Position numbers and translations under genes: made by a program. DNA of 64,000 nt from Candidatus Omnitrophota bacterium. GTDB lineage: Bacteria > Omnitrophota > Gorgyraeia > 2-01-FULL-45-10. Shown in pieces: positions 1 to 64,000 of the stretch (position 1 is its first letter; every line of letters begins with the position of its first letter). The DNA lies in contig JAGOLR010000001.1 of NCBI GenBank assembly GCA_017993955.1, positions 15,876-79,875 on the forward strand, in the 5' to 3' direction. A model generated the notes under the pieces. The model was not told the origin of the DNA. It searched no databases and was given only the letters and a program-made list of their open reading frames with translations.

Positions 1-750
1 GGCTATGAACGATACCCAGCCCTTATATTCCTTATCCGGGTAGGTATCTGTTTTGACGAAGGCCTTTTGACCGAGCTTCACCCTAGCCAGATCTTTCTCT
101 TCTAAATAGGCCGTAACCCATATGTTCTGGAGGTCGGCTACAGTGAAAACTGTAGCGCCCACCTGAACCACCTCTCCCGCAAGAGCGCTTTTGGTCAATA
201 TATAACAATTTATCGGCGATTGCAGGTTAGCGAACCCGAGCCTTGTGTTCGCCAGATCCAAAGCGGATTTTAATTCTTTTATCTGTGCGCGCAATCCATC
301 GGATTTTGTCTGGGCTGAGTCGCGTTTCTGGGTCGAGATCGATCCTGCCTTATAAAGATTTTCAGCTCTTTCATAGTCTATCCTGGCCAGGCGATACTCG
401 AATATCGTACGCTGGAGCGCCCCGGCAGCCTCATCCCTTATCTTTGTAAGCTCGTCGGTCTCTAGCAAAGCGACTGTATCGCCGGATTTTACCACGTCCC
501 CTTCGTCAAAATTAAGCTTCTGGATCTTCCCTTCAACCCTGAAGGATAGCCGGATATCATCGCACTCCATATTGCCGGAGACCTTTATATAACGGCTCGC
601 TTCTATACGTTTCACCTCCATGAATATCAGGATCACGAGTATAATCCCGCCCGCAACCATCAACATCTTTTTATGCTTTGGAGTTATCTTGGGCGCGATC
701 TTGGCATTAAGTTTCTTCGCCGCTTCTTGTATATTTTTTACAGCTTTCAT
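1..750 (-). CDS. HlyD-family membrane fusion (efflux adaptor) protein; N-terminus in window, C-terminus runs off the left edge
   Basis: Minus-strand ORF starts with ATG at 748-750 preceded by AGGAGG. Translation begins MKAVKNIQEAAKKLNAKIAPKITPKHKKMLMVAGGIILVIL (one TM segment) followed by a coiled-coil/barrel-sandwich-like sequence. It lies directly upstream of a TolC-like gene. Confidence 0.55.
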   Translation of the reverse strand, partial: MKAVKNIQEAAKKLNAKIAPKITPKHKKMLMVAGGIILVILIFMEVKRIEASRYIKVSGNMECDDIRLSFRVEGKIQKLNFDEGDVVKSGDTVALLETDELTKIRDEAAGALQRTIFEYRLARIDYERAENLYKAGSISTQKRDSAQTKSDGLRAQIKELKSALDLANTRLGFANLQSPINCYILTKSALAGEVVQVGATVFTVADLQNIWVTAYLEEKDLARVKLGQKAFVKTDTYPDKEYKGWVSFIA

Positions 751-812
751 CTTATTCCTCCTGATTCATAGCTAAAAAAGAAGTAGGGCACACTTAAACG
801 TGCTCTGCAAGA

Positions 813-2189
813 TCATCGGTCTTGAAGAAATTCTTTGCCCATGGTCTTATCTACAAATGCTTGGGCCATCAGGTAATCGTATATCCCGCCGGCCAGGTTC
901 TGTTCAACCTGGCTTAAAGAAACCTGCGAATCCAATATGTCCAGATTGATAGCTTCGCCGTTTTCGTAGCTGACATTGGCTATTCTCAAAGCCTCTGCCG
1001 CTTCTACCAGGCTGTCCTTTTGTGAATTGATGATAGCCTCTGACCTTATCATATCCAGGCACCCTTTACGTATATCTACAGCCACCTGATCCCGAAGGTC
1101 CATAGTAGAAAGGACTGCCTGGGCATACTTGGCCCGGGCATCCTGGACTTTCGCCGTGGTAGCGAAGCTGTCGAATATCGGCACCGTCACCACCACCCCG
1201 CCGCTCCAGTTCGAGTGCTTATAGTTAAACATGGTACCGACCCTGCTGGATTTATAACTGTAGCCGAAACTACCGCTGACCTGTGGTAGTAAAGAGGCTT
1301 GAGCCACGTCAATCCCCCATTTACTTATATCTATGCCCAGGGTCTGGGCTATAACCTGAGGATTGTGAATATACGCATTGATCAAGAACTCGGGTTCTTT
1401 GATTTCTACGGAATCGTAGGTCAATTTACCTATCACCTTGATATCGTCTTTCAAGTTAATACTGAGGAGTTTCTTCAAGTCGGATTTTAGTATGTCAACT
1501 TCGTTCTTGGCGCTTATATAACCTGGCGTGACTTTGGATATTTGGACCTTAGACTGCAAAAGATCGAACCTCGACGCCGTGCCATGATCGTACATGTTCT
1601 GCACTTGTGAATAATGCGCCTTGGCCTGGTCTACCAACTCTCCTTTTATCCTCTCTATCTCATACGCCAGAAGAAGCCCGTAAAAAAGCCTTTTGGTCTC
1701 GAATTCGACTTCGAGTTTCTTGGCCCGCAATAATTCCCATGCGGATTTAAGATTTAGTCTGGCCTGTTTCAACTGCGCATAGCTTGCTCCGCCGTTGAAA
1801 AGGTTCTCCTCTACGGTGACCGTCCCTACGTTCTCGTTTTGATAACCGGTGAATATGCCTATGTCTTTATGAACTCCTTCGGCTTGCTCGATGGCCTGAG
1901 GAAGCTTAAATGTGGCGGCGTTGTAAGTGTAGTTATACTGGGTATTCAGCTTTGGCAGAAACTCGCTTTTTGCATACAGAATACCTGCCTTGGCGGCGGC
2001 GACCTGCTCCTCCTGTATCTGGATAGATTTATTGTTTTTATAGGCTATGGATATAGCGTCCTCGAGGGATAGCGGGATCGTCTGCATGCTGCGTTTATTT
2101 ATTTCGCATATACCCTGAGATGCGCCGCAAACTATTAATGCCAGAAAGGCAGCGAACAAACAAAAAGGCAATGCCTTGGATCTAGACAT
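813..2189 (-). CDS. TolC-family outer membrane efflux protein
   Basis: ORF track 813..2276. The likely true start is MSRSKALPFCLFAAFLALIVCGAS (signal peptide) at 2189. It shows two repeat halves typical of the outer membrane factor family. Confidence 0.6.
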   Translation of the reverse strand: MSRSKALPFCLFAAFLALIVCGASQGICEINKRSMQTIPLSLEDAISIAYKNNKSIQIQEEQVAAAKAGILYAKSEFLPKLNTQYNYTYNAATFKLPQAIEQAEGVHKDIGIFTGYQNENVGTVTVEENLFNGGASYAQLKQARLNLKSAWELLRAKKLEVEFETKRLFYGLLLAYEIERIKGELVDQAKAHYSQVQNMYDHGTASRFDLLQSKVQISKVTPGYISAKNEVDILKSDLKKLLSINLKDDIKVIGKLTYDSVEIKEPEFLINAYIHNPQVIAQTLGIDISKWGIDVAQASLLPQVSGSFGYSYKSSRVGTMFNYKHSNWSGGVVVTVPIFDSFATTAKVQDARAKYAQAVLSTMDLRDQVAVDIRKGCLDMIRSEAIINSQKDSLVEAAEALRIANVSYENGEAINLDILDSQVSLSQVEQNLAGGIYDYLMAQAFVDKTMGKEFLQDR

Positions 2190-2318
2190 TGCCGTATTTT
2201 TTAACCCGCCCTTTATATACATTATAATATCCTTAAATATAATGAATATATTACTACCTCCCAGATTAATGGTCAAGTATGATCAAAATAAAATAACCCG
2301 GTCGACATTATTTAAAGG

Positions 2319-4049
2319 TCACGGAAGATTTGGATTTAACTCTTTAGCTATTCCGTACGCCTCGTCTGCAGCCTGTTCTTGACCCAGTTTTCGGTATGCC
2401 TTGCTTAGATTATAGTAGCCTATGGCATTGTATGGGTTTATATCTACGGCTTTCTTATATAATCTAGCCGCTTCGTCAAAATGACCTAATCGGTACGAAA
2501 TATTCCCCATATTGCTGTATGTTTCCGAATAATTAGGTCTTATTTCGAGGGCTTGGCGATATGCATTCATGGCAGCCTCATGATCACCTAAAGCATCGTA
2601 AGCTGTTCCGAGGTTATTATACGCATCGGCAAAACGCGGATTGACTGCGATGGCTTTCTTATATATTTCTACGGCATCCTGCAACTTACCCAATTTATTA
2701 TACAGATTACCAAGGTTGGAATAAGCGCCTGTATATTGAGGGTCGGATTCTATGGCCTTTTTATATGAGCCAATGCTCTTTTCATAATCCCCCATATCGG
2801 CATACATATTACCCAGATTGTTATAGATACGCGCGGCATCGGTATATTTTAATGTACGTTCATAAAATGTAATTGGGTCTTTCCAGTAAACATTCTGTGT
2901 TATGGTAAGATAACCGAAAAATATCGCTACCAATCCTAATACGGAAAACGCGGTTATTTTAAAACCGTTTATATCCGATAGTTTCGCCAAAAAATATCCG
3001 ACAACGCCAAATAACCCTATAGACGGTACATAAAGCCAGTGTTCGGCCATATACGCATTTATAGGGTAAAGATTTGAGACCGGTAACATACACAGGCAAA
3101 ACCAACCTAATAAGAAAAAAATGGGCTTTTCATTGCGAGTAACATAAACATATAACAAAAAGAACGCTAAAATTATAACCCCTGCTAATACCATTGGATC
3201 TGTTAAGCCGAATGTGCGTTTCCCGTATTCCATATGCAGACCAAAGGGAAAAAATATTATACGAGCGTATTGAAAGATCGCCGCAAAAAACCCAGCTAAT
3301 CTTTCAGTAAAAGGTTGCGGTATCACCGGCTCTGAAAGAGGAAAAGAAAAGACTGTAAGTCTAAGCGTTATATATAAAGCTGTAATGGCACCTATAACAC
3401 AGGCGGGCACAACCTTGATCTTATATTTGAAAACATAATGATATAGACATAGCAAGAATGGAAGTATGATTGCGTATTCTTTGGAAAGTAAAGATAATAC
3501 ATAACAAGCCGCCGATAAAACAAAAAATGCCGTTTTATTCGAATCTAAATATTTAATATAAAAGGTAAAAAACGCGGCTATTCCTAAACCCGCCAACACA
3601 TCGGCCCTGCCTGATATATATGCTACAGCTTCTACATGAACGGGATGAACCATAAAAAGAATGGAAGTAAAAAATCCGGCACGGGTGTTTTTGAACAGAG
3701 AAGAAATAAAGATATAGATGAATATGCCGACCAATATATGCATTATCGTATTCGTGAGATGATAACCAAATACCGAAAGGCCCCATAAAAAATAATCTAT
3801 CATGTAAGTAAATATTTGGACCGGCCTATAAAAGCTGTAGCTAAAATTCGCTCCGGCACCTATATCTTGAGTAAAGACCTTGGGAAGATAAGAGAGGTTC
3901 TTGACGTAAATATTATCGACTATGAGTCGGTCGTCATCGTATAGAAACTGATTACCGAATGAATTAGCATAAATAATAAAACCCAAGACCGCTATTATCG
4001 CTATATGTGCTATGCTTAGAGTTCTTGGATCTTCTTTAATTTGACCCAT
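2319..4049 (-). CDS. Multi-pass membrane protein with C-terminal TPR repeats (PMT/TMTC-like glycosyltransferase-39-type architecture)
   Basis: 576 aa. The N-terminal ~400 aa are hydrophobic with many TM helices. The C-terminus carries repeated AY.NLG..Y...G....A...Y..A TPR units. Confidence 0.55.
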   Translation of the reverse strand: MGQIKEDPRTLSIAHIAIIAVLGFIIYANSFGNQFLYDDDRLIVDNIYVKNLSYLPKVFTQDIGAGANFSYSFYRPVQIFTYMIDYFLWGLSVFGYHLTNTIMHILVGIFIYIFISSLFKNTRAGFFTSILFMVHPVHVEAVAYISGRADVLAGLGIAAFFTFYIKYLDSNKTAFFVLSAACYVLSLLSKEYAIILPFLLCLYHYVFKYKIKVVPACVIGAITALYITLRLTVFSFPLSEPVIPQPFTERLAGFFAAIFQYARIIFFPFGLHMEYGKRTFGLTDPMVLAGVIILAFFLLYVYVTRNEKPIFFLLGWFCLCMLPVSNLYPINAYMAEHWLYVPSIGLFGVVGYFLAKLSDINGFKITAFSVLGLVAIFFGYLTITQNVYWKDPITFYERTLKYTDAARIYNNLGNMYADMGDYEKSIGSYKKAIESDPQYTGAYSNLGNLYNKLGKLQDAVEIYKKAIAVNPRFADAYNNLGTAYDALGDHEAAMNAYRQALEIRPNYSETYSNMGNISYRLGHFDEAARLYKKAVDINPYNAIGYYNLSKAYRKLGQEQAADEAYGIAKELNPNLP

Positions 4050-5100
4050 CTTTGCGGGAGGTCTTTCTTTTGTTCAGATACTCTTCAAACTTTACCCAAA
4101 AAGGGTCTACGCGGGGATGGGCGAGCCTTCTGGTGCTTCCTTTTTCGATTACGCGTATAATACCGCTTTTGTTATTTGCCTCGCCTGCGATACTCGCCGA
4201 TATCCCCTCATCTTCCAGTGCCTTAACGACACCTTTTGCTTTAGATCTTTTTGCGGTAGCAAGAAGGGTCCCTTCACTTATAGCGCAGTAAGGGTCGATA
4301 CCGAAACATTTACATGTCTTTTTCACCTCGTCCTGCACTATGATAGTATCCAGATATATATCCATGCCGACATTACTATGAGAGGCCATCTCATACAGAC
4401 CGCCGAATACGCCGCATTCCGTAGCGTCGTGCATAGCCGTAACCCCTCCAGCCGCTGCCGCTATCTTCGCATCCTCGACGGTAGACATCTGGTAGTAGAT
4501 CTTCTGGGCTTTTTTAACAAAATCGCTGCCATAAGCCTTTTCAAGGAATTCCGGGAAATAGGCAGACATTAGCCCGGTAGTTTCGATCGCGGGACCTTTC
4601 GAAACTATGATCAGGTCTCCCGGGCAAACCTTTGGTATGATAAGATCCTTTCTTCTACCTACCCCTATTACGGTAGCGCCCCCCACCATGGGGAAATTAC
4701 ACCCTGCATATCTGGCCGTGTGCCCCGTAACAACGTTTATACCGAGTTTTTTGCATTCTCGGTGTACGGTATCCCACATCAGCACAAGATCCTTTTCGCT
4801 CATCTCAGGAGGAAGGTTCAGGTCTATGGATAGATAACGCGGAGGTATCCCGCTTACCGCAACATCGCTTGCTATTATATGAACCGCAAACCAGGCGGCC
4901 TTCTCTATTCCGAGCTCGTGGGCAATGTAAAAAGGGTCTGTGGACATTACCATGACGCTGGAACCCAACCTTACAACGCCAAAGTCGACTCCGTGCTGAG
5001 GTTTTACAAGAACAGAACTGTCGGGATGGCCAAGGCGCGGATATATAAAGCTATTAAAAAATTCCGGGTGGATCTTCCCTAGAGTCGGCAGTTTTTCCAT
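4036..5100 (-). CDS. AIR-synthase-related (PurM/HypE/ThiL-like) protein
   Basis: 354 aa with GVDFGVV, MVMSTDPFY and ATAMHDATECG motifs characteristic of the PurM-like superfamily. Confidence 0.5.
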   Translation of the reverse strand: MEKLPTLGKIHPEFFNSFIYPRLGHPDSSVLVKPQHGVDFGVVRLGSSVMVMSTDPFYIAHELGIEKAAWFAVHIIASDVAVSGIPPRYLSIDLNLPPEMSEKDLVLMWDTVHRECKKLGINVVTGHTARYAGCNFPMVGGATVIGVGRRKDLIIPKVCPGDLIIVSKGPAIETTGLMSAYFPEFLEKAYGSDFVKKAQKIYYQMSTVEDAKIAAAAGGVTAMHDATECGVFGGLYEMASHSNVGMDIYLDTIIVQDEVKKTCKCFGIDPYCAISEGTLLATAKRSKAKGVVKALEDEGISASIAGEANNKSGIIRVIEKGSTRRLAHPRVDPFWVKFEEYLNKRKTSRKDGSN

Positions 5101-5105
5101 AAATT

Positions 5106-6101
5106 TTATTGTATCCTTATCTTTTCCACTTCTGTCTGAGACGCCGGCTTTACGCTTACAGTCGTGCGTATATTTGAACCATGCATCCAGTAGTCCACTG
5201 CCAAATATGGCTCGTGCCTGAATTTAGTGTGGTAAGCGGCTATTCCCGCGGCGTGTTTTATAATATCATCGTCTACCTTACCGCGCAAAAGCGAGACCGG
5301 ACCTTGCTTATCTTTCAGCTTAAGATATACGTCTCCCGGAACCGCTATTCTTTGCAATTCCATATTTTCGTTTTCGTCTCTTCCGACCACGAGTTTTACA
5401 TCGTCCGCAATGCGATAATGCCGGCCTTCTTTTAATAACAGTAGATTGTCAATATTAACGGCATCATGCTTAAACAGGTCCTTGACGCGCTTTGCAAAGC
5501 CGGGATCTGTAAGAAGGCACCCACCTGAAGGATTGGGATACTCTTTGATACTGAATTTTTCGGCCAGGGACATTTGCGGTTTTCTGGACCTGCCCCTAAT
5601 ATCGAGGAGCTTTTCGCGGTCCACTATCCCTTCCTTCTCCGGGATGGTCGGCTCAAGCAGCTTCGCAGAGAGCGGACGCAGAAGCATGCCTCGCACCCCG
5701 GCTTTTTTTTCTATCAGATTGAGGGCGTCTTTCCTTTGGGACATGGGGCGCTCGCCGAGCACTTCTCCCGTAACCAAAAAAGCTCCTCCGGCTTTCTCCA
5801 TATACTCTTTCGCTTTCTTAAGCATGAATATTTTGCAGTCTATGCAGGGGTTTACGTTCGCCCCGTATCCATGCGCCGGGTTTTTTAGTATTCCTAAGTA
5901 CTCCTTTGTTATGTCGAACACCTTCAGCGGTACGCCGATCGCCTTGGCCGCTTTCTCAGCCCCGGCCTTACCTCCGCTGCAGGCAGCGAAGTCTATGTGA
6001 TAATGGACGCAGTCCACTTCGAACCCAAGCTCTTTCATGAGCCTTGCGGCAAGGATACTGTCGAGACCACCGGATAACAGAACGATCGCTTTATATGACA
6101 T
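5106..6101 (-). CDS. PP-loop ATPase, ThiI-like adenylyltransferase domain protein (no THUMP domain)
   Basis: The SGGLDS PP-loop lies near the N-terminus. NPCIDCK and TGEVLGERPMSQ resemble the ThiI AANH domain. Length 331 aa. Confidence 0.45.
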   Translation of the reverse strand: MSYKAIVLLSGGLDSILAARLMKELGFEVDCVHYHIDFAACSGGKAGAEKAAKAIGVPLKVFDITKEYLGILKNPAHGYGANVNPCIDCKIFMLKKAKEYMEKAGGAFLVTGEVLGERPMSQRKDALNLIEKKAGVRGMLLRPLSAKLLEPTIPEKEGIVDREKLLDIRGRSRKPQMSLAEKFSIKEYPNPSGGCLLTDPGFAKRVKDLFKHDAVNIDNLLLLKEGRHYRIADDVKLVVGRDENENMELQRIAVPGDVYLKLKDKQGPVSLLRGKVDDDIIKHAAGIAAYHTKFRHEPYLAVDYWMHGSNIRTTVSVKPASQTEVEKIRIQ

Positions 6102-6116
6102 ATGAATTTGCGCTTT

Positions 6117-7436
6117 TCACTGCGAACTACCCTCGCTTGATTTCAGTTTTGATAGCCACTCTTTTATCTTCTTTTCGTGCCCAAGCTCCGTCGGTATGTA
6201 ATATTTCTTATCCGAGGGCTTGTATTCTTGCTCGACGTAGTGGTCTTTAAAGTCGTGGGCGTATTTGTAGCCTTTGCCGTGTCCAAATGCATCCCCATCC
6301 AGGTTCGCGTCTTTCAGGTGGTCAGGGACTTCGAGGATTTTGCCGTCCTCGACGTCTTTTAGGGCTGATTCTATTCCCAAATAGGCCGCATTAGATTTCG
6401 GAGCGCATGCCACATAGACTGCCGCTTGCGCAAGCGGGATCCTGGCTTCAGGCATACCCACAAATTCCGAGATCTGCAAGGCAGCGTTAGCGATTACTAT
6501 CGCTTGCGGGTCGGCGTTACCCACATCTTCTGCGGCACAAATCACGATACGCCTTGCTATGAAACGCGGGTCTTCGCCTGCATATATCATCTTGGCGAGC
6601 CAGTACAGGGCGGCATCCGGATCCGAACCGCGCATGGATTTTATAAAAGCCGAGATGGTATCGTAATGTCCGTCTTCGTCCTTGTCATAAATGACGGCCT
6701 TCTTCTGTATCGATTCTTCAGCAACCTTCACGGTAAAATGCACCTTCTTGTCCTTCGAAGCAGGCGTGCTCAAAACCCCTATCTCAAGGCTTGAAAGGGC
6801 CTTCCTGGCGTCTCCATCTGATACAAAAGCCAGGTGTTTAAGCGCATCTTCATCCATGGAGACCGGTATTTTGCCAAGTCCATACTCTTTATCCTGTAAC
6901 GCGCGTTTTAAAATTGACACCAGATCCGATTCGGGTAGTTTTTTGAATTCGAATACCTGGGACCTGGAAAGAAGGGCCGCATTTACATAAAAAAACGGAT
7001 TATGGGTGGTCGTTCCTATCAGGACGGGGTTCCCTGCCTCGACGTCGGGCATGAGCACATCTTGTTGGGCTTTATTGAAGCGGTGTATTTCGTCTATAAG
7101 GAGAATCGTGCGTTTACCGTTAATAGATTCGCGTTTTTTTGCGGCATCTATTATCTTGCGTATATCGGCAACATTATTGGAAGCGGCGTTTATCCTGTCA
7201 AAATGGGCGCCTGTGCGTTCGCTTATTATAAGCGCAAGCGTAGTCTTGCCGCAACCGGGCGGGCCGTACAATATTATCGAGGATATTTTGTCAGTCTCTA
7301 TAAGCCTTCGCAGGAGCTTGCCTTTACCCAGGATATCCTCTTGCCCCGCAAAATCATCTATGGTCCTGGGCCTCATCCTCGCGGCCAGAGGCTCATGCGT
7401 TCTTATCTTATTTTTACCCGTCTCAAACAGATCCAT
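6117..7436 (-). CDS. rarA: Replication-associated recombination protein A (AAA+ ATPase RarA/MgsA)
   Basis: Walker A motif GPPGCGKTTLA. A MgsA-type C-terminal domain is present. Length 439 aa. Confidence 0.85.
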   Translation of the reverse strand: MDLFETGKNKIRTHEPLAARMRPRTIDDFAGQEDILGKGKLLRRLIETDKISSIILYGPPGCGKTTLALIISERTGAHFDRINAASNNVADIRKIIDAAKKRESINGKRTILLIDEIHRFNKAQQDVLMPDVEAGNPVLIGTTTHNPFFYVNAALLSRSQVFEFKKLPESDLVSILKRALQDKEYGLGKIPVSMDEDALKHLAFVSDGDARKALSSLEIGVLSTPASKDKKVHFTVKVAEESIQKKAVIYDKDEDGHYDTISAFIKSMRGSDPDAALYWLAKMIYAGEDPRFIARRIVICAAEDVGNADPQAIVIANAALQISEFVGMPEARIPLAQAAVYVACAPKSNAAYLGIESALKDVEDGKILEVPDHLKDANLDGDAFGHGKGYKYAHDFKDHYVEQEYKPSDKKYYIPTELGHEKKIKEWLSKLKSSEGSSQ

Positions 7437-7663
7437 TGTGTATAAAAAATCCCCGCTGATGCCGTGTGTGATTGAATTATCTTGACCCTGTTCGTAACAG
7501 GTGGGTGCCCTCGTACGTACGCCAAGGCGTCCGTTCAGTTAGGCTCCCTAGTTTAGTGCTAATGGCTCAAGATTCTCCATCCGAATCACGCACATCGCAG
7601 GGAATTTTTATTCCACTACAAGTATATCACAAAAATCGGGAAAGACAAATCGAACCCCGGCCG

Positions 7664-9757
7664 CTATCTTTGTTTAGCGCCGAATCGCTCAGCCAAAGCA
7701 TTCAAAACCCTGGCGTGCACATCCTGTATGTCTTTCTCTTCAAGGGTGCGTGAAGAATCCTGGTATTCGAGCCTGTATGTCATGCTGATATTATCGCCGA
7801 ATATCTGTTTGCCTTTATACCTATCTACCAATTCTACGCTCTTCAAAAGCGGGCCGGCCGCACCGTTTATACACCCGACCAAGTCTGAGTTCAAAATATC
7901 CTTTGATACGACAACCGATATATCCCGGGAGACAGAAGGGTAGCGAGGTATCGCCTGGAAGGCTTTCTTCAGAACCGATTTTTCGCACAAAGGGCCTCTG
8001 ATCAACTGGGCAAAATATATCTTATCTTTTATATCGAAATCATGGGCTACCTCGCGATCCACCTCGCCGATAAAACCTATAATTTGTCCGGATAATAAGA
8101 CATCGGCGCACGCGCCTTTGGCAAGTCCTGGGCGGTCTGACGACTTGAATGAAATGCCGGTCAACCCGAGTTCTCCGACCACCTTTTCGACCATCCCTTT
8201 AAGATCATAGAAATCGGCCGGCCTTACCGGGACCTGCCACCCCGATACTATCTCGCCCGTAACCGCTATAGAGAGCGATTCGATCTCTTCAAATTTATCC
8301 TCTCCGGTCTTTTTATATACGCTGCCCAATTCAAAAAGTTTAAGGTTTTTGTTCTTTCTGTTAATATTCCAAAGGATGGCGTTAAGCATACCGGGCAAAA
8401 GACTCGAGCGCATAACTTCCTGCTCGCCGGAAAGAGGGTTTCTCACTTCCGCAACGTGCTCTAACCCGCATCGGCTTGACTCTATAGCCTTTCTGCTGAT
8501 CAAACTGTAGGTTATTATCTCGAACGCTCCGTTAGCGGTAAGCGTAGCGCGGATATTTTTTGCTATGACGCGCTTTCTCTCCAACCGTTCCGGTTGATCT
8601 ACTATGCCGGGTATAGTCTCTGGGACTTTCCCGTAACCGTAGGCCCTGGCTACCTCTTCGATGCAATCTACTTCGGCGTTTATATCATTCCTGAAATCCG
8701 GAACATGCAAAAAAAGCGAGTCCTTCGAAGACTTTCCGATCTTTAAACCAAGCGCTGTAAGAATCCCTTTAACTTTTGAAGTAGGTATATATATGCCCAA
8801 CAGTTTATAAAGGCGCGATAAGCGCAGCGTAACCGATCTAACATTCTTTGTCTTCCCCGCGGATTCGGTAAATTCGCCGGGCGCGCCGCCGGCAAGCTCT
8901 TTTATGAGCGCGGTCGCCCTTAAAGACGCATACTCTATATTCGTTATTGCGACTTTTCGCTCGAATCGATAACTCGACTCGGTAGAAAGAGCGAAACGTC
9001 TGGACGTACGCCGTATAGCAATAGGGTCGAAAGACGCCGCTTCCAAAAGTATATTCTTAGTAGAAGCGGTCACTTCCGTATCCAGCCCGCCCATGATCCC
9101 AGCCAAAGCTATGGGACCTTTTGAGTCGGCGATAACTATCATCGACTCGTCAAGAACCCGTTCTACCCCGTCGATCGTCTTAAGCTTTTCACCTTTTTTG
9201 GCTTTGCGTACGGTTATAACACGCCCTGATATCTTATCCAGATCGAATGCGTGCATGGGTTCTCCAGTCTCAAAAAGACAGAAGTTTGTAATATCCACTA
9301 CGTTATTTATCGATCTCAGCCCCATGGCCTCCAGGCGTGCTTTCAGCCAATCCGGCGATTCTCCCACGGCTACATCGGCAATAACTCTAGCGGTATATTT
9401 GGGGCAAAGCCTTTTATCCTCTATCTTGACGGAAAACCGTAAACTTTCACTGCGAGCAGTCGAATCGATCGAACGGACTATTTTTTGAGATTGCTTTGGA
9501 GGCTTTGCGGCCTCGTGATGACGAACGGATGGAATTTTTATTTTCTTCCCAGTCAGCGCGGCCACTTCCCGGGCTACTCCTATCACAGAAAGCCAGTCGG
9601 GTCTGTTAGAGGTTACCTCTATCTCGAATATGTTGTCGCCGGCAATCGCATCGACCGATTCGACAGAAAGCCCGCTCATAGTCAAGAGGCGCCTCAGCTC
9701 CTCTGGAGGCAACTTAATATCTACGTATTCCTTTAACCAGTTATAACTTATTTTCAT
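7664..9757 (-). CDS. pheT: Phenylalanine--tRNA ligase beta subunit
   Basis: 697 aa. The protein starts MKISYNWLKEYVDI, typical of PheT, and carries B3/B4, B5 and FDX-ACB-like regions. It sits immediately downstream of pheS. Confidence 0.9.
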   Translation of the reverse strand: MKISYNWLKEYVDIKLPPEELRRLLTMSGLSVESVDAIAGDNIFEIEVTSNRPDWLSVIGVAREVAALTGKKIKIPSVRHHEAAKPPKQSQKIVRSIDSTARSESLRFSVKIEDKRLCPKYTARVIADVAVGESPDWLKARLEAMGLRSINNVVDITNFCLFETGEPMHAFDLDKISGRVITVRKAKKGEKLKTIDGVERVLDESMIVIADSKGPIALAGIMGGLDTEVTASTKNILLEAASFDPIAIRRTSRRFALSTESSYRFERKVAITNIEYASLRATALIKELAGGAPGEFTESAGKTKNVRSVTLRLSRLYKLLGIYIPTSKVKGILTALGLKIGKSSKDSLFLHVPDFRNDINAEVDCIEEVARAYGYGKVPETIPGIVDQPERLERKRVIAKNIRATLTANGAFEIITYSLISRKAIESSRCGLEHVAEVRNPLSGEQEVMRSSLLPGMLNAILWNINRKNKNLKLFELGSVYKKTGEDKFEEIESLSIAVTGEIVSGWQVPVRPADFYDLKGMVEKVVGELGLTGISFKSSDRPGLAKGACADVLLSGQIIGFIGEVDREVAHDFDIKDKIYFAQLIRGPLCEKSVLKKAFQAIPRYPSVSRDISVVVSKDILNSDLVGCINGAAGPLLKSVELVDRYKGKQIFGDNISMTYRLEYQDSSRTLEEKDIQDVHARVLNALAERFGAKQR

Positions 9758-9816
9758 AAAGCCGCTCGATAGTTACCGGTAACGACAAATCTCAAATTGA
9801 CCTTTATTGATCTGAT

Positions 9817-10893
9817 TTAAAACTGTTTCAAAAACCTCACGTCGTTTTCATAGAACATTCGAATATCGTTTATACCGTATTTTAGCATCGCTATGCGCTC
9901 AACGCCCATGCCGAACGCAAAACCTGTAACCTTGTCCGGGTCATACCCGACGTTTTTAAACACTTTCGGGTTGACCATACCAGCCCCTAAGATTTCCAAC
10001 CAGCCCTTGCCGCCGCAGACACTGCATTTGCGCGGAGTACTGTCGTTTTGTCCTTCAAGCTGATCCGGGCTAAGCAGTGCCCCCCGCTCTTTACCGGAAC
10101 AAATAATACAAGATATGTCGACTTCAGCGCTTGGTTCCGTGAATGGAAAGAAACTCGGTCTGAGCCGCATCCTTGTTGAGCCTCCGAACAATTGCCTGGC
10201 GAAGACCCCCAAAGCGCCTTTAAGATCGGAGAATTTTATGTCGCTGCCCACTACAAGTCCCTCAACTTGATGAAACATGAAGGAGTGCGATGCATCGGTG
10301 GCGTCAGGCCTATAAACTTTCCCCGGCACGACTATGGCAAACGGCGGTTTGTGCTTTTCCATGAAACGCGCCTGCACAGGAGAGGTGTGGCTTCTCAGAA
10401 GATGCTTCCCGCCCTTGGAAGCCAGGTAGAAAGTATCGAATGCGTCTCTGGACGGATGCTCTAAAGGTATATTCAAGGACTCAAAATTATAATGCTCGGT
10501 CTCTATCTCAGGCCCCTCCACGACCCTGAACCCAAGCGATATGAATACTTCGCATATCTCTTCTATGGTTTTGGTTATCGGGTGTATGCGGCCTGGGCTT
10601 AAGGCCATCCCGGGCAAAGTGGTGTCTATGCTTTCAGCATGGGTTGCCGATTGCCCTGAGCTGCAGCCGGCTTTGCCGTCAAGCCTTCCCGAAACGGTCT
10701 CTTTCAACAGATTGATAAGCCTCCCTATTTCGGGGCGCTCTTCGGAGGACACCTCCCCCATCTTTTTAAATAGCTCGGTGATGATGCCCTTGCGGCCAAG
10801 GTATTTGACCCTTAGGGCCTCTATCTCCTGGCCGGATGCGGCATCTATTTCACCAATAGCTTCTCTTTCGATGTCCTGTATGCGCTGACGCAT
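9817..10893 (-). CDS. pheS: Phenylalanine--tRNA ligase alpha subunit
   Basis: 358 aa with a class II aaRS core (FRPSFFPFTEPS, GMGVERIAML). Confidence 0.9.
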   Translation of the reverse strand: MRQRIQDIEREAIGEIDAASGQEIEALRVKYLGRKGIITELFKKMGEVSSEERPEIGRLINLLKETVSGRLDGKAGCSSGQSATHAESIDTTLPGMALSPGRIHPITKTIEEICEVFISLGFRVVEGPEIETEHYNFESLNIPLEHPSRDAFDTFYLASKGGKHLLRSHTSPVQARFMEKHKPPFAIVVPGKVYRPDATDASHSFMFHQVEGLVVGSDIKFSDLKGALGVFARQLFGGSTRMRLRPSFFPFTEPSAEVDISCIICSGKERGALLSPDQLEGQNDSTPRKCSVCGGKGWLEILGAGMVNPKVFKNVGYDPDKVTGFAFGMGVERIAMLKYGINDIRMFYENDVRFLKQF

Positions 10894-10900
10894 AATATCT

Positions 10901-10935
10901 TCCTAAAAGATACCCCACGTCGTTTTCGTGGGGTA
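10901..10935 (-). terminator. Putative attenuator/terminator hairpin between rplT and pheS
   Basis: Perfect hairpin TACCCCACG(tcgtttt)CGTGGGGTA with U-rich flanks on both strands. The position mirrors the pheST leader attenuator of other bacteria. Confidence 0.35.
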
Positions 10936-10977
10936 TGGCTTTTTATTCCCCACACAATATAAATGCGGGGATATTGA

Positions 10978-11325
10978 TTAAGCCTTTACGGCTTCTACTA
11001 TCTTGGCAAACGCCTTCATATCCGATACCGCAAGCTCGGATAGTATTTTTCTATCAAGCGCTATCTTGGCTTTTCCCAATCCGTAGATGAATTTGGAATA
11101 GGATATGCCGCACTCTCTGCAGCCGGCATTTATTCTGGCTATCCACAGACTGCGGAAATTACGCTTGTTCTGCTTCCTGTCGCGGTAACTGTAATACATG
11201 CCCTTTTGGACAGATTCTTTTGCCCTTCGGTACATCCTGGATCTGCCTCCGAACTGGCCTTCGGCTTTTTTCAATACTCTTTTACGGTGCCGCCTTGTAG
11301 CAACGGCATGTTTGACTTTCGGCAT
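10978..11325 (-). CDS. rplT: 50S ribosomal protein L20
   Basis: 115 aa, basic, starting MPKVKHAVATRRHRKRVLK. Confidence 0.92.
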   Translation of the reverse strand: MPKVKHAVATRRHRKRVLKKAEGQFGGRSRMYRRAKESVQKGMYYSYRDRKQNKRNFRSLWIARINAGCRECGISYSKFIYGLGKAKIALDRKILSELAVSDMKAFAKIVEAVKA

Positions 11326-11407
11326 AACTCCTCCTAAGATTTGCGTTCAAATTATACCCTGCGGCCGCGACGCAAATAAGCTGCCACAGGATCTTCTGTT
11401 CCTGCTT

Positions 11408-11608
11408 CTAGGCCCCGTAGGGCAGCAAAAGCTTCATTATCTTTTTTTCGGCGCTCGATACATAAGTAGGTCTGCGTAAACGCCTTTTCCTGTTCGCGTT
11501 CTTTGTCGTCAATAGGTGGCCTTTTGTGGCTTTGAAGTGTTTTATCTTCCCGGATTTTGTTACGCGCATCCTTTTCCGGACGCTTCTGTTTGATTTTAGC
11601 TTAGGCAT
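11408..11608 (-). CDS. rpmI: 50S ribosomal protein L35
   Basis: 66 aa, starting MPKLKSNRSVRKR. Confidence 0.9.
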   Translation of the reverse strand: MPKLKSNRSVRKRMRVTKSGKIKHFKATKGHLLTTKNANRKRRLRRPTYVSSAEKKIMKLLLPYGA

Positions 11609-11675
11609 TTCATCTCCCCCGTTATAGACATGTCAAATAAATTCGAAATCCTAATATCGAAATCCGAAATATAAT

Positions 11676-12185
11676 TTACTTTGCTCTTATAACCATCGCG
11701 ATGATGCGGCCTTCGAGTTTCGGCGGCTCTTCTATCTCGCCTACTACCGAAACGTCTTTGGCAAGCCTGTCCAGGATCTGACGGCCAAGGTCCTGGTGAG
11801 ACATCTCTCTTCCCCTGAACATCATCGTCACCTTGACTTTGTCGCCTCTCTTCAGAAACTCTTCCAGATTCCGGAGCTTGAACTGGTAATCGTGCTCGCC
11901 TATCTTCGGCCCCATCCTGATCTCTTTTATGTGTATGACCTTCTGTTTTTTTCGCGCCTCTTTTTCGCGTTTTTCCTGTTCATACTTATAACGCGAATAG
12001 TCCATGATCCTGCATACGGGTGGATTTGATGTCGGCGCTACTTCTACAAGGTCATAACCGGCCTCCTCGGCCCGCTTTATCGCATCCTGTGTCTGCAGCA
12101 CACCGAGTTGCTCGCCGTTTTCGCCTATTACTCGGACTTCCCTTACTCTGATACGATTGTTTATTCTAAGGTCTTTCGTTGCGAT
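11676..12185 (-). CDS. infC: Translation initiation factor IF-3, with probable non-AUG (ATC or ATA) start
   Basis: The ORF track gives only 141 aa from an internal GTG. The same frame continues upstream as IATKDLRINNRIRVREVRVIGENGEQLGV, which aligns with IF3 N-termini. There is no ATG, and the frame is bounded by a TGA at 12195-12197. ATC at 12183-12185 or ATA at 12162-12164 is the likely start. Confidence 0.8.
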   Translation of the reverse strand: MATKDLRINNRIRVREVRVIGENGEQLGVLQTQDAIKRAEEAGYDLVEVAPTSNPPVCRIMDYSRYKYEQEKREKEARKKQKVIHIKEIRMGPKIGEHDYQFKLRNLEEFLKRGDKVKVTMMFRGREMSHQDLGRQILDRLAKDVSVVGEIEEPPKLEGRIIAMVIRAK

Positions 12186-12189
12186 GCTC

Positions 12190-13905
12190 TCACCTCACTT
12201 TCTCTTGCACTTCTCTTTTAAGCATTTGAATAAAGTCCTCTAAACGTAATTTCCCTATGTCTCCTTGCGCCTTTGACCTGACCGATATGGAGTTCTCGAC
12301 CGCTTCCGTCTCTCCAAGTATTACCATATACGGGATCTTTTCCATCTCGGCGTCGCGTATCTTCTTCTGAAGCCTCTCGTTTCGCGCGTCAAAGTTTACG
12401 CGTATGCCCTGATCCAATAAAACTTTTTCCACATGCCTTGCGTAATTGATGCCGCGTTCCGAAACAGGTATTATGATAACCTGGGTAGGCGCAAGCCACA
12501 AAGGCATGGCCCCTGCGAAGTGCTCTATAAGGGCGCCGGTAAAGCGCTCAACCGAACCCAATATAACTCTATGAAGCATGATAGGCCTGTACTCTTTCCC
12601 GTCGGGGCCTACATATGTAAGGTTGAACCTCTCGGGGAGTGCAAAATCGCATTGTATGGTAGCGCATTGCCATTCCCTCCTCAGGGCATCGCGTAATTTT
12701 ATATCTATCTTCGGCCCGTAGAATGCGCCCTCTCCTTCGTTTATCTCGAAATTCAGATATTTCTTCTTGAGGGCATTTATCAATGCGCTCTGGGCGGCCT
12801 CCCAGTCTTCGTCATTTCCTATAGACTTGGCCGGACGCGTGGAAAGTTCCACGGCAAAGTCTTCGAAACCGAATACGTTTAAAGTGTCTATGACAAAATC
12901 TATCACCTTGACGATCTCGTCCTCAACCTGTTCTCTAAGACAGAATATGTGCGCGTCATCCTGAGTAAAGCCGCGGACCCTGAGAAGGCCGTGTAATACC
13001 CCGGACTTCTCATTACGGTAAACGGTGCCTAACTCAAAATATCTTATGGGCATCTCTCTATAGCTGCGGGTTTTCGATTTATAAACGAGTATATGGCCCG
13101 GGCAGTTCATGGGTTTTATGGCGTATTCCTGCCCTTCTATCTTGAACATGTACATGTTCTCTTTATAATAATCGTAGTGGCCCGACGTTATCCAGATGTC
13201 GCTCTTCATGATGTGCGGCCCTATCACCAATTCGTACCCGCGCTTCAGATGCTCTTTTTTTATGTAGTCCTCGATGAGCATCCTTAGCATCGCCCCTTTA
13301 GGATGATAAAGGACCAGGCCCGGGCCAACTTCTTCGTTCTGGCTGAAATAGCCCAGTTGCTTGCCCAGTATTCTGTGGTCGCGCTTTTTCGCTTCTTCTA
13401 TTATCAATAGATAATCGTTCAATTCCTCCTCGGTCTCGAACGCAGTACCATATATCCTTTGCAACATGGGGTTTGTCTCTATCCCGTGCCAATACGCCCC
13501 GGCTACGGCTAAAAGCTTGAAGGCCTTTATCTGCCCGGTGGATTCTACGTGAGGCCCGCGGCAAAGATCGGTAAAATCGCCGTCTTTGTATACACTCACC
13601 ACCTGGTCCGGTATCTCTTTTATCAATTCCAGCTTATATTTCTCCCCGAGCTTTTTAAATACCTTCACCGCGTCGGCTTTTTTCATCTCCGAGCGCTCGA
13701 ATTTATAATTACGGGCTATGATTTCGGACATCTTCTCTTCTATCTTGTCTAGATCTTCGGCTGTAAACGGCTCTTCTCTGTCGAAATCATAATAAAACCC
13801 GTCTTCTATAGCCGGGCCTATGCCGAGCTTTACGTCGGGCCAGAGGCTCTTGACCGCGTGCGCCATCACATGTGAAGCGCTGTGTCTTAATGTCGATAGG
13901 TCCAT
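12190..13905 (-). CDS. thrS: Threonine--tRNA ligase, short form lacking the N-terminal TGS domain
   Basis: 571 aa. It begins at the editing-domain HxxxH motif (RHSASHVMAHAV). A class II core and an anticodon-binding domain are present. There is no room upstream for an extension, because the tRNA starts 15 nt away. Confidence 0.88.
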   Translation of the reverse strand: MDLSTLRHSASHVMAHAVKSLWPDVKLGIGPAIEDGFYYDFDREEPFTAEDLDKIEEKMSEIIARNYKFERSEMKKADAVKVFKKLGEKYKLELIKEIPDQVVSVYKDGDFTDLCRGPHVESTGQIKAFKLLAVAGAYWHGIETNPMLQRIYGTAFETEEELNDYLLIIEEAKKRDHRILGKQLGYFSQNEEVGPGLVLYHPKGAMLRMLIEDYIKKEHLKRGYELVIGPHIMKSDIWITSGHYDYYKENMYMFKIEGQEYAIKPMNCPGHILVYKSKTRSYREMPIRYFELGTVYRNEKSGVLHGLLRVRGFTQDDAHIFCLREQVEDEIVKVIDFVIDTLNVFGFEDFAVELSTRPAKSIGNDEDWEAAQSALINALKKKYLNFEINEGEGAFYGPKIDIKLRDALRREWQCATIQCDFALPERFNLTYVGPDGKEYRPIMLHRVILGSVERFTGALIEHFAGAMPLWLAPTQVIIIPVSERGINYARHVEKVLLDQGIRVNFDARNERLQKKIRDAEMEKIPYMVILGETEAVENSISVRSKAQGDIGKLRLEDFIQMLKREVQEKVR

Positions 13906-13919
13906 ATATTTTCTTTCTT

Positions 13920-14005
13920 TGGTGGGCGAGGAGGGAGTTGAACCCTCAAGACCTTACGGCCAAAGGATTTTAAATCCTTCGTGTATGCCATTCCACCACT
14001 CGCCC
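13920..14005 (-). tRNA. tRNA-Leu (anticodon UAA), type II with long variable arm
   Basis: The reverse complement folds as GGGCGAG..CTCGCCC acceptor. Anticodon stem AAGGA/TCCTT with loop TTTAAAA gives anticodon TAA. T-arm GAGGG-TTCAACT-CCCTC. CCA is encoded. Confidence 0.8.
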
Positions 14006-14020
14006 ATAATACCGTGGAAG

Positions 14021-14097
14021 TGGTGGGCAGTAGAGGACTCGAACCTCTGACCCCCACGATGTCAACGTGGTGCGCTAACCAACTGCGCTAACTGCCC
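14021..14097 (-). tRNA. tRNA-Val (anticodon GAC)
   Basis: Reverse complement: acceptor GGGCAGT..ACTGCCC, D-arm GCGC-AGTTGGTTA-GCGC, anticodon loop TTGACAT, T-arm AGAGG-TTCGAGT-CCTCT, then CCA. Confidence 0.85.
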
Positions 14098-14328
14098 TAG
14101 CAATTTTCTCCGAAAATTGCACCCCAGAGGGGATTAAATGTTTTGTATTTTTGCTATCATTAGGCAAAAATACAAAACTAAAGAGTCCCGATGGGAAAAT
14201 GCCGATTCAAAAACCCAGTGCTTAATTTATTGCCCCTCGGCTAAGCGCTCGATAATTTTCTCCGCTCCGCGTCGAAAATTATCTTCGCAGCCTTCGGGGC
14301 ATTTGCCTCCCCGTACGCGAAAGCAGAT

Positions 14329-14403
14329 TGGAGGCGCGGAGCGGAATTGAACCGCTGAATAGGAGTTTTGCAGACTCCCGCCTTACCTCTTGGCTACCGC
14401 GCC
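14329..14403 (-). tRNA. tRNA-Cys (anticodon GCA)
   Basis: Reverse complement: acceptor GGCGCGG..CCGCGCC, discriminator U, anticodon stem GGAGT/ACTCC with loop CTGCAAA, T-arm AGCGG-TTCAATT-CCGCT, then CCA. It overlaps the 3' end of the upstream ORF by about 21 nt. Confidence 0.75.
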
Positions 14404-14871
14404 GCGATCCTTACGTAATAATTCTAAAGAGCCGTTAACTTTAAGTACATGACTTCCTAAACGAGCATGGTTGGATTCCGTATCCCGTATTATCACTGAG
14501 TCCCCGGGCGAAGACTTGCTCAACCCTGCCGTGTACTCGTAACCGGAGCCGTTCTTTTGAATAGAGCCTTTAAGCGATGGACAATAAAAAAATCTTTCAT
14601 CTTTCGCATACGCAGGATATAGATCATATAGCCTGGCCGGGAAATCCCCGTTGTGGTCCGCGGCATACCTGTGGATGCCCAGGCTGAGCTGCCTTATATT
14701 GCTGGAACAATTAACTATTCCGGCCCAATCCTTTGCAATATGTATAAAGGGAGCTAGCGCCGTTAAAACCACTAAAAATATGACTACAACTATAGCAAGC
14801 TCTAATAAAGTAAAGGCCTTACTGTATCGAAACCCATATAAACGGCCGATTTTCTTGTCCACGAGGTGCAT
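14383..14871 (-). CDS. Prepilin-type N-terminal cleavage/methylation domain protein (DUF1559-like pseudopilin)
   Basis: 162 aa. It has a leader followed by the hydrophobic helix KAFTLLELAIVVVIFLVVL. The C-terminal region resembles the H-X9-DG/DUF1559 proteins abundant in Planctomycetes and Verrucomicrobia. Confidence 0.55.
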   Translation of the reverse strand: MHLVDKKIGRLYGFRYSKAFTLLELAIVVVIFLVVLTALAPFIHIAKDWAGIVNCSSNIRQLSLGIHRYAADHNGDFPARLYDLYPAYAKDERFFYCPSLKGSIQKNGSGYEYTAGLSKSSPGDSVIIRDTESNHARLGSHVLKVNGSLELLRKDRGAVAKR

Positions 14872-14908
14872 AGCCTGCCTATCATATTATATATATATGG
14901 AAATAAGA

Positions 14909-15553
14909 CTATATATTAAAACTTAAAACCTTGTCAAGAATAATCTTTGCGAGAGAGCCCTTTGTCTTGCCTACATACGTTTTTATGCCGCCATTCCGGT
15001 CGATAATAGCTATATTGGTTCGAACGGCTCCAAAAACATTCGATTTTACACTCAGTTCGTTAGCTACTATTATGTCAAGATTCTTTTCCCTTAACTTTTT
15101 CGTTGCATGGCCAACCATATTATCAGTTTCTAAGGCAAAACCCACGACAATCTTAGATCCTTTGCTGGTTCCTATCTCGGATAATATGTCCGGATTTGGT
15201 ATTAATTTTAAAATTAAAGGCGAAGTCTTTCTCTTTATCTTAAAACCGGAAGGCGCTGCTACGCGCCAATCTGATACTGCCGCTGACATTATAAGGCATG
15301 TATGAGTGCGAAACTCGCGCTTTACGGCCTCCAGCATCTCCAAGGCGCTCTCAACTCTTATAAAACGTATGCCACAGCCGGAAGGCGGCTCTATATGAGT
15401 AGGGCCGCTTATAAGGGTAGTTTTAAAACCTCTTTTGGCCGCTTCTTTAGCTATTATATACCCGAAAGTTCCGGTAGAATAATTGGAGATAAACCTGACG
15501 GGGTCTATTCGTTCTCTTGTCGGCCCTGCTGTAACAAGAAATGACGGCTTCAC
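14909..15553 (-). CDS. coaB: Phosphopantothenate--cysteine ligase (CoaB domain as a separate ORF)
   Basis: 214 aa, starting MKPSFLVTAGPTRERIDPVRFISNYSTGTFG, which matches the Dfp C-terminal half. Its start overlaps the upstream stop by 4 nt. Confidence 0.8.
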   Translation of the reverse strand: MKPSFLVTAGPTRERIDPVRFISNYSTGTFGYIIAKEAAKRGFKTTLISGPTHIEPPSGCGIRFIRVESALEMLEAVKREFRTHTCLIMSAAVSDWRVAAPSGFKIKRKTSPLILKLIPNPDILSEIGTSKGSKIVVGFALETDNMVGHATKKLREKNLDIIVANELSVKSNVFGAVRTNIAIIDRNGGIKTYVGKTKGSLAKIILDKVLSFNI

Positions 15554-16095
15554 TTGGTAAGCCTCTTTATTTCCTCTACTATATCACTTGCGGAAGCCAA
15601 GCAACCGATCGCATCGCGACCGCACGCGAGCCTGCCTTTGGCCGGAGATATGAATTTATATCCTATCTTTTTAAGTTTTTTTATGTTTTCCTGGGTAATG
15701 GCATGATTATACATGCGATCGTTCATGGCCGGTGCGATCAGGATGTCCGCATCGGTAGCGTAAACAACACAGGTCAAGAGATCGTCGCATATCCCATTTG
15801 CGAGCTTGCCTATTACGTTAGCTGTTGCCGGAGCTATAAGAATCACATCCGCCTTATCAGCCAAAGACGTATGAAGCGGACTCCATTCTTCTGGAAGCTC
15901 AAACATGTCTGTCAAGACCTTGTTGCGCGATAACGTTTGCAGCGAAAGGGGTGTAATAAAATGGCGCGCCTCTTCTGTAAGTATGGCTTGGGTATCCATG
16001 TTTTCTTTGTTAAGCATACTAAGTATATCGCAAGCTTTGTAAGCGGCTATGCTGCCGGTCACCCCTATTACGATAAAAGGCTTCGTCTTTCCCAC
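15550..16095 (-). CDS. coaC: Phosphopantothenoylcysteine decarboxylase flavoprotein (CoaC domain as a separate ORF)
   Basis: 181 aa with the flavoprotein fold (IVIGVTGSIAAYKA ... PAMNDRMY). Confidence 0.8.
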   Translation of the reverse strand: MGKTKPFIVIGVTGSIAAYKACDILSMLNKENMDTQAILTEEARHFITPLSLQTLSRNKVLTDMFELPEEWSPLHTSLADKADVILIAPATANVIGKLANGICDDLLTCVVYATDADILIAPAMNDRMYNHAITQENIKKLKKIGYKFISPAKGRLACGRDAIGCLASASDIVEEIKRLTK

Positions 16096-16096
16096 A

Positions 16097-16294
16097 TTAC
16101 TCCTGAGCTTTGTATGTAACCTTGCCCTCTATGATCTCTTGAAGAGCTATATTGATAGTCTTCTGGTCAACCGGTGCGTCGACCAGCTTCGCCGCCCCTT
16201 CGGAAAGCTCTATCGCCCGCCTTGCCGTCATGATCACAAGTTTATAAGCGCTGCCTGTTTTGTCGATCAATCTATCTATCCCTATGTTTTGCAT
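16097..16294 (-). CDS. rpoZ: DNA-directed RNA polymerase subunit omega
   Basis: 65 aa with YKLVIMTARRAIEL, characteristic of RpoZ. It lies downstream of gmk, as in many bacteria. Confidence 0.8.
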   Translation of the reverse strand: MQNIGIDRLIDKTGSAYKLVIMTARRAIELSEGAAKLVDAPVDQKTINIALQEIIEGKVTYKAQE

Positions 16295-16896
16295 GATATA
16301 CTCCCTCTCTCCAGTTCTGAAGTAACGATATTTTTAAGCTTTCTATAAGCTTTATCTATTTTATCGTTTATTATTCTATAGTCGTAAGCGGTTTTGCAAG
16401 CCATCTCTTTTTTTGCGATCGCAAGCCGCGTTTTTATAGATTCACGGCTGTCCGCCATTCTTCCTTTAAGTCTTTTTGCTAGCGCCGCCATCGACGGTGG
16501 GAGTATAAATATAAGGACGGCTCTCTTGCGGTATAAACGGCGTACCTTCATGGCCCCCTTTACGTCGATACTTAATAAAACCGATATCCCGTTTGCCAGT
16601 TTCTCGTCTACAAATTTCCTGGGGGTCCCGTAAAGAAATCCGAAATTGTTCTCATGCTCCAGGAACCCTTTCGATCGGGCTATCTTAAGGAATTGGGCGC
16701 GGGTTACGAATTTGTAATCGACGCCGTCTTTTTCGCCGGGCCTGGGCGGGCGCGTCGTCATCGAAATAGAGTCGGCTAACCCCAAATCATCTTCGAGCAG
16801 TTTTTTACACAGAGTGGTCTTGCCGGCTCCGGAGGGCGCCGATACGACAAATATCTTTGCACGCGGTTTGCTTGATCTTACATGACTTGAAAGCAT
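16282..16896 (-). CDS. gmk: Guanylate kinase
   Basis: P-loop SAPSGAGKTTL and the SISMTTRPPRPGEKDGVDYKFV motif. Confidence 0.9.
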   Translation of the reverse strand: MLSSHVRSSKPRAKIFVVSAPSGAGKTTLCKKLLEDDLGLADSISMTTRPPRPGEKDGVDYKFVTRAQFLKIARSKGFLEHENNFGFLYGTPRKFVDEKLANGISVLLSIDVKGAMKVRRLYRKRAVLIFILPPSMAALAKRLKGRMADSRESIKTRLAIAKKEMACKTAYDYRIINDKIDKAYRKLKNIVTSELERGSISCKT

Positions 16897-16901
16897 CTTA
16901 C

Positions 16902-17780
16902 CTACTCGAGGTTCTTCGCCTGCTCGCGTATCTTCTCGATCTCCCCTTTTATCTCGATTACATGTTTGGATATCTTGAAGTCGCTTGCTTTGGAGCCTAT
17001 AGTGTTGGTTTCCCTGTGGAGCTCCTGGGCGATAAAATCGAGCTTCTTGCCTACCTCATCGTTAGCCGTGATGGTCTTGTCAAAATTTGCCAGGTGATTC
17101 TGGAGGCGCGTTATCTCTTCGGCTATGTCGCTATTTTTAGCGTAGATAGCTACTTCCATCTCCAGGCGCCCCATATTTATATCGTTGCCCCCCGTCAGAT
17201 CCCTGATCCTCTCGGCGAAACGTTTTCTGTACTCCTCAATATTCAGATGAGCCCTGGACCTGATGATGGCCAGCATAGCTTTTATATGCTTTGACCGCGT
17301 GGAAAGATCTTTATACAAAGACTTTCCTTCTTTTATCCGGTCCTTGAGAAGATTGGTAATAGCTGCCTCCAAGGCCTTCTTGACCTGCGGCCATAACTGA
17401 CCGGTGATTCTGCCCGCTGCGTCTACGCTCAATACGCCGGGGAGTACTATTATATCTTTTATAGAAATGGCCTCCTGTAACCCCAAAGACTTCTTCAGGG
17501 ACTTCAGCTCCTCGTAATACGCCCTGGCGGCGTCCCTGTTGATGCTGACCTTTTCCGCCTTAAAAAGCTTTCCATCACACACCATGTTCAGGCTGACCTT
17601 GCCGCGTTTGATATGCTTTTGCAATATCTCCTTGATATCGTCCTCGAACATCGCAAGGCCCGGGGGAAGTTTTAAAGTAGCATCAAAAAATTTGTGGTTG
17701 ACGGTCTTGATCTCGACGGCAATTGCGCCGCCGTCTATATTGGCATGCCCCCTGCCGAAGCCTGTCATCGATCGTATCAT
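16902..17780 (-). CDS. yicC: YicC-family protein (DUF1732)
   Basis: Starts MIRSMTGFGRG. Length 292 aa. The yicC-gmk-rpoZ order is conserved. Confidence 0.85.
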   Translation of the reverse strand: MIRSMTGFGRGHANIDGGAIAVEIKTVNHKFFDATLKLPPGLAMFEDDIKEILQKHIKRGKVSLNMVCDGKLFKAEKVSINRDAARAYYEELKSLKKSLGLQEAISIKDIIVLPGVLSVDAAGRITGQLWPQVKKALEAAITNLLKDRIKEGKSLYKDLSTRSKHIKAMLAIIRSRAHLNIEEYRKRFAERIRDLTGGNDINMGRLEMEVAIYAKNSDIAEEITRLQNHLANFDKTITANDEVGKKLDFIAQELHRETNTIGSKASDFKISKHVIEIKGEIEKIREQAKNLE

Positions 17781-17926
17781 CTTCGCCCCTTTTGTAGCAT
17801 CTTTAATTTAAAACGTAAAATGCAAAATTCAAAATTGTTGTGTCCTTCGGACCTGGATCTCCAGTAGCGCTTTAGCTTTTCGCTTTGATCTTTTCGCTTT
17901 ACACTAACATGTTGTTTTAAACTGAC

Positions 17927-18424
17927 TTACGCCCAGACCCGTCGGTCGCAAACCTCTTTTACCGTCTTAGAAGGATAAAGATCGAGTATTATATCGTCGG
18001 GCTGGAACCATAATTTTATTTCCCGCTCAGCCTCGGCCGGATTTGTAGAAGCGTGTATCACATTTTCATATACGCCCTTGGTGGTTATCCTGCCGTAAGC
18101 GCCGCGTATGGAAACCGAATCAGCCTCTTCCGGGTTAGTCGCCCCGCATATCTGGCGTATCTTGCTACAGGCGTCGTCGCCCCAATACACAAGTGCCATG
18201 ACCTTTTTCTTATGATATTCACCCATAAGATATTTCAGCAGGTCGTCAAAAAACGGCTTATCCTTTAACATGCTATAATGCTCTGCAGCCAGTTCGCGGG
18301 AAACTTTCACTATCTTTGCCGCTACTATATCCAGCTTAGTCTCTGAAAGGCGGGTTAGCACGTTGCCGGTCAGCGACTTTTTAAGCCCGTCCGGCTTTAT
18401 TAGAACTAACGTCTGTTGAACCAT
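17927..18424 (-). CDS. ndk: Nucleoside-diphosphate kinase (divergent)
   Basis: 165 aa with TLVLIKPDG and an NVIHAS active-site His region. Confidence 0.65.
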   Translation of the reverse strand: MVQQTLVLIKPDGLKKSLTGNVLTRLSETKLDIVAAKIVKVSRELAAEHYSMLKDKPFFDDLLKYLMGEYHKKKVMALVYWGDDACSKIRQICGATNPEEADSVSIRGAYGRITTKGVYENVIHASTNPAEAEREIKLWFQPDDIILDLYPSKTVKEVCDRRVWA

Positions 18425-18521
18425 AATATACTCTCCATATATTTATATATTAAGAATAGTAATGAATATTATATTGTAAACAATCGGGGGGATGGCCGTC
18501 AAGATATTTCGGCGGGTAGGT

Positions 18522-19385
18522 CTATTTTTTGGATTCCAGTATATCCAATATGCGGTTCAGGTCTTCGGTAGAATAATACTCTATCTGTATATGGCCTCTT
18601 TTTTTCCCGTGGAGTATCCTGACGCGCGTGCCGAGGATGCGCTGGAGAGTTTCTTCAATATCTACTATGCTTTGGTCTTTAAGAGGTTTGGGGCTTCCGA
18701 CATCTAAACGTTTTTTAACTATGCGGTTTTCCACTTCCCGCACGGAAAGACCTTTTTTCATTATCAGGTTGCACATCCTAAGCTGCTCTTTTTCCGACGA
18801 CAAAGCAAGAAGCGCTTTCGCATGGCCCGCGGTGATGCTCTCTTTGGCCAAAAAATCCTGTATCTTTTTCGGCAGCATCAAAAGCCGTAAAGTATTGGCT
18901 ACTGTAGAGCGGTCTTTGCCTAAAACTTGGGCAATTTTATCCTGAGTAAAATTAAAGTCTGTGATAAATTTTTGGAAAGAGTTGGCTTCCTCCAGCGGAT
19001 TAAGTTCGGCTCTCTGTATATTCTCGATCAGGGATATCTCGAGCATATCGAGATCGCCCACGTCTTTTATGATAGCGGGTATAGTATCATAACCAAGTTT
19101 GGACACGGCCCTCAGGCGACGCTCCCCGGCTATAAGCTCATAGCCGTCTGTGGCCTTCCGGACGAGAACAGGCTGAACCACGCCTTTCTCCCTTATAGAA
19201 TCCATGAGCTCTTTTAATTTATCCTGATTGAAATCAACCCTAGGCTGGTATTTATTGGCCTTGATGGAAGATATGGGCAACGAAACCACTGATTGGCCGG
19301 CGCTCGTAGAATCTATTGTTTGCACAACAGTCTCTTTTGGTGGTATTAAAGCGCTTAGGCCTTTTCCTAAAGATCTCTTTTCCAT
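18522..19385 (-). CDS. parB: Chromosome partitioning protein ParB/Spo0J
   Basis: ParB box (GERRLRA, helix-turn-helix). It lies downstream of parA. Confidence 0.88.
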   Translation of the reverse strand: MEKRSLGKGLSALIPPKETVVQTIDSTSAGQSVVSLPISSIKANKYQPRVDFNQDKLKELMDSIREKGVVQPVLVRKATDGYELIAGERRLRAVSKLGYDTIPAIIKDVGDLDMLEISLIENIQRAELNPLEEANSFQKFITDFNFTQDKIAQVLGKDRSTVANTLRLLMLPKKIQDFLAKESITAGHAKALLALSSEKEQLRMCNLIMKKGLSVREVENRIVKKRLDVGSPKPLKDQSIVDIEETLQRILGTRVRILHGKKRGHIQIEYYSTEDLNRILDILESKK

Positions 19386-19458
19386 AAATTAGTACGGCTC
19401 CTTTTTAGATTGCTCAGTCGGCCTTAGGCCGACGAAGCAATGACAAAACAATAACATT

Positions 19459-20331
19459 TTACACAGAATCCGCTATAGTATCGCTTAGTTTTTGTTCCTC
19501 AACTTTTCCTATTTCATTCTCGCCCAAATCGTTACCATTATTAACTGACTTTATAAAGTCGGTGCTAACTTTCTTATCACCCAAAAACTCATCTGTAAAT
19601 TCCTGATATTTTAATGCCCCGATAGAATGCTTATCATATAATGCAACGGGCTTACCGAACCCTGGAGCTTCTGTAAGTCTGATATTCCGCGGAATAACGG
19701 TATTATATACCTTATCTTTAAAAAATTTACGTACTTCATCAATCACTTCATTTGTAAGCTTGGTTCTAAAGTCAGCCATTGTGAGCAAAACGCCTTCGAT
19801 AGATAAGCCGGGATTAAGATTTTCTTTAACGAGATCTATGGTGCCTGAGAGCTGGCTTAAGCCTTCCAGGGCGTAGTACTCGCACTGGATAGGAATAAGG
19901 ACGGTATAGGCCGCCGAGAGCGCATTAATGGTTAATAATCCAAGCGATGGCGGGCAATCCATTATTATGAAATCGAAATTGCTAGATATGTGCGAAATGG
20001 CTTTTTTTAGACGGTATTCACGACCCATAGTACCGACGAGCTCGATCTCTGCGCCGGTCAGATTAAGATTTGATGGTATGAGCGAAAGATTTTCTATCGG
20101 AGTCTTGATAATTATATAGCTCGGGTCGGACTCCTCAACGAGAAGGTCATATACGCTAGACTTGATAGAGTGTTTATCTATACCGAGACCGCTTGTAGCA
20201 TTGCCCTGAGGATCGATGTCGATAAGGAGGACGCGCTTTCCAGAGATGGCAAGCGCTGTGGAGAGGTTGATGGCTGTCGTAGTTTTGCCGACACCACCTT
20301 TTTGATTACATATCGCGATTATTTTCGGCAT
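19459..20331 (-). CDS. parA: Chromosome partitioning ATPase ParA/Soj
   Basis: Deviant Walker A KGGVGKTTTAINL. Length 290 aa, with a C-terminal extension. Confidence 0.9.
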   Translation of the reverse strand: MPKIIAICNQKGGVGKTTTAINLSTALAISGKRVLLIDIDPQGNATSGLGIDKHSIKSSVYDLLVEESDPSYIIIKTPIENLSLIPSNLNLTGAEIELVGTMGREYRLKKAISHISSNFDFIIMDCPPSLGLLTINALSAAYTVLIPIQCEYYALEGLSQLSGTIDLVKENLNPGLSIEGVLLTMADFRTKLTNEVIDEVRKFFKDKVYNTVIPRNIRLTEAPGFGKPVALYDKHSIGALKYQEFTDEFLGDKKVSTDFIKSVNNGNDLGENEIGKVEEQKLSDTIADSV

Positions 20332-20518
20332 CTATCTTATTTTGTTCCCCGGGGAACTATGTTCCACGTGGAAAAACGCTTTAAGAACGTCTTTATCTTT
20401 TCGACTCGGCCAAAATTATTGTTCGAGCAATGTCGATAATAATAATTTTGGACTAGCTCGAAACGTATTTTTTATAGCTAAAATATACCTTAGAAAATTC
20501 ATATTGTCAAACAGAAAT

Positions 20519-22108
20519 CTACTGTTTTTTAAATACAGCCTGTTGCTCGACAACGGTAAGCACGGTATTAATAACCCAGTAAAGAACAAGCCCCGACGGC
20601 ATATTATAAAATATAAATCCGAACATTATTGGCATCACTATCAGCATTATCTTTTGCTGTTCTCTTTGCTCAACCGTTATCGCCAATCCCATCGTTTTTG
20701 TAGAGATTTTTTGTTGTAGCACCATCGCGACCACCATAACGAGCGGCAATATGTTTATGCTATTTCCTATCAATGGTAACGTAAATGGTATAGGTACTGC
20801 GTCGGGCATCGAAAGATCCTTGATCCATAAAAATTTTGTCCCGCGTAACTCTATAGACTTCATTAACGCTTGGTATAACGCAAAAAATATGGGCATTTGC
20901 AATAACATCGGCAAACAACCGCTAAATGGATTTATCTTATACTTTTTATATAGCTCCATTATCTCCTGGTTCAACTTTTGGGGGTTACCTTTATATTGAA
21001 CCTTTAGTTTTTCCATCTGAGGGTGCAATTCCTGCATCTTTTGCATAGATTTGAAGCTTTTCATGGTCAGCGGGAACAGGATAACATTCAAGAATACGGA
21101 TAATAATATTATTGCTAAACCCCAACTATGGACAATTTTGTAAAAAAACTTCATTACGGCAAGTATAAATTTGCTTATGCCGCCAAAGAAACCATAGTTT
21201 ATAGACTCGTCCAAGCCATATCCTACTTGCCGTAAGCTAGCTATGTCACTTGGACCAGCATATATAATATATTTTTGTTCGGATGTTTCACCTGGTTGAA
21301 TAGTGATAGGCTCTACATCCACACCATTCACAAGATACCCATTGCTAGAAACCGAATAAAACTGACTTATTGTATTAACAAAAGGCTTGAAAACTACGGA
21401 AAAATATTTATTTTTAAGGGCTGTCCAAGACACCTTACCTGGGTTTGTTATCCTGGAGTCCTTAGGATGCTTAAATCCAACGGATTTTTCATCTATTTTA
21501 GATGCTATCTCAACAAACTGTTTATTTTGAGCGCTATCTTCATTAACACCTGCCCCAGCTATGATTCTATATCCGAATATTTGCGGCGATTGTGACACGT
21601 TCGTAGCTAATATATTAAGCCCTATAGCAAACTTACCGGGTATTAACGTAAATCTCTTGGCTATTTTAAAGTTTTTTGAATTAAGATTATATGTAATCGT
21701 ATTATTGGATTTATCTGACGTGTATTCAACTCCACCGAGAGACAGATCTTTATCATGAGAAGAGATAGAGCCTAGATAAGAACTTTGATCTAGCACATCC
21801 GCAAGACATAGTGGAGCGCTTGTCTTGGTCCCATTATATCCTTTGAGACATATTTTCTTTAAGCCTGCATTGATATTACTAAACTCTAATACAAATTTTT
21901 CATTTTCTAAAATATCTAGATCTTCTTTTATCTGCGTATTGAGTTCTTTAGGGGTATCAATAGTTTGCAACTCTTCCGATTTTGATACAGAAGTCGTGGA
22001 AGGAATAGGTGCAGTTGTGTCAAGTGTTTTAGATGGCTTGTTAAAAAATTGAAAAGACACTATTATAAATATAGAAAGCGCTACTGCAATTACAAGTCTT
22101 TTTTCCAT
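20519..22108 (-). CDS. yidC: Membrane protein insertase YidC
   Basis: 529 aa with a periplasmic domain followed by a conserved 5-TM C-terminal core. Confidence 0.88.
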   Translation of the reverse strand: MEKRLVIAVALSIFIIVSFQFFNKPSKTLDTTAPIPSTTSVSKSEELQTIDTPKELNTQIKEDLDILENEKFVLEFSNINAGLKKICLKGYNGTKTSAPLCLADVLDQSSYLGSISSHDKDLSLGGVEYTSDKSNNTITYNLNSKNFKIAKRFTLIPGKFAIGLNILATNVSQSPQIFGYRIIAGAGVNEDSAQNKQFVEIASKIDEKSVGFKHPKDSRITNPGKVSWTALKNKYFSVVFKPFVNTISQFYSVSSNGYLVNGVDVEPITIQPGETSEQKYIIYAGPSDIASLRQVGYGLDESINYGFFGGISKFILAVMKFFYKIVHSWGLAIILLSVFLNVILFPLTMKSFKSMQKMQELHPQMEKLKVQYKGNPQKLNQEIMELYKKYKINPFSGCLPMLLQMPIFFALYQALMKSIELRGTKFLWIKDLSMPDAVPIPFTLPLIGNSINILPLVMVVAMVLQQKISTKTMGLAITVEQREQQKIMLIVMPIMFGFIFYNMPSGLVLYWVINTVLTVVEQQAVFKKQ

Positions 22109-22131
22109 TGTCCACCTTTTAATTGGAGATA

Positions 22132-22338
22132 TTAAGCCGGATCGTATCCGCCTTTTGATAGAGGATGGCAGCGTAAAAGCCTAAACATGCCTTTCAAGAG
22201 CCCCCTTATAACGCCATATTTTTCTACTGCATCAATAGCATATTGTGAGCAGGATGGATAAAACCTGCAGCATTGTAACTTCAACGTTGATAGATACTTA
22301 CGATAAAATTGTATGATCCAAACTATCTTTTTTTTCAT
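22132..22338 (-). CDS. yidD: Membrane protein insertion efficiency factor YidD
   Basis: 68 aa with the [11 protein letters not shown] motif. Confidence 0.88.
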
Positions 22339-22694
22339 TTGACTAACCCGGCTCTGGAGGCTAATTTCTTAAAACGCGACTCTATCTCCTGGTATGCTAT
22401 CTTTTTGCATGGAAGCTTTGTAAATATAACGACTATATCATAGCCGCCGGCTAAGTTCTTTTTTGTTTTACGGAAAACTTCGCGGGTAAGCCGGCGTAGC
22501 CGGTTTCGCATAGTGGCAAGCCGTATCTTCCTGGAACTGATAGAAAACCCCAGGCGCGTAACGGATGAGTTGTTGGGCATACAACGGATCACGATATAAT
22601 CGTCTTTGTATGGCCGCGCCTTTTTATATACTGCTTGAAATTGTTTGGATTTTAAAATATGCTCTGCTTTACGAAACTTCTCGTCGGAAATCAT
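22335..22694 (-). CDS. rnpA: Ribonuclease P protein component
   Basis: 119 aa, basic. It lies between rpmH and yidD, the canonical position. Confidence 0.85.
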
Positions 22695-22828
22695 ACCGTA
22701 AGCTTACGGCGGCCTTTCTGTCTGCGTCTCTTTAGCACCTCGCGGCCCCAGCGGTCTTTCATCCTTTTTCTGAACCCATGTTTCCTTTTCCTCTTTATAT
22801 TGGATTTCGGGCGTAAATTATATTTCAT
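22691..22828 (-). CDS. rpmH: 50S ribosomal protein L34
   Basis: Not in the ORF track because it is under 60 aa. Manual translation gives [45 protein letters not shown]. Its TGA stop overlaps the rnpA ATG (ATGA). Confidence 0.85.
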
Positions 22829-23097
22829 GATATTTTCCTTTCGTTTGGTGAATGCTGATTATATCATATAGAATATAGTCGTCAATAGATTTATCTTTTT
22901 TGGAGTGCCTGCTATTCCTTTATGAAATATTAAAACATGTCAGCCCGGCGCGCAACACCGGCTCTTTTACCCGTAAACCGGATATAAATGTTTAAATACA
23001 CTTTTTAGGCGTGAGATTTTCCTTGCATTACCATCTTTTTTTTAATATAATACGCCTCGCGCCATGTCTTTTCACCGCGTACTATATGTGAACACCT

Positions 23098-23149
23098 TGT
23101 GGATAACTTATTATTTTATGTTAAAAACCCGGTTTACAGCTGTGGATAA
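23098..23149. promoter_or_regulatory. Two perfect DnaA boxes (TGTGGATAA, the complement of TTATCCACA) upstream of dnaA
   Basis: Exact 9-mers at 23098-23106 and 23141-23149 in the same orientation. The surrounding region is AT-rich (22830-23160). Confidence 0.7.
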
Positions 23150-23163
23150 CTTGGGAATATGTT

Positions 23164-24537
23164 ATGCAAGAGCATGAGCAATCCATCTGGTCGAGAGCCT
23201 TGGAGTATATAAAGGCAGAACTTAATAACGACCAGACTTATAATGTATGGTTCAGCCCTATAAAATACGTAGGCCTTGCCCAGGACAAGATCACCCTTGA
23301 GGTCCCGAATAAGTTCTTCAAAGTATGGCTTCTCGAGCGGTATATGGACCTGATCAATAATTGTATCGAGAAGTCATCGGGTAAGGAGCTGGGTATAGAG
23401 TTTGTATTGGGCGAGGCCGAAGAAGACGAGGCCATTGGCAAAACAAGGCCTGCCGAACAAAAAAAAGACGCCAGACAGTTCTGGCCTTTCGCAAAACCGG
23501 TATCCGGAGTCGCAAAGGAGATAGGTCTAAACCAGAAGTATACCTTCGAGAGTTTTATCGAGGGGCCGAGCAACAGGTTCGCAAGGGCGGCATCGCTGGC
23601 GGTCTCGGATTCACCGGCCAAAGCCTACAACCCGCTTTTTATCTACGGTGGCGTGGGTCTCGGTAAGACGCATCTTATGCACGCCATCGCCCACCGGGCT
23701 CTGCAACGCTCTCCCAAGACTAAGATTTTATACATCTCCAGTGAGGATTTTACCAACCAATTGATAAGCGCGATACAAAACCGCACAACTCCCGCCTTCA
23801 GGACTAAATATAGAAATGTTGACATCTTACTTATAGACGATATACAATTTATCGCCGGTAAAGAATCTACGCAAGAAGAGTTCTTTCACACATTCAATAC
23901 GCTTTTCGACGCGCATAAGCAGATAGTGGTCTCGAGCGACCGGCCCCCGAAGGAGATCCACCTCCTTGAGGAGCGTCTCGTATCCCGTTTTGAGTGGGGC
24001 CTGGTAACCGATATCCAGCCGCCTGATTTTGAAACGCGCATGGCTATATTAAAGAAGAAGTCCGAGAAGGAAACGATAGCGCTGCCCGAAGATGTTTTTT
24101 ATTTTTTAGCGGAGAAGATCAAGACAAACATACGGGAGCTTGAGGGGGCGCTGATACGGGTGGTGGCTTATGCAAAACTTATAGGTAAAGACGTATCCGT
24201 CGCTTTGGTAAAAGAGGTTTTAAAGGATATGTTGATCGAGGGGGAAAAGAAGATCACTATAGACCTGATACAAAAAAAGGTTAGCGAATATTTTGATATA
24301 AAACTTTCGGATATGCGCGCTAAGAAGCGCTCCAAAACCATAGCTTACCCCAGGCAGATAGCTATGTATCTTGCGCGACAACTTACCGATTTTTCTCTTC
24401 CTGAGATCGGGGATCAGTTCGGCGGGCGCGACCACACTACCGTTATACACGCTTGCGATAAGATAGAGGGTGATTTGAAATCCAAAGAAGGTTTTAAAAA
24501 GATGATTGACAATTTGGTTTTAAGCCTTAAAGGATAG
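23164..24537 (+). CDS. dnaA: Chromosomal replication initiator protein DnaA
   Basis: 457 aa with AAA+ motif GGVGLGKTHLMHAI and the C-terminal DNA-binding domain. Confidence 0.95.
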   Translation: MQEHEQSIWSRALEYIKAELNNDQTYNVWFSPIKYVGLAQDKITLEVPNKFFKVWLLERYMDLINNCIEKSSGKELGIEFVLGEAEEDEAIGKTRPAEQKKDARQFWPFAKPVSGVAKEIGLNQKYTFESFIEGPSNRFARAASLAVSDSPAKAYNPLFIYGGVGLGKTHLMHAIAHRALQRSPKTKILYISSEDFTNQLISAIQNRTTPAFRTKYRNVDILLIDDIQFIAGKESTQEEFFHTFNTLFDAHKQIVVSSDRPPKEIHLLEERLVSRFEWGLVTDIQPPDFETRMAILKKKSEKETIALPEDVFYFLAEKIKTNIRELEGALIRVVAYAKLIGKDVSVALVKEVLKDMLIEGEKKITIDLIQKKVSEYFDIKLSDMRAKKRSKTIAYPRQIAMYLARQLTDFSLPEIGDQFGGRDHTTVIHACDKIEGDLKSKEGFKKMIDNLVLSLKG

Positions 24538-24540
24538 TTT

Positions 24541-24716
24541 TGGTTGTTGGTTTGTTGTGATTTGTGTTGATAAGTTTATGTGGTTTTAAACAATGTGTTT
24601 TATGTTGTATAATATTGCAGTTACGTCGGTTGTGTAGTTATACACATATCCACAGGTATTACTAATATTTCTTCTGTCTTTTAAAAAATAATAGAAACCG
24701 AAGAGGTGTGGACAAA
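24541..24716. promoter_or_regulatory. dnaA-dnaN intergenic region with DnaA-box-like 9-mers and an AT-rich tract (oriC candidate)
   Basis: TTATaCACA at 24638-24646, aTATCCACA at 24646-24654, TGTGGAcAA at 24707-24715. A GT-rich tract lies at 24541-24600 and an AT-rich tract at 24661-24695. Confidence 0.5.
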
Positions 24717-25814
24717 ATGAAATTTAATACAACCAAAGACGTTCTTTTAAAAGGTATACAAAGCGTACAAGCGGCTATAGGGACAAAAGCCAACCTACCG
24801 ATATTATCAAATATATTAATAGAAGGTACGGATGATGAAGTGGTGATGACAACGACAGATCTTGATATAGGTATAGTATCCACAATACCTATAAAACCTT
24901 CGGTAAAAGGAGCCATTACAATACCGGCTAAAAAATTCTCGGATATAATAAAGGAGTTGCCGGAGAAAGAAACGATATCAATATCAGTCAAAAAAAATAA
25001 TCTCGTAAATATAGATTGCGAAAAAAATTCTTTCAAAATAATGGGTTTGCCAAAAGAGGAATTTCCCCAAGTCCCGGCGTTCAAAGACAAAGATTCAATA
25101 ATTCTCCAGCAAAAAACTTTCAAAAAAATGCTCTCAATGACAAACTTTGCCATAAGTCACGATGAGACGCGTTATGTTTTAAACGGCGTGTTGGCGATAA
25201 TCAAACCTTCTTTTATAAGGCTCGTCGCCACAGACGGCAGGAGATTGGCTGTTATAGAAGAGAAGATGCAGCTTCCAAAAACACTGGAGAGAAAGATCAT
25301 AATACCGATAAAAGCGGTCGGCGAACTTCTTAGGGTTTTGGGCGATGAGGGCGACGTCAAAATATACTTTGCCGAGAACCAGGTATTTTTCGACGTCGGA
25401 GCCGTGAGAATAATATCCCGCCTGATCGAAGGCGAATTCCCGAACTACGAGCAAGTTATTCCAAAAGAGATCAAAGATAAGATCGTTTTATCGAGAGACA
25501 AATTTCTGTCCGGCATAAAACGCGTCGCTTTATTTACAAACCCGGATTCTATGGCGGTAAAGATAGACCTCGCTCAAAATAAGATCGTGCTTTCAAAAAA
25601 CACGCCATATCTGGGTGAGGCCCGTGTTGAGCTGGAGGCGGATTATAAAGGCAAGGAACTGTCGGTCGGCTTCAACCCTGACTACCTGGCCGATCTTTTA
25701 AAAAACATTGACGATGAAAAGGTTAATTTTGAGATAGTGGATTCGGAAAAACCGGGAGTGGTGAGGATCGGTTCCGAATATACCTATGTCGTTCTTCCGA
25801 TGCAGATAACATAA
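24717..25814 (+). CDS. dnaN: DNA polymerase III beta subunit (sliding clamp)
   Basis: Starts MKFNTTKDVLLKGIQSVQ. The ORF track begins at a GTG 9 nt upstream. The ATG at 24717 has a GAAGAGG RBS. Confidence 0.9.
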   Translation: MKFNTTKDVLLKGIQSVQAAIGTKANLPILSNILIEGTDDEVVMTTTDLDIGIVSTIPIKPSVKGAITIPAKKFSDIIKELPEKETISISVKKNNLVNIDCEKNSFKIMGLPKEEFPQVPAFKDKDSIILQQKTFKKMLSMTNFAISHDETRYVLNGVLAIIKPSFIRLVATDGRRLAVIEEKMQLPKTLERKIIIPIKAVGELLRVLGDEGDVKIYFAENQVFFDVGAVRIISRLIEGEFPNYEQVIPKEIKDKIVLSRDKFLSGIKRVALFTNPDSMAVKIDLAQNKIVLSKNTPYLGEARVELEADYKGKELSVGFNPDYLADLLKNIDDEKVNFEIVDSEKPGVVRIGSEYTYVVLPMQIT

Positions 25815-25822
25815 ACGCGCAC

Positions 25823-26149
25823 ATGGCCGGCGACACCAACCCCCTCGACAAGATATTAAAAAACGTTATCGAGAAGATGGGGAAGAAGCGGCCCGGCGAA
25901 GAAGAGATAAGCGAGGCTTGGGTCGAAGCCGCGGGGAATGCCGCCGCCCGCCACTCGCGGCCGGTAGCCCTGAAAAAATCGGTGCTGGTGGTAAATGTAG
26001 ACGGGTCAGGCTGGCTTTATCAATTGTCTGTATCCAGGCGCGAGATCTTGGCGCGTTTAGGCGAGCTGATCAAAAAGAAGAAGATAAAAGACATACGTTT
26101 CAGAATAGGGGATATAACGCCCCCTAAAGAGGGCGATAAAAAAACATAA
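25823..26149 (+). CDS. DUF721/DciA-like protein
   Basis: 108 aa. VLVVNVDGSGWLYQLSVSRREILARLGE resembles the DUF721 core. Small DUF721 genes commonly occupy this dnaN-gyrB slot in place of recF. Confidence 0.55.
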   Translation: MAGDTNPLDKILKNVIEKMGKKRPGEEEISEAWVEAAGNAAARHSRPVALKKSVLVVNVDGSGWLYQLSVSRREILARLGELIKKKKIKDIRFRIGDITPPKEGDKKT

Positions 26150-28708
<2,559 letters not shown>

Positions 28709-28822
28709 AATTTGTTTGTTGGGTTTGTTGCGTTTATTGCGTTTGTTGAGTTATTTACATAACACAATAGACCCAAAAACGCAACGAACGCAATGAACTA
28801 ACCTGCAGATTAAGAGGAGACA

Positions 28823-31492
28823 ATGTACACACGCAACGAAAAACTTGTTCCCGTATATATCGAAGAGGAGATGAAAGACTCCTACATCAATTACGCGATG
28901 AGCGTTATTGTAGGAAGGGCGCTTCCGGACGTAAGAGACGGATTGAAGCCCGTGCATCGCAGGATACTCTACGCGATGAAGGAGCTTTCGCTCGAGCACA
29001 ACAAGCCATATAAAAAGAGCGCGCGTATCGTCGGAGAGGTTTTAGGTAAATACCATACGCACGGCGACGTGGCGGTATATGACACGCTTGTCCGCATGGC
29101 CCAGGATTTCTCTCTGCGATATCCGCTTGTGGACGGGCAGGGGAACTTCGGCTCCATAGACGGCGATTCGCCCGCTGCCATGAGGTATACGGAAGCCAGA
29201 CTCGCCCACATCACCGACGAGATGCTTCTCGATATAGAGAAGAACACGGTAGATTTTATGCCGAACTTCGACGGGTCCCTGGAAGAGCCGAAGGTCTTGC
29301 CGGCATGCCTGCCGAACCTTATAGTCAACGGTTCTTCGGGTATCGCCGTCGGCATGGCTACAAACATCCCGCCGCACAATCTTCGCGAGATAGCCAGCGC
29401 TATCATATATATCATAGATAATCCGGAATGCGAATCAAAAGATCTTTTGAAGATAGTCAAGGGCCCAGACTTTCCGACGGGAGGTATCATACGGGGTGTT
29501 GAGGGCATAAGAAACGCATACATAACCGGCCGCGGTATAGTAAGAATAAATGCCAAGGCTTATATAGAGGAACAGAAGAATGGCAAAGAGGCGATATTGA
29601 TAAAAGAGATACCATACATGGTCAATAAGGCCAACCTCATCGCTTCGATAGCCAATCTTGTCACCGATAAAAAGATAGAAGGCATTTCCGACATACGGGA
29701 TGAATCCGATAAAGACGGTATGCGTATAGTCGTGGATCTTAAGCGCGGCTCGAACGCCAATATAATTTTGAACCAGCTCTATAAACACACCCAGATGAAA
29801 GAGACCTTTGGCGTTATTATGCTGGCGCTTGTCGACGGCAGGCCCAAGGTTTTAAGTCTTAAAGAGATATTGGTGGAGTTCATCAAGCATCGCAAGAACG
29901 TCGTTGTCCGCAGGACTCAGCACGATCTGGACAAAGCCCTCGACAGAGCTCATATACTCGAAGGATTAAAGATAGCGCTTTCGAATCTGGACAAGATAAT
30001 AAAGATAATCAAAGAATCGAAGGATCCCCAGATAGCCAAAGCCGAACTCATGAAGAGGTTTGAGCTTTCAGATAGACAGGCGCAAGCGATCCTGGAGATG
30101 CAGCTGCAGCGATTGACCGGCCTGGAGCGCGACAAGATAGAGAAAGAATACCTTGAGCTTATCAAAAAGATCGAGATGTACCGGGCCATCTTGGCAAGCG
30201 AAAAAAAGATCTACGAGATAATAAAGACCGAAACTAAGGAACTTTCCGAAAAATTCGGCGATGACCGCAGGACGGAGATCGCCTTGTCCGAAGACAAAGA
30301 GCTCGCCATAGAAGACCTTATTGCCGAGGAAGACGTTGTGATAACTATAAGCCACGCGGGCTACATAAAGCGTTTGCCGGTATCCGCTTACCGCAAACAG
30401 CGTCGGGGCGGCAAGGGGGTATCCGGGGCCGAGATGAAAGAAGAGGATTTCGTGGAACACCTATTTATAGCTACTACCCACGAGTACATCCTATTCTTTA
30501 CAAATAAAGGCAATGTCCATTGGCTTAAGGTGCACGAGATACCGGAAGCCGGCAGGCTATCTAAGGGCAAAGCCATTATCAATATGGTCCAGCTCTCCCA
30601 GGGTGAGCAGATAAGCGCCTTTGTGCCTGTAAAAGAGTTCAAAGACGGATGTTATCTTATGATGGCTACAAAGAGCGGCACCATCAAGAAGACAACCCTC
30701 TCCGCGTATTCTAACCCAAGACGCGGCGGCATCATAGGCATAGGCCTCGAAGACGGAGACGCACTTATAGATGTAGCTATGACAAACGGCAGCGACGAGA
30801 TACTCCTGGCTACCAAAGAGGGCAAGGCCGTAAGGTTCAAAGAATCCGACGTCAGGGATATGGGCCGGGGTGCCAAGGGAGTGCGCGGCATCAACCTGGG
30901 CAAAAAGGACGTTTGTATAGCTATGGAGATAGTCAAGCCCGATGCTACGGTCCTAACCGTTACGGGTGAAGGCTTTGGCAAAAGGACGCCTTTTAAAGAA
31001 TACCGGCTGCAATCAAGAGGCGGGAAGGGTATAATCAATATAAAAGTCACCGGCAAGAACGGCGAGGCGGTCGGGTTAAAAACAGTCACAGATCGCGATG
31101 AGATAATGCTCATGACCGAAAAGGGCATGGTGGTCAGATCACCCATAAAAGATATACGGACGACCGGTCGCTCCACCCAAGGTGTGCGTCTTATGAAGCT
31201 GGACTCCGGCGATAAGATAGCATCTATAGCCAAGATCGTCCCGGATGACGAAGATGAAAAGACCGAAAACGGAGAAGCCGCGGACAAGGCCAAGACTGTT
31301 ACGCCGGCCGTTAAAGGTTCGTCAACACAGATCAAAGTAGATTCCGAGCCGGTGATTGACGAAGACGCCGAAACGAAGGCAGACGCCCATGCTCTTGCGG
31401 CAGTAGCTATGGCAGCGAAGCAGGAAGATGATAAAGCAGCGAAAGTCAAGCCCAAGACTGCTGCTAAGAAAGCAATAAAGCGCAAGAAATAG
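28823..31492 (+). CDS. gyrA: DNA gyrase subunit A, with Lys/Ala-rich C-terminal tail
   Basis: 889 aa with [28 protein letters not shown], catalytic Tyr and the GyrA-box region. A low-complexity acidic then basic tail extends after about residue 800. Confidence 0.95.
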
Positions 31493-31595
31493 TCATATGC
31501 GTTTATAGTTCATTGTCTATCGTTTATCGTAAAAGACACTATACGATTAACGATTGACGATTAACAAAAACGATGCTATAAGATTACAACACGTC

Positions 31596-31673
31596 GTCCC
31601 CATCGTCTAGTCTGGTCTAGGACATCAGATTTTCATTCTGACGACCCGGGTTCGAATCCCGGTGGGGACGCCA
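31596..31673 (+). tRNA. tRNA-Glu (anticodon UUC)
   Basis: Acceptor GTCCCCA..TGGGGAC, D-arm GTCT-AGTCTGGTCTA-GGAC, anticodon loop TTTTCAT, T-arm CCGGG-TTCGAAT-CCCGG, discriminator G, CCA encoded. Confidence 0.85.
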
Positions 31674-31787
31674 TCCTTCTTCGCCCTTCAACATGCAAAT
31701 AGCGGGTAGGGCTTCGCAGAGATTTTCGGAATCCCAAGGCCCTACGAAGCCATACCTAATATTTTATGTTGATTGGCGAAGTAGACC

Positions 31788-31804
31788 GGTTGGGGACGCC
31801 ATCT
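31788..31804 (+). repeat. Direct repeat of the tRNA-Glu 3' end (GGT-TGGGGACGCCATC), att-site-like
   Basis: A 12-nt exact match (GGGGACGCCATC) plus flanking GGT to tRNA-Glu positions 31660-31675, located about 115 nt downstream of the tRNA. Confidence 0.6.
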
Positions 31805-31945
31805 TAACTATAGTGTTTTCAAGCAGTTGTGCTATGTTTTCCAGTAATGGTTACTAAGAGGGAAATCACGTATTTTATGGCCTGATGGTCCCTATATGGT
31901 CCCCGGAATTATGATGGCTCGATGCACAAATATATAGTTTTAATA

Positions 31946-31972
31946 GGCAACCCAAAAAGGGTTGCTTTTTTA
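31946..31972 (+). terminator. Rho-independent terminator
   Basis: GGCAACCC-aaaaa-GGGTTGC followed by TTTTTT. Confidence 0.7.
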
Positions 31973-32006
31973 TTGCACAAAATCAGCGAGATAGAGAGCT
32001 GGGATT

Positions 32007-32720
32007 ATGCTTACACAAAAGCGTAGCAATAAAGGGGGCTATAGAAATTTTTTTGCGAAATATGAGCATATCTGTGAGAAAAAACGCATAAGTCACTATG
32101 CTCAAATTCATTCATTGATTGATTCGTATGCATATCGGTCTAAAATGTTTTGTAAGTCTAACAAAGTCCTCGCACCTAATTTTAATCCCTTTGAATTACT
32201 CTGTATAACCGACGACGAAAGAAAGCATAGCGCAATTCTGGCATGGTTATTCGATCCTTTGGGTAGCCATGGACAAGGTAATATATTTTTTAAAACGTTT
32301 CTCTCATATTTTGACTATGATGCTAAGTTTGCCACCGAAGACTATAAATCTACGACAGAATTCTGCGTTAAGGAGTCGATCATAGATATTTTGATTTATG
32401 GGAGCCGATTTATTTTTTGGGTTGAAAATAAGACCTTCTCACAGGAGGGGCATGACCAGACTAATCGAGAATATCGCGACCTATTAGGATTTTCAAAAAA
32501 ACTTAATATACAAAAAAATATTTTCCCAATATATCTATCTTTATCAGGGGAAAGACCCCAAAATAAAGAATGGCGGCCAATTGCATATCGAGAGCTAGCA
32601 AAGGCTCTCGAGACAGTCATAGAGGATGTTCGATGTGTTTATGTGCAGCATTTTGTGAGATCGTGGATAGTGGTTTTGCAAAAACTGCGAGAAGAAGACA
32701 CGATAGGAGATGAAATATGA
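32007..32720 (+). CDS. Hypothetical protein with PD-(D/E)xK-like nuclease motifs (island gene 1)
   Basis: 237 aa. ITDDERKHSAILAWLFDP ... IIDILIY ... FWVENK gives a D...ExK arrangement typical of restriction-endonuclease-fold proteins. No family confidently recognised. Confidence 0.5.
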   Translation: MLTQKRSNKGGYRNFFAKYEHICEKKRISHYAQIHSLIDSYAYRSKMFCKSNKVLAPNFNPFELLCITDDERKHSAILAWLFDPLGSHGQGNIFFKTFLSYFDYDAKFATEDYKSTTEFCVKESIIDILIYGSRFIFWVENKTFSQEGHDQTNREYRDLLGFSKKLNIQKNIFPIYLSLSGERPQNKEWRPIAYRELAKALETVIEDVRCVYVQHFVRSWIVVLQKLREEDTIGDEI

Positions 32721-33283
32721 GTTCTATTTTTTCCGAGGAAAGCAAATTTCTTGTTTCTAGGTGGCAGACCGTAGAGAAGCTCGACAAAGATATACAGACG
32801 CTCAGATACGAGTTTACGCAGTATTTGGATAGCGTCAGGAAAATATTAAAAAAACGAAACTGGTGGGGTGACGATTTAATATTTGAGCAGTATAGACAAG
32901 AAGGGATTTATATTGCGCGAAAGAGTTGGTTTATCCGAAAAAACGATAGATACCCGGCCATATGGATAGGGGTTGAAGAGTTTAAGCCGGAAAGCATGTT
33001 TGGGTTGGGTGAGCCAGCCGATTGTTATTTATGGGTGTTTGGAAAAATGCTTGGGAAGAAGGCCGATACGGTACGTAATGATTTAACGCGTATAAGCGAA
33101 AAGAATCGGGGGCTAAAAAAATATATATACGGCAAAGAAAATAACCAAATTCTTTATAAACCACTGCCAAAGTATTTTAATAGGGAATATAAAGCATTTA
33201 TCGCGGGCGAACCCTTAAGGGACGCTGCCGATTTTATAGAACGAACATATTTGGCGATTAGAAAATATAAGATAAAGAAATGA
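32717..33283 (+). CDS. Hypothetical protein (island gene 2)
   Basis: 188 aa, basic, with no recognisable motif. Its start overlaps the upstream stop (ATGA). Confidence 0.4.
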   Translation: MSSIFSEESKFLVSRWQTVEKLDKDIQTLRYEFTQYLDSVRKILKKRNWWGDDLIFEQYRQEGIYIARKSWFIRKNDRYPAIWIGVEEFKPESMFGLGEPADCYLWVFGKMLGKKADTVRNDLTRISEKNRGLKKYIYGKENNQILYKPLPKYFNREYKAFIAGEPLRDAADFIERTYLAIRKYKIKK

Positions 33284-34365
33284 CCGAGGCATTCCCGAGC
33301 GGCATACAGGCATTTATTGAATCCGTCCAGTGGACATATGCCAAAACATATGCTACCACGTGGCCGCATTGGTATATTGTTAGAAAGAATGTCGACGAGA
33401 AGATGTTTGTTAGGCTTGTTGAGCATATAAGGGCTCATGGTTACGATGGGAAATTTTATAAACAGACGAACAAGTATATCGACGATGATAAATATAGTTA
33501 TTGGACCATGGGGGCTCCGATAGATGAGACCGAGGTTATTAACCGTTGCTTAAAAGAAGATACATATGAACGACGGCTGGCGAAAGGGACGTTGCCGAAG
33601 CAAGGAAAGACAGACGAGCCTGAGCCTGTGTACCAGGTTGATACATATTTCGATTTTCGGCTGGATGCGCATGGGAAAGATCCGGATACTCATAGCCCCG
33701 CCTTGAGGAGCTGCCACAAATTGCTCTGGAGTAAACCTCTCCCAGGCGGAAAGCTCTTTGAGTTGGTCGAGCGTGGAGCCTACCTATATTACAAATCGGA
33801 AGTCAAAGAATTCTGTCTGTCGAGCGATGCAGTGATTCCAACATTTAGATGGAATGATAAGATCCAAAACATCATCGCAGAGATTCCCGATGAGTTTGAT
33901 CGGTTCAGTGCTATTGGTTATACGATCGGTGGAATGATGGTGTTCCCGGCGCTAAAAGTAGGGAGAAAATGGACGATCAATCAAGCTCGCGGATGTCACC
34001 CCCGGATTAAAGATCGATTTGATCTCACGGTCGAGTGCATTCGGCGGTATTATTTACCTCTACCGGATCAAAAACGTAGCCCTCTGCTTGAAGTCTTGGC
34101 GCGCTATGACGATTTTTTTAACCTGTTTAAAGATTTTCGCGGATACGTCAAATTCTTTCTTTTGCAAGACATCGTCAATGACGAATGCACAGAGGTACAG
34201 TTTTTCGCGCCGTTCGATGATTTTAAGACATCACCGCTCCCCCAAAGCAAAGAGGCATACGAAAGATACATGAAGAAAGCCATTGAATTTATCGAAGCGC
34301 GAAACAAAAGAATCAGAGAATATCGCGATTGGTGTAAGCAGTCGGAAATTTCGGGGAGGAATTAA
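33280..34365 (+). CDS. Hypothetical protein (island gene 3); N-terminal region with tentative YDG/SRA-like motif
   Basis: 361 aa. TWPHWYIVRK ... RAHGYDGKFYKQTNKYIDDDKYSYWTMG loosely recalls the GGY.DD....F.YTG.GG signature of the SRA (YDG) base-flipping domain. Its start overlaps the upstream stop. Confidence 0.4.
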   Translation: MTEAFPSGIQAFIESVQWTYAKTYATTWPHWYIVRKNVDEKMFVRLVEHIRAHGYDGKFYKQTNKYIDDDKYSYWTMGAPIDETEVINRCLKEDTYERRLAKGTLPKQGKTDEPEPVYQVDTYFDFRLDAHGKDPDTHSPALRSCHKLLWSKPLPGGKLFELVERGAYLYYKSEVKEFCLSSDAVIPTFRWNDKIQNIIAEIPDEFDRFSAIGYTIGGMMVFPALKVGRKWTINQARGCHPRIKDRFDLTVECIRRYYLPLPDQKRSPLLEVLARYDDFFNLFKDFRGYVKFFLLQDIVNDECTEVQFFAPFDDFKTSPLPQSKEAYERYMKKAIEFIEARNKRIREYRDWCKQSEISGRN

Positions 34366-34368
34366 GTT

Positions 34369-35331
34369 ATGAAGCTGTTCAGGGCGCTAGACGATGATTT
34401 CATGGCGGATCTTTCAGGGGGGAAATTAAATTATATATTACAATTTGAAAGAGACTACAGGAAATCGCTCATCGTTGAAATTAGGGATAATTATTTGGAG
34501 CTGTATTTTTTGGGGCATGCGATAAAAGTTACACGGGACAAACAAGCGCGGTATTGTCTATCCGCTTCGACAACGTTCGACCCTTGCCGTGCTTCATGTA
34601 ATGAATTTAAGGACATTGTTACACGGGCAGGTTCCGGACGATGGAAGGTATATTTTAACGATATAAACGATTACGACCAGTTTTACCGTCTTATGAGAAC
34701 GGTTATTGCTGAAATAGTGATCCGCAAGGAGGGTGATATATCCGAAGGCGTTAGCGAGCTTAATCATCATGCAGATAACATGGCAATCGGAAAGAACGGC
34801 ATACTTGTTATCGACAAGCAGGTCGTATATCCCGGCATAAGGAAAAATAGAATCGATCTTTTGGGGGTTAGAAGGCTTCCCGGTAAAAAAGATCTGTTTA
34901 CATTTTCAGTCATTGAATTAAAAAATAAGAATAATCCCCAGATTGGGGAGGTTTTTACTCAAACTCGACGCTATATAGATCTTATATACGATAAGAGGGA
35001 AATCTATGAGGACTTTAGAAGTACCTACGCGACAGTTATACGTCAAAAAATCGAGTTAGGATTGATCAAGCGGATCAGATGCAATATTGCGCCCTGGGAT
35101 GCAATATCAAAGCAAGATATCGCAGGCCTAGTAATTCTCGACAATTTTAATATGAGAAGGGATCTCCAAGAGAACGGGCTGATGCAAAGAGCCCTGCGCG
35201 ATTGGAAGCAAATACCAAAAATCTATAACATAAAATTTTTCATGAAGACAAATGTCCTTGATGACACATTCTTTTTAGGATATCAGGATGCGTTAAAGCT
35301 ATACGCAGAATATCGAAGATGCAACTCATAA
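34369..35331 (+). CDS. Hypothetical protein with PD-(D/E)xK-like nuclease motif (island gene 4)
   Basis: 320 aa. ILVIDKQ ... RIDLLGV ... FSVIELKNK gives a D...ExK signature. Unknown N-terminal domain. Confidence 0.45.
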   Translation: MKLFRALDDDFMADLSGGKLNYILQFERDYRKSLIVEIRDNYLELYFLGHAIKVTRDKQARYCLSASTTFDPCRASCNEFKDIVTRAGSGRWKVYFNDINDYDQFYRLMRTVIAEIVIRKEGDISEGVSELNHHADNMAIGKNGILVIDKQVVYPGIRKNRIDLLGVRRLPGKKDLFTFSVIELKNKNNPQIGEVFTQTRRYIDLIYDKREIYEDFRSTYATVIRQKIELGLIKRIRCNIAPWDAISKQDIAGLVILDNFNMRRDLQENGLMQRALRDWKQIPKIYNIKFFMKTNVLDDTFFLGYQDALKLYAEYRRCNS

Positions 35332-36611
35332 TTCATCGCGGCACACATAATATAGGCGGGACATGCGTTGAGATTGCCACTGCGCAGTCCCGCATTATTA
35401 TTGACCTTGGCATGCCTCTCGAAGAGAATGGAGAGCGGTTTGATATTAGGAAATATAAACACCTTTCCGAGCCGGATCTGGTCAAGGAGGGCAAGCTACC
35501 CGATGTCAAAGGCCTCTATAAATGGGATACAGAATCAAAGAGAATCGACGCTATCCTTATTTCCCACTCCCATCAGGACCATTACGGCTATCTCTCCTAT
35601 GTAAATCCTGCTATCCCGATCTATGCGAGCGAGGGATGCAAAGAGCTCATGGCCGTTGCGTACTATTTCGGGCAGAGCAGATTTGATCCCGCAAACGTGA
35701 TCGTGAAGAAGCCGTGGGATACCTTTAAGGATATTGCGGGAATGGAAGTGACGCCATATCTGGTTGATCACTCGGCGGCCGATGCGTTTGCATATCTAAT
35801 CGAGGCAGATAAAAAGCGGATATTTTATGCGGGAGATTTCCGGGGGCATGGCAAAAAGAAGATCCTCTTTGAGAACATGCTTAAGCACCCACCAAAAAAC
35901 ATAGATCTTTTAATGCTTGAGGGGACCACCATTGAGGCAGCAAGAGTGGAGGAGCAGGCTTCCGAGCAGGACGTGGAAGAAAAGCTGGTGAGCTTGTTCG
36001 GCGAAAACAACAAGCTCGTTATATTCGCATGCTCTCATCAGAACATCGATCGATTAACAGTTCTTTATAATGCTTGCTTAAGGACCGATAAGACGCTGGC
36101 GATGATCCCATACACAGCATATATACTGCACAAGTTGAAGATACTTTCAGATAAGATTCCGCAGCATAGTATGAAAAACATTCGTGTTTTCTTCGAAGGC
36201 ACGCCGAATACGAAACGAGTTCTGGCAGACGAAGAACTTTGCGAAAAGCTCAGGAGGGTATATATCGGCTACGACGAGATCGTAGCCCATAAAGAGCGCA
36301 TGGTGGTGCTCGATTCCACATTTGTAAGGAAGCAGTTCGGAAGGCGTGGATATCTGAAAGATGCGATGCTGATATATTCGCTTTGGGACGGATACCTTGA
36401 AGATGTGAAACCATTCTGGGATGATCACGGCGTTCATATCAAAAAATTACATTCAAGCGGCCATGCGAGCGTAGACGAATTAAAACAATTTGTGAGTGCC
36501 CTTAAGCCGGCGCGTATTATTCCTATACACACCAAGCATCCGGAAAAATTTCACGAGCATTTTGGTGATATAGTGATGAAGGTTTCAGATGGAGAGCGGG
36601 TAAATTTGTGA
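35319..36611 (+). CDS. Metallo-beta-lactamase-fold beta-CASP-type nuclease (RNase J/CPSF-like) (island gene 5)
   Basis: 430 aa. The N-terminal G-rich segment (HRGTHNIGGTCVEI) and the HSHQDH, DHS and GDF motifs match the MBL fold. SSGHAS and PIHTKHPE match beta-CASP motifs B and C. It overlaps the upstream gene by 13 nt. Confidence 0.6.
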   Translation: MQLIIHRGTHNIGGTCVEIATAQSRIIIDLGMPLEENGERFDIRKYKHLSEPDLVKEGKLPDVKGLYKWDTESKRIDAILISHSHQDHYGYLSYVNPAIPIYASEGCKELMAVAYYFGQSRFDPANVIVKKPWDTFKDIAGMEVTPYLVDHSAADAFAYLIEADKKRIFYAGDFRGHGKKKILFENMLKHPPKNIDLLMLEGTTIEAARVEEQASEQDVEEKLVSLFGENNKLVIFACSHQNIDRLTVLYNACLRTDKTLAMIPYTAYILHKLKILSDKIPQHSMKNIRVFFEGTPNTKRVLADEELCEKLRRVYIGYDEIVAHKERMVVLDSTFVRKQFGRRGYLKDAMLIYSLWDGYLEDVKPFWDDHGVHIKKLHSSGHASVDELKQFVSALKPARIIPIHTKHPEKFHEHFGDIVMKVSDGERVNL

Positions 36612-36843
36612 TGGGGACTTATCGGCCGAGGCGCAAAGGTGGCATGGTGAAGCGGCACTCAGAGCGTAATTTTTTCAACGAACAAGGAAAAGATTATTGT
36701 TTCCTTGAGAAGGTATCCGGCGGCGGTCTGTTTTTCATAGAAAACAAGCGCAGTGTAAGAATGGCAATTTACAGAATTCTGTTGATGTAGCCAAATCTTA
36801 ATCCGTCTTTTTCGAGCAGGATAAATGTAGTATAATAATAGAT

Positions 36844-37536
36844 ATGAAAGAGACCATTCTTATCGTAGAGGACGAAAAAGATATAGTCAAAATGCTTGAC
36901 TATAATCTTAAGAAGGAGGGGTTCAGGACCTTATCTGTCCGCAATGGCGAAGACGCGGTAGATTTGGCCAAAAAGGAAAGGCCGGACATGATCGTTTTGG
37001 ATCTGATGCTTCCCGGGATCGACGGACTGGAAGTCTGTAAACGATTAAAGAAAGACGGGAAAACCGCGTCAATCCCTATCATAATGTTGACCGCGAAGAG
37101 CCAGGAGTCGGATAAGATAGTAGGGCTTGAATTAGGCGCCGACGACTATATGACCAAGCCTTTTAGCCCGAGAGAGTTGATAGCGCGGATCAAAGCGGTT
37201 TTGCGCCGCGGCAAAGAAAGGGTTGAAGAGGCCGGCATTATAAAGACAGGCGGTTTAAATTTAGACTTGGACAAGATCGCGGTCACCGTTAAGGGTAAGG
37301 CCGTCGAACTCACCTCAAAGGAATTCGAACTTCTTAAGACACTGATGCAATCAAGGGGCAGAGTCTTATCCAGGGACTATCTTTTGGATACAATATGGGG
37401 CTTCGAGCAATCCTCGGAGATCCAAACCAGGACCGTAGATGTGCATATAAGAACATTGCGCAAAAAGTTAAAAAGCGAATCGGAACGCATCGTCACAGTT
37501 AAAAATTACGGGTATAGATTCGACGACGGAGATTAG
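36844..37536 (+). CDS. phoB: OmpR/PhoB-family response regulator
   Basis: REC domain (ILIVEDEKDIV...DLMLPGIDGL) plus winged-helix trans_reg_C. It lies upstream of a sensor kinase and the pst operon. Confidence 0.8.
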   Translation: MKETILIVEDEKDIVKMLDYNLKKEGFRTLSVRNGEDAVDLAKKERPDMIVLDLMLPGIDGLEVCKRLKKDGKTASIPIIMLTAKSQESDKIVGLELGADDYMTKPFSPRELIARIKAVLRRGKERVEEAGIIKTGGLNLDLDKIAVTVKGKAVELTSKEFELLKTLMQSRGRVLSRDYLLDTIWGFEQSSEIQTRTVDVHIRTLRKKLKSESERIVTVKNYGYRFDDGD

Positions 37537-37543
37537 GTGATAG

Positions 37544-39325
37544 ATGAGGAGAAAAAGAAGCTTTAAGTCAAACCTGATCCTCTCGTATATTTTTATAATA
37601 TCGGTATCTTTCGGCTTCATAGCGTTCTTTCTGGATAAAACCCTGGAAGAAAATTCCCTCCGCAATATCAAAGACTCTCTCATAACGCAAGCCCATTTAA
37701 TGGAAAATCAGATTACTTCCGTTACTTTAAAAAAAGAAGACCCCGCCTCTCTGGATATTTTAGCGAAAAAGTTAGGCGCAAAAACGCAATGCCGCATTAC
37801 CGTTATTGACAGAAAAGGGGCGGTTCTTGCGGATTCCGGGAAATCCAAAGAAGAGATCCTCCTTATGGAGAATCATATCAATCGCCAGGAGGTGCGGTCG
37901 GCTTTAGCCGGGGATATAGGTATCGATATACGGTATTCTCCGACCTTGAAGATCGACATGCTGTATGTTGCCCTGGCGATTAAAGACGAAGGGAAGATCG
38001 ACGGTATTTTAAGGCTGGCTCTGCCTCTCGAGATCGTACAAAAAACCTTATTTGCCATCAGAAAGACAGTAGCCATCGGGCTCATTTTCGCCGTAGCCCT
38101 GGCCTTTCTCTTAGGTTCGATAGTCGCGGCCAATACGATAAGGCCGATCAACAGAATGATCCAGATCTCGCGCCGGTTCGCCGAAGGCGATTTTACGCGC
38201 AGGATAATCCAAAGCCCTGAAGACGAGATCGGGGAACTCGCGGAGACCCTGAATAAAATGGCTCAAGACATAGAGGACAAGATAAAGGAGATCCAAACGC
38301 AGCATCAGAAGCTTACGGCTATTTTTAACAGTATGGTCGAAGGAGTGATAGTTTTAGATAGGAACGCCCATATAGTTTCGGTAAACCATACTATCGAGAA
38401 GATATTCAATATTACGAAAAAAGACGTTCAAGGAAAACCATTTTTAGAAGCGGTGCGAAACAACGATATCGCGGATGTCGTGACTTCTGTTTTGGGAAAA
38501 GGGCAGGGCCGGTCGGCAGAGCTGGAGCTTGTCTACCCGGTGCGCAGGATATTCGAGGTTAGCGCAACCCCCATCTTTGATAATAATAATGTAACGGGTT
38601 CTTTGGTGGTTATCCATGATATAACCCAGATAAGAAGGCTTGAGACGATGCGCAGTGATTTTATAGCCAATGTATCTCATGAGTTAAAGACGCCGCTTAC
38701 TTCTATAAAGGGTTTTATCGAGACGCTCCTCGAAGGAGCCATGGATGATAAAGAAAATAACCGCAACTTTCTTGCGATAATCCAAGACCATGCGGAAAGG
38801 CTCGACACCTTGGTGAGCGACCTCCTTTCCTTGTCGCATCTGGAATCAAAAGAAATCTCTCTCGAGAAGGAAGCTGTAAACTTAAACCGTCTTGTCGAAA
38901 GAGTGGCGCTGGGATTCGAGTCTCAGCTTCGCGGGAAGGCCATAGAGATCAAAAACGAATTAGAGGGTGAACTTTTTGTCAAGGCAGATAAACACAGATT
39001 GGAGCAGGTTTTTACTAACCTTATCGATAATGGGATAAAGTTCAATAAGAATAAGGGATCTATTAAAATTTACTGCCATGACTCAAAAGATAAAGTAAAA
39101 ATTTTTGTAGAAGACTCCGGTATCGGCATCCCGGCAAAAGACATCCCGCGCATTTTTGAGAGGTTTTACCGGGTTGACAAAGCTCGCTCGCGCGAACTCG
39201 GCGGGACGGGCCTCGGCCTATCCATCGTCAAACATATCGTCGAGCTGCACGGCGGTAGCGTAGGCGTAGAAAGCGTCGAAAATTCCGGGTCGAAATTCTG
39301 GTTAACCCTGCCAAAGTCTCATTAA
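37544..39325 (+). CDS. phoR: Sensor histidine kinase (PhoR-like; TM-sensor-HAMP-PAS-HisKA-HATPase)
   Basis: 593 aa. H-box SHELKTPLTSIKG, and G-boxes DSGIGIP and GGTGLGLSIV. Confidence 0.8.
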   Translation: MRRKRSFKSNLILSYIFIISVSFGFIAFFLDKTLEENSLRNIKDSLITQAHLMENQITSVTLKKEDPASLDILAKKLGAKTQCRITVIDRKGAVLADSGKSKEEILLMENHINRQEVRSALAGDIGIDIRYSPTLKIDMLYVALAIKDEGKIDGILRLALPLEIVQKTLFAIRKTVAIGLIFAVALAFLLGSIVAANTIRPINRMIQISRRFAEGDFTRRIIQSPEDEIGELAETLNKMAQDIEDKIKEIQTQHQKLTAIFNSMVEGVIVLDRNAHIVSVNHTIEKIFNITKKDVQGKPFLEAVRNNDIADVVTSVLGKGQGRSAELELVYPVRRIFEVSATPIFDNNNVTGSLVVIHDITQIRRLETMRSDFIANVSHELKTPLTSIKGFIETLLEGAMDDKENNRNFLAIIQDHAERLDTLVSDLLSLSHLESKEISLEKEAVNLNRLVERVALGFESQLRGKAIEIKNELEGELFVKADKHRLEQVFTNLIDNGIKFNKNKGSIKIYCHDSKDKVKIFVEDSGIGIPAKDIPRIFERFYRVDKARSRELGGTGLGLSIVKHIVELHGGSVGVESVENSGSKFWLTLPKSH

Positions 39326-39376
39326 CCCCAACACAAATACTTTACCTGCATTTTACCTGCCCTTGAAGCGCATTTA

Positions 39377-40084
39377 ATGTCGATGGTCTATACTCTTTTC
39401 CGTAAAAGAAAGGAGGAGGACATGCTCAAAAACATCATTAAGTCGGTATTGGTATTGTTTTTGGTGACCTTCGGCTTTAAGGCGCATGCCTATGATGACG
39501 GTGATTTCCAGATCTGGCACACGCAGAACCAGGAGGTGGCGATCGGTAAAGGTACAAAGCTGGTACAGGAAGAGGAGTGGCGTTTTGGCGAAAATGCCAG
39601 CGAGTTTTACTATCAGCATTACGACTGGGGCGCAGTGTACGGATTTGATAAAAGGCTTGATATAGGTCTACACTACCGTCAAGTCTACGAAAAGAACAAA
39701 AAGAAATGGAGGGAGGAGAACAGGCCTCACGTAAACGCGACTTTAAAGTTCGATTTATGGGGGCTGAAGCTCGACGACAGGAATCGTATCGAATACAGGC
39801 ATTTCAGATACAAGAACGATTTCATAAGGTATCGTAATAGATTAACTATAAAATATCCTTTTGATTTCAAAGGTATAAAAGTATCGCCTTACCTTTCGGA
39901 CGAGATCTTTATCTCCTCTAACTCCACAGGGTTCAACGAAAACAGGTTTTATGCGGGTGCGGAATGCGGGCTTACAAAATACGTAAAATTCGACATATAT
40001 TATCTTCTTAAGGAAAATAAGCTTAAAGATTCCAAGTGGTCCTCCGCAAACGTCCTGGGGACGAAGGTCAAGATCATCTTTTGA
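39377..40084 (+). CDS. DUF2490-like outer-membrane protein (start more likely MLKNIIKSV at 39422)
   Basis: Signal peptide plus a beta-rich sequence ending in F. DUF2490 genes frequently accompany pst operons. Confidence 0.45.
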   Translation: MSMVYTLFRKRKEEDMLKNIIKSVLVLFLVTFGFKAHAYDDGDFQIWHTQNQEVAIGKGTKLVQEEEWRFGENASEFYYQHYDWGAVYGFDKRLDIGLHYRQVYEKNKKKWREENRPHVNATLKFDLWGLKLDDRNRIEYRHFRYKNDFIRYRNRLTIKYPFDFKGIKVSPYLSDEIFISSNSTGFNENRFYAGAECGLTKYVKFDIYYLLKENKLKDSKWSSANVLGTKVKIIF

Positions 40085-40168
40085 TATTTTACATGGATTT
40101 AACATTGTCTTAATATGCCCATAACATATTTAAAGTATAATCCAAGTTAATAGAAATGGAGGAAAGGC

Positions 40169-41026
40169 ATGCACAGGATATTGTTATCGATATTTATTAT
40201 AAGCGCGTTTTTTTCTACCTCGGCAATCGCTGCGAAGAACGAAAATTCAATACAGATCAAAGGCTCTGACACTATGGTGAATCTTGGCCAGGCATGGGCT
40301 GAAATATTTATGGGAAAGAACCCTTCAGAATTTGTTGCCGTCACAGGAGGCGGTTCCGGTACCGGATTTTCAAGCCTCATAAGCGGCACTTGCGATATAG
40401 CTATGAGCTCACGAAATATAAAAGAAAAAGAGATTGCCCTGGCCCAGAAGAAGGGTGTAAATCCGTATGAGATAAAGATCGCTCTGGACGGATTGGCGGT
40501 AGTGGTGCATCCCAAAAATCCCTTAGACAAGCTCACCATGGACCAGTTGGCAGGGGTGTTTACAGGGAAGATAAAGAACTGGAGAGAGCTGGGCGGTAAT
40601 AATGAGAAGATAGTTATATTATCACGCGAGGTAAACTCCGGGACGCATGTCTATTTTAAGGAGCATGTTTTGAGGAAGATGGATCCTAATAACACGGAAG
40701 AGTTTGCGCCAGGCGCTCTCATGCTCTCTTCTTCACAGGCCATAGCCGATGAGGTTGCGGCCAACCCCGCTGCCATAGGTTATTACGGCATGGGATATAT
40801 CTCTCCAAAACAGAAAGCCGTTGCTGTGGCAAAGGATGAAACATCCGAATTTGTTATGCCGTCTATAGCGAATGTGCTGAACGGAAGCTATCCCATATCG
40901 CGTCCTCTTTTCATTTACACAAACGGAGAGCCGTCGGGGTTAACTAAAAAATTCATAGACTTTACACTCTCCAAAGAAGGCCAGGACCTTGTGTCCGCTA
41001 CGGATTTCGTGCCGATCAAAGAGTAG
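40169..41026 (+). CDS. pstS: Phosphate ABC transporter substrate-binding protein
   Basis: 285 aa with a signal peptide and the PBP fold (GSDTM, TGGGSGTG). Confidence 0.85.
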   Translation: MHRILLSIFIISAFFSTSAIAAKNENSIQIKGSDTMVNLGQAWAEIFMGKNPSEFVAVTGGGSGTGFSSLISGTCDIAMSSRNIKEKEIALAQKKGVNPYEIKIALDGLAVVVHPKNPLDKLTMDQLAGVFTGKIKNWRELGGNNEKIVILSREVNSGTHVYFKEHVLRKMDPNNTEEFAPGALMLSSSQAIADEVAANPAAIGYYGMGYISPKQKAVAVAKDETSEFVMPSIANVLNGSYPISRPLFIYTNGEPSGLTKKFIDFTLSKEGQDLVSATDFVPIKE

Positions 41027-41032
41027 GGGGTT

Positions 41033-41896
41033 ATGCGTAAAATACAGGAACTTGTAATCGGAAGCCTGATACTTATCTGCGGCGTAGCCTCTATATTCTT
41101 TGTTTTGTTAATATTTTTATTTCTTCTAAAAGAAGGGCTGGCCGTATTTCAGATAGAGAGTCCGCTTCAGTTTCTTTTCGGAAAAAGCTGGTATCCGATA
41201 TCGGAACCGCCCAAGCTCGGTATATTCCCGCTTATTCTGGGCTCGCTCCTGGTGACCGCGGGGGCAGCTGTCATTTCCATACCCATCGGTGTCGGTTGCG
41301 CCATATACATAGCCGAAATAGCCCCCGCCAAGACCAAAGAGGTCCTTAAGGCAGGTATAGAGCTTTTGGCGGCTATACCGAGTGTTGTGCTCGGTTTTAT
41401 AGGAATGGTCACACTAGTGCCATTTGTAAAGACTGTATTTAATCTACCTACCGGGTTAACGGCCCTTTCCGGATCTGTCATGCTGGCATTTATGGCGATG
41501 CCGACCATTGTCTCAATAGCCGAAGACGCCCTGTATTCGGTTCCGAAGACATATAAGGAAGGCGCTCTGGCGCTTGGCGCTACGCATTGGCAGACGATAT
41601 GGCGCGTCATGCTTCCGGCCGCCTCTAGCGGCATACTTGCCGCGGTTATGTTAGGTATCGGCCGCGTAATTGGGGAGACTATGGCGGTAATGATGATAAC
41701 CGGCAATGCAGCGGTGATCCCCCAGAGTATCCTAGTTCCTGTAAGAACGCTTACTGCGACTATTGCGGCAGAGATGGGGGAGGCCGTGGTCGGGAGTGAG
41801 CACTATTTCGCTCTTTTTGCCATCGGTATAGTATTATTTGTGATCAGCTTCGTGATAAACGTGACAGCGGATCTATTTTTACATAAGAGGCAGTGA
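41033..41896 (+). CDS. pstC: Phosphate ABC transporter permease PstC
   Basis: 6-TM permease with the EAA-like loop. Confidence 0.85.
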   Translation: MRKIQELVIGSLILICGVASIFFVLLIFLFLLKEGLAVFQIESPLQFLFGKSWYPISEPPKLGIFPLILGSLLVTAGAAVISIPIGVGCAIYIAEIAPAKTKEVLKAGIELLAAIPSVVLGFIGMVTLVPFVKTVFNLPTGLTALSGSVMLAFMAMPTIVSIAEDALYSVPKTYKEGALALGATHWQTIWRVMLPAASSGILAAVMLGIGRVIGETMAVMMITGNAAVIPQSILVPVRTLTATIAAEMGEAVVGSEHYFALFAIGIVLFVISFVINVTADLFLHKRQ

Positions 41897-42744
41897 TGCG
41901 CAACCCGCACAGGACACAAAAAATAGCTTTTCTGCTTCTTTTTCTGGCGACTCTTCTGATTGTAGTGCCGGTGGGGATGATAGTGGTTATTATTATACAG
42001 AAGGGGTTCCCGGCAATAAGCTGGCAGTTTCTTCTGGATGTCCCAAGACAGGGCATGCGCGCTGGCGGGATATTCCCCGCTATAGTCGGCACCGTATATC
42101 TTGTTACCGGCGCTATAGCCTTCGCCCTTCCCATAGGCCTTCTGGCCGCCATATATTTAAGCGAATATTCCAAGGACAATTTATTAAATCGACTTATAAA
42201 ACTTGCTATTGTAAACCTAGCAGGGGTCCCTTCCGTCGTATATGGCCTTTTCGGACTTGCGCTATTTGTAGTCTTCTTTAAACTTGGAGCGTCGATCCTA
42301 TCCGGTTCCTTGACGCTGGGTATAATGATAATCCCTATAATAATCACATCCTCCCGGGAAGCGCTGGAAAGCGTGCCGCAGTCATTTCGTGAAGTCAGCC
42401 TCTCTCTGGGCGCCAGTAAATGGCAGACGATCCGCCATATAGTTCTGCCCAACGCTATACCGGGCATCTTGACAGGCACAATACTGGGCCTGGGCAGAGC
42501 CGCCGGAGAGACGGCGCCGATACTATTCACGGTAGCGGCGTTTTATCTGCCGCAGCTTCCGAAGTCCATATTCGACCAGGTGATGGCCCTCCCGTACCAT
42601 CTGTATGTTATCTCGACGCAGGTGCCCAACGTCGATGAAAAGATGCGATATGGCACGGCCTTGGTGTTGCTTGCGCTGGTTCTTTTCATGAATCTGGTCG
42701 CGATAATCATACGCTATAAGTTCAGAAAGAAAAAGAAATGGTAA
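41893..42744 (+). CDS. pstA: Phosphate ABC transporter permease PstA
   Basis: Second permease of the pstSCAB operon. Confidence 0.85.
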   Translation: MMRNPHRTQKIAFLLLFLATLLIVVPVGMIVVIIIQKGFPAISWQFLLDVPRQGMRAGGIFPAIVGTVYLVTGAIAFALPIGLLAAIYLSEYSKDNLLNRLIKLAIVNLAGVPSVVYGLFGLALFVVFFKLGASILSGSLTLGIMIIPIIITSSREALESVPQSFREVSLSLGASKWQTIRHIVLPNAIPGILTGTILGLGRAAGETAPILFTVAAFYLPQLPKSIFDQVMALPYHLYVISTQVPNVDEKMRYGTALVLLALVLFMNLVAIIIRYKFRKKKKW

Positions 42745-43484
42745 AAATAGAGGTTCACAAACTTAATGCCTGGTTTGGCGCCGCACATGTTTTAAAGAAT
42801 GTGGAGATGGAGATCCCCGCGCATGAGATATTAAGTGTGATCGGACCGTCGAATAGCGGCAAGACCACCTTCTTAAGGACGCTTAACCGTCTTAATGACC
42901 TTAACCCGCATTTCAAAATAGACGGGATGGTAGAGCTCGATATGGAGGATATCAGATCAATCGATATCGAGGCGCTGCGCAGGAAGATAGGCATGGTGTT
43001 TGCGCTTCCGCTACCCCTTCCCTTATCCATATTTGACAATGTCGCGTATGGCGTAAGGATGCATGGAGAAAAGAACGGCAAAAAGATTGCCGCTAAAGTA
43101 GAAGAGGCCCTCAAGCAGGGGTCTCTATGGGAAGAGGTCAAGGATAGGCTGGGGGAATCGGCGTTCAAGCTCTCCGGAGGGCAGCAACAGCGTCTGTGCA
43201 TTGCCCGGACGCTTGCCGTTGAACCGGAGGTGATACTTTTTGACGAACCCTGTTCGGGGCTCGATCCCATATCGACAGCTAAAGTAGAGGACGCAATGGT
43301 CCAGCTTAAAGACAGATACACGCTAGTTCTGGTCACCAACAATGTGAAGCAGGCAGCGCGGGTCGGGGACAAGACGGCGTTCTTCCTGAGCGGCGAACTC
43401 GTAGAACTGGATAAAACGGAAAAGATCTTTACCGCGCCTCACGATAAGCGCACAGATGGTTATATAAGGGGAAAATTCGGATAA
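42738..43484 (+). CDS. pstB: Phosphate import ATP-binding protein PstB (copy 1)
   Basis: Walker [10 protein letters not shown], signature LSGGQQQRL, Walker B ILFDEP. Confidence 0.85.
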
Positions 43485-44239
43485 TGGCCAAGATAAATAC
43501 CGAAAAACTCAATCTATGGTATGGCCCTTTTCATGCCTTGAAAAATATCGACTCAAAAATAGAGAAAAACCGGATAACGGCTATGATAGGACCTTCCGGT
43601 TGCGGTAAGTCTACGCTCTTGCGAGTTTTCAACAGGATGAACGATCTTATCGAGGGTGTCCGGACGAGCGGCAATGTTTTTATAGACGGCGCAAACATAT
43701 TCAGTCCGGATGCGGATCTTGTGAAATTGCGGAAAAAAGTTGGGATGGTATTCCAGAGGCCAAATCCATTTCCGCTCTCTGTATACGAAAATATAGTGTT
43801 CGGCGAAAGGATTCACGCTGAGGGTGTTAAGCGCGACGCGCTAGATGAAATAGTTGAGCGCAGTCTCAAGAGCGTCCTTCTATGGGACGAATTGAAAGAC
43901 AGGCTCAAGGAGCCGGCATTAAGGCTAACGCTGGAACAAAAACAGCGGCTATGTATAGCGCGTCTTATTGCCGTGAAACCGGACGTGCTTCTTATGGATG
44001 AGCCATGTTCGACTCTTGACCCACAGGCTACCGCCCGAATCGAGGAATTAATGCGTGAACTGAAGAATAATTATACTATAATAATAGTGACTCATAATAT
44101 GCAGCAGGCTGCGCGGGTGTCGGATGATACGGGATTTATGCTTTTGGGCGAATTGATAGAATTCGGCAAGACAGAGCATATATTTACGGCGCCGCGGGAC
44201 AAGCGCACGGAAGATTATATTACAGGAAGGTACGGCTAA
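43484..44239 (+). CDS. pstB: Phosphate import ATP-binding protein PstB (copy 2, tandem paralog)
   Basis: Walker [25 protein letters not shown]. It has the same length and architecture as copy 1. Confidence 0.85.
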
Positions 44240-44341
44240 TATTATCTATAGCCTAAATTTTTAAGCATTTTTACGCAAATCGTTGCAAAGTTTGGACGAT
44301 AATTTGCGCGCTGAAGATCATATCAAACCAGGAGGCCCAGG

Positions 44342-45010
44342 ATGGAAAGGCACATAGATCAGGAATTAAAAGAACTCAACAAAGAGATATTGAGGATGGG
44401 TGCATATACGGAAGAGGCTATATTTAAATCCGTAGAGGCGTTGAAGAATAGAGACAGGGATTTGGCTAAGAGCGTAGTAGATAATGATCGCAACATAGAC
44501 ACTCTGGAATTAAATATCGACGAAAAATGCGTAGACTTAATCGCCCGTTATCAGCCTATGGCCAAAGATTTACGTCTCATAACAACCGGCATGAAGCTTA
44601 ACACCGAGCTCGAAAGGATATCCGATATAGCTGTAGATATAGCGCAGCGCGTTCTCGAAATAGTTGATAAGCCAATACTTAAGCCTTTGGTAGACATACC
44701 CAAACTGACGGCTATCGCTCAACATATGGTAAAAACGGCAGTGGATTCTTTTATAAATGGTGATGTGGAGCTTGCGAAAAAGGTGATTATTTCTGACAGT
44801 GAAGCCGACAAGCTTCGCGATTCCATTACCAAAGAGCTCGTGGATAGCTATATGTCAAAAGACGCGTCGACCGCCCCCAGGGCCGTTCAGCTCTTGCTTA
44901 TCGCGCGTTTTCTCGAGCGCATATGCGATCATGCCACGAATATCGCAGAAGACGTTATCTATATGGTAGAGGCCGAAGTCGTCAAGCACCATCCGGAAAA
45001 GCTTAAATAA
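44342..45010 (+). CDS. phoU: Phosphate transport system regulator PhoU
   Basis: 222 aa, two PhoU repeats. Confidence 0.85.
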   Translation: MERHIDQELKELNKEILRMGAYTEEAIFKSVEALKNRDRDLAKSVVDNDRNIDTLELNIDEKCVDLIARYQPMAKDLRLITTGMKLNTELERISDIAVDIAQRVLEIVDKPILKPLVDIPKLTAIAQHMVKTAVDSFINGDVELAKKVIISDSEADKLRDSITKELVDSYMSKDASTAPRAVQLLLIARFLERICDHATNIAEDVIYMVEAEVVKHHPEKLK

Positions 45011-45093
45011 ATCTACCGGAAGGTGATCCGGAGAGACCCTCTCCTCCAAACGTTATTTGCCGATAAGCCCATTATGTGCTATCCTCTTAATCT

Positions 45094-46590
45094 ATGGAGG
45101 CATATAAGATAAAAAGAAGCATAAAGACAAAGATCATGAAAAGGATCCTCTTCTCGCTCTTTTTGGTTGCGGCCGTTCTGGGGTATCTTTCCTTCGAATT
45201 CAGTAAAGCCCGTATCGTGGCCATGCTGGGTGACTCCACAAAGGGCGTAGCCGCCACAATAGCCAGCCTCATATCTCCTTCCGATATCTCATCGATTCTA
45301 TCCAATTCCGAAAGAATAAAAGAATTTGTGGCTTATAAAAGACAGGCATCCATGGGGCCGGCTCCCGGGTTTTCCTCCGTGCCTATGGGGGGAAGGCTGG
45401 CAGACCTATATCAAAATTATACGAAACTCTTAGGCGATATCAAGGCGATGAATAAGATAGATAGCCCTATAAACGTATATGTGACTTCGGGCAAGAATCT
45501 TTCTTTGGCCTTTTCCAGCGAACAAGGTTTTCTAATAGGCGCAGATTACACCATGAGGCCGGAAGCGAGAGACGCTTTTACGAACGGCTCGACCCAGGCT
45601 ACGGGCATATATAAAGACAAGGACGGGATCTGGATATCCGCATATGCTCCGGGCGGATATCTTCCGCAGGATTCAAGGCGTGTAATGGTAGAGATAAACT
45701 ATAAAATAGATTCATACATAACACGACTCCAGGAAGAGCTCATTATCATAATAATCATATGCTTTGCGGGTTTTCTTTTTGCGGCAGCAGTGAGTTACCT
45801 TATGGTTAAAGACATTGTGGCATCGATAAAGAAACTTAATGAAGCGGTGACATATCTCGATCATGAAGACTATAATAAGCCTATAGATGTAAAAAGCGAT
45901 GACGAGATAGGCCACCTCGCCGCTACATTCGAACTTATGAGAAAGTCAATAAGGAAGAAGATAGACGAACTGCGCCTTTCTCTTACAAGGGAAAGGAAGG
46001 CGCATCTGGAATCTGTAGCGGTCCTTACCAATGCCATCGAGACCAGAGATGCCTACACCAAAGACCATGTCAACCGCGTAGAAAAGTACGCCCTTCTTAT
46101 AGCAAAGGCGATGCGTATGTCGCACGAAGATACTACGCAGCTTAAATACGGATGCTTTTTGCATGATATAGGGAAGATATATATAGACAATGCGCTTCTG
46201 AAAAAGGGTACCCTTAGCGAAAAAGATTTTGAAGAGATAAAGAAACATTCCGAGCGCGGCGCAAAGATAATAGAAGGAGTGCAATTTTTACAGGAGACCA
46301 AGGACGCCGTTTTGTATCATCAGGAACGCTACGATGGAAAAGGCTACCCCAAGGGGCTTAAAGGTAAAGATATACCGCTACTTGCCAGGATCATAGCGGT
46401 AGCGGATGCCTTCGACGCTATGACAACCGACAGGCCTTACAGGCCTAAGATTAGTTTTGAGAAGGCATTCATCGAGATAGAGAAAAATTCCGGCACGCAA
46501 TTTGACCCGGATGTTTGCAACGCATTCCTGCAATATCGCGATACCCTGGAAGATATGGCGAAAAAGCATTTCGTCGATATCGATGATTGA
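45094..46590 (+). CDS. HD-GYP domain c-di-GMP phosphodiesterase with N-terminal periplasmic sensor and HAMP-like linker
   Basis: HDIGKIYI plus the ERYDGKGYPKGL (GYP) motif. Two TM segments flank a periplasmic domain. Confidence 0.7.
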   Translation: MEAYKIKRSIKTKIMKRILFSLFLVAAVLGYLSFEFSKARIVAMLGDSTKGVAATIASLISPSDISSILSNSERIKEFVAYKRQASMGPAPGFSSVPMGGRLADLYQNYTKLLGDIKAMNKIDSPINVYVTSGKNLSLAFSSEQGFLIGADYTMRPEARDAFTNGSTQATGIYKDKDGIWISAYAPGGYLPQDSRRVMVEINYKIDSYITRLQEELIIIIIICFAGFLFAAAVSYLMVKDIVASIKKLNEAVTYLDHEDYNKPIDVKSDDEIGHLAATFELMRKSIRKKIDELRLSLTRERKAHLESVAVLTNAIETRDAYTKDHVNRVEKYALLIAKAMRMSHEDTTQLKYGCFLHDIGKIYIDNALLKKGTLSEKDFEEIKKHSERGAKIIEGVQFLQETKDAVLYHQERYDGKGYPKGLKGKDIPLLARIIAVADAFDAMTTDRPYRPKISFEKAFIEIEKNSGTQFDPDVCNAFLQYRDTLEDMAKKHFVDIDD

Positions 46591-47680
46591 AAAAATATAC
46601 ATTAAAAACGCCTCCGTAATCCTGCCTGCCAGGATACTTAAGAATTCCTCTGTGACAATCCTTGGCGAAAGGGTCTCCTCAGTAGGTCCGGTTAGAAACC
46701 CGCCTTCGGGCGCAAAAGTGATAGACGCATCGGGTTTGTATGTTGCGCCTGGTTTTATCGATACGCATATACACGGCTTGCCGGAAGATATATTCGATAA
46801 TGAAATACGATACGGGACGACCTCTATAGTTGTAGCGCTATCCTGCGATTCATTGCCCCGGCTTTACGCTAAGGTCGATCGGATAAAGAGATTCATCGAT
46901 TCTAACCGGCTAGGCGGGAACGTGGTCGGGGTAAGGCTTGAAGGCCCATATATAAACAAACTTAAGAGCGGAGCGCAGGATAAAAGTTTTATACACAGAG
47001 CAGACCCGAGAGAGCTTATAAGGATACTGAAGCGTTGCGGCCCTCTATTAAAGATGATGACGGTAGCTCCGGAGATACCCGGCGCGGGGTCGATTATAAA
47101 GATTTTAAAAGCCCATGGGGTTATAGCCTCTATCGGCCACTCAAACGCGCTGTATAAAGAGGCCGTTCGGGGTATAGATAAAGGCATAACCCACGCCACC
47201 CACCTCTTTAATGCCATGCGAGGCATGAATAGGGGCTATCCCGGCGCAGCTGATGCGGTACTTGCCGACAGACGCGTTATAGCTGAAATCATTCTGGATA
47301 TGGTCCATGTAAATAAAGAATGTTTTGCCATCGCGGCCAAATCCAAACGACCGGATAAGCTAGTCTTGATCACCGACTCAATAAGAGCCGACCTTAAGAA
47401 GGGTGTTTGGGAGAAAGACGGGGTATACTGGGTATCGAAAAATGTAAAGGCCGGGTCATGTTTAAATATGATAGGCGCAGTAAAAAATGCCGTGACTTTA
47501 GCCGGGGTTTCATTGATTGAAGCAGTAAGATTTGTTACGCTTAACCCAGCCAAATTATTTAAGATCGATAAAACTAAGGGGTCTATAGCGGCAGGCAAAG
47601 ACGCAGACCTGGTTATATTCGACAAAAATTTTGACGTGAAAATGGTCATGGTTCGTGGTAGAATAAGCTACCATAAATAG
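46583..47680 (+). CDS. nagA: N-acetylglucosamine-6-phosphate deacetylase
   Basis: Amidohydrolase GFIDTHIHG motif. The likely start MIEKIYIKNASV at 46583 overlaps the upstream stop. It is adjacent to glmS. Confidence 0.7.
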   Translation: MIEKIYIKNASVILPARILKNSSVTILGERVSSVGPVRNPPSGAKVIDASGLYVAPGFIDTHIHGLPEDIFDNEIRYGTTSIVVALSCDSLPRLYAKVDRIKRFIDSNRLGGNVVGVRLEGPYINKLKSGAQDKSFIHRADPRELIRILKRCGPLLKMMTVAPEIPGAGSIIKILKAHGVIASIGHSNALYKEAVRGIDKGITHATHLFNAMRGMNRGYPGAADAVLADRRVIAEIILDMVHVNKECFAIAAKSKRPDKLVLITDSIRADLKKGVWEKDGVYWVSKNVKAGSCLNMIGAVKNAVTLAGVSLIEAVRFVTLNPAKLFKIDKTKGSIAAGKDADLVIFDKNFDVKMVMVRGRISYHK

Positions 47681-47753
47681 CAGGATGTCGTTTATCGACC
47701 TATATTATTTACGATAAACGATGAACTATATACGATAAACGAAAAGGACTAAG

Positions 47754-49613
47754 ATGTGCGGAATAATAGGCTATATAGGAAACAGGAAGGCCCAGGATAT
47801 AATAATTAGCGGCTTGAGCCGGTTGGAGTACCGCGGATACGACTCGGCCGGTATAGCCACTATAGATGAGCGCAAGATATGTCTTGTCAAGAGACAAGGT
47901 AAGCTTAAAGCCTTGAAAGACGAATTAAAGGGCAACCCCACCCCAGGCACTATAGGTATAGGCCATACAAGATGGGCCACTCACGGTATACCTAACGATA
48001 TTAACGCCCATCCCCATCTTGATTGTAAATCGAACATAGCCGTTGTGCATAACGGTATTATAGAGAACTATCTAGACCTTAAAAAAAGCCTTATACGCGA
48101 GGGGCATAGGTTTAATTCCGAGACCGATACGGAGGTCATATCGCACCTGGTGGAAAAGTTTTATAAAGGCGACCTCGAGGAAGCGGTGCGCAAGGCCATA
48201 AAGCAGTTAAAGGGGACGTTTGCCCTGGCAGTGATAAATAAACATGAGCCGGACAAGATAGTAGGGGCCAGGCGCGATTCTCCTTTAGTGGTGGGCTTGG
48301 GTAAGGGCGAAAATTTCATAGCCAGTGATGTCCCGGCCTTCCTGGAGCATACCAAAAAGGCCATATATCTTACCAACCACGAGACCGTGGTCATTACAAG
48401 GTCAGGCGTGACGGTAAAGGATTTCTCAGGCCGCAATGTGAACGCAAAGCGCTGTGAAGTCGCCTGGAACATAGCCCAAGCGGAAAAGGGCGGCTTCAAG
48501 CATTTCATGCTTAAAGAGATATTCGAACAATCGGATGTCTTGAAGCACATACTTAACGAGAGACTGCTCGACTGCAAAGTATCTTTTAAAGAACTCGCCA
48601 TATCGGAAAAGTCATTCCGCCGGTTTACCAATATAGCGATAGTCGCCTGCGGAACAGCATACCACGCCGGGATGACCGGTAAATATATGCTCGAAGAGTT
48701 TGCCAAGATGCCTTGCTGGGTCGATACCTCCAGCGAGTTCCGTTACCGCGATCCCATGGTGGGCAAGGGCACCCTGGTAATAATAGTATCCCAGTCGGGC
48801 GAGACCGCCGACAGCCTTGCGGCATTGCGCGAAGCAAAAAAGAAGGGCGCAACCGTATTGGCCATATGCAACGTCCTCGGCAGCTCCATCGCGCGGGAGT
48901 CGCACGGCGTTATCTACACTCACGCAGGACCGGAGATAGCAGTCGCTTCGACGAAGGCCTATACTGCGCAGCTCTCCATCTTTTATCTTTTGACACTATA
49001 TATGGCCGGGCTTAGAAGAACCGTGCCCCGATCACGTCTGGCAAAGCTATGCAGGCAGTTTAATGACATGCCGCGCCTTATGTCCGAACTATTATCAGAG
49101 TACAGGTCGGATTATAATACGCTTGCCGCTTACGCCCAGGAATTCAAGCGTTATTATTTGGAAAAGCACAATAAGTCATATTTTCTTTATCTCGCGAGGA
49201 ACATCAATTATCCCAATGCCCTTGAAGGCGCGCTGAAACTAAAAGAGATATCTTACATAAGCGCCGAGGGCTATCCCGCCGGGGAGATGAAGCATGGTCC
49301 CATAGCCCTGATCGACGAGAACCCCTGGGTTGTCTGCATAGCCGTGCAATCCAAAACTTACGATAAGATGGTATCGAATATACAGGAGATCAAGGCCAGA
49401 AGCGGCATAGTCATAGCTATAGCAACCGAGGGAGACAAAGAGATACTGCATAACAAAATTAATTATCTTATCGAGATACCGAAAGTGGATGAGCTATTCT
49501 CTCCGCTGCTTGTCGTCATACCTCTTCAGCTTTTAGCGTATTATGTTGCTCTCGAATTCGGATATGACATAGACCAGCCTCGAAATCTCGCGAAGTCGGT
49601 AACCGTCGAATAA
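47754..49613 (+). CDS. glmS: Glutamine--fructose-6-phosphate aminotransferase
   Basis: Starts MCGIIGY. Two SIS domains. 619 aa. Confidence 0.92.
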   Translation: MCGIIGYIGNRKAQDIIISGLSRLEYRGYDSAGIATIDERKICLVKRQGKLKALKDELKGNPTPGTIGIGHTRWATHGIPNDINAHPHLDCKSNIAVVHNGIIENYLDLKKSLIREGHRFNSETDTEVISHLVEKFYKGDLEEAVRKAIKQLKGTFALAVINKHEPDKIVGARRDSPLVVGLGKGENFIASDVPAFLEHTKKAIYLTNHETVVITRSGVTVKDFSGRNVNAKRCEVAWNIAQAEKGGFKHFMLKEIFEQSDVLKHILNERLLDCKVSFKELAISEKSFRRFTNIAIVACGTAYHAGMTGKYMLEEFAKMPCWVDTSSEFRYRDPMVGKGTLVIIVSQSGETADSLAALREAKKKGATVLAICNVLGSSIARESHGVIYTHAGPEIAVASTKAYTAQLSIFYLLTLYMAGLRRTVPRSRLAKLCRQFNDMPRLMSELLSEYRSDYNTLAAYAQEFKRYYLEKHNKSYFLYLARNINYPNALEGALKLKEISYISAEGYPAGEMKHGPIALIDENPWVVCIAVQSKTYDKMVSNIQEIKARSGIVIAIATEGDKEILHNKINYLIEIPKVDELFSPLLVVIPLQLLAYYVALEFGYDIDQPRNLAKSVTVE

Positions 49614-49637
49614 GAATGACAAATTTGAGTTTAAACT

Positions 49638-50300
49638 ATGGCCGGCACTCTATACATAGTATCGACTCCGATCGGCAATCTTGCTGATATAACATTCCGC
49701 GCCGTCGAGACATTGAAAGGCGTGGATCTGATAGCGGCGGAAGACACGCGCCATACCAAGATACTTCTAGACCGCTATGACATAAAAAAGCCGATGACGA
49801 GCTATTTCGAGCATAACAAGATACGCAAGACCGAATATCTTCTCGAAGTGCTTTCTCAAGGTAAATCCGTAGCGTTAGTTTCGGACGCCGGCACTCCCGG
49901 AATATCAGACCCCGGCTATAGTGTTATAAGGTCCTGTATAGAAAAAGGTTTCCCGGTGGTGCCGATACCCGGTCCCACCGCGTTCGTCGCCGCGCTTACG
50001 GCGTCTGGTAAACCCACCGATTCCTTTACATTCGAGGGATTCCTGTCTAACAAGTCGACCAGGAGAAAGAATGAGCTCAAGAAATTGAAGGAGGAGAATA
50101 GGACCGTCGTGCTCTACGAGTCTCCCCACAGGATAGAAAAACTTCTTTTGGATTTACTTGAGATATACGGGGATATAGAAGTGGTAGTGGCGCGGGAGAT
50201 TACAAAAAAATTTGAGGAGATACGAAGAGAAAAGGTATCTATATTGGCCAAAGTATTTTCGGGAAAAGACGCAAGGGGGGAGTTTATAGTTATTATCTAA
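49638..50300 (+). CDS. rsmI: 16S rRNA (cytidine1402-2'-O)-methyltransferase
   Basis: LYIVSTPIGNLADIT...AAEDTRHTKILL, characteristic of RsmI. Confidence 0.8.
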   Translation: MAGTLYIVSTPIGNLADITFRAVETLKGVDLIAAEDTRHTKILLDRYDIKKPMTSYFEHNKIRKTEYLLEVLSQGKSVALVSDAGTPGISDPGYSVIRSCIEKGFPVVPIPGPTAFVAALTASGKPTDSFTFEGFLSNKSTRRKNELKKLKEENRTVVLYESPHRIEKLLLDLLEIYGDIEVVVAREITKKFEEIRREKVSILAKVFSGKDARGEFIVII

Positions 50301-50323
50301 GAAAAAATTTTCGTGGAATAAAT

Positions 50324-50356
50324 AAAAAACGGGCCTTAAAAGACCCGTTTTTTATT
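50324..50356. terminator. Bidirectional rho-independent terminator
   Basis: AAAAAACGGGCC-ttaaaag-ACCCGTTTTTTATTT between convergent rsmI and the FecR-like gene. Confidence 0.7.
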
Positions 50357-50376
50357 TATAAGACGTCAGGTTTTTA

Positions 50377-50850
50377 TTATTCGCCTTCCTGCTGCGCCTC
50401 TACCGTTACCGAGAATGTAGTGCCCCTTACTCCGACTATGGAAGTGGGGGTCTTAACTTCAAATCTGGATTTCTCGGAATGGAGTTTTTTGGCTTTTATC
50501 AAGACCTCTCCCAGGGCCAGGTCCAGAAGCGTAGACTGGGTCATAGCTTCTTTATCGGCTACAAGCTGAGCAAGTTCCATATTGCTGTTCTGCTTTACCT
50601 CGACAGTGGCTGTCTGCGCCATCCCGTCGACGTTCAAAACGGCAAATGAATTGGCCTGCGTGCGTATGGCATCACCCTGCCTTAACTCCATGTCCACGGA
50701 AGCTGGCATCCATGGGCCGGACGCTGTCTTGACCTCTACCGTACCTTCAAGCTCCAGCACTTTCGCTACTCTGGCGGTATCGGCAGCTATGGCCGCAGAA
50801 GCTAGAAAAAAAGCGCATAACACTATTGCCAAAACCCTAAATATCTTCAT
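50377..50850 (-). CDS. FecR-domain protein with signal peptide
   Basis: SIVGVRGTTFSV, typical of the FecR/DUF4974 fold. 157 aa. Confidence 0.5.
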   Translation of the reverse strand: MKIFRVLAIVLCAFFLASAAIAADTARVAKVLELEGTVEVKTASGPWMPASVDMELRQGDAIRTQANSFAVLNVDGMAQTATVEVKQNSNMELAQLVADKEAMTQSTLLDLALGEVLIKAKKLHSEKSRFEVKTPTSIVGVRGTTFSVTVEAQQEGE

Positions 50851-51008
50851 GGCCTTCCTCCCGTAGTTTATTTTGACCCGGTCCCTTTTAAAAATTTATA
50901 CTTTATGATATACTTATAAAAATTATGATGTTATAGCATCCATTTCAAGTATAACATATCAATATAAGGTAGTCAAACGACCTGAAACTAGATTTTTGTG
51001 GGCTAACT

Positions 51009-53168
51009 ATGGTCAATAAAAGATCGGGCACCTTTTTTGATTCTATATTAATTCTGTCATTTCTAATAATATCCCAATTGTTTTACCCAGCAAGCCAAGC
51101 TCATGCCCAACCCCCCGCTACCCAAGTAGAAAGAGCTACATACCAGACAGACCAGTTCGGTAACCAAGCCGAAGCAAAAGCCAAATCGATGCTCAGAGGC
51201 CGCCCTGCCCCTATAACCGAGGCTGAAGAACCGGAAGTCGAAGATACCGATAAATTCCTGGTCAAAAAGATAAATCTGGAAGGCTGCGAAGCATTTCCGC
51301 CTGATAGCTTTGCCGAGATCGTGTCAAAATATGAAAATAAGGAGATAGGCCTTAATGCCATACAGCGGCTTTGCAAGAAGATAGAAAGGGAATACCTTAA
51401 ACGAGGGGTCATAGCTGCCGTATTCCCGCCTCCGCAGGATATAAAAGAGGGAGTTTTGACGCTCAAGGTCATCGAAGCTAAGATGGGAGAACTGGAGATA
51501 GGCAAGGCCATGTGGTTTAATAGTGATCGGCTGAAATACTATTGGCCTATCAAGTCTGGCGAGGTATTAAGGTATGACAAGATATCCAAAAGCATCCAGC
51601 TCATGAACAAAAATCCCGACCGCGAAGTAAAGGCCGCTCTGCATGCGGGAGAAAAGACCGGCACTACCGATGTATCGCTTACTCCTTATACTCAGGTGCC
51701 TATACACCCCAGCTTTACATATGACAACGACGGGTCTGCCCCGACTGGCACATTGAGGACCGGTTTTGGCATAAGGGATAATAATTTTTTGAATAATGAC
51801 GATATGTTAATGGCCGGTTATACTTACGGTAAGGACTTTGACAGCATATATGCCTATCACAATCTTCCTATAAGTTATTCTGGAGCATCCCTTCTTTACG
51901 GCTTCAGTAAAAGCGTATCGACCCCCATGAAAGATTTCCAGCCGTTCGACATGAGGACCTGGGCCGACAAGCTCGATTTCTCGGTGCACCAGGATATCTA
52001 TAAAAAAGACGAGTATCTTGGGGAGGTATATATACAATTTTCCGCCCAGGATAAAAGGACATATGCGAATACCGGGGGCCCTTTTAATAGCGGCGGCGGC
52101 ACTATAAATAAAGACAGGCTGCGGACGCTTATACTGGGCGGGACTTACCTTAAAAGGGCCGTGGGCGTTACTGCTCTGGTGACCCCGCAGTTTTCTCAAG
52201 GTCTTGATATATTGGGCGCCAGCCCAGAACACGACCCTTATCTTACTAGAGGCGCGCCGCCGGTTTATTCGAAATTTGTAACGACGATGATGACTAAGGC
52301 GGCCCTTCCATTTAATCTGAACCAAAATCTTAAGATAACATCGCAATTTGCTTCTTGCAAACTCAACCCATCCGAAGGCTTAAGCCTGGGAGGCATAGAC
52401 TCCGTAAGGGGATATCCCCCCGGAGACGTTATATTGGATAACGGGATACTGACAAACTACGAGATAACAAGCCCCATATTTTTTGTGCCGGAAGAATGGC
52501 GCCTGCCTTATGCCCAAAAACCATTACGGGAAGATTTCCAGGCTGTTGCATTTATCGATTATGGTTACGGAAAGCGGAGAGGGGAATTAAAGAACTACAA
52601 CGAGGTGGGCATAGGCCAAGGACTTCGTTTTAACTTCTATAATCAGGCCAACGTCCGCCTGGAGTTCGGGTACCCTATAGGCGATCACCCTTACAATAAC
52701 GGCAGGGCTTGGTTCTTCCATTTCGCGGTTAATTTTAACGGTACCCTGCCGGAAGAGATGGAGAGGGTGTCGAAGGCGATGGACGAAGCCCGCGTTAAGA
52801 AGTTTGCCTGGGAGCTTTTGGAAGAGGAGATGAAGCGCCCGGATAGCCCGGTAAAGGAGTTTATGTATAGGGGGCTTGCTGCGGCCCAACTTGCCGAAGA
52901 AGAAGGTCGCCTTGAGGATGCGAGATCGCTATACGAAAAGGTCCGGACCATGGGGAATATTTTGTATAAGCAAGCTGAGGACTATGTGAGAGGATTGAAA
53001 GAGCGCGAAGAAGAGCTGAAGTGCGAAAACGAAAAAGCCGCGTCTTTATACGAATCCGGTAAACTCGAAGAAGCCAGGGAGATATGGGAAAGAGTGACGA
53101 AAGACGCGAAACCGGCGCCTTTTGTCCTAGACCTTGAAGGCATCAAAGCGATAAGTAAGAACAAATGA
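51009..53168 (+). CDS. ShlB/FhaC-type (TpsB-like) POTRA outer-membrane transporter with C-terminal helical/TPR-like extension
   Basis: Signal peptide, then a POTRA-like KKINLEGCEAFPPDSFAEIVSKYENKEIGLNAIQRLCKKIEREYLKRG, then a beta-barrel region ending near residue 570. A roughly 150-aa charged helical tail follows. Confidence 0.5.
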   Translation: MVNKRSGTFFDSILILSFLIISQLFYPASQAHAQPPATQVERATYQTDQFGNQAEAKAKSMLRGRPAPITEAEEPEVEDTDKFLVKKINLEGCEAFPPDSFAEIVSKYENKEIGLNAIQRLCKKIEREYLKRGVIAAVFPPPQDIKEGVLTLKVIEAKMGELEIGKAMWFNSDRLKYYWPIKSGEVLRYDKISKSIQLMNKNPDREVKAALHAGEKTGTTDVSLTPYTQVPIHPSFTYDNDGSAPTGTLRTGFGIRDNNFLNNDDMLMAGYTYGKDFDSIYAYHNLPISYSGASLLYGFSKSVSTPMKDFQPFDMRTWADKLDFSVHQDIYKKDEYLGEVYIQFSAQDKRTYANTGGPFNSGGGTINKDRLRTLILGGTYLKRAVGVTALVTPQFSQGLDILGASPEHDPYLTRGAPPVYSKFVTTMMTKAALPFNLNQNLKITSQFASCKLNPSEGLSLGGIDSVRGYPPGDVILDNGILTNYEITSPIFFVPEEWRLPYAQKPLREDFQAVAFIDYGYGKRRGELKNYNEVGIGQGLRFNFYNQANVRLEFGYPIGDHPYNNGRAWFFHFAVNFNGTLPEEMERVSKAMDEARVKKFAWELLEEEMKRPDSPVKEFMYRGLAAAQLAEEEGRLEDARSLYEKVRTMGNILYKQAEDYVRGLKEREEELKCENEKAASLYESGKLEEAREIWERVTKDAKPAPFVLDLEGIKAISKNK

Positions 53169-53184
53169 CGACCAGGGGAGAGCG

Positions 53185-54279
53185 ATGAATTTAAAGCTTT
53201 ATTTTATCATATCTATATTTGTTTCATTTTTGATAGCCATGCCGGCGCCTTATATGGTTTTTGCGCAAGACAAAAGGATGGAGACCGATGAAGGCATGGT
53301 AATAGAAGAGACTCACGTCAAGACCATTAAAGATGCGGACGGGACGAGCCCTGGCGGGATATTGGAAGCGCCAAAGCCCGAAGGGTCGCTGGGGGGAGAA
53401 TCTGGCGAATCCGCATCTGCCGCTACGGAGGAAGAGATCATACCCGATGAGACCAAGATCAAGATGGATGAATCCAAGATAGAGGCGATAATACCATCTT
53501 ACACGTTCGGGATGAAACGTCTGATGAAGAGCGCGGAAAAGAGCCTGGAGAGGGTAAAAAAAGAGATCACTAAGCGCAAGAAGGCCGGGAATAAGACCAA
53601 GGCCGAGGAAGTAAAAGACGAAAAACCTCAGGTTGCCGATCAAGATGATGGAGGCAAAAAGGATACAACACCCGGAACGGTCGAGAAAAAAAGATCCGGC
53701 TCATACTCAACTAGCTGTCTTAATCCTTCTAAGCCGGAAAGACGGAAATGCGAAGTCTCTTCCAAAAAAAGGGGTTTAGAGGCGTGCGCCTCCGGGCGTA
53801 TGCGCGGATCTAAACGTCCGGAATGCGCCGGTAATAAAAGATCCGGATCGGCAATCTGTAAGAAGGTGATTTGTAAATCTGACGATGAAGCCGCGCTCAA
53901 GTCTCAGGCCGCGCGCGCAAAAGAAGTCTCTAAAAATTCCGGCGCAAATAATAGCGACGAGGAAAGGCTGCTGGAAAAGATCGCCAGGCAGGAAGCCGAT
54001 ATGAAAAGCGAACAGGAGCGCTTTGCCCGCCAGAGAGCCAAATATGTAGGCGAAGGACCCGGCGACGGCGCAAACCTGCCCGACCAGGCTAAACAGGAAG
54101 AGGCCATGAAGGCCGAGCAGGAGAGATTTGCCCGTGATCGTGCCCGCTATACGACTAAAGTGCCGGAGATAGGAAGCGAGCAGATTATAAAGACATGGGA
54201 GAAGTATGGCGTGGCTACAAAAGAGGAGATAGCGCGGGAGCGAGAGTATTTGGAGGAGGAAAAGGGTAAAGCAAAATAA
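53185..54279 (+). CDS. Secreted low-complexity protein with an 8-Cys cluster and tandem QE(E/A)(A/D)MK(A/S)EQERFAR(D/Q)RA(R/K)Y repeats
   Basis: Signal peptide, an acidic and basic Lys-rich region, 8 Cys in residues 177-231, and two repeats of about 40 aa. Confidence 0.4.
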   Translation: MNLKLYFIISIFVSFLIAMPAPYMVFAQDKRMETDEGMVIEETHVKTIKDADGTSPGGILEAPKPEGSLGGESGESASAATEEEIIPDETKIKMDESKIEAIIPSYTFGMKRLMKSAEKSLERVKKEITKRKKAGNKTKAEEVKDEKPQVADQDDGGKKDTTPGTVEKKRSGSYSTSCLNPSKPERRKCEVSSKKRGLEACASGRMRGSKRPECAGNKRSGSAICKKVICKSDDEAALKSQAARAKEVSKNSGANNSDEERLLEKIARQEADMKSEQERFARQRAKYVGEGPGDGANLPDQAKQEEAMKAEQERFARDRARYTTKVPEIGSEQIIKTWEKYGVATKEEIAREREYLEEEKGKAK

Positions 54280-54338
54280 TAATTTGACATCGCCCGGGTA
54301 TTGGGCTAAAATAAATAAAATTAATAAACCTTTTAAAC

Positions 54339-54418
54339 CCAGTCCCGTGAGGCTGGAAAGGGAGAGCGAAGATGGAAACTGATCCCGTTTATCTATTTAT
54401 AGATAGGCGGGTTTTTTG
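54339..54418 (+). promoter_or_regulatory. PyrR-binding anti-antiterminator loop plus terminator (pyr attenuator)
   Basis: AGUCCCGUGAGGCU at 54341-54354 matches the PyrR box ARUCCNGNGAGGYU. A terminator hairpin CCCGTTTATCTAT-tta-TAGATAGGCGGG plus TTTTTTG follows at 54384-54418, just upstream of pyrR. Confidence 0.7.
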
Positions 54419-54441
54419 TTATAAGGCCGTCCGGAGCGCCT

Positions 54442-54990
54442 ATGAACTTTAAAGAGAAGTCCCGTATACTCGATAAGGATTCCATGGAAAAGACGCTTGA
54501 GCGTCTAGCCCATGAGATAATAGAACGTTCAGATGACATGGGAAAGGTTGCTTTGGTCGGGATAAAAAACCGGGGAGCCTATCTTGCGGGGAGGATCGCG
54601 GATAAGATAACCAGGATGACTTCTAAGCGTCCGCTTGTAGGGGCGTTGGATATAACCTTATATAGAGATGATCTTACGCAAGCCTGGGAACAACCGGTAG
54701 TCCATGCTACCGAGATCGATTTCGATATAAACGGGTTGAAGATAATACTCGTAGACGACGTGCTTTATACCGGGCGAACCGTAAGGTGCGCGCTGGACGC
54801 CCTTATAGATTATGGCAGGCCCGGATGCATAGAACTGGCTGTTTTGGTAGACCGGGGGCACAGGGAGCTTCCTATAAGGGCCGATTACGTGGGGAAGAAC
54901 GTGCCCACGGCAAAAGATGAAACGGTTGAGGTGCGTCTTGTCGAATGTGACGGCAAAGACGAAGTCGCCCTTTGCGAAAGGGAGAAGTGA
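54442..54990 (+). CDS. pyrR: Bifunctional pyrimidine operon regulator/uracil phosphoribosyltransferase PyrR
   Basis: PRTase motif ILVDDVLYTGRTVRCALDAL. 182 aa. Confidence 0.9.
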   Translation: MNFKEKSRILDKDSMEKTLERLAHEIIERSDDMGKVALVGIKNRGAYLAGRIADKITRMTSKRPLVGALDITLYRDDLTQAWEQPVVHATEIDFDINGLKIILVDDVLYTGRTVRCALDALIDYGRPGCIELAVLVDRGHRELPIRADYVGKNVPTAKDETVEVRLVECDGKDEVALCEREK

Positions 54991-54997
54991 CCAGGTA

Positions 54998-55939
54998 ATG
55001 AATAAGAAGACGGTTTGGGCAAAAAAAGACCTCTTGGGACTCGAGCATCTCTCGAAGGAAGAGATAGAGCATATACTTTATACGGCCGATAGCTTTAAAG
55101 AGGTCACCACCAGGCAGATAAAGAAGGTACCCGCTTTGCGCGGAAAGACCGTAGTCAACCTTTTCTATGAACCATCGACGAGAACCCGCACATCGTTCGA
55201 GCTGGCCGCAAAACGCCTTTCGGCGGATGTCGTTAATATCGAGGTAGAGGCCTCGAGCGTCAAGAAGGGAGAGACCCTTATCGACACCGGACGGAATATA
55301 GAGGCGCTTAAGATAGACGTTATAGTAGTGCGCCACAACTGTTCCGGCGCGCCCAATATACTTGCCCGGTCTGTCCGGTCCAGCGTCGTCAATGCCGGCG
55401 ACGGTTGGCACGAGCATCCGACCCAGGCACTTCTCGATATGTTTACTTTAAAGTCAAAGCTCGGCCGCATCGAGGGCCTCAAGGTGAGTATTATAGGCGA
55501 CATTGCGCATTCCCGCGTATGCCGGTCGAACATATGGGGGCTCACAAAGCTCGGCGCTCAGGTCACGGTATGCGCCCCCAGGATACTGATACCCGAGCAG
55601 ATAGAGAAGATGGGCGTTAAGGCTACTGACGATATAAACGAAGCGCTTGCGGGCGCGGACGCGATAAACGTTCTCAGGATGCAGTTCGAGAGGGATTCGG
55701 CAGTGGCCTTTCCGTCGAGACTGGAATATTATAAAAAATACGGCATTACGGCCGAAAGGTTAAAGAATTGCAAAAAAGATATAGTGGTAATGCATCCGGG
55801 GCCGATAAACCGCGGGGTAGAGATGTCAAGTGAAGTGGCGGACGGGCCCAATTCGGTTATATTAGAGCAAGTCACCAATGGGATTGCGGTAAGGATGGCC
55901 GTTTTATATCTGGTGGCTCATGCCAAGGGTAAGGCATAA
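54998..55939 (+). CDS. pyrB: Aspartate carbamoyltransferase catalytic subunit
   Basis: STRTR and HPTQ motifs. The ATG at 54998 gives MNKKTVWAKKDLLGLEHLS. The ORF track extends upstream, overlapping pyrR. Confidence 0.9.
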   Translation: MNKKTVWAKKDLLGLEHLSKEEIEHILYTADSFKEVTTRQIKKVPALRGKTVVNLFYEPSTRTRTSFELAAKRLSADVVNIEVEASSVKKGETLIDTGRNIEALKIDVIVVRHNCSGAPNILARSVRSSVVNAGDGWHEHPTQALLDMFTLKSKLGRIEGLKVSIIGDIAHSRVCRSNIWGLTKLGAQVTVCAPRILIPEQIEKMGVKATDDINEALAGADAINVLRMQFERDSAVAFPSRLEYYKKYGITAERLKNCKKDIVVMHPGPINRGVEMSSEVADGPNSVILEQVTNGIAVRMAVLYLVAHAKGKA

Positions 55940-55942
55940 GAG

Positions 55943-57232
55943 ATGGAAAAATATCTTATAAAGAACGGAAGGCTTATAGACCCGCTTGAAAAACTTGACG
56001 CGGTAAACGACATATTGATCGTGGGAGATAAGATAGAGAAGATAGGTCCTGGTATAGACGATCCCGAAGCTAAGGTTGTCGACGCATCCGGTAAGATAAT
56101 TTCCCCCGGATTCGTCGATATGCATGCGCACTTGCGAGAGCCGGGGAGAGAGGACAAAGAGACCATATATACCGGCACTCGCTCAGCAGTACAAGGAGGG
56201 TTTACGGCGATAGCCTGCATGCCTAATACCGAGCCCGCCATAGACCGGGCGGATACCGTTAATCTCGTAAAGGCCATAGCCGTAAAAGACGGTATATGTG
56301 ACGTATTTGTAATAGGCGCTATAACGGAAAACAGAGAAGGTAACAAGATATCAGATCTTAAGTCTCTTAAAAAGGCCGGCGTTGTCGGAGTTTCCGACGA
56401 CGGTGCATCCGTGGAAGACCCGGAAATCATGCTAAATGCCCTTAAGGAGGCTAGAAAAGAGGGGATCCTGGTGATAGCGCACTGTGAAGACCCCGGGCTT
56501 TCTCTCAAGGGCGTTATGAACAAAGGCCTGGTTTCTACTAAAATGGGATTGCGCGGTATGCCAAAAGAGTCGGAATATGCCAGAGTGAAGCGCGATGTAG
56601 AGCTTGCCGCAAAGGCCGGTGCCGCTATACATATTGCTCACATAAGCTGCATGGAATCGGTTGATATTGTAAGGCAGGCCAAGGCCAAAGGCATCAGGGT
56701 CACGGCTGAGACGTGTCCGCATTATTTTGCCATGACCGAAGATTGCTGCGTCACTTATGACACGAATACAAAGATGAACCCTCCCTTGCGCACTTCCGAA
56801 GATCTCAAGGCCATAAAAGAAGGCCTTAAAGACGGGACGATAGATGCGATAGCTACAGATCATGCGCCTCATACCGATTGCGAGAAGGATGTAGAGTTTG
56901 ACTATGCACCTTTCGGGATAATAGGGCTCGAAACGGCTCTAGGCATCGCGGTAATAGAGCTTATAGACAAAAAAGTGCTTACATGGCCGGAGCTTATATC
57001 CAAGCTCTCTTCAAATCCTTCCAGGATATTGGGTTTGAAAGGGCCGACATTACTTAAAGGCGCGAAAGCCGATGTTGCAATAATAGATCCGTCGGTTGAG
57101 TATACGTATACCAGAGATAACATCCGTTCTAAATCGAAAAACTCGCCTTTTATAGGATGGCAGCTTAAGGGAAGGGCCGAAAAGGTATTCGTTTCCGGTA
57201 AGATAGTATTAGGAGGCGCCGCCCCGGCCTGA
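55943..57232 (+). CDS. pyrC: Dihydroorotase
   Basis: Amidohydrolase DMHAHLREPG. 429 aa. Confidence 0.9.
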   Translation: MEKYLIKNGRLIDPLEKLDAVNDILIVGDKIEKIGPGIDDPEAKVVDASGKIISPGFVDMHAHLREPGREDKETIYTGTRSAVQGGFTAIACMPNTEPAIDRADTVNLVKAIAVKDGICDVFVIGAITENREGNKISDLKSLKKAGVVGVSDDGASVEDPEIMLNALKEARKEGILVIAHCEDPGLSLKGVMNKGLVSTKMGLRGMPKESEYARVKRDVELAAKAGAAIHIAHISCMESVDIVRQAKAKGIRVTAETCPHYFAMTEDCCVTYDTNTKMNPPLRTSEDLKAIKEGLKDGTIDAIATDHAPHTDCEKDVEFDYAPFGIIGLETALGIAVIELIDKKVLTWPELISKLSSNPSRILGLKGPTLLKGAKADVAIIDPSVEYTYTRDNIRSKSKNSPFIGWQLKGRAEKVFVSGKIVLGGAAPA

Positions 57233-57250
57233 AGATAAAACGAGGGTTTC

Positions 57251-58483
57251 ATGCCTTTCATCGTCGATCTCCATATACATTCAAGATATTCGCGCGCTAC
57301 GGCCAAGGATATGGACATAGAAAATCTCGTTAAGTGGGCCAAGATAAAAGGTATTGCGATGCTGGGCTCGGGAGATTTCACTCATCCGGCCTGGCTTGCG
57401 GAACTGAAAAAGAAGTTATCCCCGAAGTCCCGCGGAGTCTATGACCACGACGGGGTGGATTTTATACTGACCGGTGAAGTCTCAAATATATATTTTAAGG
57501 CGGGCCGGACGCGAAAAGTCCATAATATAATAGCTGTACCGGATTTTGAGGCGGCTGAAGAAGCGGCCGAGGCTCTTTCAGATTACGGAGACCTTAATTC
57601 AGACGGGCGCCCGATACTGCATCTGGAATGCGACAGGATGGCCAGGATGCTTTTCGGGATACATCCCGACATACTTATAATGCCGGCCCATGCCTGGACG
57701 CCGCATTTCAGCATATTCGGATCGAACTCAGGTTTCGATTCCCCCGCAGAATGTTTTGAAGGGGAGTTGCCGAAAATATTTTCGATAGAGACCGGGCTTT
57801 CGAGCGACCCAGAGATGAACTGGAGATGGTCGGCGCTCGACAGGTTCTGCCTTACATCGCATTCTGACGCTCATTCGCCGCACAAGATAGGGCGGGAGGC
57901 GAATGTATTTAAAGACAATATAGACTATCCGACGCTTGTAGAAGTGCTTAAGACCAAAGACAATAAAAGGTTCCTTTACACCATAGAATTTTTCCCCGAA
58001 GAGGGGAAGTACCACTGGGACGGCCATCGCGCTTGCGGCGAACGCTTATCCCCGGAAGACGCTATTCGTTCTAACAATCTTTGCCCCTCTTGCGGCAAAA
58101 AATTGACCATAGGTGTAATGCACAGGCTCTCAAGCCTGGCCGATAGGCCTTGCGGTTATGTCGACAAGAAGAGCCCGCGGTCTAAGAAATTAGTTCCGCT
58201 TGCTGAAATCATAGGGAGCGTGCTCGGGGTTTCGCCTGATTCTGTGTCGGTAGGTAAGGAATATTTTAAAATGATCAAAAATTTCGGGACAGAGTTCGGG
58301 GTATTGCTCGATGCTCCCGAAGAGGCCTTGCGGGAGAAATGCCTTCCCGGGGTGGCTCAAGGCGTAATTAATGTAAGAAGCGGCAACCTTGATATCGAAC
58401 CGGGATATGACGGCGAGTACGGTAAGGTAAACGTCTTGAAAAATGATAGTAACCGTAAGGATAAACAATTGAGTTTCTTGTAA
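57251..58483 (+). CDS. PHP-domain endonuclease Q-like protein (TIGR00375-type)
   Basis: N-terminal PHP domain (IVDLHIHSRYSRA), SDAHSP, zinc ribbon CPSCGKK, and LVPLAEIIG matching the EndoQ C-terminal region. 410 aa. Confidence 0.55.
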   Translation: MPFIVDLHIHSRYSRATAKDMDIENLVKWAKIKGIAMLGSGDFTHPAWLAELKKKLSPKSRGVYDHDGVDFILTGEVSNIYFKAGRTRKVHNIIAVPDFEAAEEAAEALSDYGDLNSDGRPILHLECDRMARMLFGIHPDILIMPAHAWTPHFSIFGSNSGFDSPAECFEGELPKIFSIETGLSSDPEMNWRWSALDRFCLTSHSDAHSPHKIGREANVFKDNIDYPTLVEVLKTKDNKRFLYTIEFFPEEGKYHWDGHRACGERLSPEDAIRSNNLCPSCGKKLTIGVMHRLSSLADRPCGYVDKKSPRSKKLVPLAEIIGSVLGVSPDSVSVGKEYFKMIKNFGTEFGVLLDAPEEALREKCLPGVAQGVINVRSGNLDIEPGYDGEYGKVNVLKNDSNRKDKQLSFL

Positions 58484-58497
58484 GAAAAGCACGGTTT

Positions 58498-59376
58498 TTG
58501 ACTCCGGACCCTAGACGAATGAAGCAGCTAAATACAAAAATAATTCATAACAAAAAAATAACGCCGCACCACTATAAGATGCGGCTAGAGTCCGGACATC
58601 TTGCTAAGCACTCTAACCCGGGGCAATTTGTGGAGGTCCGTTGTTCACACCATCCGGATCCTCTCCTGAGGCGTCCTCTGGGCGTTCACAGGATATTGCC
58701 GGATGGAATAGAGATTCTTTATGAGATCGTCGGGCGCGGGACAGAGTTGTTATCGCTAAAGAAAGCCGGAGAGGTTCTTGACGTGATCGGCCCTTTAGGT
58801 AATGGCTTCGGTATAAGGTCCATGGGCAATGGTTCACAGTCCACGGTTTTGGTTGCCGGTGGTATAGGGGTAGCGCCTTTGCTGGCGTTGGCGGAGAAAG
58901 TAGCGTATAGCGTAGAGCGCATAGCGGATAGGAAAAAAATAAAAGTTTTTATAGGCGCAAAAACCGCCTCGCATATATTATGCGCCGAAGAATTCAAAAA
59001 GTTGGGTTGCAAGGTTTATGTCGCAACCGAAAACGGTTCAAAAGGACATAAAGGGCTTATCACAGATTTACTCGACGGTTTTCTGCAATCAATGATTAAC
59101 GATCAACGATTAACGATCAACGAACGGCGAACGACGATATACGCTTGCGGCCCGACCGGTATGCTCAAAGCCGTTGCCGGGATCTCCGGAAGGCACGATA
59201 TCCCATGTCAGGTATCCCTGGAAGAACGCATGGCCTGCGGCGTAGGCGTTTGCCTTGGCTGCCCTGTCAAAATCCGTTCGGCACATACGATTAACGATGG
59301 ACGATCTACGATAAACGAATATAAGATGGTCTGTAAAGACGGTCCGGTCTTTGATGCGGACAGTATAGCTTGGTGA
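58498..59376 (+). CDS. pyrK: Dihydroorotate dehydrogenase electron-transfer subunit PyrK, carrying two short in-frame repeat-derived insertions
   Basis: FAD/NAD-binding fold with a C-terminal 2Fe-2S motif CGVGVCLGCPV...CKDGPVF. Insert-like segments INDQRLTINERRT and SAHTINDGRSTINE are encoded by ACGATTAACGAT-type repeats. Confidence 0.85.
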   Translation: MTPDPRRMKQLNTKIIHNKKITPHHYKMRLESGHLAKHSNPGQFVEVRCSHHPDPLLRRPLGVHRILPDGIEILYEIVGRGTELLSLKKAGEVLDVIGPLGNGFGIRSMGNGSQSTVLVAGGIGVAPLLALAEKVAYSVERIADRKKIKVFIGAKTASHILCAEEFKKLGCKVYVATENGSKGHKGLITDLLDGFLQSMINDQRLTINERRTTIYACGPTGMLKAVAGISGRHDIPCQVSLEERMACGVGVCLGCPVKIRSAHTINDGRSTINEYKMVCKDGPVFDADSIAW

Positions 59377-59403
59377 GAAAAGAAAAATTTTGTTATCGAT
59401 TAT

Positions 59404-59615
59404 TACTCCCGTGGTGGGTGTCTCGCGGGAACATCCGATTTTCCCCGGCGAGGAAAATCGGATTCGGTAAAATTGCTCGCTCTTTTGTGGCTGGGCTTTT
59501 GAACCGGGTGCTTGGATCACAGCTACGTGACTTTAGCACCCGGTTCAAACTGTGGCCACAAAAACCGTGCCCGCTCGCAATTTTAACGTCCCGCTTAACA
59601 CCCACCACGGGAGAT
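59404..59615. repeat. Nested perfect-palindrome element (MITE-like or structured RNA) in the pyrK-pyrD spacer
   Basis: A 16-nt perfect inverted repeat CTCCCGTGGTGGGTGT / ACACCCACCACGGGAG (59406-59421 and 59598-59613) encloses an ATCCGATTTTCC/GGAAAATCGGAT hairpin and a 12-bp GAACCGGGTGCT/AGCACCCGGTTC hairpin flanked by TTGTGGC/GCCACAA. Confidence 0.6.
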
Positions 59616-59677
59616 ATGGTGGGAAATAAAAATTTTTCATCGGGGAAATACAATTTCGTGATAAGCTTGAAGGCTAG

Positions 59678-60589
59678 ATGATGATGAAACCAAATCTTGC
59701 CGTAAAGATAGGAAGACTGAAATTAAAGAATCCCGTTATGGTGGCGTCCGGGACATTCGGCGAAGAGTACGGCGAGATGACGGATGTATCGAAACTTGGC
59801 GCTGTGGTCGCCAAGACCATAACGCTAAAGGCCAGGGTCGGTAATCCGCCTCCGCGTGTATGCGAAACAGATTCCGGCATGCTTAACTCAATAGGGCTGG
59901 AAAATAAAGGGGTGGAAGAGTTTATGTCCAGAAAACTTCTCGCCTTGAAAAAATTCCGCGTGCCGGTGGTGGTTAGTATAGCGGGTGAGTCCGAGGATGA
60001 ACTCGCGGAGCTGGCAAGCCGTCTCAAGGCGGTCGATGCCCTTGAGGTGAACCTGTCATGTCCCAACGTGAAACACGGCGCCCGCGAGGGGCTTATAGCC
60101 CAAGATGCCAGCGCAGTAGCGGCCTGTATTTCTGCTGTACGTAAAGCTACAAAAGCGCCCTTGATCGCCAAGCTCACGCCCAACGTTACGGATATAGCGA
60201 AGATAGCCGTTTCTGCAGAATCGGCCGGAGCCGATGCGGTCCTCGTAGCCAATACATTTTTCGGAATGGCAGTGGATATATATGCAAGGCGTCCAAAGCT
60301 GGGTAATATATGCGGGGGATTAAGCGGTCCGGCCATAAAACCTATGTCGCTTAAGATGGTGTGGGATACGGCGCGTAAGGTGAAAATACCGGTCATAGGC
60401 TGCGGCGGTATCATGGATTATAAAGATGCCGTGGAATTTATGCTCTGCGGAGCCTCCGCCATACAGGTGGGAACGGCGAATTTTGTAGCTCCGGACGCCT
60501 CCGCCGAAATAGTAAAAGGGATAGCAAGATATATGTCAAAAAACAAGATCGCTGATATAAGTAAATTAAGAGGAGCGCTTTTGGTATGA
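59678..60589 (+). CDS. pyrD: Dihydroorotate dehydrogenase catalytic subunit (class 1B)
   Basis: 303 aa with NPVMVASGTFG. It follows pyrK. Confidence 0.9.
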   Translation: MMMKPNLAVKIGRLKLKNPVMVASGTFGEEYGEMTDVSKLGAVVAKTITLKARVGNPPPRVCETDSGMLNSIGLENKGVEEFMSRKLLALKKFRVPVVVSIAGESEDELAELASRLKAVDALEVNLSCPNVKHGAREGLIAQDASAVAACISAVRKATKAPLIAKLTPNVTDIAKIAVSAESAGADAVLVANTFFGMAVDIYARRPKLGNICGGLSGPAIKPMSLKMVWDTARKVKIPVIGCGGIMDYKDAVEFMLCGASAIQVGTANFVAPDASAEIVKGIARYMSKNKIADISKLRGALLV

Positions 60590-61302
60590 GTCCAAAAGAT
60601 CGTTTGATAGTAGCCCTTGATGTGGATACAAAATCCCGGGCCCTTTCTTTGGCGGGAGAGTTAAAAGACAGCGTAGGATTTTTCAAAATAGGGCTTGAGC
60701 TCTTCAGTTCGTGCGGTCCTGATATCGTAAGACAGATAAGCGGAATCGGATGCAAGGTATTTCTCGATTTGAAATTTCACGATATCCCGACGACGGTTGC
60801 TAAGGCGGCCGTGTCAGTCACGGGTTTGGGGTCCTATATGTTCAATGTGCATGCCCTGGGCGGTTACGATATGATGAAACGATGCGGCGACGCCGTTAAG
60901 ACCGAAGCCGAACGCCTTAAAATCGCAAGACCAAAAGTGATTGCCGTGACCGTGCTTACCAGCATGGATCAGATTTCTTTGGAAAAGGTCGGGGTGGGTT
61001 GTGATATCAAGGAGGAGGTTATAAAACTTGCGCGTCTAGCAAAAGACGCAGGCCTTGACGGCGTAGTAGCCTCTCCGGAAGAGGCTCGCATGATAAGAGA
61101 TGACGCGGGAGACGATTTTATAATAGTGACGCCCGGCGTCAGGCCGTCCTGGGCCGCTGCCGACGATCAAAGGCGAGTGGCGACGCCGAAAGAGGCCGTA
61201 GATAACGGCGCAAGCTTCATAGTCGTGGGTAGGCCCATAACTGCCGCGGCGGATCCTGTAGAAGCGGCGGGGAAGATAATAAAAGAAATACGTTGTAGTT
61301 AA
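60586..61302 (+). CDS. pyrF: Orotidine 5'-phosphate decarboxylase
   Basis: 238 aa with LIVALDV and KFHDIPTT motifs. Confidence 0.88.
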   Translation: MSPKDRLIVALDVDTKSRALSLAGELKDSVGFFKIGLELFSSCGPDIVRQISGIGCKVFLDLKFHDIPTTVAKAAVSVTGLGSYMFNVHALGGYDMMKRCGDAVKTEAERLKIARPKVIAVTVLTSMDQISLEKVGVGCDIKEEVIKLARLAKDAGLDGVVASPEEARMIRDDAGDDFIIVTPGVRPSWAAADDQRRVATPKEAVDNGASFIVVGRPITAAADPVEAAGKIIKEIRCS

Positions 61303-61318
61303 TAGGACTTTAGAAATT

Positions 61319-61420
61319 CGTCATTGCGAGGGAGCCTTTCAGTTTTGTTAATGGCGACCGAAGCAATCTAAAAAAAGAGATTGCTTCGGCCTAACAAAGT
61401 TCGGCCTCGCAATGACAGTT
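61319..61420. repeat. Nested palindromic element in the pyrF-pyrE spacer
   Basis: Outer inverted repeat GTCATTGCGAGG / CCTCGCAATGAC encloses the hairpin GACCGAAGCAATCT-aaaaaaag-AGATTGCTTCGGCC. Confidence 0.55.
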
Positions 61421-61431
61421 ACGAGGTGAAT

Positions 61432-61995
61432 ATGACCGAGAAAGAAGTATTGGCGATTTTTGAAAAGCATAACGCGTTGCTCGCAGGCCATTTTAAGCTC
61501 TCGAGCGGCCTTCACAGCGAAAAGTATCTCCAATGCGCCCTCGTCCTGCAGTATCCCGACATGGCGGCCGCGCTTGCAAAAGCCCTTGCGGCCAAATTCA
61601 AAGGCATAGATGTCGTTGTGGGCCCTGCGCTTGGAGGGGTCACGCTTGCCTATGAGGTCGCGCGTGCGCTTGGCGTGAGGGGGCTCTTTACGGAGCGCCA
61701 GGAAGGTGTCATGATGCTTAGGCGCGGATTTTCGATAAAGCCCGGAGAAAAGGTGCTTGTCTGCGAAGATGTCGTCACGACCGGCAAATCCACGAAAGAG
61801 GTAATAGATGTCGTAAAGGCTGCCGGCGGGGTAGTAGCGGGAGTCGCAAGCGTCATAGACAGGAGCGAATCACCGGTAGATTTCGGCGTGCCTTTTCACT
61901 CGCTTGCCAAAGTGGCTGTTACCGCATATAAGGAAGACGGCTGCCCCATGTGCAAAAAGGGCCTTCCCGTTACAAAGCCGGGTTCTAGGAAATAG
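61432..61995 (+). CDS. pyrE: Orotate phosphoribosyltransferase
   Basis: PRTase motif VLVCEDVVTTGKS. The start MTEKEVLAIFEKH at 61432 lies inside the ORF-track ORF that begins at 61381. Confidence 0.85.
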   Translation: MTEKEVLAIFEKHNALLAGHFKLSSGLHSEKYLQCALVLQYPDMAAALAKALAAKFKGIDVVVGPALGGVTLAYEVARALGVRGLFTERQEGVMMLRRGFSIKPGEKVLVCEDVVTTGKSTKEVIDVVKAAGGVVAGVASVIDRSESPVDFGVPFHSLAKVAVTAYKEDGCPMCKKGLPVTKPGSRK

Positions 61996-62138
61996 CGGGA
62001 TTCAGTGATTGCCGCGGTAAAAGTTTTGTGTTATTATGTGATAGCTCCAAAAGCACTCTTTTGAATTTCTATCTTTCTATGATAAAAGATCGAAATTCAT
62101 TTATTCGCTTTTGGAGCGAAATTTGCTTAGCAAATTTC

Positions 62139-62213
62139 GGGCAAGTAGCTCAATGGCGGAGCACTCGGTTTACATCCGAGTGGTTACAGGTTCGAGTCCT
62201 GTCTTGCCCACCA
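62139..62213 (+). tRNA. tRNA-Val (anticodon UAC)
   Basis: Acceptor GGGCAAG..CTTGCCC, D-arm GCTC-AATGGCG-GAGC, anticodon stem CTCGG/CCGAG with loop TTTACAT, T-arm ACAGG-TTCGAGT-CCTGT, ACCA. Confidence 0.8.
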
Positions 62214-62340
62214 TTCTGCTTCGTCCGTCACCCTGTAAGTTGAGGTAGGACTTCGCAGAAATTGAAGTAAGCTGTAAATAGAACGTTCCCGCGGCGCCGC
62301 ACCCGAGCTTACGCATTGATTGGCGAGGCAGGGCATTAAA

Positions 62341-62377
62341 TTAAAAAACTCCATGTAAAAATATATGGAGTTTTTTA
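62341..62377. terminator. Bidirectional rho-independent terminator
   Basis: AAAAAACTCCAT-gtaaaaatat-ATGGAGTTTTTT between tRNA-Val (+) and the DEAD-box helicase (-). Confidence 0.7.
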
Positions 62378-62397
62378 ATGGATGTTTTAATTTTTGC

Positions 62398-63741
62398 TTA
62401 TTTTCCAGAAAACCCGCTTTGATTACTGCCGCCGTGGGGGCGATGGTGTGGGCTGGGGCCACCCTTGAAGCCCCCGTCTTTATAGCTATTTCTAGAATGA
62501 CCGGAACTCCCATATCCGCCGCCTTTGTGGCTGGTCCATTTATCCCTGCCTTTGTAGCCTCTCTGACGGGGAGGGGTTCCGCCCGGAGGGGTTTGCATAA
62601 ATTTTTCCGCGGGGAATTCCGGGTGTGTCGCTATGGGCAGGGCAGTCTTGATCAGTTTTTCTATACTGCGGACATCGGTGCCCTGTTCCGGCGTGGCGAA
62701 CGATATGGCCCGTCCTTCATGTCCGGCTCGGCCGGTCCTGCCTATCCTGTGTACGTAATTTTCGGCGTCTTCCGGCAAGTCATAGTTTATTACAAGCTCT
62801 ATACCTTTTACATCTATGCCGCGCGCCGCTATGTCCGTAGCGACCAATATCCTGTATTTACCGGTCTTAAACCCTTCAAGCGCTTCTTTTCTTTGCCCTA
62901 AGGACCTGTCGGAGTGTATCTCTGCCGCGCTATGGCCCATTTGGCGCAACATGCGCGTTATCTTCGCCGCTCCTATCTTTGTCCGCGAAAAAAGAAGCAC
63001 GGAACCCTGGTACTGCTTCAATATTTTATCGAGGAGTCTCTTTTTAGATTCCCTATGCACTACGAAAAGTTCCTGTATTATGCGTTCAGCCGTTGTCCCG
63101 GAAGGAGCCACTTCGATGTTAACGGGTAGCTTCATATATGAAGTGGCTACCCGCATCACGTCCTCAGGGATTGTAGCCGAGAATAGCATTGTCTGTCTGT
63201 CCCGCGGTATATATTTCAATATTCTTTCGATCTGAGGCAGGAATCCCATATCCAGCATTCGGTCGGCCTCGTCCAACACCAGGACGTTCACGTCGGCCAG
63301 CATGATCGTATGCTGTTCGATGTGGTCGACTAGGCGTCCCGGCGTGGCGACAATAACGCGCGGGATCCTGCGGAGCGCCTGTATCTGAAGGTGCATAGAT
63401 GCCCCTCCGATAAGTACTACGGTTCTTATGCCGAATACCGGGGCGAGCTTCTGGAACGTTTCGTCTACCTGTGCGGCAAGTTCTCTTGTAGGCACCAAGA
63501 TAAGGGCCCGGCCTTTACGCGCGGCAAGCCTCTGTATTATAGGTATGGCAAAGGCCAGGGTTTTACCTGTTCCGGTCTGAGCTACTCCCACGATATCCTT
63601 GCCTTCTATGCCTACTGGGATGGCTTTATGTTGGATAGGGGTAGGTACGGTAAATTTCATTCGGTCTATGGTCTCCAGTATCTTAGGCGCTATCCCTAGG
63701 CCATAAAAAGACGCGTTGTGGTGTTGTGTATTATTATGCAT
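62398..63741 (-). CDS. DEAD-box ATP-dependent RNA helicase with Gly/Arg-rich C-terminal tail
   Basis: Q-motif TPIQ, Walker A AQTGTGKT, DEAD box, SAT and HRIGRTGR motifs. The C-terminal tail is RGG/GGS-rich. Confidence 0.88.
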   Translation of the reverse strand: MHNNTQHHNASFYGLGIAPKILETIDRMKFTVPTPIQHKAIPVGIEGKDIVGVAQTGTGKTLAFAIPIIQRLAARKGRALILVPTRELAAQVDETFQKLAPVFGIRTVVLIGGASMHLQIQALRRIPRVIVATPGRLVDHIEQHTIMLADVNVLVLDEADRMLDMGFLPQIERILKYIPRDRQTMLFSATIPEDVMRVATSYMKLPVNIEVAPSGTTAERIIQELFVVHRESKKRLLDKILKQYQGSVLLFSRTKIGAAKITRMLRQMGHSAAEIHSDRSLGQRKEALEGFKTGKYRILVATDIAARGIDVKGIELVINYDLPEDAENYVHRIGRTGRAGHEGRAISFATPEQGTDVRSIEKLIKTALPIATHPEFPAEKFMQTPPGGTPPRQRGYKGRDKWTSHKGGGYGSSGHSRNSYKDGGFKGGPSPHHRPHGGSNQSGFSGK

Positions 63742-64000
63742 AATGCCTTTCTCGGGTCTCGCCCGGTTTTTCTATCACTATCCAGAAGTCCTGCGTATTT
63801 TTACAGGAATTTTTCTGCCATTTTACGATCTTAAGAGCCGCTAGCTTTGTGTTTATATATCCAAAAAGTTCCAAAATATCATCCGGTATCCAAACATGGT
63901 TGTGCACATAAGGATGCTTTTGGTCGCGAGGCGGATCAGTATTCATGTTGTGGTCGTCGACATGGGCCGGATCGTCCGCTTTCGGGTTATTTTTAAAATC
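63734..64000 (-). CDS. Hypothetical protein (N-terminus beyond window edge)
   Basis: The open frame continues to the window end (…PAHVDDHNMNTDPPRDQKHPYVHNHVWIPDDILELFGY…). No family recognised. Confidence 0.35.
   Translation of the reverse strand, partial: DFKNNPKADDPAHVDDHNMNTDPPRDQKHPYVHNHVWIPDDILELFGYINTKLAALKIVKWQKNSCKNTQDFWIVIEKPGETRERHYA

Follow-up and report, generated by a model that had tools for sequence, protein, structure and literature searches.

The classical bacterial MITEs, among them the Correia elements of Neisseria, ERIC/IRU and RUP, are small, non-autonomous and palindromic, and are defined by conserved terminal inverted repeats matching those of a parent insertion sequence (IS) together with target duplications of fixed length (TA for Correia). 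Palindrome-associated elements derived from IS200/IS605, and other single-stranded DNA transposons, are recognised as folded single-stranded hairpins and produce no target duplication. The gene for RAYT, a Y1 HUH transposase, is typically flanked by REPs in the same genome. REP, BIME and REPIN elements are mobilised by such RAYT (TnpA_REP) transposases (PMC3116915, PMC3337134; bioRxiv 10.1101/2022.05.22.493013). The repeat family considered here, one copy of which lies between pyrK and pyrD in an Omnitrophota genome, is like REP/REPIN elements in being extragenic, non-coding, multi-copy and hairpin-forming, with arms that stay complementary (PMC3116915, PMC3337134; bioRxiv 10.1101/2022.05.22.493013). 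It further resembles them in that paralogs of one genome may be almost identical and copies at some loci have been kept for long, and in lying often inside operons, downstream of stop codons, with no target-site duplication. The differences are of three kinds: Firstly, REPs measure 20-40 nt and a simple doublet hairpin about 70-110 nt, whereas members of this family reach 140-260 nt and possess a three-way junction, an asymmetric internal loop and modular apical insertions. Secondly, the invariant sequence of the family is located in unpaired loops and is common to two phyla. Thirdly, no conserved GTAG-type flanking tetranucleotide was seen in the family, nor a RAYT gene in the sequence scanned.

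The pyr copy was analysed within a 64,000-nt stretch of DNA (the window, to which all coordinates refer; features of the element are given on the + strand). The sequence-only reading of this DNA had described a nested perfect-palindrome element between pyrK and pyrD at 59404-59615, which is real both when the sequence is read directly and by repeat finder. Its outer stem, P1, pairs CTCCCGTGGTGGGTGT (59406-59421) with ACACCCACCACGGGAG (59598-59613) over 16 perfect base pairs, evident from the sequence and the repeat finder, and this helix covaries in the family. Two inner hairpins of 12 bp had been reported: that at 59433-59463 stands, as side hairpin A, with a 12-bp stem of ATCCGATTTTCC (59433-59444) and GGAAAATCGGAT (59452-59463) and a loop, CCGGCGA, inside the family-conserved motif CCCCRGCGWGG; the second is instead a perfect stem of 15 bp enclosing a 22-nt loop, in which TTTGAACCGGGTGCT (59498-59512) meets AGCACCCGGTTCAAA (59535-59549) to form the apical module (59498-59549). 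Three helices go beyond the earlier description: P2, in which GCGGGA (59425-59430) pairs with TCCCGC (59589-59594) according to the fold and the covariation analysis; P3, with 11 of 12 positions paired between CGGTAAAATTGC (59465-59476) and GCAATTTTAACG (59577-59588); and an outermost A/T-rich inverted repeat of GAAAAATTTT (59382-59391) and AAAATTTTTC (59629-59638), identified from the repeat finder and from family flanks, with Omnitrophota copies carrying (T[AG])AAATTTTTCG ... CGAAAAATTT at the same position. Inclusion of this outermost repeat extends the element to about 59382-59638. P4 joins a T-run plus GC, TTTTGTGGC (59483-59491), to a GC plus A-run, GCCACAAAA (59555-59563), and, like hairpin A, P3 and the apical module, was located by the repeat finder. 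The two sides of the asymmetric internal loop are occupied by an invariant 5' block, CTCGCTCTTTT (59476-59486), and an invariant 3' block, AAAACCGTGCCCGCTCGC (59561-59578).

Folded as RNA, the 261-nt + strand reaches -129.9 kcal/mol (z = -12.5, 0 of 200 shuffles as good) and the - strand of the same length -132.2 kcal/mol (z = -12.6, no shuffle equal); as single-stranded DNA, the 261 nt fold at -78.6 kcal/mol (z = -13.5). The earlier statement that pairing is perfect and free of G-U holds for the 47 consensus pairs of the family, all of them Watson-Crick in the pyr copy, the most perfect among 17 aligned copies. The sequence CCCACCA in the 3' arm of P1 can also pair with TGGTGGG downstream (59601-59623), giving a small alternative hairpin that competes with the outer stem and is the source of a weak PhotoRC-II noise match. 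Local alignment detects an imperfect direct repeat, TGGTGGGAAATAAAAATTTTTCATCG (59617-59642) of TGGTGAGAAAAGAAAAATTTTGTTATCG (59371-59398), which includes the outermost inverted-repeat arm. This 26-28-nt repeat is probably no true target-site duplication, since recent paralogs in other genomes have no such flanks; it arises in part from the self-complementary A/T run and also reflects a third TGGTGGG copy able to pair with the 3' arm of P1.

The first lead to relatives of the element came from an accidental ORF on its minus strand, for which an exhaustive protein search returned a 'protein' of 70 aa that is 63% identical, and to which a subsequent profile search added a second one of 54 aa. 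Both entries, P0121 and P0122 (54-70 aa), are translated copies of related elements at the rpmB locus and the rodA locus and, being translations of the antisense strand of the repeats, are spurious gene calls. The copy at the rpmB locus lies between rpmB and an HTH/cupin gene (L017-L020, two of these contigs coming from samples that also hold a 90% relative without the pyr insertion) and that at the rodA locus directly after rodA (L021). Comparison of these first three copies revealed conservation in the unpaired regions and divergence in the stems. The family was then scanned for with a conserved 19-mer, GCGAGCGGGCAYGGTTTTT, the reverse complement of the invariant 3' block region, matched exactly in one genome per species. 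The scan recovered 44 genome stretches, 39 with the full architecture, in 22 assemblies whose labels include Omnitrophota, 'Planctomycetia', 'Saccharibacteria', Wolfebacteria, Parcubacteria, Moraniibacteriota and Patescibacteria. Up to eight copies were found per assembly (CAZYSH01 8, CAYGRZ01 4, JAZDOS01 4, CAZPQT01 3, JAHJHP01 3), and these counts are lower bounds because an exact 19-mer was required. Whilst CTCGCTCTTTT lies outside the search pattern, it is exact in 38 of the 42 retained copies and within <=2 substitutions in the other four; it is missing from L029, in which the 5' half is disrupted. Scanning of metagenomes with the apical hairpin of the pyr copy added a further rpmB-locus contig and four loci in ERZ795059, a sample holding a sister species, in which the copies belong to the same sub-lineage and are 77-89% identical to that of the window. 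The apical module of the pyr copy also occurs in L017, L066, L067, L069 and L070.

All copies are intergenic, and their neighbours comprise rpmB, rodA, ferredoxin-like genes, tmRNA and many others; in L050 (4724-5391), a copy sits about 110 nt downstream of the tmRNA gene. Multiplicity inside the 64-kb window was not borne out, as a repeat search and a covariance model of the 130-position core each find one copy (59422-59597, 124.8 bits with the model). The proposal of an interspersed repeat family is upheld by near-identical paralogs at different loci in other genomes, and membership of the pyr element in an interspersed, structured, non-coding family is firmly established. Exact scans with the outer-stem sequence CTCCCGTGGTGGGTGTNNNGCGGGA gave no match in genome_contigs or metagenome_contigs, the outer stem being copy-specific and the source genome outside both collections. 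Viral contigs yielded five single chance matches to the outer-stem 16-mer and none to the conserved 19-mer or to a 23-mer, so that the family was not detected there, and blastn gave no match to the insertion among phage or plasmid records. Rfam 15 gave only noise (window; 15 family loci; two CPR copies at E up to 5), and literature searches on Omnitrophica/CPR repeats and on motif strings returned nothing relevant. A family of hairpin-forming repeats of about 140-260 nt in Omnitrophota and Patescibacteria genomes has thus apparently gone undescribed so far.

Members of the family have a common architecture of outer stem, three-way junction, side hairpin (loop CCCCAGCGWGG), asymmetric internal loop and variable apical module. 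In the internal loop CTCGCTCTTTT and AAAACCRTGCCCGCTCGC are invariant, the 5' side reading CTCGCTC and the 3' side ACCRTGCCCGCTC, and the apical region ranges from 8 to 105 nt across the family. Copies from CPR genomes are shorter, at about 140 nt, but collinear. Covariation was assessed in 17 Omnitrophota-type copies aligned with MAFFT, with no use of structure in the alignment. Paired cells amounted to 92.4%, against 78.3 +/- 0.9% in shuffles, and double-sided changes occurred at 31 of 47 pairs (109 cells), values reached by 0 of 500 shuffles; when partner columns were slid as a control, pairing fell to 34-59%. Hairpin A covaries at 9 of 11 stem pairs in this alignment, and both hairpin A and P4 covary in the CPR alignment too; the loop of hairpin A is conserved in both. 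Variability within the family is greatest in the outer stem (CTCCCGTGGTGGGTGT in the pyr copy, CTTGAAGGTCGGGTAT in L070, AACTTGAGAATATGC... in L023), and the invariant sequence resides in internal unpaired loops. Covariation among copies in relatives had been named earlier as the sign of a functional structure, and it proved to be strong. The argument from perfect pairing to a young repeat, by contrast, does not survive: the family is old and compensatory change abundant, and perfect pairing is therefore not simply a matter of youth, though the pyr copy is unusually perfect.

Several further features were considered for the conserved sequence. A pseudoknot between the loop of hairpin A (AGCGAG) and the internal loop (CUCGCU) was rejected, as the loop variants AGCGUG and GGCGAG are uncompensated by a partner that is invariant. 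A small ORF starting from a conserved RTG (MPAR...) was likewise set aside, since CCCGCTCGC shows no synonymous variation and the frames downstream differ. A protein search found no homologs of the plus-strand ORF, the matches to the minus-strand ORF are translated repeats, and apical lengths of 8-105 nt, which differ by non-multiples of 3, break any common frame. The element family is non-coding.

Evidence of movement comes from comparison of copies, since paralogs of a single assembly can be almost the same. L024 and L035 are 97% identical over 183 nt within unrelated flanks, and L030 and L045 are 99% identical over their 5' 89 nt, after which they diverge through a long apical module, one that L045 has in common with L034. 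L066 and L067 carry an extra module within the 3' strand of P3, and L029 is a copy interrupted by another palindrome. As palindromic modules sit in scaffold loops of other copies, the 'nesting' of the pyr copy is a habit of the family, and the scaffold loops seem to accept further insertions. Classification as a classical MITE, the sequence-only reading having favoured a MITE-like repeat, is contradicted on several counts: no target-site duplications, for which a search had been proposed, were found at the boundaries of the paralogs L024, L035 and L028 (97% identical); the outer stem is variable and the invariant sequence internal, so that it is no MITE-type terminal inverted repeat; no conserved termini were found across family copies; and no parent IS was seen. 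The family is like MITEs in being small, palindromic and probably non-autonomous, in occupying intergenic spacers, in being co-transcribed with neighbours and in its possible effects on mRNA processing, but conservation is lowest at its termini, neither a duplication nor a parent IS came to light, and the element fails the defining tests of conserved termini and target duplication.

The likeness to IS200/IS605-type elements lies in the proposed recognition of folded single-stranded hairpins, in the lack of a target duplication, in an orientation bias that could follow the direction of replication and in a TTT(T)A(A/G)T-like 5' flank common to three recent paralogs, a motif that is weak and not general in the family. 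The family differs from them in forming one global fold-back rather than separate left-end and right-end hairpins, in the weakness of its target motif, and in the lack of a visible TnpA/TnpB gene close to its copies. Nor did a crude HUH...Y motif scan, applied to the ORFs of the window and of 70 loci, find a transposase or RAYT-like gene. Many Omnitrophota copies start within a few nt of an upstream stop codon. Elsewhere in the window, at 50298-50379, TAAGAAAAAATTTTCG follows the stop of the ORF at 49638-50300 and precedes a bidirectional terminator-like palindrome with 40-nt arms; this A/T motif resembles the left flank of the element and may be commonplace after stop codons or else be favoured as a target. 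Some positions recur between different assemblies: L021 and L024 both have a copy after rodA, and L026 and L027 both have one after a 4Fe-4S protein gene. This recurrence suggests either long retention or site preference.

The reading that we prefer, at a probability of about 0.6, is that the family consists of mobile DNA repeats comparable to REPINs, non-autonomous and dependent on structure, and that the pyr copy is passive in its transcript. Such a repeat would spread as DNA, probably mobilised in trans by a putative enzyme that recognises the folded single strand through the shape of its hairpins and its invariant loop bases, in the way that REP/REPIN elements are recognised by RAYT transposases. 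Complementarity of the arms would be maintained by this requirement for recognition and by arm-to-arm correction at the DNA level, a combination that would explain the perfectly Watson-Crick pyr copy. The left arm of P1 is nearly identical to that of L017, the right arm complements it exactly only in the pyr copy, and the arms of L017 mismatch; one arm of the pyr copy thus appears, from this comparison, to have been corrected to match the other. Counting against a mobile repeat are the lack of target-site duplication, of conserved termini and of a transposase in the scanned sequence, and the single copy in the 64-kb window, together with a 19-nt unpaired block invariant across two phyla, the strong covariation, a 22:8 orientation bias and the placement after stop codons. 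Recurrence behind one and the same gene across assemblies indicates that copies are retained for long, which would be unusual if the repeats were purely selfish.

Many of these same observations would be compatible with a multi-copy functional structured RNA, acting either in cis, within operon transcripts and 3' UTRs, or as the product of a small RNA gene, in which the invariant loops would bind a conserved protein or RNA and dispersal would be secondary, through recombination or an RNA/cDNA intermediate. Possible, though on balance unlikely, this alternative draws on the covariation and invariant unpaired nucleotides of both Omnitrophota and CPR copies, on the abutment of the 5' boundary to an upstream stop codon in many Omnitrophota copies, on copies after the same gene in different assemblies, and on a three-way junction, asymmetric internal loop and variable apical expansion typical of functional RNAs. 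It is favoured, too, by orientation: among 30 copies between co-directional genes, 22 are sense to both neighbours and 8 antisense. This bias could equally be linked to replication, as genes tend to follow its direction, and about a quarter of copies being antisense to their neighbours weighs against a functional transcript. Helix composition points the same way, with G-U (29) and A-C (21) at similar frequency among 791 helix cells, hence no excess of G-U, and none at all in the 47 pairs of the pyr copy. Nor does energy support the sense strand: RNA of the minus strand, antisense to most neighbouring genes, is more stable by about 8 kcal/mol in 36 of 39 copies, an advantage that stems from G-rich loops and not from wobble pairs in the helices, and that consequently assigns no strand. 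Further points against a functional RNA are that a scan for promoter-like and terminator-like sites found none within the insertion, that presence and absence vary among close relatives whilst near-identical paralogs exist, and that no Rfam family matches.

With regard to replication, the pyr element lies about 36 kb to the right of the dnaA-dnaN-gyrB origin region. That region spans 19459-28708 of the window, with parA, yidC and rnpA on the - strand and dnaA, dnaN and gyrB on the +, and GC skew changes sign at about 23-24 kb, adjoining an AT-rich stretch at 20-22 kb. The window also contains a 6S RNA gene (7446-7606, -; Rfam RF00013, 70.5 bits) and an AT-rich segment at 2001-4000 (GC 0.383, against about 0.47 around it).

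A bolder proposition, to which we attach slightly less credence than to a functional RNA and which is best regarded as speculative, is that the family constitutes a new class of mobile structured element in ultra-small bacteria (Omnitrophota, Patescibacteria), moving between phyla and with an apical loop that accepts nested palindromic modules. The loops CUCGCUCUUUU, AAAACCRUGCCCGCUCGC and CCCCAGCGWGG would then form a recognition or catalytic core for a putative partner, which could be a new transposase or recombinase acting on single strands, or else an activity at the RNA level.

Understanding what the element does at the pyr locus requires its context. The gene pyrK (58519-59376, +), for the electron-transfer subunit of DHOD-B (Pfam PF00175, NAD_binding_1; PF10418, DHODB_Fe-S_bind), ends at its native stop, TGA at 59374-59376, 5 nt before the outermost repeat of the element, and the C-terminus of PyrK aligns end to end with that of relatives without the element, with the same last residue in all. 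The gene pyrD (59678-60589, +), for the catalytic subunit (PF01180, DHO_dh), encodes a protein with 100% identity to P0001, whose name assigns it to a Candidatus Omnitrophica MAG; in the database it starts at the third ATG (59684), and the first ATG, at 59678, gives 303 aa. A Shine-Dalgarno-like GAAGG (59669-59673, +) lies 4 nt before the ATG at 59678 and 10 nt before that at 59684, and the equivalent site in relatives is GGTGA, overlapping the pyrK stop. Four relatives keep the operon order and have a pyrK-pyrD spacer of 4-16 nt (L002, L006, L016 and L015, with PyrD identities of 90%, 78%, 77% and 76%), and the covariance model of the family has no match in their pyr loci. Because the spacers of relatives are so short and their PyrK proteins end alike, some 300 nt (59377-59677) are extra at this locus. 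That the element was inserted in this lineage only, shortly after the pyrK stop and into a former spacer of 4-16 nt, can be regarded as firmly established, and the earlier preference for a DNA insertion over an evolved pyr riboswitch is vindicated by the same spacer being empty in all four relatives.

Two other features of the operon deserve mention. A 410-aa ORF (57251-58483, +) between a dihydroorotase (pyrC-like) gene and pyrK has no match in the Pfam copy used, and relatives retain this gene in the same position, where it is annotated PF27218 (MJ0043_C). Within pyrK, ACGAT/AACGA-like codon runs at 59095-59140 and 59280-59325, encoding INDQRLTINERR and HTINDGRSTINEY, resemble low-complexity inserts; as the second is conserved in relatives as TINDKRLTINEY, these runs are a lineage feature of PyrK and do not belong to the element.

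A pyrimidine-responsive attenuator or riboswitch in the pyrD leader is a highly improbable explanation, despite the position of the element inside a pyr operon with an upstream PyrR site and its very stable RNA structure. The element resembles the PyrR attenuator (RF00515) in its leader or intercistronic position and its stable RNA structure, but differs in that it has no sequence or model match and no terminator, is absent from this locus in relatives and has homologs in unrelated gene contexts. The spacers of the four relatives lack it, its homologs adjoin such unrelated genes as rpmB, rodA, ferredoxin-like genes and tmRNA, and an Rfam scan of 59200-59800 found no PyrR match and nothing reaching E = 10. 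The outer stem is followed by ATATGGTGGG, with none of the U-tract that an intrinsic terminator would require, and no terminator-like site was found within the insertion. The observation that the element contains no PyrR box was correct, the only PyrR site in the window being at 54325-54418 (+). That PyrR-binding site lies just upstream of a pyrR-like gene (54442-54990) and is the real regulatory RNA of the operon. The distribution of the family refutes an attenuator, and that the element is not one we again consider firmly established.

That the element is a one-off local inverted duplication or an assembly artefact has next to no probability: its arms are perfect and Logan contigs break within it, but two independent contigs from sample SRR11088414 match its left half and its right half, respectively, without a difference and with a 20-nt overlap, so that it is not an artefact of MAG assembly, about 40 homologs elsewhere have the same architecture, and perfect helices alternate with fully unpaired conserved loops, unlike a decayed simple palindrome. 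Both Logan contigs break inside the element, L014 ending at 59477 and L001 starting at 59458, either because the palindrome disrupts short-read assembly or because coverage drops there.

Returning to the preferred interpretation as a mobile DNA repeat, the pyr copy would be carried passively in the operon transcript as a structure of about -116 to -130 kcal/mol. Such a structure would uncouple the translation of pyrK and pyrD and could alter the processing or stability of the mRNA, with pyrD probably keeping a ribosome-binding site of its own in the Shine-Dalgarno-like GAAGG.

For studies of pyrimidine regulation, the main consequence is the removal of a false lead, as the element is not a pyr riboswitch. 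There are practical effects beyond this operon: short-read assemblies break at such elements, and spurious small ORF calls derived from them enter protein databases (P0121, P0122). More broadly, the family is a widespread and apparently unannotated repeat in two phyla that have been little studied and whose small, compact genomes would not be expected to contain repeats. Its covarying stems, together with loop blocks invariant across phyla, are unusual among bacterial repeats, and this combination points to a conserved trans-acting partner that would be discoverable by phylogenetic profiling.
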